DNA from: Mayamaea pseudoterrestris
Taxonomy: Eukaryota
DNA length: 64,000 nucleotides
Assembly: GCA_027923505.1 (NCBI GenBank)
Contig: BROI01000025.1
Span: 124,001-188,000, forward strand
Direction: 5' to 3'
Within the stretch, counting starts at the first letter, position 1. Each line of letters starts with the position of its first letter. Both the position numbers and the translations under genes were made by a program. This document shows positions 1 through 64,000 of this stretch, in pieces. Below the pieces are notes generated by a model that saw nothing but the letters and a program-made list of their open reading frames with translations, ran no database searches and was not told the origin of the DNA.

Positions 1-416
1 GGCCATTTCCATTTCGTATACAATGGAGGAGGAGAACAATGATTTGGTGTCGTCGCATAAATGGGATCTCCATTCCACCAAACCTTAGGTACCAGCTTTG
101 AAGTATGCTCTTTGTATGACAAAGGCATGGAACATTCCCCCGTATCTTCGTCTTCGTTCGTCCGATCACTTGCTGGTGTAGGTTCCATTCGCACAAAGGC
201 TGACTTGGCGAGCATTTTATTGAGGACATCTTCACGAGTATCGCCACCTGCTTCGTCTCCCAAAAGTATCGTTTCATTTATATCAAAGTGTAAAACAAGG
301 TGAAGAGGAATCTTATTAAAAAAATTAAAGACCTGCAACGGCGGCAGTTCATCTCGAACTATCGTAATCGTCTGCCGACTTGACAATCGTTTGTCGTCGT
401 CAGGGTGAGTGGCCAT
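1..416 (-). CDS. 5' part of a conserved hypothetical protein, runs off the window edge
   Basis: Manual translation from ATG 416 is open to base 1: MATHPDDDK...LHLVLHFDINETILLGDEAGGDTREDVLNKMLAKSAF...; absent from the ORF track because there is no stop in the window. Confidence 0.6.
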   Translation of the reverse strand, partial: MATHPDDDKRLSSRQTITIVRDELPPLQVFNFFNKIPLHLVLHFDINETILLGDEAGGDTREDVLNKMLAKSAFVRMEPTPASDRTNEDEDTGECSMPLSYKEHTSKLVPKVWWNGDPIYATTPNHCSPPPLYTKWKW

Positions 417-868
417 GGCCCTCCTAGCAAGCAGAATTTTCTGGTTTCGCTTGAAATTTTGGAATGCCACTCTCAAATCAGCTGTAAGACAAAAGAGTAC
501 TAGTAGGATGAATAGGAATGCGCGATTGCGCATCGGACAAGGTTGCTTTTGGCGACGTGTGAGGTGTGAGGTGATGGTGAAATTCTTTGTCTTTTCATAC
601 GCGCTCAATTGAGTAAAGGTGCGATTTTGAAATGTTCTTGTTTCTGACGGCGGGATTAGTTTTCCGGCCCCGGTAGGTCCAAATCAGGATCATTTATTAT
701 ATCCCCTTATTCTAAGAAACTATGTCTGGCGAGGAAAATGCAAAGCTAGCTACGGTTCCATATACCTTGTTGTTGAGTAATGTCTTAACGTGATATTTGT
801 TTAAATCTTCTAGTGTCTACTCTGTATCTGTACACGCTCAAACTATATCTTAACTCGTCGCCACCACC

Positions 869-2589
869 TTACCGAAACTGATTCGATGTGGTTGAAAAAT
901 CGCCCGCGCACTCGGCAAACGGATCGTTTGGGTCAAACACCTTCTTGGGCTGGACCTGCGCCTGCTGATTGCCCATGCGAGCATTCGGTGCAAACATATT
1001 ATTGGGCATGTGGCGTTGTTGTTGTTGCTGCTGCTGCATCATCATTTGCTGTTGCTGATACATGAGCATTTGTTGTTGTTGCATCAACATGGCAGCTTGT
1101 GGATTCTGCGCTTGCTGCTGCTGCATCTTCATCATTTGAAGATTTGGTGCCGCTGGCATGCCATTGCCAACCGAGCTAATGCCGCTCATCATTCCGTTGT
1201 TTACGCTACCCATGTTCATGTTTTGCATCATGGCTTGCATCTGATTCATATTTTGCATTGGAGCCATGCCAGTTTGCTGCTGCATAGGATTCATCATCAT
1301 TGCCGCACCACCATTATTAACGGAACCAGCGTTCGTAAACGACTGTCGAGGAACCGGACTGCCATATAATGCCATAATATCGGCAGATATTGCAGTAACT
1401 GGTGGCCGAGTACCCGTAGGACCTTTTTCGGACGACCTGCTGCGTCGCGGTGACTCGAGCTTACGGGATGCATCCTTGGGCAGCTTCTCCGACGAATTGT
1501 TCCGACGCATTGATCGCCCACCTTCTGGCTTGCGCTCCGATGACTTGTCTCCTCGACGACGGCCAGAGGATGACGTCGGCACGGGACTTGATTGTTCCGT
1601 GGTTGTTGCTCCAAAGTCAAACAAATCGATTGGTGCACTCGCCGGTGCAGCCGCAAACCCATGATGATTGTTACTATGCGACAAGGCATTATCCGACTGA
1701 AAGTCCAGCAAGTCAATCAACACTGGCGGCGCCGCATTAAGTTTTTCCTCCATGGCCTCCGAGCTCTTGGTGCGCCGCACCGGTCCACGCTTGGGGCTCC
1801 TGGTCGTTTCGTTGAACGACGTACTTCCAACAGCAGCAGCAGACGACGTCTTACCGCCACCTCGCGCCTCCAGGCGACGACGCGCCGCATCCGACGGCGG
1901 TCCAATCGAAGCAGCAGCCGGTGGTGGCGGCGAAAATAGCGCGTTTCCAAAGTCGGCTTCAAAGTGCATGTCGGCTGGTGGCGGCGCCGATGCGGGAGCC
2001 GCAGCTACACTTCGCTGCTGCACAAACGTTCCAAACGCCGCGGCATCGTAGTATTTGCGCCGCTCGTACTTGTCGCGAATGAATCGCTCGCGCGTCTGCA
2101 AATCGGCGTGATTGGTGGGCTTCAAGACGCCGGATTGCGCCAGTCGCGCCTCGAAAATGGCGTTCACCTTGGCGTTGCCGCCATTCTCCATCATTTGGAC
2201 TTCCTCCTCTTTCCCTGTAATTATATGTAATTAGTTTTACAAATAAATAAAGTGAGATTGGACGTAGAGATAGATTGAGATAGATTGAGATTATTAGATA
2301 CATTTCAATCTTCCACTCTCATATTCCATTAACATTATCACTTACACGAATCAAGGTTCACAGATCGCACAAAGGTAATATGAACACCAAGCCGCCGGTG
2401 CGATCCGGAACATTCCAGGCAGCAAAAGGAGCCAATCTTGAGCTTGGTGGGCGCATCGGGCGGCGCCACAATCAAGGACGCCCAACGCGGGGATCGCTCC
2501 GTGCAGTCGGTGCAGACTTGGTTCTCCGGACGGTTCATGAGAATCTTCAGGCGCTTCTTAAAGTCCTTTTGCTGGTTACTGTCTGACAT
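869..2589 (-). CDS. ArfGAP-domain protein (SMAP/AGD-like) with Q/M-rich tail; intron 2215-2345
   Basis: CxxC...[26 protein letters not shown] zinc finger, GGNAKVN and RERFIRDKYE; the GTAAG/CAG splice restores W. Confidence 0.9.
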
Positions 2590-3100
2590 GATGAATTAAT
2601 TGTAGTAGTAGCTGTGGTGATGATGCTGTATGCCAGATGATGGTGTATCGTCTCGAAATAAAGATTGCAGCTGGATTGGCTCTCGTGTATGCAAGATGAC
2701 GGGTGCAGGGGAGCAAACGACCCAAAAGGAGCGGCGCAGATTTTCCCTCGAGCTTTAACAAGCTCTGAATAAATATTGTCCGCTTTCTAAGAGGCTATAT
2801 TCTGCGTCGGTCGGCAACTACGGTAATGAGTTGACTTGGCTGTTGCGCGCGCTTTACAAGTGGGTGACCGTCATCGTCCTATCTGGATCAACGGCTCGTC
2901 GGGGTCATTCCTAAATCCTCAAGTGAAACCCCTAAGTAGCTGGGTGGCGGTGCGAAATCTGAGATCTTTCCAACGAAACCCACCATGAAGGGTTTCGCGG
3001 CGCTCACACAAGTAAAATCCTGCTTCTACTACCGTTTTTTAAGTAGTCGAGACCTTTTGTACTGTACAGTCATCACTACTCCTCAGAAATAACAGCCATC

Positions 3101-4609
3101 ATGGATTTGGAAGCCCTCGCAAATCGCTACCAAGGCGAAGCCTGCTTGCAGCGCCTCCTTTTCATTGCCGAACAAGCAGCAAGCGCTGCTGCGCCCTCTG
3201 CAACAACCTCCACCGACGCACTTGCTTCGCAAGCCTTGTCTCTAGCCATAAATTTAATGCGCAAGGATGGAAACACGCGCAAATACCAAACGGTAGCGTC
3301 CTCTGAAACTCTTGGTCCGCTCCTTCACCAACTAACGAATACTACCTCATCAACCAATGAGCAATCTAACCATTGGCTCACTGACGCTGAAACACGCAAT
3401 CGCCAGGAGCTCGATCTACTGCAGTCTCGCTTGTCTGCCGCCCAGTCCAACCTGCACAAGGAAGCCATTCGCACCGCCTACGAGCACTTGGCCATTTGCT
3501 ACATCAACAAAAGCATGCTACCGGAAGCGCTGGGCGCCATGCAGCGGTCGCGCGACTATGGCACGACGCGACTGCAGGGAGTCAACATGCTGGTGGATCT
3601 CATGGTGCCGGTTTGCATCTACATGCAGCAGTGGAGCGCCGTCAGTGATCATGTGTTCAAGCTGCAGCATGCGAGTGAGGAAGTGAATGATGGTAATCAC
3701 TCTGCGTTACAGTACAAGATTTCTATTGCAGCTGGATTGGGGGCGCTGCATGCGAAAGAGTATGTTGTGGCGGCGTCGCACTTTCGAGCGGCAGCCAAGA
3801 GTGGTGACAACGCTTCCTGGCCCATGGTGCTGGCGGCCGAGGAGGTTGCTTTATATGCTGGCATTTTGACACTGGCGTTTTCGGAGCGATCGGAAATGAT
3901 TGCGCTTTCGGAACATGTTGACGCCTTGCTGCTGCAGCCAGTACTGAGAGAGTGCTTGATTCTGTTTGCGAGTCGGGCCAATTACACGGAATGCTACAAG
4001 TTGTTGGAGTCGCCATCCATCTTCCAAACGCTCCAGCTCGACCTGTACATGGCGGAACACTTACGTGCACTTCAATCGGCACTGCGCCAGCGTGCCATTT
4101 TGCAGTACTGGACGCCGCTGCGTCGTGTCAGTTTATCGACCATGGTGCACGACTTGGGTGCGCGCATGATTACGCTCGGCCATGACTCAAACGCCGATCC
4201 GAAGACAACGCTGCTGGAACTGCTGGTGCCGCTGGTGCGAAGCGGCAAGCTGATCGACGCGCGCATCAATCTGCAGCAGCAAACCTTGGAGCGCATTGTT
4301 GTGTCACAGAAGGACAAGTTACTGGAGGAAACGCAGCGCAAGCTGTCAAATGTTTCCAACCGCGTCTTGAACGACTCGTACAGTCTAATGGTGCGATTGG
4401 CGTGCATGGAGCATCACTTGCTCGTGGGTGGTGCTGGTGCTGGACGGTTGACGCGAAACAAGCGAAACAACAACTATGGTGAGGGTGCAGCAGCTGGTGG
4501 TGGTGGAAATGCCAATGAAGCGGAAGTGCTCGAGTCCGATGACGATAGTGATGTAATGGACATGAGCAGCGAAGAAGTCATGATGATGAATCCGGAAGAC
4601 TTGTATTAG
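3101..4609 (+). CDS. CSN1: COP9 signalosome subunit 1 (PCI/RPN7 family)
   Basis: DLEALANRYQG..LQRLLFIA, NLHKEAIR, RSRDY, LDLYMAEH and IDARI motifs typical of CSN1/GPS1. Confidence 0.8.
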   Translation: MDLEALANRYQGEACLQRLLFIAEQAASAAAPSATTSTDALASQALSLAINLMRKDGNTRKYQTVASSETLGPLLHQLTNTTSSTNEQSNHWLTDAETRNRQELDLLQSRLSAAQSNLHKEAIRTAYEHLAICYINKSMLPEALGAMQRSRDYGTTRLQGVNMLVDLMVPVCIYMQQWSAVSDHVFKLQHASEEVNDGNHSALQYKISIAAGLGALHAKEYVVAASHFRAAAKSGDNASWPMVLAAEEVALYAGILTLAFSERSEMIALSEHVDALLLQPVLRECLILFASRANYTECYKLLESPSIFQTLQLDLYMAEHLRALQSALRQRAILQYWTPLRRVSLSTMVHDLGARMITLGHDSNADPKTTLLELLVPLVRSGKLIDARINLQQQTLERIVVSQKDKLLEETQRKLSNVSNRVLNDSYSLMVRLACMEHHLLVGGAGAGRLTRNKRNNNYGEGAAAGGGGNANEAEVLESDDDSDVMDMSSEEVMMMNPEDLY

Positions 4610-4865
4610 GTGGAGGATGGATGTGACACGTCAGTTGGATGCAATGTCAGCGCGAGATGTTGTGTGAATCAAAGTGTGCTGCGCTAATGGAGTGTATATT
4701 AGATAACATATATATAGTGATAGTAATATCTTCATGTTTGCTTATATGTAAAATGTTCAATCTAAGGCTCATTCAGGAGCGAGTACAGGTCGTTTAGTCT
4801 ATGTCATTGTTTGTCTTTCTCAAGTCTCACGTCCATGTTTTCATTCAAGTACAGTTGTTCAGTAT

Positions 4866-5606
4866 TTACACCAACAATCCAAGTTCACCGCCATTTTTCT
4901 TGGCCAGCTTGATCAGGTTGGTGCGCAGCGTCTTGGGTGCCTCGCGCAGAAATTCCTCCACGTCGACAGCGCCATTGTCGTCCAAGTCGGCCCGCTTGAG
5001 AATGCCCGACACCTGCTTGTCTTGCAGCCAGTCGAAACCGAGGGCGCGAAAGATGCGGGCCAGCTCGGTTTCGTCAATCAAGCCATTCTTGTCAACGTCG
5101 GCTACCTGAAACATGCGTTTCAAAACTGTTTGGCCAACGGCGCTGTTGGATGTTTCGACAAAGGCGCCAATGACATCCGAGTGTATGGAAATGGCCTTGG
5201 CGCGAATCTTGTTCAAGTCGTCCTGGCCAAGAGCTTGCTTGGCGAGCAAGACAATGGGTGACAGAATGCCTTGCTTGTGTGTTTGGGTATCTGCCTTTTT
5301 TGTCTTTAGTTGTGGCTTGGCCTTTGTGCTGCTTGCAACTGGAGCTGATCGCTCGAGCGTCTGTGATGAAAGGGCAGTCGCTGATGCTGCACTAGCGTCT
5401 GTCTTGTCTTGTACTACTTGTTCTTGAACAGTTGCAAAATATGGCAAATGCTCGTTATTGTGCGCAAGACTGACGGAGCTGTACAAGTGCATCGCGTTGG
5501 TCCGAGGAGGCGCCGTTGTGAGGACAAAGGCCGAGACGGAGGCGGCGGAAAAGAGCATGGCCGCGACGGCCGTGGCTGTAGTTCCGTTCATGATGGATGA
5601 CTTCAT
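4866..5606 (-). CDS. Putative plastid-targeted EF-hand calcium-binding protein
   Basis: Signal peptide ending ASVSA-F; EF loops DVDKNGLIDETE and DLDDNGAVDVEE. Confidence 0.85.
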   Translation of the reverse strand: MKSSIMNGTTATAVAAMLFSAASVSAFVLTTAPPRTNAMHLYSSVSLAHNNEHLPYFATVQEQVVQDKTDASAASATALSSQTLERSAPVASSTKAKPQLKTKKADTQTHKQGILSPIVLLAKQALGQDDLNKIRAKAISIHSDVIGAFVETSNSAVGQTVLKRMFQVADVDKNGLIDETELARIFRALGFDWLQDKQVSGILKRADLDDNGAVDVEEFLREAPKTLRTNLIKLAKKNGGELGLLV

Positions 5607-6000
5607 GTTGGAGTTGCAGTAGAGTTGTGATTGTCACGTGTTTGGATGATGGTTGTTTGAATTTGTGAGCGAAGAAACCGAGTTGCAAGCAAAAGGCGCA
5701 AGCTGAGCCAGCATCTGACTCATGCATGACTCAGAAACCAGCTGACTCGGCGTGCGCGACTGGTTACTATGGCGTTGAGAGTAGTCGAGTCATTCGTGCA
5801 GCTGAATCAGACGACGCGTCAGAATACTGCGTCATCACTCGTGAGTGAGTTAATCACGCTCCGGGTTCGAATCTCGCACGAATCAGAGCTCGAATCTTCG
5901 ACGGCTTCACAGTCACCATGATGAGGATGCTCCTTTGCCCGTCCGTGGAGAATCCTTTTGCCTTTCGATAATTGTTGGAAACGGATAAATGTGAACAATC

Positions 6001-7868
6001 ATGTCATCCGCATACTTGAAAACACCACAAATTCCATTATCACTTGTGCTACTGCATGAAATTACCGACACGTTTTTGGCGTCGGTCCGCAGCGTCGGCA
6101 CGGCCGTCACGCTGGCGCTGGTGGGCGTCTACATGCACCGCCGGAAACTGGTGGAAGGTAACGGCAAGCGTACGCTGGCGCTGCTGTCGCAGCAAGTCAC
6201 CTTTCCGCTGTTTCTGTTCACCAAGATTGTCTACTGCAACCAGGATTGGAGTAGTGAGGTATGAAATGGCGGACGAGCGAACATGTACTTTTTTAGGTGA
6301 TATGTGATAATGTTCTCAACTTTTTTCCTTCTTGCCTACAGGCATGTCCAAATATTACATCGAGTCTCCATACCGTTTGGTTCCTCCTCTTTTGGCCGCT
6401 CGTCGTGGTTGGATGCGGCTTGCTCGTCGGAAGCTTTGTGGTCCGCGTTTCGGACACTCCCATTCACCAACGACGAGCTTGCCTTGCGGCGGTTGCCTTT
6501 GGCAACAGCTCGGGCTTGCCCATTACGCTACTGACCGTCGTGCATGCAAATTTTCCGGCGACGTCGGACTTGGGGCGGATAGATCCGACGCTCTTCTTGT
6601 CAATCTACTTGTTGATTTATCCCATGCTGCAGTGGGGTATTGGTGGGAGCTTGCTGGCGCCGTACGACGAAGAAGAGGCAAAGAGATCAAGGAGTGATAG
6701 CTCGGATGAGAACAATGGATATGCAGCTGCCAACCACGGCACTTTTGCACATGCGACGACTGCCATTCCCCAAATGCCACCTCCACGCCAATTTGGAACA
6801 GCCGGGCCTCGCCGGAGCAGCGCGGCGGAAAAGTCGCTGTCGCAAACATTGTCCGAAGCGTTTTGTCACAATGTACTCAACAACAAGAATCGTAGCCAGA
6901 GTCAGACGACGCATCCATCGAATGACCACGCCGAGCGCAACATTTCGTCGCTGGACGAAGGCAACTACATTTCGGAGGTTGACCTCATGCAACTTGGCAA
7001 GGACGCAACGAATGACGAGATGGACTTTCAACAACTATCATTATCAGTCTACCAAGGCACTATGAAGGGACCTCAAACGCCAGAGTCAGACACGAGTGAT
7101 GACGAGTCCAGCGACTCGCCGTCGAGCAACGCGGTCAAGCACCAATTAATGCAGCGCGACGCTGAAGTGGGATACAGTATTGACGAGCGTCGCTCCCTCT
7201 TGGCGCGCGCACAATGCGACAGTCAGTCCAAACCAGCGCTGCATCAGTTTGACACTGATACCGTTTACAGCATGGTTCAAACTATATTGCAGCGGAGTCT
7301 TCAGCCACCAGTGATTGGATCGCTCCTTGGAGTGTTTGTTGCACTCATTCATCCGCTCCGCGGCATCTTTGTCGATGTGGAGACTCGCTCGTCCCGGGCG
7401 ACGCTGCAATGGTTCTTTGACGGTTTGTATGCCGTCGGCTTGTCGGCCGTTCCCTTGAACATGATGATTCTCGGATGCAATATTTCAGCTAGTCTTGGCA
7501 ACTCAAAGACCATGGTGTATCATTCGGATGATCGAATACGTGCGGGATTGTTGTCGTGGAAAACCATGGTGTGGATCGCCATTGGTAAGCTACTCATTTT
7601 GCCGCTCGTTGGTATTAGTTTGTGCTACTGTTTAAAAAAGTATGTTTGGAAACTGCCGGACGACATTGACGGCGCCGTTTACTTGGTGTTAATGATTGTA
7701 TTCTTGACGCCAACGGCAAACAATGTCATGGTCATTGTGGAGCTTGGATTGTCGACTGGAGCCAAGGAAGGGATTGCCCAAGCGATTGCGCTTCAGTATG
7801 CCTTTGCTCCATTGGTTCTGAGCATCACCATGACAATGGCGATTGGAGTTGCGTCTGATTGGTCGTAA
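6001..7868 (+). CDS. PILS/auxin efflux carrier (AEC, Mem_trans) family transporter; intron 6259-6341
   Basis: Two TM blocks around a long hydrophilic loop; AFGNSSGLP, PPVIGSLLG, AVPLNMMILG and TPTANN motifs. Confidence 0.8.
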
Positions 7869-8329
7869 GCTGATGGTATTTTGTCAAACCTTTGCGGCTC
7901 GACGTTACATGACGACGGCCTCTATTCTTGGGCCTACGACGATATTCATGTCGGCAATGTAGCATGTTGATTACATCGTCGCCGTCGTCGCCATCCAGTA
8001 CACTCAACAACATCAAGTTTTTTGTAAAATTTTCTATTTCCACGAGATATGTTTGCGTGCTGGTATAATAAGAGTTTACTTTGCACTATTTTCCCGGTGA
8101 ATTTTGCGTTGTTGTTGAAAGTTGAAATGTGCGTATATAAAACTTCAGGTAGCAAACGTCGTACCGTTATTGCGTGTTGTCGCATCGTAATTCCGCGTCA
8201 TCATGGCGTCAGTCACTCATGGCGCGCCATGACGATGATCCTTTCGCGTGACAGCGGCCATCAACGACTTCTTCATTGCTTGCTCCAGTCTGCCTACAAT
8301 ACCTTTTGCTCGTCATATCAATTAGAAGA

Positions 8330-10759
8330 ATGAATCACCAATTGCTCATATCTCGCCATGGTTGCGCTGGCGCTCGACGTAGATTCGGAACGAATCCGAG
8401 TCGTTTACCCTTCTTGTCACGCCCCTTGTCATCTCAAGCAGCAGCAAGAGCAAGTACAATATCATCCGACAATACCAACAGCAGCAGCAACAGCAGTCCC
8501 AGCAGCAATCTGCATCCAAAATACCCTCGTTTGTTTACCCCACTCGATCTCGGTCCCGACATTGGCGTCTTGGCGAACCGCGCCTTGATGGGATCCATGC
8601 ACAGCGGATTGGAAGGTCACTCACTTCCCAATCTACTCGTTCCCTTGATATCGAGCAAGTCACACGCACCACACGATTCCTTGGATCGCATGGGTCGCTA
8701 CTTTCAGGAGCGAGCGCAAGGCGGTGTCGGACTCATGGTGACGGGTGGGATTGCGCCGAACCGAGCGGGATGGACGGGGCCCTTTAGCAGTCAATTGACA
8801 ACCACCAAGGAAATGGAGCTGCACAAGGTGGTGACGGAGGCGGTTCATGCGGTGCAAGTGCCAGTGGTTGGTCATGCTGATGCTACTAGCGTCACTGCCA
8901 GAATTTGTCTACAGATATTACATACGGGTCGATACTCGTACACGCCACTGGCGGTTTCCGCCAGTGCCACCAAGAGTCCGATTAGTCCGTTCAAGGCGCG
9001 CGAACTGAGCGTCCGAAGCATTCGCAAAACAGTTCGTGATTTTGTCAACACGGCAGTCTTGGCCAAGGAGGCTGGCTACGACGGAGTGGAAGTCATGGCC
9101 AGTGAAGGCTACTTGTTGTCGCAGTTTTTGTCGCCAAAGACCAATCTGCGCCAGGATGACTACGGCGGCAGCTTGAAGAATCGCGCCAGGTTTGCCTTGG
9201 ACATTGTGCGCGAAACGCGAGAGGCGGTTGGTAAGGACTTTATCATTATATTTCGACTCTCCTTGCTCGATTTGGTGCAGGATGGTTTGCTGTTTGAGGA
9301 GTCCTTGGAACTGGCCGTGGAGCTGGAAGCGGCTGGCGTGACGATACTCAACACTGGCATTGGCTGGCACGAGGCGCGAGTTCCGACCATTTCGACGGTG
9401 GTGCCGCGTGGAGCCTTTGCGTTTTGCACGCAGGCGCTGCATCAAGCCAATGTGGTGAGCATTCCACTGGTGGCAACAAACCGGATCAATGATCCAGCGA
9501 CGGCGGAACATGTACTAGAGGGTGGCGCTGACATGGTGAGCATGGCACGTCCTTTCTTGGCTGACGCAGAACTCATGGCCAAGAGTCGGGACGGGCGGGA
9601 AGACGAAATCAATACATGCATCGCCTGCAATCAAGCTTGTTTGGATCACGTCTTTGTCGGCAAGGTGGCCAGTTGCTTGGTAAACCCACGCGCATGCCAC
9701 GAAACCGAACTAAACATGGATCCGTTGCCAGAGAGTGATCGGTTGAATATTGGAGTGGTTGGTTCAGGTCCAGCTGGTTGCGCGTTTGCAGTAGCAGCCG
9801 CACAAAAGGGCCATTCGGTAACGCTGTTTGACAAGGATTCGCAGATCGGTGGCCAATTTAACATGGCCAAGCGAGTTCCTGGCAAGGAGGAGTTTTATGA
9901 AACGCTACGGTATTTCCGCGTCATGATGGACAAGCATAATGTGAAGCTGCAGCTGAATACAAACGTCACTCGCGAGCTCATGCAATCATCGTCTAACATT
10001 CACAAGTGGGTGGTTGCTACTGGAGTTGACCCTCGAGATCCCAAGATACCTGGTCAAGACCATCCGAACGTGCTCAGTTATGTTGAGGTGTTGAAAGGTA
10101 ACAAGCAGGTGGGAAAGCGCGTAGCTGTGATTGGTGCCGGAGGGATTGGCTTTGATGTGTCCGAGTTTCTTTTATACTATAGCGGCAAGGACAAGACAGC
10201 GACTGAAACATCGGTCGAAGAGTTTTGGAAAGAGTGGGGAATTGACGCGTCATTAACGACGCGAGGCGGACTGGTGAAGCCAAAACGACACGTTTCCGAC
10301 CGCTACTTGTATATGCTGCAGCGCAAAAAGGGCAAACTAGGAGCTGGACTTGGCAAGACTACTGGGTGGATTCATCGAGCATCTTTAACCAATACAGGGA
10401 ATATCGAAATGATTGGAGGCGTTTCTTATGATAAGATTGATGAAAAAGGTCACTTGCATATTACGGAAAATGGAGTGCCGCGAGTACTTGAAGTCGACAA
10501 TATCGTCGTTTGCGCCGGACAAATAGAGCATCGCGAGTTGGAGTCAGCTTCAGCAACCGATTCTGAGTTAAAACAAAAAGTTTTTACGATTGGAGGAGCA
10601 TTCCAAGCTGGCGAACTGGATGCGAAGCGCGCCATCGACATGGGTACACGGTTAGCTCTTAAGATCCACAAACCAGAAGTTGTTCCCGGGAATCACGTGT
10701 TTTTCAGCGAAGGTGGAATTGAAGAAGACATGTTTTTAATGCTAAAGAGGTTCATGTAG
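8330..10759 (+). CDS. fadH: 2,4-dienoyl-CoA reductase, FadH type (OYE FMN barrel, 4Fe-4S, FAD/NADPH), with N-terminal transit-like extension
   Basis: MGSMHSGLE, EGYLLSQFL, GIGWHEARVPTI, CIACNQACLDH, GxGxxG, LGKTTGWIHR and ELDAKRAI. Confidence 0.93.
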   Translation: MNHQLLISRHGCAGARRRFGTNPSRLPFLSRPLSSQAAARASTISSDNTNSSSNSSPSSNLHPKYPRLFTPLDLGPDIGVLANRALMGSMHSGLEGHSLPNLLVPLISSKSHAPHDSLDRMGRYFQERAQGGVGLMVTGGIAPNRAGWTGPFSSQLTTTKEMELHKVVTEAVHAVQVPVVGHADATSVTARICLQILHTGRYSYTPLAVSASATKSPISPFKARELSVRSIRKTVRDFVNTAVLAKEAGYDGVEVMASEGYLLSQFLSPKTNLRQDDYGGSLKNRARFALDIVRETREAVGKDFIIIFRLSLLDLVQDGLLFEESLELAVELEAAGVTILNTGIGWHEARVPTISTVVPRGAFAFCTQALHQANVVSIPLVATNRINDPATAEHVLEGGADMVSMARPFLADAELMAKSRDGREDEINTCIACNQACLDHVFVGKVASCLVNPRACHETELNMDPLPESDRLNIGVVGSGPAGCAFAVAAAQKGHSVTLFDKDSQIGGQFNMAKRVPGKEEFYETLRYFRVMMDKHNVKLQLNTNVTRELMQSSSNIHKWVVATGVDPRDPKIPGQDHPNVLSYVEVLKGNKQVGKRVAVIGAGGIGFDVSEFLLYYSGKDKTATETSVEEFWKEWGIDASLTTRGGLVKPKRHVSDRYLYMLQRKKGKLGAGLGKTTGWIHRASLTNTGNIEMIGGVSYDKIDEKGHLHITENGVPRVLEVDNIVVCAGQIEHRELESASATDSELKQKVFTIGGAFQAGELDAKRAIDMGTRLALKIHKPEVVPGNHVFFSEGGIEEDMFLMLKRFM

Positions 10760-11061
10760 TAGGCTGGTAAGTCGTTCGCTTCGTGTTGACGAAGCGCTTG
10801 AACAGATACGTGGCTTGTCGCGTTTGCAGAATTAAATTTACCATTGATCCTCCAATGATAATGCCGCGCTCAGTCGTCTGCCTATGCGATGTAATGAATG
10901 GTCAGATACCTCTATCTGCAATTTACTTCGATTACGCTTGCCATTCAGGTTCATATTATGTACACAAGATACGTTTAGTAAGGATTGTAGCCACATCAAG
11001 CGGCCGCCGATTGTAGCGGCAACTTCTTCACATTATGATTGACTCGTTCATCTGAAGGCGA

Positions 11062-14000
11062 TTAGACTGCAAATCGCTGCATGTTCTGTAGCACTTCTGT
11101 CCGGTAAACAAAATTTGGAAGCGCGTCGGGAGCACCAGTTACTGCACGACAGGCCAAGTCCGCTCTAATCGCAATGTTCCGCACAAGTGCAGGACCATCC
11201 GTGTCTGAAACTGTGTAGTCGCCGACAAACTGCAACAGGCATTGATTGCTGATGCCATTCTCCGTCACAACATTTCTGACTCGCACATTTACCCTATACA
11301 TTCCTGGCTTATGGTTGGCGACAAAAATGACGACCAAGCCAAACGCACCGCCAAGGAAATTACCACAAAGGTCGTACTGGGCAACTGCATCGCTCCCGCG
11401 GTCTGTAAAGCAAATGATTACGAAGTCGTTGCCGATATGACGCTTCCTGTTGACAACATTCCGGCTTCCGTAGCTTGGCATGAGGGAGACAACATGATAC
11501 ACCACTGACGTACTCGCAACTAGAGACTTCGTCTCGTCAATATTAGTCCATGCTAGCGCAAACACTCCATCTGTCTCATGCACCGAAGTATCAAGTCCAC
11601 CTGAAAATGCTTTCAGGGTATTAGTGGGGACTAGTGAGCCCAGACCATTTGCAAAATTGTGAAATGCTGGTGAGCAATGCTTGGACGCGAGTAGCTCAGC
11701 ACCAAGGTCGGAATGCAAATCCTTCAACTCAGGCGATTGATCGTAAAGCAGAGCAAACTTGTGCGTGTTCATTATGGGGGCAAAGTCAAGAACTGAAATG
11801 CCGCGGGCGAGGCCATCATCAAATTTCAATCGGCAGAGGGAGTCGGATGGGAACGATTTTTGCCTCAACAAAAACCCACACGATTTGAGAAAGCTAAGGA
11901 TCTCATGGTGAACAAACGACACGTCTGACTTGCTCGTGAGAAGTTTCTCAAGCCATTCAATGATTATGTCAGTAGCTGGCTTAGACGTTTCAGCGTCACA
12001 CACCAGATGCGACGATTCTTCATTGCCGTCCATGTGTTGCAAGGCTGCGTCAAATCGATCAAGAACGCTGTCGTACATTTTAGGAGGAACGTCTTCAAAT
12101 TCAGGCGATGCCATGAGCGTCTCAAAGCGACCCAATACACCTTTCGTCTTGTCGGGGACGTTGTACTCTGGCAACCCATTACATAACAAGTCGGGATCGC
12201 TTTTGCCGTACTCGACCGAAAAGTTTGGCTTCATCGACAATGATATAAAATCGGGATGCTCCAGATGAAAGTCACTAGGGATCTGGACAACGCACCGATT
12301 TCGACTAGTTGGGCTCCGGAGAATGCATTCTATGCAGCCAACATATCGTGAGTCAGTGGCCCCTAAGCGGAGCGTCAAAAGAAAAAGTTTGTCGACCAAA
12401 AACGCAGCCCGACTTTCATCCTTTGAAGTGTCGTGCAGAAACTGGCGCACTAATCGTTCTTCGTCAACAATTGCCTTTGATTTCGACAAAGATTTTGCCG
12501 CTGCATGATTTTCACCAATCACAAATGTCCGACGGTCAATGCTATTTATCAGATTGAATAAAGCCGCGGCGCACAATGTATTCGACTGGGCGTCAAAAAG
12601 ATTTTTTCGCGCACTCTCCAGCTCGTAGCTGTCGAAAACATCCAATAGATTTGCTACACAATGAAGCCCGAGCAGATTGGGAAAGGTGTCTGGATTCCAA
12701 GAAGTCGCTTCAGCAAAGCGAATAAAAAAATCGAATACAAGGCTGCGGAGGTCGCGTGACAGTGGCGTTGCTGGTCGTATAAGTAGGTCGAACACGACGG
12801 AAAAGATCCCGTCAATGTTGCGTCTGCGACTTATATTACACCCATGTGGGATTTCGTTTGTCGTGCGCGTGCGTATCAAGTCGCAGATATAACTCAGCGC
12901 GTATTCACCGACTGTCGTTTGGCTGCAAACCCCATTCACCAACGAGAGGATTGCGCGAGATGCAGCTGTTTGCTCCATAATTTCATCGGATGCAAAAAGG
13001 CTCGACACCAATTCAAGTGCGAGTTTAAAGTCTTCTGTGATAATATTGGCCGCTTGCAATCCTTGTCGTGCGCTGATAAATATATTTTCGGAGTATTGAA
13101 TGGCAGTAAGGCAGCGTGCATATTCCTCGCTTAAGGTCAATTTCGTTTTGTCAGCTAAAAACAATGTCCGTGCAATCTCGCCCGGGATTTTATAAGAAAA
13201 AAATGCCAGGCAAAAATGTCGCAATATATCGTAACATTGAATTCGCAAGCAAGACCAACTGAACGCGATGGCAGACGAAGGTTGAAACATATTTTCGAAT
13301 GGTTGCTGAAGGTACAGGAGAGCTATTGCGACAATCTTATCGAAGGAGATAACGGTTTTGTCCGAGCCAGATTGAGCTTTGGTTTCGATCATTGCCTCGA
13401 GATTTGGCGCCCCGTGTGTTTCGATGACAGGCGACCGATACGCAGGTGTGGCAGCCTCGAATAATCGGCGTAATACTTTACCAGGAAGATCGATCAATTC
13501 AGTTTTTGTTCGGAACTCGATGTGATTGTCGGTAGCTATCTGTAGCCGAGCGAGAGTGTCAATGGAACATGCGGCGAGGACTGTCGCCATTGTCGCCGTC
13601 TGAGGCTGCGGTGAACAATTGAATGCGTATCGCTTAAAGATAGTTGTAAAGGAATTAACGATACTTGGCACGCAGGCATGGGCATGGGGCAAAGTCGTAA
13701 GGCTTGCAGTCAGACATGACTCAAGTTCGAGGACGGCAGCCAGGCGAATACGATAAGCGATTTCGTGTTGGCATTCGTTTAATGCAATTTGTCGAAGTAA
13801 ATCCACAAAAAATTGTCTGTGATCTCTGTGCCCTGAAGGCGCATAGAACCTTTTTTCAATGTGAGTTGTAAAAATAGGGACAGACTAGCCACGGCCCTTA
13901 GACTTACAGGCGTCCAATCAGCTGGATTGCATAAGAGGCAAGGCTCGTATATCGAGTGATCGGCGTTGCCTGCTCGAAAATGGACTCCATCTCTTGCGCG

Positions 14001-16276
14001 TACTCATCGTAAGAAGGTTCGGCCGGAGGCATTTCCTTTGACGTAGGTGGCACTTCCAATTCAGCATCCGCTATCTCGGGAGACTGAATAATAAGCTCCA
14101 ACACAGGATTAATTACGCCGATAAATTGTAGATACTGCTCCCGCGTATGTTGGGTCAAAACAAGGAGTGATGGGGCTCGTTCCGGATCGGTTGTCATGGT
14201 CACTGAGACTGCAGACGATTCTGCCTTCGTTAGCACAGTCAAAGCTTTTAGTCGAACAGATGGTTTATGAATGAAAAAGCCTGGACTGTATTTTCCGAAG
14301 GCTTCATTTAAAAGCTTCGACGCAGTCTGACTCCAGTCTTCAAGACGAAAAGGAAAGAAACCAAACTTTGACCAGCATTCGACCACCGCCAGGCCGACTG
14401 TCTCAGCCTGATGGGGATTCAGCAAGGTTGCGACACTCCGAAGCAAGACCAAATACAAGCTCTCTTGAGCACTGTAGTCGACAAACGGTGTATTCTGGTA
14501 AATTGTCCAATATTCCAAGCTTCGACAAAGTTGGTTGACAAACTGCTTTATATTTTCTCGAACCAATACAGAGGCAATCTTCTTTGTGCAAAGCCATGGG
14601 ATTAGAGAATTCTCGAGGTGTCGTATCAATATGTTCCATTCGAGCTCTGTAAATTTGCCTCCCACTTCACTGCTGCTTTGTTCATTCTCCATAGACCTAT
14701 CCAGCGACAAGAACATCTCGGCGACTACAAAAGACAAATCCGAGGTCATAATATGTTCGCCAGCCGAACTAAATACTTTGAAAAGGCTAATTGTCATTGG
14801 CAGTATCATCTCCAAGAATGGCATCCAGTATATGCGCAGAAGACCCAAGCTCGCAGGTCTCTCGGACGACACCCAAAACGCCGTGCTCAGAATCTTGATG
14901 GCTAACGCCGCTTGGAAACAAAACGCGCAGTGCTGGTCGTTCCACTCACGAGTTGGCATGATTCGGCATAGCTCCGACGAAACGTCAACGAGAGCAATTC
15001 TCTTCATGAGCAAATTTACGCATGCATCAGCCAAACCATCATCCGCCAACAAGAACAGTAGCAAATCTTCAATATCTTCCATGCAAGAGTCGGTGTAGTT
15101 TGAAAGATCCGCACGCTGGTTCATGTTATTGGCATCAGCTTGCGTTTGCCGGCGCACACGTAGTTGCAAATTCCCATAGAGCTCACACGTCGTTTCCACG
15201 ACTTGCATGGCGGTATCATGTCGCAGCATGCTGCGCGACCCCATGGTCGTCAATATGGAAAGCGCCTCTGCTCCACAAGCCATGTTTGATTCTATGTCAA
15301 CGTCGTCCAATGCTGTACCAGCGAGAGGTAGATTGTCGTCGCAACAGTGAAACGCATGAATGAAATGCAATCGCTCCGTCGCCACCTGCAGTGATGCATT
15401 GACAATCCTGTTAACCATGTCGTCGTTCCGTGGAGTCCATCCGTTGGCCAGCAAATCGTTCACATTCGCCAGCACCTCCATGCAAAGGTGTTCGGTATCA
15501 TCGGTTTCTTGAGATTGCTCGCACGCCGCCACGTCCAGCCACGTTGCTACCATGCTATTCAGCGGCTCGTGCACGTCCGGAATGCTCCACGTGACTTTGT
15601 CGCTACCATCAGCAGCCGCCTGGTGGCATAAGCACGACACGATTGTGAACTGCGCCTGCAAAAGTGCGGCGGGCAGCATGCCAACAGTATGGTTGTTTCG
15701 AGACAGCACGGACGCGGCGAAGCGAATCATGGCGGCGGGAAGCACTTCTGGAACACTGCGAGTACTACTACTACTACTAGCAGTAGGCTCGTCTTGCTGC
15801 TGATGACTCCACGACGCGCCTCGCGTTCGTTGCTGCCAATCGTGATTGCCGTGACGCAGTTGCATTCGCTGCTTGGCGTAGTCGCGCTGACGCTGCCAGG
15901 CTGGGCCTACCATGACGCGACATAGTGTTGCGACTGCCGACAGCGCTGCTTTTTGTATACTCCTGTATTCTTGTTGCTCAGCCTTGGCCGTGTCGTTGTC
16001 GGCTGCCTCCCCGACTGCAGCAGCTGCTACTGAAGCTAATTGCCGAAACCTTAACTCGACGCCTTGAAGGGCCAGAAAAATATCCGACGAATCAATATTT
16101 TGCTGGTCACTGCTCGCTAGGTGATTATCGTTTAAAACTTGCGACAGCAAGTGTACCAAGTCAATGGCTTGCCGGAACGACTTGCATATCCACAGCGCTT
16201 CACAAATGGCGGAAACGTCATGCTGCGGGCGCGTAGAGACTCTCGTTATAGTTGGAGAAGGAGTTGCAAATGACAT
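11062..16276 (-). CDS. TSC2: Tuberin/TSC2-like large protein with C-terminal Rap/Ran-GAP domain; predicted intron 13850-13907
   Basis: FSGGLDT and YHVVSLMP...RKRHIGNDFV GAP motifs; two long ORFs joined in frame by a GTAAG..AG intron. Confidence 0.7.
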
Positions 16277-16604
16277 TGTAGATGTTAAAGAGAGAAATGT
16301 GAAGTCATGCTAATTGTTAGCAGTAGTCGCCGCAAAAAGTCCATTCATGGTCGTGCTGCTTCTTGGTGATGACAGAGATGATGTGTTTGTCAATCGAGCG
16401 ATCCGCAACTGCAACGAAATGTCGCAGCGAAACATAATTGGTACCGGTAGCGCTACGACAGTTTTAGACGCGATACGACGCCACCGCGTTCGACCGCAGC
16501 CGCGCCAGGGCAGCAAAACGGATTTGATTTCAATACAGCGACCACTACTTACCTCTTCAATTAGCACTTGTAAGCTACAATAAGATTAAACGAAGCAGTG
16601 ACAC

Positions 16605-17975
16605 ATGCGGAGCGGAGCCGTCAACAATCACAAGGCCATGACGCCGTCGCGTCGGAGCGAAAGCTTTCCACGGTCGCCGCTTGTTGAAAGTCAGCAGCAG
16701 CAGCCATCATCTTCGTTTCAAAACACTATTATTGACGACAAGACTCTGTTGTTACTCGACAGCATTGCCTCCAAACAGTCATGCTTGATGAATTTGTCAT
16801 TGACATTGACACTCTACGTGCCGAGCGCATGCGTCGGCGCACTCATTGGCCGCAAAGGCGCCACCATGGTGGAGCTGCAAACGTTTGCGGCAAAGTATTC
16901 CACCACGAGTCAGCCCGTGCGCATTTCCGTCGTTCATGGAACGAATCAGCAGCAGCAGCAGGATCAAGCAAGTAGTAATAATACGAACAGCAAGACTGCT
17001 GCTCCTGCTCCTGCCGACGCGCAACAAAACCACGCGGCACTTCCCTCCAGCAGCATTCCGACGCATACGCCTCCCGACCTTTTTAATCCGCACTGGACAC
17101 CCGTCGTTGTCAAGGCCGACGCCAAGGCTTGTTTGGCGGCGGGACTGGCCGTGCAGAGTCACGTTGCGGCAGCGGCAGCAGTCGCAAGTGCAGCAAGCAG
17201 TAGTAATCACCATAATGAGTGTTGTGACAATGACAACTGTGACGACGACGTGGTGCTGGACGTGCCCGTGGCGCGCACCAAGCATTCCGCCATGGTTGGA
17301 AAGCGCGGCGTGCTACTCGCCAACGCGTCGGCCGACTTTGGCGTGCGCATCATGGTGCCGGCCAAGCAAGCCAGTAACAATATGAACGTTATTCAACTCG
17401 AGGGCAAGTTGGTCAACGTCATTTCATGCTTGGAGCGCCTCATGTCGATTGCAGTGACAATCAAGGGGACAGTGAATAACAACAACACGGTTGCTGCTGC
17501 TACGACCAAGAAGCAAGGCTCAAATGCAGCAGCAGCAAGTACTCCAAGTGGAACATCACCCGAGACTGCAGTTGAGTCAAACGATGGACCTGCACCATTA
17601 CATCAACATCAAGCCACCATTACGCTTGCCGTATGTCCGGCACTAGCCAAGGTTCGCTCCATTGTTCGCAAGACGGATACCATCGTTAAGAGGAAGCAAG
17701 TCCCCGCAGCAAGTAATGCCCCGTTGGCGTCGGAGGAAGCAATGGTTGACGAGGAAACTATAAATGACGCTGACAATGCAACGACCGACAGCAAAGTCAC
17801 GTCGTCAACGGCAGTATTTTCATGGGAGTTGACTGTGAGTGGCAACACGCACGAGTCGGTGCAAGCGGCCGTGGACTTGCTGCAGGCGGCGTCGGCGACG
17901 GCGCATCCAGCCCCGAAACCTTTGTGGCACCGGCGGCGGCGGCCAGCGAACAAACCAAAAGGTAATGGTAAATGA
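16605..17975 (+). CDS. KH-domain RNA-binding protein
   Basis: VPSACVGALIGRKG and HSAMVGKRG KH GxxG loops; a possible degenerate third KH. Confidence 0.8.
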   Translation: MRSGAVNNHKAMTPSRRSESFPRSPLVESQQQQPSSSFQNTIIDDKTLLLLDSIASKQSCLMNLSLTLTLYVPSACVGALIGRKGATMVELQTFAAKYSTTSQPVRISVVHGTNQQQQQDQASSNNTNSKTAAPAPADAQQNHAALPSSSIPTHTPPDLFNPHWTPVVVKADAKACLAAGLAVQSHVAAAAAVASAASSSNHHNECCDNDNCDDDVVLDVPVARTKHSAMVGKRGVLLANASADFGVRIMVPAKQASNNMNVIQLEGKLVNVISCLERLMSIAVTIKGTVNNNNTVAAATTKKQGSNAAAASTPSGTSPETAVESNDGPAPLHQHQATITLAVCPALAKVRSIVRKTDTIVKRKQVPAASNAPLASEEAMVDEETINDADNATTDSKVTSSTAVFSWELTVSGNTHESVQAAVDLLQAASATAHPAPKPLWHRRRRPANKPKGNGK

Positions 17976-18244
17976 ATAATAAAACTGATAACATTAAATT
18001 TCGCCTTAAATTGAGTCTGTAAACTATTGTAGGTGCAAGCTTTTGTTTGTTTATGACTTGCCAGTAAAACTCAGTCATTGGAGCTCCTCCGTCATTTCTG
18101 CAGCAATGATTCGAATCATCACGCACATTGAAAGGTCCATATAGCAATTCGGTGCTCAGATTTGTACAGCACAACCGTGTGGTCACGAAGAGTCTTGCCG
18201 TCGGCACGTTTGCCATTATGCTCCACGCGCCGTTCAGTATTTGT

Positions 18245-19720
18245 TCATCCACTAATTGCGCCATGTAGTCGATGTAGCTCAATACTCGCACGCATCTCCG
18301 ACCCTGCTGGACAAGATTCTGGATACAATATCGCATGCACCCGACCCATGTACACTGGATTGTGAATATTGTGAAAGGAGACACTGTCGGGCGCCGCCGC
18401 ATCCAAACCATACTGCGGACCCACCGTTTCGTTGTTTCGCGATGGATGCGGCAACGCTTCAAAGTAAGCTTGCTGCCGCGCCTGCAGTGAAGCGCCACGA
18501 CCACTCCTGGGCCGCGACTTGTAAATGGTCGATGGTTGCGCTCCGTGGTAGCGCTGCTGACCAGTTTCCAGGTGTCGCGTGTCGTACGGATAAATACCGA
18601 CTTGCCGGAGGCATTGCGAAACGAGCTTGTCTTCAAACGGCGCGACTGTATCTACCTGGCACGTTGGCAGCGAATCGTCGACAAGCGCCAATAGCGCTGC
18701 TCGATTCAAGGTATATCCTGGACCTCCCGCCACGTATGGATGCTCTCGCTGCCGCACCCATTGGCCCAAATGGAGCGGCGTTTGACGATCGTGTTCCGGC
18801 AAGTTGCCAAGAAACGCTCGCATGTTTTCCACCAAAACATACATGTCGTCGCCTCCCAAGTGGAAAAAGTCGTAGTCGTCAGCGTAGTAGCGTCTAATAT
18901 AAGACCAAATGCTTTTCACCTTTTGCCACATGTTGTCGTATGTTTCGTCTCCATCGTGACGCAGACGCACCAAGCCGAGTGCAGCCACCGTTTCCGTCGA
19001 AAAGGCGACAAAGCCGTCACACTTGTATCCGTACGATAGTGCCGCCACGCGAGCGAGCGAACGCATGGGAAAATGCGTGTAATTGGCGCACAGTAAGCGA
19101 ATCGGCGGCGAATAAGATGCGTTTGATGCAACTTGAATTTGTCGCGTCAGCAGCTCGACGCCTTCGAAAGCTTCGTCCATGGTACCAGCTGGTTTGGAGC
19201 AAACGTTTCGTAACGCAGTAATATTTTCTTGCGGCGGAACATGGTAGTGCAGCAGTAGACTTTGATATGGAGAATAGGCATCCTCAGCAGTGTTCGATGA
19301 GCGAATCCGTCGAAGAAGAAACTCTTCTCGTGCACGAGCCAAGGCTTTTGGGTCAGCCACGTATCCGTAGCTTCCATTCGCAAAGTAGGCACCGAAAAAA
19401 TGATCCCGTTCGTTAGTCGCTGGTGTGACATTTCTGGCGGCAGAGTTGTTGCCATCAAGATGCATATTGGAAGCAATGACATTTGACAAGGGCAGCTCGT
19501 CGGCCGAGCTCTTTGTCTCTCGCAGTATAACCGTTGCATGCTGAATGTGATTATCATTGTCTTCCAATGTTATTCTTGTTTGCCGGTTTAGCAGTTGAGA
19601 ATCCCAGTACAAGACTATAACTAAAAATGCAAAGATTGACCACTGAAACAACCTGCATCGTTTCCATTGTCGTCTCTGATTACTACTACTAAATCTCATC
19701 AATGCCATTCTAAATTTCAT
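18245..19720 (-). CDS. GT31 family glycoprotein-N-acetylgalactosamine 3-beta-galactosyltransferase (C1GALT1-like)
   Basis: Type II TM anchor; CDGFVAFST, NMWQKV, YDFFHLGGDDMYVLVENMR, YVAGGPGY and ED motifs. Confidence 0.85.
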   Translation of the reverse strand: MKFRMALMRFSSSNQRRQWKRCRLFQWSIFAFLVIVLYWDSQLLNRQTRITLEDNDNHIQHATVILRETKSSADELPLSNVIASNMHLDGNNSAARNVTPATNERDHFFGAYFANGSYGYVADPKALARAREEFLLRRIRSSNTAEDAYSPYQSLLLHYHVPPQENITALRNVCSKPAGTMDEAFEGVELLTRQIQVASNASYSPPIRLLCANYTHFPMRSLARVAALSYGYKCDGFVAFSTETVAALGLVRLRHDGDETYDNMWQKVKSIWSYIRRYYADDYDFFHLGGDDMYVLVENMRAFLGNLPEHDRQTPLHLGQWVRQREHPYVAGGPGYTLNRAALLALVDDSLPTCQVDTVAPFEDKLVSQCLRQVGIYPYDTRHLETGQQRYHGAQPSTIYKSRPRSGRGASLQARQQAYFEALPHPSRNNETVGPQYGLDAAAPDSVSFHNIHNPVYMGRVHAILYPESCPAGSEMRASIELHRLHGAISG

Positions 19721-19954
19721 CAAATAAGTCTTTTGAAGGTGTTTTTGTATATCATTTCAGCAAAGCAAGCGGATGGCGAGGGGAGCGAGCAAATCGCATC
19801 ATTTTCTCCATGGTCGACTGAATTCCGTGTGGCATAACCGCTGCGACATTGCGCGACAGATTGAGACTTGCCGCGATCTTCCATCTTCCATCAACCACCA
19901 TGGCTCGGACTGACACACTTTGTGGATGAGCAAGCTGAACCACGAGATTTGACA

Positions 19955-21397
19955 ATGACGACTTCAGTGAATTTGCGCCACCTACTGGTCCTATGCCTGC
20001 TTATTATCCCCAAGTGTTTCGCGTTTACGCTAGTCCATCATGGACGGTCCACTCCATCACGAGCCAGATTTCTATCGGCCACCACTACAGCTCAACCATT
20101 TAAAAATGACGTTTGCACCATACAAATACTCATGTCAGACACTGGCGGCGGCCATCGCGCATCCGCCAACGCCTTGAAGGATGCCTTCGACGTGCTCTTT
20201 CCGGGACGCATCGTTTGCGACATTTGCGACATTTACACCGAATATGGTCCCTTTTGGCCGTACAACGACTATCCCGGCATGTACAAAGTCATGGCGAAGA
20301 ATACATGGTCATGGGACTTGTTTTTCAAGTTTGGATCAACGTCGTTTGGAGAATGGGTCAACAAGGTTTGCTTGGAGCTCTTTTGCTTTGGTCCCTTTCG
20401 CGAGTGCATGGCGCGCGATGCGTGCAACACGGGCAAACGCGCCGATTTGGTCATTAGCGTTCATCCACTCTGCCAAGACTTGCCACTCCGCATTTTGGCG
20501 AGCTTGGATTCCAACGGCGCGACGCGTAGCTTGAGTGCGCGCAAAACGCCGTTTTGTACCGTCGTGACGGATCTTGGAGGAGCTCATCCAACCTGGTTTC
20601 ATGCGGGCGTCGATAAATGTTTCGTTCCTTCGGATGCATTGTATGCGCAAGCCAAGGGTCGCGGACTCGAGTCGCATCAGATTGTGCAGCACGGATTACC
20701 GATACGCAAGGGCTTTTGGGATGGCGGTGTTGGCAAGAATGCAGCGGCTGCTGCCAAGACCAAGGACATTACGGCAATCAAGACGAAACTAGGATTGGAC
20801 AAACACATGCCGACGGTGCTGATTGTTGGAGGTGGAGATGGCATGGGCAACATTGTGGCCATGGCCAAGGCTCTGGGTGAGAAGCTTGGACAGTCAGATA
20901 CCAAGACGCAAATGGTGGTGGTTTGCGGAAGCAATAAAGAAGCAGAGGCCGAATTGGATGAGGTGACTTGGGGCGTTAGTGTCAAGACATATATTCGTGG
21001 TTTTGTCAATAATATGGACGAGTGGATGTCTGCATCGGATGTTTTAGTGACCAAGGCTGGTCCAGGGACGATTGCGGAAGCATCCATCTGCGGGCTACCT
21101 TGTATGCTGTTCGCGTTCTTACCGGGGCAGGAGGAAGGAAACATTCCATACGTGGAGAATGCTGGCTTTGGGAAATACAGTGGAGACCTCCCTGTGATTG
21201 CCGAAACAGTCAATCGCTGGTTATCAAACCCGGGAATACTGGCGGAGATGAAGCAAAATGCAATAAAGGCAGCTCGACCGCAAGCAACCTTGGACATTGC
21301 TAAGGATATTGGTGAGATGGTATTCAAGACTAAGGAAAACAGGCAGGACAAAGTACTTGTTCCGGTATCACGGAAGCGGGGTTCTGCCGCTCGCTAA
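19955..21397 (+). CDS. MGD: Monogalactosyldiacylglycerol synthase (GT28), plastid-targeted
   Basis: ILMSDTGGGHRASA, SVHPLCQ, TVVTDLG, GGGDGMG, TKAGPGTIAEA and PGQEEGN; signal peptide ending CFA-F. Confidence 0.95.
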   Translation: MTTSVNLRHLLVLCLLIIPKCFAFTLVHHGRSTPSRARFLSATTTAQPFKNDVCTIQILMSDTGGGHRASANALKDAFDVLFPGRIVCDICDIYTEYGPFWPYNDYPGMYKVMAKNTWSWDLFFKFGSTSFGEWVNKVCLELFCFGPFRECMARDACNTGKRADLVISVHPLCQDLPLRILASLDSNGATRSLSARKTPFCTVVTDLGGAHPTWFHAGVDKCFVPSDALYAQAKGRGLESHQIVQHGLPIRKGFWDGGVGKNAAAAAKTKDITAIKTKLGLDKHMPTVLIVGGGDGMGNIVAMAKALGEKLGQSDTKTQMVVVCGSNKEAEAELDEVTWGVSVKTYIRGFVNNMDEWMSASDVLVTKAGPGTIAEASICGLPCMLFAFLPGQEEGNIPYVENAGFGKYSGDLPVIAETVNRWLSNPGILAEMKQNAIKAARPQATLDIAKDIGEMVFKTKENRQDKVLVPVSRKRGSAAR

Positions 21398-21630
21398 ATG
21401 TCATTCATTGGCTCACGGTCCTGAGGTATGGGCGTAACTTTGCTCTCGTCTCCTTCTCCGAGTTCATGTAATCTATTATTCTAGCATTGGTTAACAGCAT
21501 CTTTTGGATATGATGTCATGTTAACTGATAGGACGGCCGAACGAGGCACGAGCCATCATGTGTAGCTTCGCGCACAGCGCAGCAATGTACTAATTTACAC
21601 GAGCCTCTCTACTATGAATCTACGTGTGCA

Positions 21631-22548
21631 CTATAGCATGACAGGTCCACAGTCTTGTACTTCAAAGTCGACTTGCTCCTGTCCGTAGAATGGCGACCTA
21701 TCGAGCGTCAAGGTGCGTCGCCCACTCACCGATTTGGCAACCGAAAACGTTTGGTTGACGCATTGCGCCCACGACAAGCCAAGCGCTGGCTCGTCCACAC
21801 AATGACTGCTTGAAGTGATTGATATTTTACTGGTGACTTGGTTTAGAACAAGAATAGGAAGCTTGAATTCGTCGCTGATTCGTTTCAGGCTCGCTGCCAG
21901 CTGAAACAATGCAGCCGATCGCGCTGCAAAAGTTCCATCAAGGAAGCGAAAGAGAGATGCAATGTCATCCAGAACTAATACTTGTATATTGTTGATGAAT
22001 TTTGTATCATTATCATTGTTTGCTTTTTCGTCGTGTCGTTGTTGCTGCTGCTGCTGAAGAAGGCGTACAAGCTCTCCACTAATTGGATGTAGTAGCGCTT
22101 GTAAATCATCGGGAGACATGACGGCCTTGATGAGAATCCGACGTAATATTTCGTTCGTTGACTGTGTACTGTTGCTTGCTCTGGCCATTTGATCGAGCCG
22201 CTGGGCAATCACGGCGTGTCGAATTGATCCAAGTGAAAGGTAGACTGCTGAAACCACAACGTCTGCGTCGAAATTCATGCACTTTCCCTGAAGAGCAGCG
22301 TGTAGACATACTGATAATGCAATTTGCGTCTTGGCACATCCAGCAGGCCCAGATAATTGATTGATGCCATTGCGTAGACAAGTCCAAGAAGGCAAAGATG
22401 ATGTTGCGTGAATCTGATCTGAGCCGAGCAAAAGCGATGGAAAGACTTTGGTGTATCGACGTAACAATGCCAAGGCTGTCACTGGTTGCACCAATGATGT
22501 ATGTTGCTGCCGTGGCGATCCTTTCGCGCCACTATAAGGCCTCTTCAT
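21631..22548 (-). CDS. XRCC3: RAD51 paralogue, XRCC3-like
   Basis: GINQLSGPAGCAKTQ (Walker A variant), VLVLDDIA (Walker B), ILVLNQV and PALGLSWAQCVN; start chosen at ATG 22548. Confidence 0.7.
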   Translation of the reverse strand: MKRPYSGAKGSPRQQHTSLVQPVTALALLRRYTKVFPSLLLGSDQIHATSSLPSWTCLRNGINQLSGPAGCAKTQIALSVCLHAALQGKCMNFDADVVVSAVYLSLGSIRHAVIAQRLDQMARASNSTQSTNEILRRILIKAVMSPDDLQALLHPISGELVRLLQQQQQQRHDEKANNDNDTKFINNIQVLVLDDIASLFRFLDGTFAARSAALFQLAASLKRISDEFKLPILVLNQVTSKISITSSSHCVDEPALGLSWAQCVNQTFSVAKSVSGRRTLTLDRSPFYGQEQVDFEVQDCGPVML

Positions 22549-22970
22549 GCTGCATCCAATGATCCACAGACAATTAAAAATGATGGCGGTCTCTCGGTCT
22601 TCGTCAAGGATTTGTGCATGTCGTACCGTTAATGCAACGGACAAATAAATAAATGAAGTGGAAACTTCACCAAGATCGTTCGTTACATAAATAAACTCCC
22701 GCGAAGCGATACTGGTATACTGATAAGCCGAAAGGAGGTACGCGGTGCTTACCAATACTACTATTTGTAGAATATAATATAAAGTTATATCGGGAGCCTT
22801 CTCGAATGCAACATTGTATTTCTTGTAAAAGGACAATTAAACATCCCTGGTTTATTCGCCAATGTAAATAACGTTACCAATGTCATCCCTAGTAACACTA
22901 CAAAAAAGAAGAGCGGTAGATGTCAGCTGCAAAAGATCATCGCATATAATACGGTACAGAGGTTTACTTA

Positions 22971-23730
22971 CTAGATCTCTTGAGACACCTTGCCAACCAA
23001 GATATTTGTTGACAAACGACACTGGCCGCACAAGTCCACTCGGTGAAGTCCACTATATCGTGTCCCTGATACAGTTTTGCTGCAAGTCAAACTGTAAAGT
23101 GGCGAGAAGTAGCCTCTTGTCCAGCACTCGGTGCAAAAAGAAGCTGGTCCGGTCCGCGCCGTGGCAATGTATGATGCACACCAACAATTATGCTGAGCGA
23201 CAATTTTCATCAAATTTGGCTGAGCATCCACAAAAGCAAGCTTTAGTTCGCTGGCACAAGTGACAGGGAGCAAATCTCCAGTCTTGTCGACGTAAGAGAG
23301 TGTGATGCGATCAGTTGGGATGCGACGTTTGTATAGATCATACCCGCGCGTCTTGATAGCCTCAAGGCAGCCCTGCCAGTCTCCCGGCGCAACTGGGACT
23401 TGCTCAAAACGATACTCATGAACTGAACAAAAACGCATCATCAGATGTCGCGATTAAGACATTTACAGAGCGTCCAGGGCACACACAATGCACATAGTAC
23501 ACACCGTCCACATCGTCTTTAGTGACCATGATCCCTAGCTTCAAATTGACTGTCCAAGGCTCTCCATTTGTATCAATTCTGTCCACAGTGAGAGGCGACA
23601 CTGCGGAAGCCAAATTGCTTACACCCAATTGCATGCTCTGATGACCGGTACTTTCTGCCCAGGATCTCACGTAAGCGCTACTTGGCGGATTCTCGGAAGG
23701 CACAGAGATGAATGATCCTCCGATCTTCAT
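22971..23730 (-). CDS. Small PB1-domain protein with Cys-rich ZZ-like C-terminus; predicted intron 23423-23504
   Basis: ITLSYVDKTGDLLPVTCASELKLAF resembles the PB1 OPCA motif; a phase-1 GTGTGT..TTCAG intron joins the two ORFs. Confidence 0.55.
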
Positions 23731-23761
23731 GGTACACAACGTATTTTGAGCAAACGAAGGA

Positions 23762-23886
23762 CGAGCTTAGCGTTCAGAACGAGGTCAGTTGAGCGCGTGT
23801 GAATCACCGTGGCTTCGCTCTTAAAACCCGAGCTTGGCGTTCAGAACGAGGTCAGTTGAGCGCGTGTGAATCACCGTGGCTTCGCT
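23762..23886. repeat. Direct tandem duplication: 58-bp unit x2, period 67 bp, 1 mismatch
   Basis: CGAGCTT(A/G)GCGTTCAGAACGAGGTCAGTTGAGCGCGTGTGAATCACCGTGGCTTCGCT at 23762 and 23829. Confidence 0.95.
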
Positions 23887-24651
23887 TGAGATGCCCACAA
23901 ACCCAAAACTCTCGCTATATGTGACACGATTTGTCCGTTCCGTCGGCGTGCAGCAGGCGTTGTGCACACGATTGCGAATTCAAAATTCCGGGACTTATCC
24001 ATTGCGTGCGCCTGCCTTCGGAGAGTTTGTAGCGACGAGGAGAATCGGCAGCATGTTCCGCCATTAAACTTGTACTTGTCAACTCGCGTATGTCGATTTA
24101 TAAAGCCTACAGATGCGAATTAGTGAGCCTGCGTTTGCACTCGTCGTCTTCCCGTGAGCGTCGGAACCAATGCTGGCCGCGGCGGTCGTGCATGACCCGC
24201 GCAGCTGATGCGTGACCGGCTTTGTCCATCGCCTGACAAACAATTATCAGCCTTGCATTTTTCCACCAACCATGCATGAAACATGCTCTGCTGTGTGATA
24301 CTTCCACTCTTGTCTTTAGTTCATGTGGCAGTACTAGCGATTGCTCTTTGTTGCATCTCACAGTTCATGGCTCCTCACCAAAGGCGGCATGCACACGATG
24401 CGTCGGTATGTTCTGCATTCACGCCGCTGCTTGGTAGGATGGTTCATCACTGCCATATCATTGGTATATAATCAGGCGACTTTGTAAATGCTAACGAAAT
24501 GTCGAATGCTAGCAAAAAAGGAGCAAATACAGTGAATGTCGCGAAGCTAGATGCCTAATAGACAACATCTTAAATAGAGAAACGACCTTATAATTCAAAC
24601 ATCGTTTGCTTGTGCTTTTGAGACAGGGTTGTTTCCTTCGCGCTCAAGCGA

Positions 24652-26724
24652 TCATGCTTCTATAGGTCTGCCGTCATTGCTTAAATCGTCCACCGCGTCG
24701 TCCTTTGACTTGTTCTTTCGAAAGACGTTACGAGTCATGCTTGTCAAGAGCGACTTGACCGTACCAACGGATCGCATTGAACGAGTGGAACCAATGGACG
24801 TCGACGAGTTATTGTCGGCGCTCCCCTTTTGAAGGCGAAACGCACTGCGCAGGGAGGTTTGCCGTTTCATGGACCTGCGTGTTGTTGCATTGGTAGATTG
24901 CTCGGGGTCGCCTTCACCTTCTTCACTCTGCGTCACACGCTTGTCGATGCTCGGTGACTGGCCAATATTAGCAGTCAATGTCGTAGCATCGATGTTGTTC
25001 CGCTCTTCCTTCTTCTTGGGCAACGGCGACTTTTTCGCAAGCGACTTGATTTTTCCCTTGGCAGTCACAGGAGGAGTTGACGCTACATGCAGCTTCTTCT
25101 TTCGCGGCACCGGTTCGCTTTCAAAGTCATACTCCAAGGATATTTCACTACCATCATTAACGTTGTCATCCTTGGTGGTGTCTTGCGTTGTATCAAGCTC
25201 GTAGTCATCCATGGACAGCATGGAGCCATCGTCGGCTTCCTCGTCATTTTCTTTCTTGACCGCCTTTTGTTCAATCGAGGATTTGTCATCCTTTCGATCT
25301 TCATCCGTCTTTGATGTCCGACTAGACTTCTTCTTGACGCGGCGGACAACCTTCATGAGCAATTTTCCGTCTTCATAGAACATTGGCTTGCCATTTTCGT
25401 CAAGAACTGGTTTCTTATATGCCTTCTCCTTGTGCTTTTTCTCCTTATTCCCATCCATATTCGTCTCAGCTACTTGCTCAACCGCATTTTTGACTGGCGA
25501 CTGCTCCAGCGAGGAAGTTTCCGTCAATGCCGCTAGACTCGTGGACGGCCTTCGAATGGTGCCGCGCAGCCGCGTGTGTCGCACGACGGACGACTGCCGG
25601 CTTTCGCGCGAGCAAAAGGACGCTTCGTCCGATGCCACGCGGCGGCGCTGCTTGCTGGCCGAAACGTGCTTGTCCAAGAGTCCCATTGGCTCATGTTCGC
25701 GCTTGATGCTGCTGCTGCTGTTGTTGGGAGAAGCAGCGGCATCGTTCAATCGCGATCGATGATGACCGTTGCCGCTTCGACGGTGACTACTGCTGACAGC
25801 CACGGATGGATCAGCGCTCGATTTTGTTCGCGTAGCGCGACGGGACGATGCTGCGTCGTCGGAACCCTTGGCGTTCGATGGCGCTCGACGGTTCTTGCGC
25901 TGAACCTTTTCCTCGGTTGCTTCTGCTGCGTCTCTTGCTGGTTCCGTTGCTTCCAAATATCCCAAAGCATCTGCATCATCATGAGTCTTGGACAATGCAG
26001 CTTCCAGATTCAGCTTTGTTTCAAAGATGGATGCGCTCGTACAGGATCGACTCCGCGACGATGCTCGCCGGCTACGCTGCGACGATGACTCTTGCGCAAA
26101 GCTCGTTCGTTCGGAGCGCAACCTCCGCTGCTGCGAGCCGCTTGATGCAACCACGTCTTGCGTTGCTCCAGTCGTCTGCATGGCTGCAACGGCAGAAACA
26201 ATGGCTTGCAGCGAGTCAGTGGAAATCGAGTCTGGTGGAGGGACTGCAGCTGCTGATAGTTGGTTGCTGCCTGAAGCTGCTCCAAAGAGAATCGACGGCG
26301 AACTCGCTTGGCGAGAGCTCCTTCGCTGACGTCGATTGACACTTGCACGTTGCAAGTCCTCCTCACTGCTTCCTTGATGCGACATGGGTTGAAGCGGGTC
26401 CGATGGACTGTTGGAAATGGTTGCTAAGCTTTTGGTGGAGGATTGTCGTCGAGCAGAGTGCGAACTCGCTTTGATTTTCTTTTCGTTCTTGTTCGACGCG
26501 GCAGATCCTTGACTTGTAAACGACTTGTCGAGATCCAAAGATGAGGTAATTGCTTGGGAGGGAGGCATTTTCTCGATAGGTTGCAATAGACTTGTTGTCT
26601 CGTATGTTGATGCTGCTCGTTCCTTCATTCGTTCATTGCATGGCTGGAACGACTGAATCGTTGGAATCGAACACGTGTGTAAATGTCCCAAACAAGCACA
26701 CTTTGCACCAGTGTGTGGAGTCAT
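24652..26724 (-). CDS. Hypothetical S/R/K-rich disordered protein (true start may be downstream)
   Basis: 690-aa ORF, low complexity, no domain recognised. Confidence 0.6.
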   Translation of the reverse strand: MTPHTGAKCACLGHLHTCSIPTIQSFQPCNERMKERAASTYETTSLLQPIEKMPPSQAITSSLDLDKSFTSQGSAASNKNEKKIKASSHSARRQSSTKSLATISNSPSDPLQPMSHQGSSEEDLQRASVNRRQRRSSRQASSPSILFGAASGSNQLSAAAVPPPDSISTDSLQAIVSAVAAMQTTGATQDVVASSGSQQRRLRSERTSFAQESSSQRSRRASSRSRSCTSASIFETKLNLEAALSKTHDDADALGYLEATEPARDAAEATEEKVQRKNRRAPSNAKGSDDAASSRRATRTKSSADPSVAVSSSHRRSGNGHHRSRLNDAAASPNNSSSSIKREHEPMGLLDKHVSASKQRRRVASDEASFCSRESRQSSVVRHTRLRGTIRRPSTSLAALTETSSLEQSPVKNAVEQVAETNMDGNKEKKHKEKAYKKPVLDENGKPMFYEDGKLLMKVVRRVKKKSSRTSKTDEDRKDDKSSIEQKAVKKENDEEADDGSMLSMDDYELDTTQDTTKDDNVNDGSEISLEYDFESEPVPRKKKLHVASTPPVTAKGKIKSLAKKSPLPKKKEERNNIDATTLTANIGQSPSIDKRVTQSEEGEGDPEQSTNATTRRSMKRQTSLRSAFRLQKGSADNNSSTSIGSTRSMRSVGTVKSLLTSMTRNVFRKNKSKDDAVDDLSNDGRPIEA

Positions 26725-27485
26725 TCATCTAATACGCAATGTCCCAGTGACGGGAAGGCTTATGTATTTATTGCTTATGCCTGACTAAATTGCATTGGGC
26801 GTAGCAACGCACGCGCGCAAGCACGACTCCTCTCGTCAAGATCATAAAACAATGATAAGGCCCACAGCAGCATTCTATACTCACTTGTCAGCAGCAATAT
26901 ACTCTACTGCTTCGTCGTCTTTCGGCTACCATTCCCTACCGCTACCGCTACAAGGACAAAGAAGGGCTACCGCAATTACTCATGTCATGCCTTAGGGAAA
27001 GCATGACAGTAGATCATGGAATATGCAAGGCGTCTACCTATTGTTACATGCGAATATATATTCCTGAACTATCCACGGCTCAATGGAAGTGTTGTCGTCA
27101 GTTTTCAAGGCGAAGCTTAGCGAGGACGACGAAAGGACATAAAAAATGACAGGGAAACAAGCTGTCATGTTTTAGTTCCTGGCGGAGGAGCACAACGCAA
27201 GGTTACGAGTACAACTTTCTGTCATCGGCTATTATCTTATACGACGAAACAAATACAATATTGTGACCTGCTCGGTGTATAGCTTTTTGGATGCAAAACT
27301 CACGAGACATGCATCCAGTATCCTTCCTTTCACTGAAACACGGACCTTATGCAACTTTCATTCGAGCATTACAGATAAGGCAACAACATTATAAATACTT
27401 TGTAGTATAAAAATCTCTTTAGTCTCGAGTAAACGCTATGGTACTTAAACGTTCACGCAGCCAGTCATCAGCTCGACCCAACGAA

Positions 27486-27886
27486 TTAACATGAATTTCC
27501 CTGTATCAGCCCAAAAAGGCCCCCAGCAATTCCGTAGCCAAAAGCGCCAACAAGGACTGGCGACATGCCCGATGACGGGTGATGCGAGAAACATTGACAA
27601 GGCGAGCTTGTCTTTCGTAAGCGTGCATGGCACCAAGTGTTGCCGTTGACAACACATTATGCCAGACACTCCTACGTCCGCTCACGGCTTCCATGGGACA
27701 CGGCATAATGAAGAGGAGATAGGCGCCCCCAACGTAAGTGGCGGCTAGTCTTGGCGTGAATCGCGAGCCAAGAAACACATCAGCTGCCGTCCCTGCACTG
27801 CCACCAATGATAGACGGGAGAATGGGTTGCTCAAGACAGTTGCGCTGATAATAATATGAGGAACGAGAGAAAGATGTGTTATCCAT
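27486..27886 (-). pseudogene. Frameshifted paralogue of the adjacent Tim17/22/23-like gene
   Basis: CPMEAVSGRRSVWHNV matches the neighbour; the homologous C-terminus (GMSPVLVGAFGYGIAGGLFGLIQGNSC*) lies in another frame. Confidence 0.65.
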
Positions 27887-28435
27887 GCTGGAACTACTAC
27901 CAGTGTTTCTTACGATGTCAAACGCTGTCTTTGATGAGCAAGCCAAGAATGTGAAATGGAAGTATCTCGTCCGTTTCGTTGAAGAGTCGTGATGATCTAA
28001 GGATGGGATTGCTTTGGGCATTTTTTTGGCGAGCGATACATGAACCGTTCGCAAGTACCGAAACGATAGCTTGTTCCCGTTCTAAGCCAATTTTTTGCTA
28101 CGATAAGAGCTAACACTCGATTCGCGCCACGTAGCCTTTTAAGTTCAAATTCTCAATAATGAGACTGTAGTTGGACCATCAATGAGCCACTGCTTCAGGC
28201 CTCGACTTTTACTTAGTGTGTTGACGTGCCATTGTCGAGGTGGACCTATGCTGGCTATGAATGTTGCGCAGTTACTCTAAGAAATACGGGAATGCGTAAC
28301 TGTGTGTTTGCATCTAAGACAACAGCTCTTGACTACGTAGTAGAGTACAGTAGTTGTAAGTCTTACATTTAAAAGACCAAATTGACTCAAACTTTATCAA
28401 ACCCGATGCTGTCAACGATTTCACGTCCATGCAAC

Positions 28436-28834
28436 TCAAAATGGCTTATTGCCAAGCGTCGCCAAGACTCCTCCGAGCAATCCATAGACTGCTGCACCCG
28501 CCATCATTGGCGACACGGACGGATACCTATAGAAAAAGGTGGCATCCACAAAGGGAATGCCAAGTTTGCCAGTATGCACACCAGCTCCTCCCAGAGTTGC
28601 TGCCGCAAACACATTATGCCAGGCACTTTGTCGTCCACTAATGGCTTCCATGGGACATTGGATGACATTGTAGACGAATATTCCGCCAATGTTCGTGGCA
28701 GCCAGCGTTGGAGTAAGCTTGGCGCCCTGCAACACCACGTCAATGGCGGTAAAGGCTCCGCCGAATATGATGGATGGCCCGACGGCTCGTTGCATGCAGT
28801 GTACTTGGTATTGAGGCGATCGAAAGAAGGACAT
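28436..28834 (-). CDS. Small Gly-rich membrane protein, Tim17/Tim22/Tim23 (PRAT)-like
   Basis: About 4 Gly/Ala-rich hydrophobic segments; QCPMEAISGRQSAWHNVFAAATLG resembles the PRAT loop. Confidence 0.55.
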   Translation of the reverse strand: MSFFRSPQYQVHCMQRAVGPSIIFGGAFTAIDVVLQGAKLTPTLAATNIGGIFVYNVIQCPMEAISGRQSAWHNVFAAATLGGAGVHTGKLGIPFVDATFFYRYPSVSPMMAGAAVYGLLGGVLATLGNKPF

Positions 28835-29106
28835 GGTGATGGTAGTTATGAAAGTAGAGGGCAAGTATGATTAGCAACAGCAAGCCGATAATGTTATTAT
28901 GGACGACGGAAGTTTCGACGGCGATCGCGGTGTCAGTACCGGTGCGAGAATTATCACTTATGGTAACGAGTCGTTCCGGTACTCAACAGCTTGTCAACTT
29001 GGATTCTTTCTCCACCATGGGATTGGACGGTTAAACCATTCCAATTCCTCCTTCTAATCTGTACAAAGCGCTCAGAAAGCTGTAAAAACTCAGATCTTCT
29101 TTTAAA

Positions 29107-30543
29107 ATGGACATTTCCGATCTTCCTCCTCCTCTACCTGGGCGAGAACGCCATGTTTTGCAAGCCGAGGAGGAGCTCCGTTTCGAAGTTGCCTTTGGCA
29201 AGGGATCCACTTGCACCATTATTTTGCAGGCTGGTTCGTGCGAATTGTTTGGAGTCGAACTTGCTTCGAACAAGGAATATGTCTTTGTCGATGGCGGCCT
29301 CAAGCTGGCGCTCTTTACCTGGTATGGCTGCGTGTTGGATATTGAATGTGACGCGCAACATTTGGAAATTTGCTACGTTTCGGAAGCATCGGAAACGATT
29401 GGAAACATTGCATTGGTCAATACGCACGCTCAATTGGAAGCGCTACGAGACGAAGCGGCAGTATCGGGAAATCTTGGTCCAAGAATCTTGGTCGTGGGGC
29501 CACCGGAATCGGGCAAGTCGACGTGCGTCAAGGTGTTGCTCGCTTATGCGTGCAAGCTTGGACGGACGCCACTACTGGTAGACTTGGATCCATCAGATAG
29601 TTCCGTCAGTGTTCCTGGTACCTTGACTGTCTGTCCCTACACGCGCGACACCGTATCCGTGGATAGCTACGCCACGACGGGCGTTCCGGCGGGTGCTGCC
29701 TCTCCGTTGGTTCTGTGGCATGGGTCGACGCAACCATCCGCCGACTTGTTCAAGGCGCAAGTCAAGGCACTGGGCAACAAGATACGAAATCGACTCGAGT
29801 CAGATGACTGGGAACGATCGTCGGGAATTCTGGTGGATACTAATGGATGGTTGCAAGACGCGGAAGGATATCCAGTGCTGCTCGAGACGATTCAAGCGTT
29901 GCGTATTTCGGTTGTTTTGATCATGGGCCACGACCGGCTCTACTCCATGCTGCATACGTATACAGAGCAGGAAATGAACAGTGGTGATGAGCAAGGCAAG
30001 AAGGTGGACAAGCTCAAAGTCATTAAATTGCCTCGATCGGGTGGAATTGTTTCGCGCAACCCCGTTTTCATGCGCCAGTGGCGGTCGCGTGCCATGAAAC
30101 GCTACTTTTACGGAGGCATGGTGGATGCTCCGCAATCGCAGCAAAAAGAATCATCCACCAAGCTAGCGCGGGTTCCGCAGTTGACACCGTTTCTGATGCA
30201 TGTGTCGTTTTCGCAAGTCAAAATATTCAAGTACACTTCCATGAGCTTGTCAGCATCCTTGCTGCCAGTGGCGGCGGCACAAACCACGGAGCCAGTTCAA
30301 TTGGCACCCGTGACTGTTTCGGAGCAGCTTCAATTGACCATGCTAGCAGTGTGCCACCCGCAGGCGGTGGCTGCTTATGAAGCGTCGGGCAAGGCGAGCG
30401 ATTTGTATGAGTCGGGCGTTGCTGGTTTTTGTGTCGTGGAAAAAGTGCTCATGGACAGTGACATGCTTCATTTGCTGAGTCCTTGTGCTGGTGTACTTCC
30501 GAGTAACGTGCTACTTATGGGTGATGTGATTTGGATGGATTAG
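29107..30543 (+). CDS. CLP1: Polyribonucleotide 5'-hydroxyl kinase / cleavage factor CLP1
   Basis: EEELRFEV, ELFGVELA, GPPESGKST, VDLDP, VDTNGW, LPRSGG and LLSPC. Confidence 0.93.
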   Translation: MDISDLPPPLPGRERHVLQAEEELRFEVAFGKGSTCTIILQAGSCELFGVELASNKEYVFVDGGLKLALFTWYGCVLDIECDAQHLEICYVSEASETIGNIALVNTHAQLEALRDEAAVSGNLGPRILVVGPPESGKSTCVKVLLAYACKLGRTPLLVDLDPSDSSVSVPGTLTVCPYTRDTVSVDSYATTGVPAGAASPLVLWHGSTQPSADLFKAQVKALGNKIRNRLESDDWERSSGILVDTNGWLQDAEGYPVLLETIQALRISVVLIMGHDRLYSMLHTYTEQEMNSGDEQGKKVDKLKVIKLPRSGGIVSRNPVFMRQWRSRAMKRYFYGGMVDAPQSQQKESSTKLARVPQLTPFLMHVSFSQVKIFKYTSMSLSASLLPVAAAQTTEPVQLAPVTVSEQLQLTMLAVCHPQAVAAYEASGKASDLYESGVAGFCVVEKVLMDSDMLHLLSPCAGVLPSNVLLMGDVIWMD

Positions 30544-30717
30544 CCGGATCAAGTGCCTGGTTTTATATTATTTACACTAAAGTTTAAAAAGCACGACACT
30601 ATACCTTCGACTTGTCTAATATGTTATATTGCTGAAAGTAGGATCTATGTTGAATGTTTAGTGTATGTGCTGTTTGATCATGATGATCGCAAGTTGGTGA
30701 TGTGCCCGCTTCGTAGG

Positions 30718-33700
30718 CTATCGACGGGGCTTGGACGGAGCAAGTCTCTTGTTTCCACAAACATCACACTTGCGCTTGTTGCCAACGTTCTGAAAGGTGC
30801 ACGCCAAGCAGTCCCATCCATTAATGTTTGCAAATGGTGCCATGGCGATTGTGGCTTGGTTGGTGTTCTCCTTGTCAACGACTCTAGGATCGTCAACCTT
30901 CACCTTCTTTCTTAATGGCCCAACTTCTAACAACTCATCGAGGTTAATGTCAGAGTTTCCATTTGATTCTTGCGACAATAGGGCGCCTTCATTGCCCGAC
31001 TCGTCGTTCGTACTGCTGGAAGAGGCAGCGCCAGAGATCACGATTTCACCCACAGGCAATGGTCCGCTTAAATTGTCCTTACTCTCAATTGCCGCAACAC
31101 ACAACTCAGACGATGTGGACGTCTCGCCAAGTACATCGTCTTCGTCGATATCTGAGACTGCATCAGTCAAGCTTGCAATTTTATTTGCAGGGCCTGGTGA
31201 AAAAGTCAAGGACTCGTCTTTGAGCCCGCCGTTAACGACATTTTCATTTAAAGTGATAGGTTTTACAATGTCTTCATTGGCGTCATCAACATCAATCTCA
31301 TTAATTTTACCACATGGATTTCCCAGATTCTCGCCACACGACTCAGCGCCAGCGTCTATCTTGGGAGCATCTTCGTCGCAATCTTCTGTTAGAGCACATT
31401 CTTGAATGGAGTCAAGAGCTTCCAGTGCCAATTGTTCCTCCTCCTCCTGCTGGCGCTCTTGAATGAGGCTCTAAAAACGTCTGGATGTGAGGCACTTCTC
31501 GTCATTACAACAGCTCCCATCAAGCCGACTTACCCAAGTAACTTCTAGACCAAAGACAAACGAAACTGCATCGCGCCCACGCAATGCCGCGCGAAAAATT
31601 GGATCATCAACTGTGTCGACGCTGTGATGATGGCTCCATTGTCGCATGTCCTCCTCGTCGGGCATGCCGATCTGCTCCTGGTAATCATCGCCTCGCTCAT
31701 TGTGCATGTTCGCACAGGCGTCAAGTGGATCGTCCGTCACTTCATTTTGGGCAACATCGTCGTCATCACCAGATTTCATCTTCATGAGTCGAGGCACCAA
31801 GTCCGTCCACTTCTCGTACCAAAATGTCTGCAGGCACCGTGACGCATCTGCAATATCATCTCCCGGCGACCAGACCTTCATTACATTGCTAAAGATCCTG
31901 TTGACGTCCTTGGAAAAACCAGAGACACTCTTGTAGGACCCAGTATTGTCAATCGGCAAGTCGAGTCTTGTGCGAATGGTGCCCAAATCCATTGGTTGTT
32001 TCACCAGTTTCTCGTAGTCAATTTTAGTTGTACCATGGTCATCGGCGACCAATGGCTGAAGGAAGTGTTTGGCATCCTCTTGCATCGCAAGTTCCTCCAG
32101 AAGCTCTCTGCAAGCCGCCAGTTTCTTGGGAAGGACTTTCTGCGCCTCCACTTCTTCATCGTCATTGATGATTTTGCATCTCTCACAGCGCAGCTTGTCA
32201 TGTGTGTCAGAGGGCGTACCGGCTCTCAGTTTAAAGAGGTTCCGAAGATCCTTAGTGCTCAGCGCATTAACTTGATCTTTGTCGTCAACAACTGACTGCA
32301 GTCCCTCCTTCGATAGTTGTCGCTGGAATATCTTTTCCTCCACTGTTCCTGTTGCAAGAAAGCGGTACGTGAAGCATCGTTTCTTCTGGCCATCGCGCCA
32401 ACAACGCGCAGCTGTAGGAAAGGAGTGGAGTGAGAAGTACATCTATTTTGTAGCAACACCGCGACTTTGGCAATCCACGTACCTGCTTGTTTGTCAACGG
32501 CGGGATTCCTGAAATATTCATCTGCATGTAAGCTACGATTGTCTGTTGCAGCCATACTTGTGCATTCTTACTTACCAGTCGGGGTCAAAGAGAACCAATC
32601 GATTTGCCCCTATGAGATTGAGACCGCTGCACGAGAGACAAATTATCACGTGAGAGATGCAAGACTTAAACAGGGCCTTAACGATGTGACCAAAGCTCAC
32701 CATCCTCCGGCTTTGCTGGAAAGAAGGAACGCGACAAGCGAACTTGACGGATCATTGAACTCGTCAACCATTTGCTGTCGCTTCTTCATCGTAACGCTCC
32801 CATCCAGACGACAGCTGCCCCAGTGATTCTCTCGGCACATGCGCCCAATCAGATCCAGCGTCTGCGTGTAATTGGAAACAATGACAATCTTATCGCCACC
32901 ATTGCCTGGCTTGCGCATCTCCTTCATGAGCAGATACAAGGTCAACATCTTACCACTCCATTCTGGATGGATCAGAGCGAAGTCACCGCGCCCGCCACCA
33001 CCACCAACGTACGGCAAGTATTTCGCGAGTTCACCCGCACCGGGAGCAGCAGCTGTCTCCTTCTCATCGAAATTGTACTGCGCATTGCCGGCCACTGCAC
33101 GTTTGTTGGCTCCTGCTGATGGCTTATTGTCGTCGCTCACAATGAGGCTAGGGTGATTACACAGTTTCATTAGCATTTGAATCGAGCCAAGACAGTTGAC
33201 CTGCTTGCCTTCGAGCACATGCTGCGTATCCTTGCTATTGATGAGATGGGTGTACATTTCCTTTTGAATGTCCGTGAGGTTGCAGCAAACGACTTGTACC
33301 AACTTGGGTGGCAGGTGTTTTGCGTTGAGCGTATTGACGCGGCGTAGAATGAAATCGTTGACAGTTGCACTCATCTCCTGTTGAATTTGCACCATCTTTT
33401 TCTTTTGCGAATCAGTTGCGTCAGGCTCGCGGCCGCGAAGAATGGGGAACAACATTTTTCGTCGAAAGTCCTCAGGAGTTCCAAGAATTCCTGGATTGGT
33501 AAAGTCCACCATGGCGTAAAACTCCTGGAGATCGTTCTGCATTGGTGTGCCCGTAAGGAGAATTCTCCGCTTACAAGGAATGGAATTGAGTGCTTTGGAA
33601 GTCTGGTTGTCGCTGTTCTTCAGTCGATGCTGTAGGAAATGGTTTGGACACTTGAGTTAAACATCGCCAGTAGGGTAGCCGCTTAAAGCAATTACGCAAC

Positions 33701-34925
33701 ACTTACTGCTTCATCGCAGACCATTAAATCGCAGCAGTCAGCATACTTGCTAAGTCGCTTGCCGTGCGCTCGAATGCATTCGTAGCTGGCAATCAAAACA
33801 TTAAACATTTTGGTGCGCACAAAGGTATCCAAATTCTTTTCAACCGTCTTGCGATCCGCTTCGGCAATAGGAAGCGCCTTGACGACGCCTGGTCCAAGCC
33901 ACTTGACGAATTCATTGGCCCAGTTCTTGACCAATGAACATGGACAAATGACAATGACTCGCTTGGCCGTCGAAGCGCCGTCAGCAGTAATGCCAGTCTT
34001 GAGCAAGGTGTAAATCAATGCGACGGATTGCAAAGTCTTTCCTAGACCCATATCGTCTTTGAGGTGATAAAAAAAGGTCAGATGAGTAAGCAATGAATTT
34101 GCCTTGTGGAATACACGACGCAACTTTGCTCTCATTGCGTTATACTCACCAGCAAGAATGCATCCGCTTCCTCGATAATCTCGCAGCGACATGACGCATT
34201 CATACATGAACTGCACACCTTCCCGTTGATGCGGTCGCAGCCATTTGCACAAGACGTCTGGAACCATGACATCTTGCTTAGCGTAGGCTGCAGTCGGGGC
34301 TGGTTGGAGGACCGTCACTTCCTCCTCGACGCCGTACTCGTCGGCTCGAATTACCTTGGCCCTGTAAATGAGATGAGAAGCTGAAGGTTCAGATGCATGC
34401 AAGATAAAATCGACTAATCAATCCATGCTTATTAACGTACATTCGCGACGGAAGCCCCTTTGCTTCGCCTCCCTGATGTGGACTTTTCCATACGCACAAG
34501 GGTTCAAAGGGAGCATCCGGTTCCTTTCCATCTTCCTCATCATCCGATCCACTCTCCGACTCGGTTCCATCCTTGTTCTTGATTCCACGAGACGGTAACT
34601 TGTAGTTTAGACCCTTGCCAGCTCGTGCAAGAAGCTTGGCCATGCCGTCGAACCGACGCTTTTGTCCAAGCGACGAATGCTTCAAGGCCAAGTCGGCATC
34701 CTTGCCGTACGCGCGTCGCTTGAGCATGGGTCGCTGGAATTTCTTGCTTTGAACAACATGGAGACCTGATAGTAGAGGAGCTCGCTGCACCAGAATCTTG
34801 ACGCCGGGTTGAAAGAGCTTGGAGTTGGTGTGCATGATGGATGAAGGCCGTCCAATGCTGCTGCTGGCGCAAGTCATGGATGCCGAATTATCGCAAGCCG
34901 ACGATCCGCGTCGGACGAGCTTCAT
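30718..34925 (-). CDS. RAD54: RAD54-family SNF2 translocase with bromodomain and RanBP2-type zinc finger; introns 34362-34440, 34057-34149, 33630-33706, 32627-32700, 32509-32575, 32412-32482, 31471-31533
   Basis: [71 protein letters not shown] and DTHDKLRC reconstructed by splicing. Confidence 0.9.
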
Positions 34926-35444
34926 TGCTAATTAAAAAGGATTAATCGTTAGTGGATAAAGTATTGAATGGGTACGGTGCGAATAGTTAGATGTCGTCAT
35001 TGCCATGGACGACGGCAGCAAATCGGCCATGGTCGCGACGTTTCCCAGCGTGCGACGAATACTCACATGCGATCGCTTTCACGTAGTCATCACGTCACTC
35101 TGGTACAAGATGCGCGTCACGTGGTTTGGCTCGCGCCATTTTTCACTCGTGATGCGACATTTTGCTATCCTTCCGATTTGTGTTCTTGCGTCTTTCCCGC
35201 AGGCTTCGTCTAAACGATACAACATCGTCACTGTCCTAACACATTTCCGTCATGATGTGAATGATAATGGTTTCGTTACTAACAGGCATGACGAACTTGC
35301 GTTGTCTAAAGTAGCTCGAGAAAGCGAGAAACAGATCTACCTACCAGCCAAGCATGTCAAGTAGACTAATGTTTGAGTAACCCATGTATGGTGTTTATGT
35401 TCAATAAGATTATGTTCAAGTCTAAATAGTAAAGATGCACGCTT

Positions 35445-36323
35445 CTAGAACGGCGGAGGCCCACCGCCCATCATGCCATCCAAGTCCGACATGTAGTTGC
35501 CAAGTGTATCAACGAGGCCAAGCATTTCATCGGCCATGAAACTCTCGCTGCGCATGTGAGAATTCTCGGAACCATCCGAAACGGAGGCCGGTCCCGATCC
35601 GTGGTAGTAGTTGCCATTGGTGGCGAGCTGCTGCGAAACATTGTCGCTTCCCATGTGGTATACTTCTTGCTGCTGTTGCCCAAAGTAGTCGTGGTAGACG
35701 GGGCCGTTGGAAGACATTCCCGCTCCGTAAGACCACGGATACATTGGCGGTGGCGCATGCATGACTCCGCTCGCTGGAATGGTGGAGTAAACAGCGGCTG
35801 GGCGGTAGTAGTAATCAGGGGCAAAGGCTGCAGGGGCGGAAGCTTGCTGATCCGGAAAGGCAAGTGACGTTGGGTAGGTTGGTGTCACGCGGTGAAAATC
35901 GCTTTCTTGACCGCCGACGCTGTGAGGAATCGAACTGTCAGCCAATTGCGGCATGCTGTACTGAGGATGATTAGTCCTGGCGGGAGTATTCTTAGCCTCC
36001 GAGAGCTGGCGAACAACGTATTCCAGGTAATTGATCTCCATATCCATATCGGTACAGTCACTGGCATCATCGGCGGCAGAATCATATTCTTCCTCGTCGT
36101 CGCTGTCCATAAACATGGATTCTTCCTCCGAGACAAACGTGTCTTCTTGCGCCAGAGGCTGATTGTGCAAGGCTGTCTGCGCCATTCGCGTCTGCAGCGA
36201 GTCCATTTCGTCCTGATCGACTTGATTGCTGGGTGCCGCTAGTGACCCACCCGCGGTGAGCGAGCTGGCCGAGGAGCATTCGCTGATAGCAGCGGTTCTT
36301 CGCGGGGACTTTCGAGTGTTCAT
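35445..36323 (-). CDS. Hypothetical disordered protein
   Basis: 292-aa ATG-initiated ORF with acidic and P/Y/M-rich segments. Confidence 0.6.
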   Translation of the reverse strand: MNTRKSPRRTAAISECSSASSLTAGGSLAAPSNQVDQDEMDSLQTRMAQTALHNQPLAQEDTFVSEEESMFMDSDDEEEYDSAADDASDCTDMDMEINYLEYVVRQLSEAKNTPARTNHPQYSMPQLADSSIPHSVGGQESDFHRVTPTYPTSLAFPDQQASAPAAFAPDYYYRPAAVYSTIPASGVMHAPPPMYPWSYGAGMSSNGPVYHDYFGQQQQEVYHMGSDNVSQQLATNGNYYHGSGPASVSDGSENSHMRSESFMADEMLGLVDTLGNYMSDLDGMMGGGPPPF

Positions 36324-37131
36324 GGTTGTTTAAAGAGTTTGTAATTGAAGTATTATGCCAGCAAAGTTGTAAGCATTGTGATGAGTTTTATGCAAGGAGA
36401 CTCTTAGTCTTCAACTCCGTATGGCGAGAAAGGAACCCTTCGACCCATCTGTCATAAAAGAGGCTTATGCAAAGTATGACGCTGTCAACATCACCTGGAT
36501 TGCCAAATTTCTGAGCAAGGAGCTATCAATTTTTGTGGGCATAACTAATGTGAACGCGCACGTCGACACCTCAGTCGGAAAACAATGGGAAAGTGCGTAC
36601 TTCCCATGACTGTCGCAACGGTGTGGCTTTTCAAATTCTCCAATTTGTCACAAATTCGAAATCTGAGGTCACGGTTCCGCTTTGACACTTCCACAAACGT
36701 TTGCGTGTCATCACTTGTTTTCGGCAGAAATGGTCATCCAAAAAAGAATGACGTTCTTCCGCGATGTTTTTCGCGCGACGTGTCCGTCAGTGTTCGGAGA
36801 ATGGCTTTCCGTCGAAACAGCCATGTGTCTCTGTGATACTTTTATCCGAAAAATGTAACAGTGCGACATGCCGACATGATGCTCGCTCGTTGGTCGCCAA
36901 CAGGAGTTGTTGGCCAAAACTGACCTCAGCATGTCGGTATAGAAGGTGTACAGATACGCAATGGTGGCACGATCTCAAGCATGATATTGCGTGACTTATT
37001 TGTACAAAGTGGTTGTAAATGACTTGTACGGTTTATAGTGCTGTCCTTTACATGCGATCGGTGCGTTTGGGTACGGTATGCTTTACTCGACGATGCTGTC
37101 AAGTTGTTATACCACTACCAATTTTCCACCT

Positions 37132-40100
37132 TTACAACCAATCCGCATCAAGCTTGGATGGATCAACCTCAAATAGGTCCATCACGGCAGTCAAGCGGGC
37201 ACGACGCTTCTCGGCGGCAGTGAGCTTCTCGATCGACCCCTTGCCGAGCGCCTCCTTGCTAACCTGCGTGTACTTGACGAGACGCTCTTCAATCGAATCT
37301 GCCATGAGAAATCTTGTCACACGGACAGGTCGTGTTTGCCCAATACGGTGTACACGATCGCGGGCTTGATTCTCGACTGCCTATGAGTAGGAATGATTAG
37401 CAAGAGAGTGGGGAGGTGAGCAGTGACTTTGTTGTCGACAAATGACGCCAAATATGAAAGACCTACTCCGTTCCACCAGCTGCGAGTTGCATCGGAGGGA
37501 CCGGTTAGAGACATCCTTGGCACGAATTGTACATACTGTAATTACTATACTTACGGGTCAACCAAGAAGACAACATTGCCCCGGGTGAGGTTAATTCCAG
37601 TCCCGCAAGCCACTAAACCAAGGAAGCAAGGATGAGTACAAAGAACGAAAGCGAGTACAATAAACTCCTCCACTGTTGCTCACTCAGCGAGCAGAGAATA
37701 AAGCGTGGCTCCCCTGTCTCAAAATCATTCATAGCATTAAAGCGCTGCTGGGTATTCATCGAGCCATCGATTCGAGTGTAGGTGTAACCAAGGTCACGAA
37801 AATCTGCGGCAATCAAGTTGAGCATTGACGTCCACTGAGAGAAAATGACACACTTTTCGTCGTCTTGCATCTCGTCAATAACGTCCAGCATAGCTTGCAT
37901 CTTGGGGCTACGGCCATGCGTTTCGAAGGCCTCTGTTGCGTTTAGTTTTGGTGGAAAACCCTTCGAAGCAACCTTGGCGGAATGTGTCTTGACTAGATCA
38001 TCAGTAGTGTAAGGTTCACGACAGAGGGGACAAACCTGAACCTCGATGTCTTGCAAGCACGTTTCGCAGAAGACGTGTTTACATTTTCGTAGGATCGTGG
38101 CGTTTTCGTGTTCAAGTTCATTGAAGCACACCGCGCATTCCACGAGCTCATCATCTGCGAAGACTCCGCGAAGATGGGCAAGCAACGAAAACCCCTCTTC
38201 TTGGGTTAGAGTCACAAGCGACTCGTTCAGCTCTACCGCTCGCTGACGATAGTCGCCCGGAATCAAGCAAAAATGGTTGCAAGCTTGTCGAATGCGCAAG
38301 ATTAGCCCTGACAAGAACGCCGAGATTTAGTAAGAGTCGTGCTACAACAAGCGATAGAATCACTGCAGCACTCACCTAAAAGCTCCATGAATCGTTTTCC
38401 TGATTTGTTTTCTTTGCGCTGTTCCTTGGACATCTCCAGATAGTCAACGAAATATTCGCGCGCAGTTTTGTACATGGCATCATAAGTCGACTTGTGGACG
38501 CTGTCAGCAGGAAACTCAATAAGGCGCAATTCAACTGGACAAGAGTGAAATTAAATCGAAAGAAGCGCGTAAGCATCGCTACAAAATGACGGACAAAAGT
38601 CGCTCGTTTACATACCTGTTTTGGGAGCGAGTTGGATGTGTTGCATGACGGCGGCCTTTGTGCGGCGCAAACAAATGAACGCCAGCACAGTACGAAGACG
38701 GAAAAGACCAATCTCGCGGCGTTCTCTGATAGGTTCCGAGACATATGCATCAAAAATATCCTTGTTGCACAGCGGCTGGATTTCCAAAAATGCCAACAAA
38801 GAAAAAATATCGTTTGGCTTGTTCAACATTATCGTTCCTAAAGCGAGGCAATGATTATGACGAGCAGGATACGGCGCGCGAGACATTAAGACACATAAGA
38901 TTGGCGCTTACCTGTCAAACAGAGTTTTCGTTCGGCGCTTAAAAGCATCATTGCTTCGAAAGCTTTTGACTCGTTGTTTTTGATGATGTGCTAGAGAGCG
39001 CGAAACAAAGGTCGAGCGTGAGATGCATGCCTAAATGTGGTTCGAATCTCTCTTTCTATGACTTACCGCTTCGTCAAGGACCAAGCGATGAAATTGAAGG
39101 TCGAAAATCCATATGTTGGTCTTGCGTCTCTTGGGTTTACTTTCACGCTGCAGTTGTTTCCGATAGTAAACGCTGTCGTCTGATTCGTCGTCCTCATCAC
39201 TGAGAGGCTGATTCATCTTCGCCTTTGGTTTCGTCGCTTTGCCCTTTATCTCCATCATCAGCTTGAGGTCGCTGCTCAGGGTTTGATAGGTACTTAAAAC
39301 AATATCGACCATGCCCTTCTTTATTAGCGACAACACTTTATGTCGATTGTTCCCATGATACACGGCAACTGAAAGGTATTTGCTGTCGTCACGATTGATA
39401 TGCTGCTTTATTTGAGACATCCAATTCGCAATGACCGACTTTGGCGCAACGATCAAGGTCGCACGTGGTGCATCGTCCGCGTCGAGCCCGTGCTCTTTGG
39501 GCAGCGGGTACGACTTAAAGTTTCCGGGAGGATTTGCGACTATAAGCGCTAAAGTTTGAAGAGTTTTGCCAAGTCCCATATCTGTGATTGGAAATGTAAA
39601 GATGACCATGAGAGCAAACTAGAGGAGCAGCGTCCAACACATGCCACTTTCATATTGAGACTCACCATCCGCCAAGATTGCGCTTCGAGTTGGTTTGGGC
39701 GTGGTATAGAGCTTGGCTTTGGTGATCTGACACTTCCAAATTTTTCGCCCTTGGAATTCAATTTCTTCAATGTATGAAGGGATTGAGCCGCGTTCTTGAT
39801 TGATGAGCCAAGCGATGCCTTGCTTTTGGAAATCATAGAATGTCAAATGTGAAAGCAGCGATGGCGTTTCATATGGCGGAAGATCATTGAAACGACTTTC
39901 ACTCTGTTTTTCGAAAAGCCTATCAATCTCTTCGCGCTGCGCTTGCCAGTCAATCGCCTGCGTATGCACGCTAGCTTGGACCGCTCGTGACGATACAGCG
40001 TCAGGGGCATTGATACCGAGAGTAGTACTAATAGACCCTACAGGTGCCGTGTCATCCGTTGTAGCACGAAAGTTGCCTTGTAGATGCGCTGAAAGTACAT

Positions 40101-42649
40101 TGCGAAAATGGGTAATCTGTGCCGGCGAGCAAGCGTATTCGACCTTTATTGTCGTGCCCGTCGAGTAGTTATTTCGGCCCTTTGCAACTCCTTTAGCTTC
40201 GATGGAGGCAATGCATGTAATTGAGTCGTAGTGATCCATGATTCTTGCGAGCATGCTTCCTTGTGTTTTCCAAACAAAGCCAATTGTCGTGCCGGTCAAA
40301 GTGTCGACGCGAATGGCATGCTTGCCGTAGTGATACTTGCGCTCCCGCACAAGATTCACTATGTCACCAACACTGACAAAGTCAGAACTCTTTTTATCGG
40401 TGTAGTTGACAAGAACGAGCGTGCTGTACCCTAAAATTTGGGTATTAGTGTCCGAAATTTCTTCGTCGTTGTCATCGACGGTGAGGACAAGTGGCAATGA
40501 CGACAATGCTGCTGCCCCGAGGGATGCGCTGGTCGCTGCATTCATGTCAACTGCCTTAATGCTGGCTGCTTTCGAACTCACTTCTACTGCTTGAAACATG
40601 CCACCGAGGCAAGCAGTCAAAATGTCTATGTAACGGCTCACGTGATTCGCCGTCGTAGCAAATCGCACCATCATGGGAACTACGTTAAATTGCCGCTCAC
40701 CGGAAAGTGTCGCCACACAATGAATCAGCTCGTAGTTGTCCATGATCTTTGCCAGCTTTTTGGCGTGTTCAAGCTCAATGTGCCCAATCGTCGCGCCACT
40801 TGCCGTCTGAACACGAATAGCATTCGTATCGTATTCGTTCTCTTTTTCGCGGACAAGCGCAAGCTGATCGCTAACGTTTACTTGTGCATATCCAGAGTGA
40901 AATAGTGTACCGACCAAAGACAGAGTGCATGAGCCAATCGTTTGAAGCTCGTCATCCACCGACTTATCCGGTGCCGGGGGCTTTTCGGACGAGCGTTGTG
41001 CAACAGGTAGCTGCACCTGCGGTACCGGAGGCTTGGGCGCAGCTTTTTTGGCGTAAATTTCCGTACCTGGCGCTGGCTGGAAGTTGCAGCCAAGCATTTG
41101 AGTAAGCGAACCATAAGATTCTTCCGTGGTGGGCTGTATGTTCGTGTTGCTGCAGTCATACTTGTAGGATACTAAGATGGGAATGTCGCTCGCATGTGGA
41201 CCGATGGTAATCGCTTCGACCAAAATGTGCGCATTACTGCTAAGAAACTCGGAGAACTGGGTGTCCGTCTCGCGAATGAGGCCAAGTTTGATGCCTTGGT
41301 TATCCAATACCCCTATTGCATTTGGAATGTGCACCTGGCAGAGAAAAGATGTATTGACTGTGAGTGCATGTTATTCAACTAGCAAGGTCGAGCGCGCACT
41401 GTTCACGGCAATGGACGTACATTATGAGTGTCTTGCACAAGAGTGACCGTGTCTCCTTCACTCGTGTTACCCGCGCTGTACATGACTCCCATAATGGTGA
41501 AGTCGCTCCAGCCCAAGATAATCATGGACGAGGGTCGCGTCGCAGTACCCGATACAACCTTTGGCAACGACGGATACGAATTCGTCGGCTCCATTCGACG
41601 AGCAAGGCTGATTGATGTAGATGATATCTTCTTGTCGCTTCCATTGTACGGCGCATTTATGGAGCGAGGCTTGGCTTCGTCTGGTTCACAATCTGAATCG
41701 CAGGACGAAAGTGCTGGTGACTCGCTCGAGCGCTTGCGTGCCGACGGCTTGATCGAAGGCGTATCCTCCCACCAAGCGTCTTCATCTTGAACCAATGGAC
41801 TAGTCATCTCTTTCGGCTTGGCTACTGCCATTGCCATGAGCTGTGCTCGCTGCTGATGGTTCATAAAGGCGCTCGTGGTGCGTTGGTTCATGATGCGGCG
41901 CGCCGACGGCTTTGTTAAAGGCGTATCCTCCCACCAGGCGTCCTCCTCCTGATCTAATGTGCTAGTCGTCTTTTTCGGCTTGGAAACTGCAATTTCCATG
42001 AGCTGTGCTCGTTGATGCTGGCTGGTAAAGGCACTCGTGGTGCGTTGGTTCACGGTGCGGGATGATGGCGGCGAATCCACATTTGTAGGCTCAAAGATTC
42101 GTCCCAAGCGATTCTGCAACTGCAATTGAGCAGCTCGAACTTGATTCGCATCTACTGTACCAGTACTCTTGAGCAAATAGGTGATCTGAATGGTGCAATG
42201 CGTGTTGCTAAGCGACGTTTTAAAGAGGACGACTGCCGTCGTTTGAATCTCGTCTTGCTGGAGAACAAACGCAAGATTTGCTGCATGAACTGAATCATAC
42301 TTTCCAAGCAGAAAGTCATCTTCGTCTCCAATATATACGCTCGACTGGAGAATAATAATAACATATTGGATTGAGTCGATCCGGTTGCTGTATCTTTACA
42401 CTTGTCGCTTGCATTTTCACTTACATCATTTCCGGCGCCGCGAATGAGATAAACAACATCTCCTTCATTCGGCAACTCAGCATCGCTCCCCAGAGTCATT
42501 ACCATGAGTCCTGTGCCAAGTAGACGACTCGGAAGATCCGGAGTAATGGTGCGGGAGTTGTTGGTGCGAAAGTTTGTCGTCGAGTCAAACATTGCCATGG
42601 GAGCGTCATTCGGCGGCGCCGTGACGCGCTCTTTCTCCCCTCTCGGCAT
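37132..42649 (-). CDS. RAD5/HLTF/SMARCA3-like SNF2 helicase with RING finger and multiple N-terminal HIRAN-like domains (multi-exon)
   Basis: [47 protein letters not shown]3HC4 [19 protein letters not shown] and [10 protein letters not shown]; 5' introns 42345-42424 and 41335-41420 keep frame. Confidence 0.85.
41732..42055 (-). repeat. Intragenic tandem duplication, 162 bp / 54 aa x2
   Basis: [37 protein letters not shown] occurs twice. Confidence 0.9.
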
Positions 42650-43138
42650 GGAATCAACTTGTATTTCTGAAGGTATTTCTAACTGGTGGCTGCTGTGACG
42701 ATGAGGATGAGACGGTAAAGTAGGTCCGCTGCATGGATCGCTCCGACTCGTCGCGTGGTTGTTGCTTCCGTGCTGGAAGCGAAACGTGTTTTGGAGTTAA
42801 GGGAATGTCGCGCCGGTCGAGCCGAAAGCAAGCGTGCAGGCCTCACAAATTCTTCCTGCCAATGCTGAATTCAAGAATAAACGATTGCGGGACCTGTTTT
42901 AAAAGGGGTTTGCCATTTTTTAGATGCCATTGCTACATCTATTTCTTTTATGAGGTTTGTAAGACGCATAGCCCAAATCAACTTTCATTCCGCTAGCGCC
43001 AAACGGTGCATTCACAATAGAACCGCTACGACACTGCATGGACGTGCCACCAAGTGTGCCATCCATTGTTTTTTGGTTGCATCCTCCCCCTCTCCAACTG
43101 AGCGCCACCATGTTAGGCGCAAGACTGTCAGGGTTATA

Positions 43139-44632
43139 ATGCCAATAGATCTCCGACCTTTTGCCCAAGATGAAAGTCTTTGGAATGCCTTGGAATTGTC
43201 ACTTGAACTGCGCGGCGCGACAGCTAATGACGATGATGACGAGCCATCACTCCTGGTCGCTCAACTTCGACAAGCTCACGGCGACACACGACGAGCCAAG
43301 CAGCAGCTTGAATTGTATCGAAGCCAATATAAAAGGAAGCAAGTGACGGATAGACACAAATTGCAGAACCTTGAGTTGTCGTTTCGTCAAGCGGAAGACA
43401 CAAGTAACCATATCTTGTCGCGCGTTCCAAACTACGTCGACTCGGAGATTCCCACTTTCATCGACAAGGATGATGAAAGTGAGTGGCAAACCGCTGACAA
43501 TCAACAAACAAGGACGCACAATGACGAAACAGTAAACCAAATTATGTTCTGCATTGGAGGCTACGAACAACTGGGAACGCATATTATTTTGACTGGACGA
43601 GGCAGAGGTTTGTTGCAGGCGATGGAGCAGTACATGATTGAATCCTGTCAAGAAATGCCGGCCGTCGTCAAGTCCGAAGTACTGGATATGCCTCTGATGC
43701 TTCCCATTGACGCTGCAAGTTACCAGAAGCGGTGTGGCGTCGTTTCGCCGTTCCATCAATGCCTTTCCGATGGCTCAATCATGGCGCCTTCGTGGATGTC
43801 ACTGGTTGAGCACCATTTACCATTGAACGATACCTATTTTGATCGATCCCTTCCACAAAGCTTCTTGCTTTCCTGCACGGACTGCATGCACCGCACTCCA
43901 CCGACACTCCAGACACAGCGTCAATCCAGTTGGTATCGCGACCTGCCACTTCACCAAGACTTGCAAGTCCTTCTTGTGACTGGTCCCAGTTTATCAATCG
44001 ACTCGAGACGCTTGCAAATATCATGGATGGAGCATTTGCGAGACGTCTACCAACAACTAGCACCCACATCTCGCTTGAGAATCCGATCCATTCAGCCTGC
44101 TGACTTGTCGTCAGCGGAAGCCAGTCGGCTCGTGTTGGAAAGTTACATGCCGACTACCGGTAGTGCTATTAGCAGTAGCAGCAAAGTCGATAATCAACTT
44201 ACTATTGAACTCGCGTCAACGAGCAACCTGTTGGATTACTGCAGTGATGGTTTGAAGCATGGCAACTCAATGGACAAGGGCAACGTACATTTGCTTCACG
44301 GAAGTGTTTGCAACGTCGGTTTCGCGGTGGAATGGATGCTGCAGCATTGCAAGACGGTTGACCATGGATGCCAAGGCATTCTCCTGCCAAACTGCATCCA
44401 ACATGGAGCGGAAATAAACTTTTGTCGGCGCTTTATCAAGAAGAAGGGAGGCAAGCAGTTTGTGCAAGCCATTCCATTGCCTGCGCAGCAAGCAGTTGTT
44501 GCACCTACATCTGGCCACGACGCGAACGCAACGTTTGGGAGCGGCAGCGACGACGTTTGCGGGCCGACGATAGAAAGGATACGTAAGGAAGCAGCAAGCT
44601 GTCCATTCGACTTTTTGCCATTTTACAAATAA
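43139..44632 (+). CDS. Seryl-tRNA synthetase-like protein, apparently degenerate
   Basis: N-terminal MPIDL and coiled coil, RVPNYVDSEIP, ELASTSNLLDY, VHLLHGSVC and GILLP parallel SerRS landmarks. Confidence 0.65.
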   Translation: MPIDLRPFAQDESLWNALELSLELRGATANDDDDEPSLLVAQLRQAHGDTRRAKQQLELYRSQYKRKQVTDRHKLQNLELSFRQAEDTSNHILSRVPNYVDSEIPTFIDKDDESEWQTADNQQTRTHNDETVNQIMFCIGGYEQLGTHIILTGRGRGLLQAMEQYMIESCQEMPAVVKSEVLDMPLMLPIDAASYQKRCGVVSPFHQCLSDGSIMAPSWMSLVEHHLPLNDTYFDRSLPQSFLLSCTDCMHRTPPTLQTQRQSSWYRDLPLHQDLQVLLVTGPSLSIDSRRLQISWMEHLRDVYQQLAPTSRLRIRSIQPADLSSAEASRLVLESYMPTTGSAISSSSKVDNQLTIELASTSNLLDYCSDGLKHGNSMDKGNVHLLHGSVCNVGFAVEWMLQHCKTVDHGCQGILLPNCIQHGAEINFCRRFIKKKGGKQFVQAIPLPAQQAVVAPTSGHDANATFGSGSDDVCGPTIERIRKEAASCPFDFLPFYK

Positions 44633-44920
44633 TAGCATTCGTGGAATCCCTGTCGCCATGTACCGTTCGAATAAGGTTCAAGTACTACCGTAGTCGATCA
44701 AGCTACATATTGCATCTGGATAGCATACTGCCTATTGTCACCCGTTGACGCAAAAGCATTTCAGGCGACGAGTCGTCAAGGAGGCAACGTCTGAAATTCG
44801 TAATAACTTTAAATATATATTGTCCGTCCCGTCCTACTTTCTCATTCTACCGGTAACTCAATCACAAGCTCTATAACCTCCCAAATCATTCCATCCCCCC
44901 AGTCAGTCGTCATATCATGT

Positions 44921-45686
44921 TTACTGAACAACGCAACAAGAATTCGTCTTCTTCGCCTGCTTGTAAAACAGTTTGCTTTGCGCCGACAAGTCGTTCGACT
45001 TGTCCACCAAATTATCCAATTTGACGCCCCGCTCCAACACACTATCAATCGTCTTGTGAAGAATCTGCGTCGTTTCATCCAAATCCTTTTGAATCTTGGT
45101 AATTTTATCCGCCGACGCTGGATCCTGATACTTTGTCAAATACTCGCCACACGGCGCAAACGTGATACTCTCCGGCACTGTCACCGTTTTCCACGAGTCC
45201 CCCACTTGCGTCACAAAGTCGTCAAGCAGCTGCGCCAGCAGCGAAAAGGCCACCCGCGCCGGGTACTCCTGGTCGGTAATGACGGCACCCGCCAAGCCGT
45301 CGGACCGCACGTGGCAGTGCACCGTGTAGCCCTCGTGGTCGACCGACTGTCGCTGGTTCGGCTCCGTGCGCTTCAGAAACGTTTTTGTGAGAAAGAGCAG
45401 CATTTCCTTGACGGACTGTGTTGTGTAAAAGTAGTGTTGAGTGATTATTTTACAATTATGCAGAATGAAGAATTTGCTTGGCTTGACGAGCGCGTCGTGC
45501 ATATTCATATCATCCCTTCCTCTGGGTTTCTCCAACTCGTCCTTTCGTTTATCACAATTTTCATTTTCTATTACTCACCTGCCTCTGAAAAAATCCAAAG
45601 CTACTCAAGTCATTCGCAACCGTCAATGGAACCGGCTCGTTCAAGTCGGAACCAGTCCGGACCAAGGCAATGGAAAGAATTTTCAT
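44921..45686 (-). CDS. YKT6: Longin R-SNARE YKT6; intron 45416-45578
   Basis: Exon 1 ends DLSSFGFFQRQ; YPARVAFSLL, SVLERGVKLDNLV and C-terminal CCVVQ prenylation motif. Confidence 0.95.
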
Positions 45687-46121
45687 AATGATAATATAGA
45701 TGAGAGCTTTTGCTGTCTAAAAGTGACGCGCTACAGCGTATAAAGGTTCAGTCGAGCAACAAGTCAGTCTAGTAATAGACGGGAGCAAGCTAGCAAAAGC
45801 TTGACAAGACTTTTTTGCTTCGATCATCATGGAAGGGCAAAAACGGCCAGCGCCTTCGAACGACTCCGTGCTCATTGGCGTTTGACAGCCGTATTTACAG
45901 TTGATTTTCATTGTTGTTCGCGAGCGCCAAAAAGCACTCATGCAAGTCGCACCAGTTATCGCTACGACATGAGAGCAAACGCGGCTCGTCCGCCTCGTCT
46001 CATTCATCTCGTCGTCTCCATTCTCCAGCAGTGACCTCCATTATCCATCTAATCTTGCTCAATCGACAAGCGTCTGTACTACCATAATCATCGTAATCAG
46101 TATATACAATAAATTAGCATC

Positions 46122-47903
46122 ATGCTTGAAAGCATGACATTGGTGAGCCGGGGCGGCGTCATTTTGTACCAACATGTTGCGTCGCCCTCGCTCGTGGGAG
46201 CAAACGAATCAGTTACTCGCCAGGGATTGGCGCAACTGTTGGCCGGACGAATCGCCAAGCAGCAGGCGCACGAGCAAACGAAACCGGCCTTTACCATTGT
46301 GAATAACTTGTCGTATGTGTGGGTGAGTGTCAAGGCGGAATCAAATGATGCTGCAGCGTCAACGACTACAACTACTTCAGCACCATCAAATACACTCGAC
46401 TACATTGCCATTATATCCTATCCGGACATCATGTTCGAAGGTCCACGCGAGTATCTGCGAAAGTGGGCCGAAGCGTTGCTGCAGGCGACAATCAAAACCT
46501 ACAACCAATACTATATTAGCAGCACCGAAATGAACAACATTTCACTCTTCCTGCGATCCGATCCGGCGCCCTTTGACAAGTTGTTTCAGTTTCTACTGAC
46601 GGAAAGCAAGACGAAGAATAGTGCGACAACAGGCAGCAACGAAAGCAGTCATGTTACGTCAAACGCAACTACCAAAAGCAACAGCAGCAAGGCAACTTCC
46701 AGTGGCAAGGAGAATCGCCACTGGGTCAACATGGACGCCAAGGTGAGCGCGCAGGACATGGCGCAGCTAGATCAATCTCAAAAGGCAGGAGGTGGAAATA
46801 GCGGCAATGATACGAACAACATTAGTGCCGCCCTGGAAGAGGCGAAATTGGCCTTTTTGCCAACGGCGCAAGACTTGGCGAATGATGGCAAGGAAGATGC
46901 ATTCATGAATAAGATAAACAAGGACGAGCCAGCATCTTGGTCATCCAGTATCACCGGTGTCTTTTCCCAATTAGTTGGAACCAAGATTTTGCAAGACTCT
47001 GATTTGGTTGCTCCACTCAAGGCCATGGAGCAACGTCTCACGACGCAAAACGTTTCCCAGGAGGTGGCCGCCAAGCTGTGCGCCAATGTCAAGCAAGCAC
47101 TCTTGGGCCAGCGCTTGACCAGCTGGAGTCGCGTCCAAACGGCCGTCCAGCAGGCACTGGAAGCAAGTTTGCGCCACGTGTTGAGCGTTTCCGCGCAAAA
47201 GCAGCAACATGTGGACTTGCTGCGCAACGTGTTGGCCCACAAGCGCAACGCGACGAGCATGTTTTCACTGACGAGTCGACAAAAGCAGGCGCAGAAACCG
47301 TACATTATTATTGTTCAAGGTATCAATGGAATTGGTAAAACAACGACACTTGCCAAACTGGCCTACTACTTGAGTACGAACGGTTGCAAGCCACTGCTCG
47401 TGGCGGGCGATACCTTTCGGAGTGGCGCCGTGGAGCAACTCCAGGTGCACGCCGACTGTCTACAGGTACCACTCTTTGCGCAAGGCTACTCCAAGGACCC
47501 ATCGTCCGTCGTCAAGGCTGCCGTCCAGCATGCCGTCAAGCAAGGCAACGATGTGGTGTTGGTGGATACGGCCGGACGCATGCAAAACAACGTTCCGCTC
47601 ATGCGCGCACTGGCCAAACTAGTGGAGGAGAATGAACCAAATTTCATCATTCAAGTGTGCGAAGCACTGGTTGGTCATGATGGATTGAGTCAGTTTCAAA
47701 CCTTTCAAAAGGCACTCGGTAGTCGAGGAACGGATGGATTGATATTGACCAAGTTTGATACTGTTGGTGACAAGGTTGGTGCCGCCGTGACATTGGTGTA
47801 CGAGACGGGCACGCCCATTGTGTTTACGGGGACGGGTCAAAAGTACCATCACTTGAAGCCAATGAGTGTAACGGGTGTCATTCAGAGTTTGCTGTCGGGA
47901 TGA
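46122..47903 (+). CDS. SRPRA: Signal recognition particle receptor alpha subunit
   Basis: N-terminal SRGGVILY; GINGIGKTT, DTFRSGAVEQL, DTAGRMQ, TKFDT and GTGQKY. Confidence 0.93.
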   Translation: MLESMTLVSRGGVILYQHVASPSLVGANESVTRQGLAQLLAGRIAKQQAHEQTKPAFTIVNNLSYVWVSVKAESNDAAASTTTTTSAPSNTLDYIAIISYPDIMFEGPREYLRKWAEALLQATIKTYNQYYISSTEMNNISLFLRSDPAPFDKLFQFLLTESKTKNSATTGSNESSHVTSNATTKSNSSKATSSGKENRHWVNMDAKVSAQDMAQLDQSQKAGGGNSGNDTNNISAALEEAKLAFLPTAQDLANDGKEDAFMNKINKDEPASWSSSITGVFSQLVGTKILQDSDLVAPLKAMEQRLTTQNVSQEVAAKLCANVKQALLGQRLTSWSRVQTAVQQALEASLRHVLSVSAQKQQHVDLLRNVLAHKRNATSMFSLTSRQKQAQKPYIIIVQGINGIGKTTTLAKLAYYLSTNGCKPLLVAGDTFRSGAVEQLQVHADCLQVPLFAQGYSKDPSSVVKAAVQHAVKQGNDVVLVDTAGRMQNNVPLMRALAKLVEENEPNFIIQVCEALVGHDGLSQFQTFQKALGSRGTDGLILTKFDTVGDKVGAAVTLVYETGTPIVFTGTGQKYHHLKPMSVTGVIQSLLSG

Positions 47904-48266
47904 ATGTTGTGCATGGAGCTGGTGGTCCCTGTCGCGCGTGTTGCATCTTTCTTGATAGATACAGTTAAAATTCTATGAGGAGTGCACGTTTAAGTGAATT
48001 ATGTGGTCCATCAATGGTAGCCACTTTCTATCGATACGTATAGATCCCGGCGAGGCATCATTTTTTTGTATCATAGGATTTTGGTGCTGATTTAACGGCA
48101 ATGAAAACTACATTGGGCGCGATTGACATTTTGGCTGGTCACACATCCACGAGCTCGGTCACAATGGTCGTGCATTCTTTTCATTTTGCTGCTGATGCAT
48201 GCGTCCTTTCTTTTGACTCTCCATCAATCTGAACGACGAGCTCACCTTGATGGAAGCTCGCAAGTA

Positions 48267-49562
48267 ATGCACAATATGCCATCATCCTTTCTTGTTTTCA
48301 AGGCATGGATGGCTCTACTGCTTGTTTCAGCCTTTTTAGAGATTCGATTCGGTCACAAGTACTTTGCACGGTCGAGTCGAGCCATTCAGTTGGAGCAGCA
48401 GGCAACCGCTAGCAGTATTGACGAACGACGAGACAAGGAGAAAATCAAGCAACACAAAATCTTTCGAGGTGGTTATTCTTCTTCTTCTGCTACTTCTCGT
48501 CAAGGAAAACAAGAAATTCTACAAGTACTTGCGGTGAAGCGTGACGACGAAACGCGGCCAATTATTGCACGCAACACCACCAATAATCTACTTTTCAACG
48601 CATCGCAACCAGTTTCAATTGCACCCTTTCCCAATGGCGGCATTTTCTACTTTTTGCATATTCCCAAGGTTGGTGGCACTTCGATGCGCGATCACTTTGC
48701 GAAATCGGTTGACAAGCTCATTGTGATCCGCAACAAGGGACAGCTGCTGAAACACTTGCCAAAGATTCAACATTGGACGAGTCACGGCACTAGCGGCAAG
48801 ATTATCGCCATTGAGACGCACACCAACGACGTTCCGGCTTGGAGCGCCGCCTTGCACGAGCATGTGCAGTCCTGGCGCAACGCTGCAAACCGCCACAACG
48901 TTTCTTTCTTTGCGTTTACGCTCGTCCGCGAACCACTCTCCTTTGCGACGAGCGCCTTTAACTACTACTACTTGAAGAGTCGCGTCAACAAGACGAGCGG
49001 CGAGGCCTATCAATTGGCGCAAGCAACCTCCACGGAACTAGTGGATACGCTGCTGCACAATCCCATCTGCAGCTTTTTATCACGAGGCGGCTTTTACTAC
49101 GCCATTTTGGATGGAGGGATTCGGCACGAGCATAACCGCAAGCGACTGAACGACGAACAAACGCGACAACATTGTGACACTGCCTATCAAACGCTTGTGG
49201 ACGGCATGGACTGGATTGGAACCACGGACAAGCTCTATGAAACGGTGGAAATTGTCGACTACTTAATGTCGTCGTCGTCGTCCAAAGCAGACGCATTGAA
49301 AGCATCGATTGTTGCGACAAACGCGACGACATCTTCAACGGCAGCTCCAGTGGAGCTCACTAATCAAAACGTTCACAAACAAGTCACATTGGATCAACTG
49401 GATGAAACGCAACTGGATTTTGTGAGAAAACACACGAGTTACGACGACGAGTGGTACAATGCAATACAAGGACACTACTCGTTTGACGAACTGTGGAAGA
49501 ATCGCGTAAGACAAACAGATGCTGGTGCAGGAGCTTTTAATATTATTGCAGTCGAACGATGA
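48267..49562 (+). CDS. Membrane-anchored sulfotransferase-family protein (start uncertain)
   Basis: N-terminal TM; FYFLHIPKVGGTS (5'-PSB), FTLVREPLS (3'-PB) and WIGTTD. Confidence 0.75.
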   Translation: MHNMPSSFLVFKAWMALLLVSAFLEIRFGHKYFARSSRAIQLEQQATASSIDERRDKEKIKQHKIFRGGYSSSSATSRQGKQEILQVLAVKRDDETRPIIARNTTNNLLFNASQPVSIAPFPNGGIFYFLHIPKVGGTSMRDHFAKSVDKLIVIRNKGQLLKHLPKIQHWTSHGTSGKIIAIETHTNDVPAWSAALHEHVQSWRNAANRHNVSFFAFTLVREPLSFATSAFNYYYLKSRVNKTSGEAYQLAQATSTELVDTLLHNPICSFLSRGGFYYAILDGGIRHEHNRKRLNDEQTRQHCDTAYQTLVDGMDWIGTTDKLYETVEIVDYLMSSSSSKADALKASIVATNATTSSTAAPVELTNQNVHKQVTLDQLDETQLDFVRKHTSYDDEWYNAIQGHYSFDELWKNRVRQTDAGAGAFNIIAVER

Positions 49563-49726
49563 CGATAAAAGCTATAGATGTGGATGTGTTACATAATATT
49601 GCAAATTTGCATTTTATCAGTCGCACCAATGTTTAATTTTTGGTAGGCGACGCCCTTGCTCGGAGGTGCTGCAACTCTAAGTGATAGACCCAACATCGAT
49701 CGTGCAACGTTTCCAAAAGTCGCGCT

Positions 49727-51643
49727 TCACTTTCCACCAAAATTCTCCTGCCCGTTGCGGGCGCCCGATCCTCCGACGTGCGCCACGTACTCGGAGTCGC
49801 GAGGTTCGTCAATGCCCAAGGCTTGTCGTGCGTCGGCCATGATGAATACGCTTCCGCAAACGACTAGTAGGTTTTGTCGTTGATTGCTACAGGATGCAGC
49901 GGCAGCCTTGGCTTGCAGACTCAATTCCACAGCCTTGGTAATTTGCGGCGCCACCGACGGATCCTCCAGATTGTAGTGCGCTCCATCTCTGAAACCTGGA
50001 ATGTCGAGCAATTGCTGGAGCGTTGCAGCTCGTGGAGTTGATGCTTGCACCAAATGAACCCGACTAGCGTCATGGCCGACAAGCTCCAACACGGCTTGAC
50101 CGCATCGTCCAAGATCCTTGTCGCTGCTCATGCCAACCACCATGCGGATTGCTGTTTGTGACAAGTCGTATGTTGCTTTTAGTTTGTTGACCAAGTATTC
50201 CATCGCTTCAGGATTATGCGCGACATCTAAAATGACAGTCAGTGGATCATCTTGATTGTCTGGATTGGGAACCAAGACATGTTCAAATCGACATGGTGGT
50301 CGCTGGGAGGTTCCAGTGCGGATCGCTTCGTCGGATATGGGCGGAAACAGGCGCTGCGTCGTCTCATCCTTTTGTATCACGCGAATCGCCGCCGTGACAA
50401 TGCGCGAATTGATCACGTCATAGTCCGTGCTGCTAGACGTCGTTCCATTGTCGTTCTCGTCAACAAGTAATTCATCGCACGTATAGTACGGTCCAGCGTT
50501 CACTCTTGCGGCGCACGCTCGCAACGTTTCATCCACTTCTGCAATACTCGACGCCACGGGTCCCACCAACACGGGTCGGCCCGCTTTGAAAATACCCGCT
50601 TTCTCCGTCGCAATCTTGGCCAAGGTATCACCTAATATGCGCGTATGTTCCAACCCAATGCTAGTGACAATCGTCAGTGCAGGATTTGTCAAAATGTTGG
50701 TCGCATCCAAACGACCACCCAGCCCCGTCTCCAACACGACCGCGTCAACTTGCTGCGCGTGAAAATGTAGCATGGCCAGCGCCGTGGTGAGTTCGAAAAA
50801 GGTGGCCGGAATGTTGTGTTCGTGGCACAGGTCGTAAATGCGCGGCAAATGCTTCACAACGTCACGTTCGCTGATCAAGCATCCATTCACTTGCATGCGT
50901 TCTCGAAAGGATGACACGTGGGGTGAAACAAACAAGCCAACCTTGTATTCCTTGCTGACATTGCTGTTGCTACGACCCGCCGCTTCCAACGTCTTGGCCA
51001 GTTTCCAAGCAACCGATCCCTTGCCGTTGGTTCCGGCAATATGAATCACGGGAACGTCGTCGAGCGGCTTGCCTAATAAATTGTATAGTTGCTGTATGTT
51101 ATCGAGCCCCATTTTCACGGGCTGGTACAAGTTTGTCGTGTATAAACGACGAACCCAAACGTCATAGTCGGGTGCAGGAGCAGTAGTGTCAGTGGTGTTG
51201 TTGATATCACTTATTTCTGCGTTCGATGCATTCCTACTACCAGTAGATTGCTTGTTTTCGCCATTGGCATTAAAATTGTTTGTACTTGTGGAGGCGTTGG
51301 AAGACATGCTTCGTGGAGACACCAAGAGTCGAGTTGTTGGATGTGTCGTCAACGAATGAGTCGTCAAGGGAATTGAGGTCAAGCGGTAGTTTTTAGTTGG
51401 AAATGAATCCAAAGAGCAAACACGTGGCAATGCTTGCGGCGATGAGTATATAGTTGATCCCCTTGCCGAAGTTGAATCAAATGTTGCGGATAAATGATGT
51501 GAATGTATAGTAGTAGTCCGAAGAAGGTGCTGATTCACTCGACAAGTTCGAACGACGCTGCGCATCCAGGCCGAGCTGCCAGTCAGTGAGTGCAACAATG
51601 TAACAAAGGATAACAAGGTCCTGTAACGACGCCAAGGGAGCAT
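49727..51643 (-). CDS. folC: Folylpolyglutamate/dihydrofolate synthase with N-terminal targeting extension
   Basis: IHIAGTNGKGS, SPHVSSFRER, TFFELTT, ETGLGGRLDATN, LDVAHN and VCGSVF. Confidence 0.92.
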   Translation of the reverse strand: MLPWRRYRTLLSFVTLLHSLTGSSAWMRSVVRTCRVNQHLLRTTTIHSHHLSATFDSTSARGSTIYSSPQALPRVCSLDSFPTKNYRLTSIPLTTHSLTTHPTTRLLVSPRSMSSNASTSTNNFNANGENKQSTGSRNASNAEISDINNTTDTTAPAPDYDVWVRRLYTTNLYQPVKMGLDNIQQLYNLLGKPLDDVPVIHIAGTNGKGSVAWKLAKTLEAAGRSNSNVSKEYKVGLFVSPHVSSFRERMQVNGCLISERDVVKHLPRIYDLCHEHNIPATFFELTTALAMLHFHAQQVDAVVLETGLGGRLDATNILTNPALTIVTSIGLEHTRILGDTLAKIATEKAGIFKAGRPVLVGPVASSIAEVDETLRACAARVNAGPYYTCDELLVDENDNGTTSSSTDYDVINSRIVTAAIRVIQKDETTQRLFPPISDEAIRTGTSQRPPCRFEHVLVPNPDNQDDPLTVILDVAHNPEAMEYLVNKLKATYDLSQTAIRMVVGMSSDKDLGRCGQAVLELVGHDASRVHLVQASTPRAATLQQLLDIPGFRDGAHYNLEDPSVAPQITKAVELSLQAKAAAASCSNQRQNLLVVCGSVFIMADARQALGIDEPRDSEYVAHVGGSGARNGQENFGGK

Positions 51644-52292
51644 TCGTCGTCAGCCAAGGAATTAGAGTACGTTCCTTGTGCTGTGGCACGTGATTCGATG
51701 AATGAGGTTGTCGCTTTTGTTCCGTCGTGCGGTGGGCGCGGCGAAACGTGTTTAAAACCTGTACGACGTCACATTGTTTTACAATCATTTTTATGTAACC
51801 GTTTTAACGCTTTTGCGCGCGAGCGTACGATACACATAGGACAAACGTGACTGAAATTTTTGCCTCCGCGCTCGGCTTGCGTACGTCAGTGACCTCATCG
51901 TATTCACAATGATCAACACTCTGGATTGGCTTGAAAGATTGAAAAGAGTCATCGAGGCATAACTACAAACCATGCTCATGCTTAAAAGACACTGACGTGG
52001 TGAAAGAATTCCCTCCGAATTCTCTCCGCCGCAAAACCCCTCGGGCGAGAGCGATGGATCGGCCATCGACCCCAAGGCGAAAGACGATTGATAAAGCTCT
52101 CACGCAAAGCTTTTGCCCCTCGAGGAAGAAGAATATTGATTTTAGAATTTGCCTTGCAAACCTTTTTGAGAGGCGCTTGAGAAATTCTTGAGATCAAAGA
52201 GTGTTTGTTGAAAGAGGCACTGCTATCTGATTCTCTCAACCTGAACAGATTCATTCCTTGAACACGGAAGGAGAACGCATTGCATCTACACA

Positions 52293-54358
52293 ATGGATCC
52301 ATTACAATCATATATTGTCCATAATCCCCTCGCCCACTTGGACCAAGAGGAGTCACCTTTGGTGGATGCAGATCAGCTCATGAGCCTACCGGTCGAAACT
52401 GCTGCCGTCGCTGAACGCATTGACGCCTACTCTCCCATTCCAGACGTGGTCATTAGCCAAAACTCAAGCCCAGGTTCGGCCTCGGATCACATGGGGATTC
52501 TTCCAGATCTTCCAACGAGCTCCTTTGGGGGCAACGTGCAGCGATCCAATGCGAGTCTCAACGCGCCTAGCTGGCGGTCCGCCTTGGAGCAATCCAACGT
52601 GCCTCGCGTCGTTTCCACCTTTGTCAGCGACCCCGACATGGTGCGATCCTATAACACGGCGAGTCCCACCGTGACGCAGCAAGACTTGATGGGACACACG
52701 AACCACAATCATTCCAGCGAGTCCATGGCGCACGCGTCCTCCGCGTCGTCGTCGCCAGTGTCGACCAACTCCACAAAGCCATGCGCGTCGCGGCGCAAGC
52801 AAGCGTCCAAACCCAAGCGCGAGCCCGACCGCCGCCAGAAGCGACTGGAGCGAAACCGGGAATCGGCGCGACTGAGTCGGCGGCGGCGCAAGCAGTACTT
52901 GGAGGTGTTGGAGGAGCGCGTGACGCAGATTAGTCACGACTTGGATGGTGGAAGGCGGGCGCATGTGGCGAATGCCGTTGCGGAGATTGCGAGAAAGAGG
53001 AACGAGCTGCTAATGCAAGGCGACCAGCAATTGATGGCGTCTCCAGTGTTTACGTTGGTTCATGGGCCATTGCGCCGGACTAGTCAGGAATTGAGCATTG
53101 CAATGACGTTCTTGTCGCAGCAATTAAAGAGCTTTAGTCTTCCGCCGAGCATGTCGTTTGTCTTGTGGTTGACCTTGCAGTCTGAAACGTACTTTCGAGG
53201 CGGGCGGGCTCACAGTGAGCGCCTTTCGGCGGCGCGAATTGGCGAACGGGTACGTACAGCAATTTCATTGTACTTGGAGCTTGACATTCGCAATTCCGCA
53301 TCATTCTTATCCAATGCATTCATCAAACACAGTTGCTGCATAGCGGACTCGACGCTGTGACGCCAGCGCAATCCATGTGGCCACTCTTTTGCGGGGAAGT
53401 ATGTGTCTCGTATGAGCAGGAGGAAAAGTTTCGTGCCCTACAGAAACTCCAGTTGCAGTCTCCGCAGGTTTGGGTTGAACGTCATGTTTCGTTTGCTGCC
53501 AGCAAAATCATTCAGTCAACGCACGATGCGACGCAGGCGTTAGCAATGCGACTGGGCCAGCGGGAGAAGTCAACGTTGGGTATCTTGAGCGAAAAACAGG
53601 CAAGCACGTTTCTACAATGGTCGAATCGCAATCGCGACCGGCTTGCCGCCAAGACCAGGGCGGTTCCTCGACGAAAGGACGACAGTCCCTATAAGACGTC
53701 AAACTTTCAGCATCAGGCGGCGAACCTTTACATTCTCAATCATCAGCTTCAAAACATTTTACACAAGATACCACGGTCAGCGCCCTTGGTAAATGGTCCG
53801 TCCCTGAAGAAACTTTCACGCCGACCCTTGTTCGAGTCGTTAGGTTGTAGACAAGGAGAAAAAGACGCCGAGACCTTGTCGATGGAACGAAGTCATTCGT
53901 CAACTGGTTCGCTGAAACGAAGTGCATCAGAGATGAGCATGGATGGAAATAGTAACCTGGAGGACCGCCCGATTATTCCCACAGTTTGCCCAATGGAGGC
54001 GCAAGCGGCGCTGGCGAACGCGGTGGACGCTGCGATTGGTCACGTCAAGGCAATTATTCCTGCACCGCCGGTGCCTACGATGATGCAGCCCGTGCAATTT
54101 CGTGCTCCAAGTCCCTCGCCGGTAACCTCCATGATGAACCGATGCATGAGCATGCCTGTCGCTCCCGTATCGTACGATCCAACGACAACCATGAACTCCT
54201 TTTCCTCGCAACAAACCAGCGGACGATCATCATTCATTCCGTCACATTTGAACATTGTGCCGGAGGAAATGTGGCCGGGTGACGCGGAGGAACTGCTGTT
54301 AAATCTTGTTGATGATGGAGATTGGGCCATTGGAGAAGGTATTGACATGGACATGTAA
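52293..54358 (+). CDS. bZIP transcription factor; intron 53250-53332
   Basis: RRQKRLERNRESARLSRRRRKQYLEVLEERV; the GTACGT..CAG intron joins the two ORFs in frame. Confidence 0.88.
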
Positions 54359-54720
54359 ATTGGTTTTGCGCCTTACAAGCGAAGGCGCGCGCATGAACAT
54401 GCATTTTTACTGGCAATCGCCGCAATTCGGCACAGTCCTTCAATACATATCTGCACATATCGCATGAAAAGCTCCATCTCGCTATAAGCGTCATTTGACA
54501 TACCGCATCCAACCTCTTTCAAGGGAGAATCTTACGCACATGCCCTCCCCAAATACATTCAGACAAAAACTACATGAATAAAGTTTGCTGCTAAAAATAA
54601 TTATAAACGCATTATGGTGTTATTTTCGGTGCGTTTCAAGGCAGTAGTGTATCGTTGTTGTAGGTGGCAATCCGTTTGCGATTCATGAAGCGATATATGC
54701 AAATGCTCAAGTCACCCATA

Positions 54721-56274
54721 TCACAACGCAACATTCGCCTTTTTGGCAGCCATGACGTCCACCTCATGCACTCGCATCTCAACACTCGCCTCCATGACAG
54801 CCATAACGTCCACATCATGCACTCGCACAAGGTTATCATCACATGCAGTCGACACAATCGCCTTTCGACCCTCATCAACAAAACAAATATTCATGTCGTT
54901 AATAACATCGTCACTGCCCGCCATGGTATGAACTAAACGTCCATTTCGAGCATCCCAAATGTAGATGGAACCATTGGTGCAACTTGTAAAAACTAAAGGC
55001 AACGTAGGATGCCACTGCAACCGTGTAATACCTCCAGTAGTATTCATTGGCGATAGTGGTTGTTGCGTCGCTGCAGCAGCATCATTCGTAACCACAGCAG
55101 CAGCATCCGCAATGTTGCATATCTGCCGACACTGTCCATTCGTCAAATCCCAAATCTTTAAAACACCATCACAACCACCCGTGGCGACCCAGTTCGGATT
55201 CACCACACTTGGGCAAAAGCTAACCGCTTCCACACTCATTGGCAAATCGACTTCATCGTCATCATCGTCGTCGTTACTGCTCATAGGCATATTCGTCGGT
55301 ACCTGATAGTGCCGCAACGAAGCCACCACCTTGCCCGTTTTCACATGGCAAACATGCGCCTGCCCATCCTCGGCACCAACAATTACCAGCTGCCCGTCAG
55401 CTCCACCATTGACACTCATGCAAGTCAAACCTGCAGCCTCCTCATCATTTGTCACATTGTTGAATCGAATCACATGTTTGGCGTTGCCAGTCCGCGGCGC
55501 CCACACACGCAGCGATCCGTCGCTACTCGCCGACAGTGCCCACTTGCCATCGGAACTGAAGCAACCGCACGTGACGGCTGCCGTATGTCCCACAAAGACT
55601 TGAAGACACTGCTTGAGCATCAAGTGAAACATCCACACGGTATAGTCAGCAGCCGACCCAACTAATAGCACCGACCCGCCCTTTGGATGAAAGGCGAGCC
55701 ACTCGACATCCGTTGGTCCCTCGTAGGTATGCAAATGTGTTTGCGAGTCGTAGTCGTAGACGCAAACGGCGCCGTCGTAGGCGCCCACGGCAATCATGCG
55801 AGGAATCTTGTTTTCGTCGACGTAGTCAACGTTCATGGCGACGCTTGACACACTGTCGGTGTGAGCGTGCTCCAAAAAGTGTGAGCTGCTAGTCGTTTCG
55901 TTGGACGCATTTATGCAATGAAGGAACGCCTTGTCGTCTCCGCCGCCCGAAACAATGCTCAGCGTATGAGTGTCTGGCGAGTAGTGTGACGCCACGCAAA
56001 AGACGGGTCCGGAATGCGCCGCGAGTCGCAGTTTACTGGCATCCGGAGCAGCAGGAGCAGCAGAGTCAACTACATTATCATTGTCGTCGTCATTATCATC
56101 ATCCATGGGCACGTCATCTTCGTCCACTTGGACTTCGACGACGCCGTCGTCGTCTGCCTGAATGAAGGCTGGAGCATTGTCGTCGTCGTCGTCGCCCTGC
56201 ATTGCGAATTCATTATCAATGTCTTGCTGCTCGTTTTCGGAATTAAAATTGTCGTCGTTATCCATAATGATCAA
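54721..56274 (-). CDS. WD40 protein, SQT1/AAMP-like ribosome assembly chaperone
   Basis: Acidic N-terminus; SGGGDDKA, HTDSV, VEWLAFHPKG, VWM and SDGSLRVW. Confidence 0.8.
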   Translation of the reverse strand: MIIMDNDDNFNSENEQQDIDNEFAMQGDDDDDNAPAFIQADDDGVVEVQVDEDDVPMDDDNDDDNDNVVDSAAPAAPDASKLRLAAHSGPVFCVASHYSPDTHTLSIVSGGGDDKAFLHCINASNETTSSSHFLEHAHTDSVSSVAMNVDYVDENKIPRMIAVGAYDGAVCVYDYDSQTHLHTYEGPTDVEWLAFHPKGGSVLLVGSAADYTVWMFHLMLKQCLQVFVGHTAAVTCGCFSSDGKWALSASSDGSLRVWAPRTGNAKHVIRFNNVTNDEEAAGLTCMSVNGGADGQLVIVGAEDGQAHVCHVKTGKVVASLRHYQVPTNMPMSSNDDDDDDEVDLPMSVEAVSFCPSVVNPNWVATGGCDGVLKIWDLTNGQCRQICNIADAAAVVTNDAAAATQQPLSPMNTTGGITRLQWHPTLPLVFTSCTNGSIYIWDARNGRLVHTMAGSDDVINDMNICFVDEGRKAIVSTACDDNLVRVHDVDVMAVMEASVEMRVHEVDVMAAKKANVAL

Positions 56275-56669
56275 TAGCGTAAGATGTCGTAAAAAGAATC
56301 AAGCATGCAAGATGAATGAGAAACTGGATTGCTGCTGCTACCACGGAACAAATTGGAATCGCATCGTCCATGGTCGCGCGCGTTTTGGTTGGACGTCACG
56401 CGCGTCTGTACGTCGTCCGCCTAAGCAGCACAAACACCAACTACCATCATGACGTCAGCAGGTGACTCAGTGAAGCGCAAACGCGATGCCACCACGATGA
56501 GGATGGAAGCGTAGCGTCTGCCAACGCAACACCAAGCTTTGCAACGACACTTGTCTCGTTCATCGTCAGACTCTCTCTCTGATTGAATCATCATCGTTAC
56601 TGCTTTGTTGCGTTACACAATCTTGACTCCATTATCTACGTAATATACATACATTTCACATACAGCAAC

Positions 56670-57912
56670 ATGCACGTTTCCAAATCCGTCCTGCTGGCGC
56701 TTGCTTTTGCGGCGTCGTCGAGTGCCTTTGCGCCCCAATTCAACAATGGCGGCGGCAGTCGCACGGCCCTGCAGTCGACCGAAAGCATGATGGACCCTGA
56801 CTTGAGCGCCATGATTGCCAAGGAGGTATGTTTATTAGCAGCTAGCTAGGGAGGGAGAAGTTACCATTTGATTGTGAGCGAGCTGTTGGAACAAATCGTA
56901 TCGATTTTGGCTTCCTTGGCACTCTTGCATATTATATACGATTAACACATATCGCACTCACTCATCTTTACTAATATCTATTTCTCATATATAAATTAAC
57001 AGCTCGATTACAAACCCGGCGAGGCCGACACTGCCTTTGCCCGCAAGTACAAGCACTTGGTGGGCGCACAGATCAAGACTGTTGGCGAATCCTTTGCCGA
57101 ATTCACCAAGGAGCTTGGCTACTCGGTCAATCCTTTATATAAAAACATGGTGACGGATTTGGTTGGAACGACGCATTTGGTCGTTGTCAATGCGCGCTTC
57201 CAGCAGGATGCCATTTGGAGTTTGGGAATGATGACGACGCTGCATGTACTGTTCAAGAATTACCCCGAGCCGGAGATTGCCGACAAGATCAAGTCGGCAT
57301 TGTTCAAGAGCGTTGGTCTTGATGAAGCCAAGATTGTAGCGGAAGCCAAGAGTTTGGAGGAGTGGGTGTCGTCGCAAACCAAGGAGAGTATTGAGGCAGC
57401 CTTGGGAGGCGAGGGTGACTCGCCAGTGGCACAAATTGCCAAGTCTGTCAAGTCGGAGCCACTCTGGATGTACAGTCGATACTTTGGAATTGGTTTGATA
57501 AGACTTATGGAAGGTGTTGGCATTGAAATGGACAAGGATGAAGTTTATCCAGTCATGGAAAAGTGGATGTCGGAGAAGCTCGGTGTTGGCCACATTACCG
57601 CATGTGTGAGTATGCAGCCATGCTTTGCGAACGTGCAGATTGTCCCAAACTTGACCTTATGAGCTCACACATTATACTCTTATTTCACAGTCCGATAGCG
57701 ACCTTTACTTCAAGATCAAGGCCAAGCTTGACATGATGGAGACAATGATGAAGGAGATTGAGATTCGCGAAAAGAAGCGCATGGCCGAGCGTTTGGAACT
57801 CAAGGCGGAAGCTGCACTACGGGCGGCGGACCGCGAACTGAAACTGCAGGCCGAGATTGAGGCGGAAGCCCAGGCCCAGCGGGAACGTGTGGCGGCGAGT
57901 ACGAGCAGCTAA
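56670..57912 (+). CDS. THF1: Thylakoid formation protein THF1/Psb29; introns 56826-57002 and 57606-57690
   Basis: ASSSA-FAP plastid presequence; [31 protein letters not shown] and coiled-coil end. Confidence 0.85.
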
Positions 57913-58677
57913 TGTTGCTGCGTTCCGATGGTTCATGGATTGCAGTGACGTGAAATTTTCTCGAGAACAAAAACATGAATATGCTAGCTTAGACTCATAT
58001 CTCGAGCATTTATTGAAAGTACTTAACATTTACATGTTTATGGAGACTTATTTGTTGATAAACTACTACCGGTAGTTCATAGATGTGCTTGCTTCGTGTG
58101 AAGTTGGCTGTGGACAAGCGTACAGCTGCGAGTTCCTACCGGTGGGCTAGACGAGAATAAGCTGCCTTTTTCTTCATATTAAAACTTCAAGGGAATCACT
58201 TGATTGCTTTGTGTAGTTCTGTGAAGCAAAAACGATCATTACTTGTAGCAATTGAACATATTATTATTAACCAGACATTAACAACAACTGTAAATTTGGC
58301 GATACCGTAGACAAAAAGTCGCAGCGGGTCTAATGGTTGGCGATGCTTCCACAGAACCGCGTCGAATGAAGACCGCCGCCATTGCTGCCACCTCGCATTG
58401 CATTTAGGCAGCACTATTGCAGTTTAATTGACTTTATTGAAATCAACGATTAAGGTTTCTTTCTCAATTTTCGGGGTCTCTAGCAATTCGCCTTTAGCCG
58501 CCAGTCGTACTCCAACAGCAGCGAGCCGAAAAGCGAGACGGGCCGTCACAACTGCACCCTGCACCTCTTGCTGCTCATCAAAGCTTCCCTTTGGTCCTTT
58601 ATTTTATTCAAGCTTGATAGCAAAACACGCTTGACGAAAATTACGTCTAAGAAGTAAATTTACAACGCCAGCAAGGA

Positions 58678-59766
58678 TTGCGTTGGAATCACATTGACTG
58701 TCGTGATTGGGTCGCAGCGTCGCAGTCCTGTTTAACAATGATCGGAGCAGAAACGTTGGCTATCATGCAAAGCCATCATGGCGATATGGAAGGCAATAAA
58801 CAGTTTTCAAACGCAAATGATAACGATGCAGCTGCAAGTGGCCAGCCGAATGGCGAGAGCCCAAGTGCTGATCGATTCATTCCCATTGAATTAACAGAAA
58901 ATGCGCCGCATTTTGTCAATTCAACTCCTCTGCCTAGCCAGCAATCAATAATGGATCCCAATGAATCTAGCTCCATTACACATGCCGCCCAGATTCTCAA
59001 TTCCATTCCTTTGCTCTCGAGTCAGTTACAGCTGAAGCGCTCGTCTCAATCTGAGCAAAACGTTTGCGAAACGGAAAAGCCTGTCAAGCGAGGTCGACGT
59101 ACCAAGCAGCTAGCTCGTCCGCGTAAACTTCCACGTCGACCTTCGTCACCCTTGTCTGACGAAGAAATTGAAGGAAACAAGGGCGTGATTGCGCTGCATC
59201 GTAAGGGCGACAAAGGTGCGCTGCAGACGAACCATGGCGTTGACCAAATGCGGCAACAACCAGACTCTCTACTCGACGGTAATCGAAATGTATGCGTCGC
59301 ACTTGAAGAGCCCCTTCCCGAGAACTCTGTGAACGAAAGTCAAGCTGCCTTATCGGCTGGGCCGTTACCCGAGTTTACGGAACTTGCAAACTATTCGTCA
59401 ACCACGCTCTTCGAGAAATGGGGTCACCTTGCCGAAGGACTTCGCGGATGCGTCATGTGCGGCAAGGTTCGAACCTACTCGAGCGGAAACAAGGGCATTC
59501 GAATTAGAACATCGGAGAGCAATTATGCAACTGGCGTGGATGAGAATGTTGTGATTCCGCTTCAAAACAAGGGTGTTTGCACCGCGTGTGACGTTCGCGT
59601 GTGGGTCATTGGCACGACGGGCCTTCAAATCAAGTGGTGCAAAGGATGCAAGAACTTTCGACCGTGGGCTGCCTTTGGAGAAAAAGGAAGTGCGACGAAA
59701 TGTTTGGGGTGTCGGGAGAGAGCAAAGATGCGTTACGCCAAGCAAAAATCGGGTAGCAAGTCATAG
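58678..59766 (+). CDS. Protein with C-terminal Cys-rich (4x CxxC) basic domain, putative zinc-finger DNA-binding protein (start uncertain)
   Basis: CVMC, IPLQNKGVCTAC, IKWCKGCKNF and KCLGCRER..RYAK; upstream NLS-like KRGRR. Confidence 0.65.
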   Translation: MRWNHIDCRDWVAASQSCLTMIGAETLAIMQSHHGDMEGNKQFSNANDNDAAASGQPNGESPSADRFIPIELTENAPHFVNSTPLPSQQSIMDPNESSSITHAAQILNSIPLLSSQLQLKRSSQSEQNVCETEKPVKRGRRTKQLARPRKLPRRPSSPLSDEEIEGNKGVIALHRKGDKGALQTNHGVDQMRQQPDSLLDGNRNVCVALEEPLPENSVNESQAALSAGPLPEFTELANYSSTTLFEKWGHLAEGLRGCVMCGKVRTYSSGNKGIRIRTSESNYATGVDENVVIPLQNKGVCTACDVRVWVIGTTGLQIKWCKGCKNFRPWAAFGEKGSATKCLGCRERAKMRYAKQKSGSKS

Positions 59767-60380
59767 GCAAGGGGATGCGACGAGTAGGTTCCCTAGTTCC
59801 ACTACTGGGAAATAAACAGCAAGCCTATGGGTAGATGCATAGTTGATTTACTACCTTACTATCGTGCTTACGTAGGTCTAAGGTCCAGCAATACGTAGTT
59901 CTCCAGCAAATGATGTTTGGCGACGAATACCACGGATTGACAGTGATTGGCTGTGAGACTTCAGAGACTCGCAGCGGTAACGAAGCTTGCCGGCGTGCAG
60001 TCTCGTTACGACATCACAAGTTTCGAAGCTGCTGATGATCCATTTCGACCATGGCTTTCACTTTCAATCCATCGCCTTTTGGCTCTTCCTTGAGCTAACG
60101 AACGTTTCTGAACTTTTCGATAAGCTACATATCAAGCATGAAGACTCTCCGATCAATATCGTACCATAGAGGTGCGGAATTCAATCACGTGCATGGCACG
60201 CGCGGTTTCAGCGAGAAACTGCAACGAAATCTGGATCGTGATGCAAAATGCAAACCCTGCGCGTTTGGGATCAGTCGGAAAAACCGCCTCAAAGCCTCAC
60301 AATCCGATTGAGTCGAATTATATTGCGTCTACTCGTCATAACAAGCTTTGAAGCATTCTTCATCAAGACAGCACTATACC

Positions 60381-62300
60381 ATGTCGTCGTCCTCGTCCTC
60401 CTCCTCGCAATCGTCCATTGCCTCGTCGAGCGCATCCAAGAAGCGCAAGCAGCTCGAGATGCTTGAATCGGAGACGGAGATGGAACACTCTGATACGTCT
60501 TTTCCAAGCGAGGAAGCAGCTGCTGCTGCGGCGGCTGGAGCTGCTGCCCGTCCTACCAAGCGATCCAAACTGGAAGCCAAGCAAGAAGGCTTTCTCAAGG
60601 CCCAGAAGTGGTCTGAGGATCAAACGAAGCAAGCCAAGGAAGCTCTTTTGACGCCTCCACGCAAGACTGCTCTTTTTGATGCCAAACACGTCGTTGTCAC
60701 AAGCACGACTGCTACATCTCCAGCTGCAGCATCCTTGTCAAGCGACTCGTCACTTACGTCGTCGTCCAAGCCAGCAGCTTCATTTGTTCCACCTCCACCT
60801 AGTCGCAATCATCAAATCAAAGCGTCGCCACGCGCATTCCAGGGCCTTTCACCCCTTGCCTCTACCAGTCCCACGCTCAAGACCACCTTTCATGTCGCGG
60901 CACCAATGCATGTACGATCAACGGCCTCAACGAACATGGGTTTTGGCTCTGCGATTGAGCGGCAAGGAAACATTATTGCGTCGCCACCGCGCTATCCAAG
61001 CCCTGTTGCGCCGTGCCGCAACGTCCACGCTAGTCGCCAGCATGCCACGGACGGCTACGAAACTGGTGACTCCAATCCAACTGTCCATGCCGCTCGCATT
61101 GCTTCCAAAGCACTCAATTTTAACAAGAGCAACATTGAAATAATTGACTCTGTTTACAAGCAGCCTGCTGTTTACAATCAGCGTGACGAGCGTGGATATG
61201 AAACGGGCGATTCTAACGAAAACGAATACGCTGCACGTGGGCATACGGACGAGCAGCAGCATGCTGGTTATCATGACTCTGGCCTTGAAAGCGATGAAGA
61301 AGAGGAGCATGACGACAAGGGCGACTTTTACCAGTTGCGTGAGTCGCCAAATGATAGCGACTATGAAACGGCGGACGAGGAATTGGAAGATTCTGACAAC
61401 GAGGAAGATGCTCAAGACAAGGAGGAGTTTGAGATAGAGCCACACGCTCCTTGCTTCTTTTGGCGCAACATGTTCTTGGGTGTGTTAAACGTTTTCGATT
61501 TTCTCGTCAAGTGCGTGACTGCTTTGGTACTTTTGGCCTTTGTCATGGAGTGCTTGTCGGTTAACGAATTGAATCGCTCGACACCAGTGTTGCTTGACAA
61601 GGCGCCTTGCTTTGCCAGCAATACGATGGAAGATGCGTCGGCGCCTTGGAGCCAGCGCTGTGTCGCCGCGAGCATTGCTCATCAGTTGTTGCCCTGTCCT
61701 CGTGGCGGCATTTGCGGAAGCGGCAAGTTGCTTTCGTGCGAATTTGAGGGCGTTGACGCCTTTAGTTCCAGTGAGGATGGCTCGACGTGCCAGCTGAATC
61801 CTGTTGCTGCGGCTACATATGATGCAATCATTGAACACTTGAAGAATTTGAGCTTGACGAGTTTGCGTCACGGGCCCTCGTCAACGACTGTCCGAAGTCA
61901 GGGATGGTTGACGACGGAGTCCTTGTCCAATGAGACGCCTCACATCATGTTCAACTTTTATGACATTGTGAAAGAGCTTGAGCTCACCAATGTCGATGGT
62001 AACGACCAGGATTCGTCCGTTATCATTGACTGGTTTGATGCCGCTCTGAAGCATAGAGTTGTCGATGGATTCAACCTTGAATGGAACAGTGATGGCGTTT
62101 GGATTGGCTTTCCACAAGACACGCTGCAGGAAATGACGCGCTTGACTTCACAGCAGGTTGCCATGGAATGGATGCACGATGTAGTCTTTCGTGTTTGGAA
62201 CGAATGGGGTGTTTTATTGGTGGATGCCTTGCAGGAATTTTGGAAGACGAGTGTGAATGAATTTTGGCGAGCATGTCGCTGGTCGAATCTCTGTCAGTAA
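60381..62300 (+). CDS. Man1/Src1(MSC)-like inner nuclear membrane protein (tentative)
   Basis: NLS-like basic N-terminus, long S/P-rich and acidic region, TM segment, then PCPRGGICGSGKLLSC luminal Cys motif. Confidence 0.5.
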   Translation: MSSSSSSSSQSSIASSSASKKRKQLEMLESETEMEHSDTSFPSEEAAAAAAAGAAARPTKRSKLEAKQEGFLKAQKWSEDQTKQAKEALLTPPRKTALFDAKHVVVTSTTATSPAAASLSSDSSLTSSSKPAASFVPPPPSRNHQIKASPRAFQGLSPLASTSPTLKTTFHVAAPMHVRSTASTNMGFGSAIERQGNIIASPPRYPSPVAPCRNVHASRQHATDGYETGDSNPTVHAARIASKALNFNKSNIEIIDSVYKQPAVYNQRDERGYETGDSNENEYAARGHTDEQQHAGYHDSGLESDEEEEHDDKGDFYQLRESPNDSDYETADEELEDSDNEEDAQDKEEFEIEPHAPCFFWRNMFLGVLNVFDFLVKCVTALVLLAFVMECLSVNELNRSTPVLLDKAPCFASNTMEDASAPWSQRCVAASIAHQLLPCPRGGICGSGKLLSCEFEGVDAFSSSEDGSTCQLNPVAAATYDAIIEHLKNLSLTSLRHGPSSTTVRSQGWLTTESLSNETPHIMFNFYDIVKELELTNVDGNDQDSSVIIDWFDAALKHRVVDGFNLEWNSDGVWIGFPQDTLQEMTRLTSQQVAMEWMHDVVFRVWNEWGVLLVDALQEFWKTSVNEFWRACRWSNLCQ

Positions 62301-62619
62301 AGCACATGCTGTATTGTCGCCAAATGAATAAGTGTACGATTAAAATTATCATTTATACGTGTTACTGCCGGAGCCTATGCTCCATGTGCATGTTACTTGT
62401 AGTCCGTTTTACAGTTAGTTAGTCTAACAAGAGAAATAAAAATCATCGCTCCGGGACTCGTGTCAACCACTGCGACACTGTCATTGACGTGCGTTGCATT
62501 CTCCATCCAACATGACCATCGCCATTCACATTTTCAATTTGCACAATCTTGATGGACCGGATTCTCTTTGTTATATACGCGTATGCACGAAGTCCTGTTA
62601 GCCACACTCATTGAAAGTC

Positions 62620-63324
62620 ATGGTGAAGCAAAGAATATCGTCCAGCGGCGACTCGCCAACGTTGCGACGATTGAGCCTCCAGCACGGCTCGCAGTCGTTG
62701 TTTCTTTTGCCTCGAGGTTTGATGATGCTATTCTTGATAATAAACACAGCAGGAGTCCTGGCGTTTGCTCCAAGAAACATTCAAAAACAAAGGATGAGCA
62801 GTCTATCTGTTGAAACCGGCCCGCTGTCGGTAGCACTGGACGAGGAAGTGAAACGACAACTGGCCAAGGCGAGAGGTCTTTTGGAACGAGCCAACGAAAG
62901 GGAAGCATCCGATGAACTTGCAGCAGCAGCAGCAGCAGCAGCAGCAACTTCCAGTGGCAAAGCTAACGTTAATGATATAGATAGCAATGATAAAGACGAG
63001 AACATTCCAGTCATCGCTCCATTCTTCTTTGCCGCCATGAAGGAACCCGAGAAGCGATCACAAGTCGTCAAGTCAGTCAATGAGAATGGATTAATTACCA
63101 CCGATGGCGAAAAGATGGCCTCACTCTCCGAAGCAGAGTCGTGGGAAATCCGTCGACTCGACGACGTGTTCGTCAGCGAGGCGGCCGTGTCGTCCATGGC
63201 GGGTCGCACCTTGAGTGAGAAGGACGCGGCGGCTGGTATTTTTGCGCTGCGACGGCAGTTGCAAGACTCTGACTTTGCAAGGATATTTGACAAAAGGAAT
63301 CGGTTCATTGGGGATCTTGATTGA
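62620..63324 (+). CDS. Hypothetical plastid-targeted protein (start may be ATG 62722)
   Basis: VLA-FAP cleavage motif; globular-looking C-terminus DFARIFDKRNRFIGD. Confidence 0.65.
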   Translation: MVKQRISSSGDSPTLRRLSLQHGSQSLFLLPRGLMMLFLIINTAGVLAFAPRNIQKQRMSSLSVETGPLSVALDEEVKRQLAKARGLLERANEREASDELAAAAAAAAATSSGKANVNDIDSNDKDENIPVIAPFFFAAMKEPEKRSQVVKSVNENGLITTDGEKMASLSEAESWEIRRLDDVFVSEAAVSSMAGRTLSEKDAAAGIFALRRQLQDSDFARIFDKRNRFIGDLD

Positions 63325-63556
63325 AGAGTAAAGTGATTGCAGTGTCAATAAATTTTGCATGCAGGAGTGGGTAGTTTGTGACACGACAAGAATGTGTCGA
63401 AAGAGGTTGCCAACACCAGCCCATGCTATACTGTTGCAAATTGTAAATATCACAATCAAAGATAAAAGAACTACTATTTGTCATTCCTTTGTTAGTTTGC
63501 TATAATTATAAAGATGTCTTGGCAGTCAAAATGGAAGCGAATTAGAGATCGTCCAG

Positions 63557-63913
63557 CTACTTGCTAGATCCAGCATCATCCGTGCCTGGAAGAAGCTTGG
63601 CGGATATTTCCTCCATGTGATCCGCCATTTCAATGTCCTTTATCAAGAGAGACGTTGAACATGATGAGTAACCATTCTACCAAGACAAACTCTCGCAACT
63701 AGCGCATCCATGCACGTTTTGAAACATACCTTGACACTCACGCCGCCACAGTCATGCGTCGAAAGCGTCACCTCCACAATGTTGTAAACGTTGAACCATT
63801 CCGGATGATGGTCCATTTCTTCCGCCACCGACGCCACGCCACTCATGAATTGCCATGCCTGACCAAAGTCTCGAAAGGTAAAGGTTTTGGAAATGGCGTT
63901 GCGATCCGAGCAC
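63557..63913 (-). CDS. PCBD: Pterin-4-alpha-carbinolamine dehydratase, 3' exons (5' end not resolved); intron 63638-63729
   Basis: [46 protein letters not shown]; last exon [10 protein letters not shown]... Confidence 0.9.
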
Positions 63914-64000
63914 TGCGAAAAGAATGCGTAGAAAACACAATGCATGAGTGAAACTATCAATCATTTCAGCATGCCATGTGATCCTCTCATTTCATTATTC

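Follow-up and report, generated by a model that had tools for sequence, protein, structure and literature searches.

Human HLTF (SMARCA3/HIP116) and its eukaryotic orthologues share one domain order, in which a HIRAN domain is followed by SNF2 lobe 1, a RING finger and lobe 2, and it is the HIRAN domain that gives HLTF its specificity for nascent 3′ ends. Within this domain D94 is reported to bind the 3′-OH, with Y72 and Y93 pinching the bases (PMC5773155). An N90/N91 double mutant is described as fully impaired, whereas single changes at 71, 91 or 110 are not fully impairing (PMC4666394). HLTF is further reported to dimerise on forks (PMC13154178), and its action as a dimer makes any version with several HIRAN domains built into one chain, together with tests of end valency, topical. 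Yeast Rad5 has a single HIRAN of another sub-family, 12% identical to that of HLTF, which is reported to bind ssDNA without any need for a 3′-OH, to bind PCNA and to pack against the motor (PMC7804152). The premise on which a preliminary description of the present locus relied, namely that such proteins carry one 3′-OH-binding HIRAN, therefore holds for HLTF and not for yeast Rad5, in which the same fold does other jobs.

A further arrangement is that of SMARCAL1, whose two HARP domains are of unequal importance for fork regression and have a fold different from that of HIRAN; we know of no RING in this protein. It too is an SNF2 fork remodeller, and its HARP1 and HARP2 are tandem substrate-recognition domains (PMC9243424), in which respect it resembles the protein described here. 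Repeated HIRANs within one chain are known, as database entries, from proteins which, unlike the present one, lack SNF2: P0125 (Thermosipho) has four and P0247 has two alongside UvrD domains. The four HIRANs of P0125 form two near-identical pairs, and P0239 and P0251 also belong to this SNF2-free set of proteins with two to four HIRANs. As the preliminary description had supposed, no account of multi-HIRAN SNF2 helicases was found in the searchable literature, where an earlier listing is nevertheless possible; multi-copy HIRAN wording led, among the matches listed, only to two veterinary papers, and the main text of a paper with Mayamaea pseudoterrestris in its title makes no mention of HIRAN, RAD5, HLTF or helicase.

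The window analysed here is the whole stretch of 64,000 nucleotides from contig BROI01000025.1 of Mayamaea pseudoterrestris, and all positions below refer to it. It contains a gene whose product is, as judged from its sequence, an HLTF-type SNF2-RING protein with the domain order of HLTF. Unlike HLTF, it has four HIRAN-fold domains, the first of them very diverged, as compared with one in each of 23 HIRAN-annotated outside matches; moreover, the domain next to the motor is without a pocket and the N-terminus extends over about 800 aa, including a duplicated linker. Repeated HIRANs are not rare in databases, being mostly found without SNF2. What appears to be without precedent is the combination of HIRANs in tandem with an HLTF motor, present across a clade and with pockets that diverge.

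Gene structure and the SNF2-RING motor

The gene lies on the minus strand at 37132..42649, running from an ATG at 42649 to a stop at 37132 through 11 exons (exons 1 to 6 at 42649-42425, 42344-41421, 41334-39666, 39581-39067, 38990-38912 and 38837-38616; exons 7 to 11 at 38534-38376, 38307-37684, 37612-37555, 37479-37467 and 37380-37132), and it encodes 1,578 aa with no internal stops. All ten introns of the corrected model are GT..AG and leave the reading frame open, and along the protein the order is four HIRANs, SNF2 lobe 1, RING and SNF2 lobe 2. Intron 1 (42345..42424, 80 nt, GTAAGT..CTCCAG) falls within the pocket loop of block 1, whereas intron 2 (41335..41420, 86 nt, GTACGT..TGCCAG) falls immediately past the N91-equivalent of block 2, at a site common to the first HIRAN of the paralogue P0002 and to that of the two-HIRAN gene P0122 (see below). 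Both are on the minus strand and in phase 0, and the earlier proposal that their removal gives a single N-terminus is borne out: 940 aa follow without interruption, both introns are used by the deposited protein P0001 (MPSEU_000971300, Mayamaea pseudoterrestris, 1,495 aa, 100% identical over the queried exon), and their joints are found in assembled contigs.

These contigs come from four runs, X1 to X4, of a single study, none recorded as RNA, and were compared with 37000-43000; X2 to X4 are taken as spliced from their joints, and X1 is without joints. Combined, X2 to X4 skip all ten introns, intron 1 being skipped in one run of the four (X2) and intron 2 in two (X3 and X4). Record 13 of X3, which is 4,145 nt long, covers 41971 to 37126 with nine introns removed and therefore joins block 2 to the helicase end. 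Exon 1 is linked to the helicase through the overlap of contigs (X2 record 12, X4 record 19 and X3 record 13) rather than by a single spanning contig. The 5′ exons are, as had been proposed, joined to the helicase, and the evidence supports a single spliced gene for an HLTF-type helicase with its HIRANs in tandem. That the 5′ exons might form a separate gene is ruled out, since exon 2 is a single open frame and intron 2 lies inside block 2, and it is countered also by contigs that skip intron 2 and run on through the helicase. Equally, an assembly artefact is ruled out by the divergence of the blocks (19-34% identical), by the confinement of the sole direct repeat of at least 20 nt to the linker, and by kindred arrays in other samples.

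That repeat is a duplication of 2 x 162 nt (54 aa, 83% identical) at 41736..42059, minus strand, between blocks 1 and 2. In each copy a basic patch comes after an acidic di-tryptophan motif, and these are possible protein-binding or nuclear-import motifs.

The deposited protein and the corrected model are identical across the first 1,472 aa and part company at the 3′ end, where X3 and X4, by their joints and by inserted letters, reveal a 13-nt micro-exon (37467-37479) and a last 106 aa that are both missing in P0001. Together with the intron at 37613-37683, the micro-exon restores helicase motifs V and VI, absent from the deposited protein. The motor so completed consists of an SNF2 lobe 1 region (aa about 885-1276, 38273..39831; Pfam PF00176, 196 bits), a C3HC4 RING finger inserted in the ATPase (aa 1322-1361, 38018..38137) and a lobe 2 carrying motifs IV-VI and including the micro-exon (37132..37903), all on the minus strand. 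Walker A, the DEAH box (across introns) and motif VI are intact; motifs III-VI are present, V and VI only in the splice-supported model, and motif III has Ile in place of the usual Pro that is found in the paralogue P0002.

Among solved structures, the motor-RING part is closest to Rad5 of K. lactis (6L8N/6L8O; E 5e-33). In the helicase tree the protein falls inside an 11-row clade together with P0006, a single-HIRAN protein of Attheya (support 100/99), and its motor groups with that of P0006 at 95/83, in a tree that is without a named Rad5, Rad16 or SHPRH reference and has unsettled deep branches.

The HIRAN blocks and their end pockets

The preliminary description had recognised four HIRAN-like blocks by a shared motif. 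As a consensus this motif stands, with block 1 lacking its NAI and G..IG elements and block 2 its A..LA..MD. Blocks 2 to 4 are secure as HIRAN domains because of their scores on outside profiles, built without any sequence from this genome, and because of their Pfam stretches. Block 2 (aa 350-470, 41074..41522, pI 4.3), block 3 (aa 514-632, 40588..40944, of HLTF type) and block 4 (aa 681-806, 40066..40443, adjoining the motor, pI 9.5), all on the minus strand, score 34.1, 90.2 and 58.6 bits with a profile of 155 outside HIRAN domains and 27.2, 63.6 and 36.1 bits with one of 22 such domains. Pfam PF08797 (HIRAN) finds three stretches in P0001, totalling 117.7 bits, rather than one block only; blocks 3 (62 bits) and 4 (35 bits) exceed the cut-off of 24.7, and block 2 scores 14.5 over its 3′ half. 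Despite a pairwise identity of only 19-34%, the core pattern of the blocks is kept, and this points to a fold under constraint.

The evidence for block 1 (aa 42-160, 42090..42526, minus strand, pI 4.7), a very diverged HIRAN-fold domain whose pocket is lost, is weaker. In hmmalign, match states cover only its second half. It is without a Pfam match and scores only 3.8 and 1.1 bits on the two outside profiles, such that one could suppose three HIRANs preceded by an unrelated small alpha/beta domain. The AlphaFold model from the single sequence (pLDDT 59) is in keeping with this supposition but is in itself uninformative: its best Z, 7.3, is to unrelated folds, no HIRAN structure is matched, and Foldseek gives no match at E 0.001 or better. 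When 37 HIRAN rows are supplied, the model reaches pLDDT 89 and TM 0.75-0.79, with a Z of 13.4 to the HLTF HIRAN 4XZG (rmsd 2.7 over 115 residues; next unrelated fold 5.9), although this model is led by its alignment and is without a decoy control. In other words, the HIRAN fold expected of block 1, a six-stranded barrel with two helices, is obtained only when a HIRAN alignment is given as input.

Against an unrelated origin stand the scores with respect to controls. On a leave-one-out profile of 11 clade domains block 1 scores 14.3 bits, with maxima of 6.8 for 500 shuffles and 5.6 for 870 real-ORF windows; on the outside profile without composition correction it scores 9.9, with maxima of 8.0 for 1,000 shuffles and 7.3 for the 870 decoys, a level reached by none of them. 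Moreover, its phase-0 intron sits in the same loop as that of block 2, within one codon, and the unguided and guided models have six strand ranges and the final helix in common. As leads only, a language-model search shows HIRAN as its only Pfam family (13% of a cluster, score 0.82), and the best scores in a language-model atlas, 0.86 and 0.87, lie under the 0.9 line. Taken together, these features make block 1 very probably HIRAN-derived and an unrelated domain at this position highly improbable.

The end pocket can be followed residue by residue in the numbering of human HLTF, taken from alignment to the HLTF HIRAN structures. At positions 71/72/91/93/94/110/113, block 3 has L, F, N, Y, D, H and L, block 4 has T, D, Y, Y, G, F and K, and block 2 has M, Y, N, H, I, L and R; in block 1 the pocket loop is shortened. 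Block 3 is therefore the only block with the HLTF end pocket (N91, Y93, D94 and H110, with an aromatic F at 72), and its best PDB matches are the HLTF HIRAN structures 2MZN, 5BNH and 4XZF (E 8e-9), the Rad5 structure 6L8N being absent among the six PDB sequence matches. In block 4, which is basic, N91 is replaced by Y, D94 by G and H110 by F, and Y93 and K113 are retained; in block 2, which is acidic, Y72 and N91 are retained, with D94 replaced by I and H110 by L. D94 is accordingly kept in one block of four, as compared with all nine canonical comparison domains, which also keep N91, and the pattern N-x-x-D-x-x-A is present in 148 of 155 outside HIRAN domains.

From these residues block 3 is plausibly the sole block able to read a 3′ end. 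Its own end-binding is nonetheless uncertain, because R71 and K113, which we take to bind phosphate in HLTF, are both replaced by L. For block 4, the HIRAN of Rad5, which is without a 3′-OH pocket, provides a precedent.

Relatives and the history of the array

A Pfam search of the genome gives at least seven HIRAN matches at no fewer than three loci, namely the window gene and one gene each on contigs C6 and C24. The C6 paralogue, P0002 (L008:3456-8400, G000:C6), has three HIRANs, SNF2 and RING, and two of its three pockets are near-intact. Its deposited model also seems to end before helicase motif VI. The C24 gene, P0122 (L009:5008-6420, minus strand, G000:C24), has two HIRANs with both pockets altered and is helicase-free; it looks like a truncated relative and could be a competitor or an adaptor. 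With 44 of 64 candidates scored, the two best matches in the genome to the single-HIRAN P0006 of Attheya are the window gene and P0002, and so, within those 44, no conventional one-HIRAN copy is seen. The window gene is, on sequence comparison, one of two HLTF co-orthologues in this genome.

Beyond the genome, 2,811 of 1.84 billion representatives were matched in a profile search, and among the best 150 of these 22 have at least two HIRAN stretches. Leaving the window protein aside, 17 of the remaining 21 are without an SNF2 match and four have one: P0121 (at least three HIRANs), P0123 and P0124 (at least two each) and P0134 (two, its SNF2 score falling short of the cut-off). The environmental proteins P0121, P0123 and P0124 were each called from a single ORF, which opens within the first HIRAN and stops at the intron site of the DEA motif. 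Scans of metagenome contigs for the upstream exons of such relatives confirmed none of 385 pattern matches and, in a further set, one of 598, a distant SNF2; the HIRAN counts of the three are therefore lower bounds. Their motors are 52-64% identical to one another and to those of P0001 and P0002, with which they form one clade (100/99 in a 31-row helicase tree), and we infer that they come from diatoms. P0121 resembles P0002 in having two near-intact B pockets among its three HIRANs, and P0123 has one full pocket together with D94 and H110 in a partial first domain. In neighbouring branches P0004 has two degenerate HIRANs, P0005 has one degenerate HIRAN, P0003 has Tudor domains and P0277 has a DnaJ domain, such that the N-terminal targeting module of this helicase lineage is, to judge by its domain content, unusually labile. 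In P0134 the two HIRANs lie ahead of the SNF2 start and group with each other (SH-aLRT 93), which suggests an independent duplication.

In the domain tree the HIRANs of the clade fall into two types: an A group of blocks 1 and 2 with the first domains of relatives (SH-aLRT 93, the branch of block 1 being long) and a B group with blocks 3 and 4 (SH-aLRT 97). This split follows from both the domain tree and the shared intron sites. The ancestor would on this basis already have had an array of both types, the A type with its intron standing ahead of the B type, and the order would have passed from A-B to A-B-B and, by further duplication of both types, to A-A-B-B in the window gene.

Possible roles of the array

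Starting from the observed gene structure, splicing, domains, residue states and family placement, the explanation that we favour, with a probability of about 0.55, is an HLTF-type fork translocase and ligase in which block 3 serves as end sensor, block 4 is docked on the motor and blocks 1 and 2 are protein-contact or spacer modules. By family precedent the protein would translocate on dsDNA, carry a RING ligase within its motor and work at stalled replication forks, the activities expected of the HLTF/Rad5 subfamily being fork reversal and PCNA polyubiquitination. Block 3 would hold one ssDNA 3′ end, probably more weakly than HLTF does because of its two lost basic residues. Block 4 would occupy the place on the motor that is taken in Rad5 by its one HIRAN and, being basic, would probably bind a partner or the backbone of DNA, with no preference for ends; the acidic blocks 1 and 2 would keep the fold without a DNA pocket and, set on linkers that are long and flexible, would most likely make protein contacts or act as spacers. 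Since the HIRAN of Rad5 functions otherwise, loss of the pocket need not equal loss of function. The spliced contigs, the ATPase motifs with the RING, the A/B split and the retention of D94 in one block of four argue for this explanation; against it are the failure of block 1 to fold as a HIRAN on its own, the absence of R71 and K113 from block 3 and the ratio of variants in the N-terminal part, given below. In short, the window protein probably senses one end only, its other three HIRAN-fold modules having been repurposed or being in decay.

The main rival, which we think improbable, is that the gene is a decaying duplicate: P0002 would do the HLTF job, and the additional HIRANs would be remnants on which selection is relaxed, the protein working through block 3 alone or mainly through its motor and ligase. 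In the domain tree the HIRAN branches of the window gene measure 2.27, 1.12, 0.72 and 1.03, as compared with 0.45, 0.55 and 0.62 for P0002, at similar motor branches in the helicase tree (0.33 and 0.30), which also fits decay and counts against the favoured explanation. In the same direction point the loss of the pocket in three blocks of four, the change from Pro to Ile in motif III, and the fate of the N-terminal module in sister lineages, where it is replaced by Tudor (P0003) or DnaJ (P0277) or consists of degenerate HIRANs (P0004 and P0005). So too does a near-neutral ratio among listed variants: from 40 listed of 74 sequence differences, a small and filtered sample, 29 coding ones were classified (11 intronic or 3′ non-coding ones being omitted), with 14 non-synonymous and 6 synonymous in the N-terminal part and 3 and 6, respectively, in the motor. 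The listed non-synonymous changes outside the motor are, however, mostly off the pocket positions, 7 of the 14 being in linkers; all ten introns are spliced and a frame of 1,578 codons stays open; and the blocks retain a fold-compatible core despite deep divergence. The preliminary description went the other way, with all or most of the four domains binding 3′ ends so that several ends are held by avidity. Four HIRAN-fold domains on flexible linkers would suit such a model, as would the residues retained in block 2 (Y72 and N91) and in block 4 (Y93 and K113), the two pockets kept in related proteins, and the report that single HLTF substitutions at 71, 91 or 110 are not fully impairing (PMC4666394). 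Blocks 1, 2 and 4 are nevertheless without both D94 and H110, blocks 1 and 2 are acidic, and the N-x-x-D-x-x-A pattern is kept by nearly all outside domains. Multivalent 3′-end sensing by the window protein is thus not supported, and we regard it as unlikely; the idea fits P0002 and P0121 better, because each has two near-intact pockets.

A wider reading, which we put forward only tentatively, is that a diatom lineage turned HLTF into an array enzyme, in which a pair of B-type HIRANs would hold two 3′ ends for one motor and one ubiquitin ligase. The two ends might, for example, flank a gap or break, or be those of a nascent leading strand and an Okazaki fragment. P0002 and P0121 would have kept this state, and in the window gene the labour would have been divided, with a single block sensing an end, another docked on the motor as a module for ssDNA or PCNA, and the remaining two binding proteins.

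Whichever reading holds, the relatives form a natural series on one conserved motor, from one intact HIRAN (Attheya), through two or three HIRANs of which two have intact pockets (P0002 and P0121) and four with one pocket (the window gene), to degenerate HIRANs (P0004 and P0005) and Tudor or DnaJ replacements (P0003 and P0277). Such a series would lend itself to asking directly how end valency, and position relative to the motor, affect fork reversal. For a variant of domain architecture in a non-model alga, only a demonstration of two-ended binding would raise the gain above moderate.

Two neighbours of the gene were noted in the window. Head-to-head with it on the plus strand is a frame of 583 codons (42881-44632), which gives no Pfam match at E 0.01 and by eye resembles a degenerate seryl-tRNA synthetase. 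Some 2 kb downstream, on the minus strand, is a second SNF2 helicase (30718-34931), presumably RAD54-like by its motifs, and the frames after it match a bromodomain at 52.8 bits and, at 24 bits, which falls short of the cut-off, a RanBP-type zinc finger.
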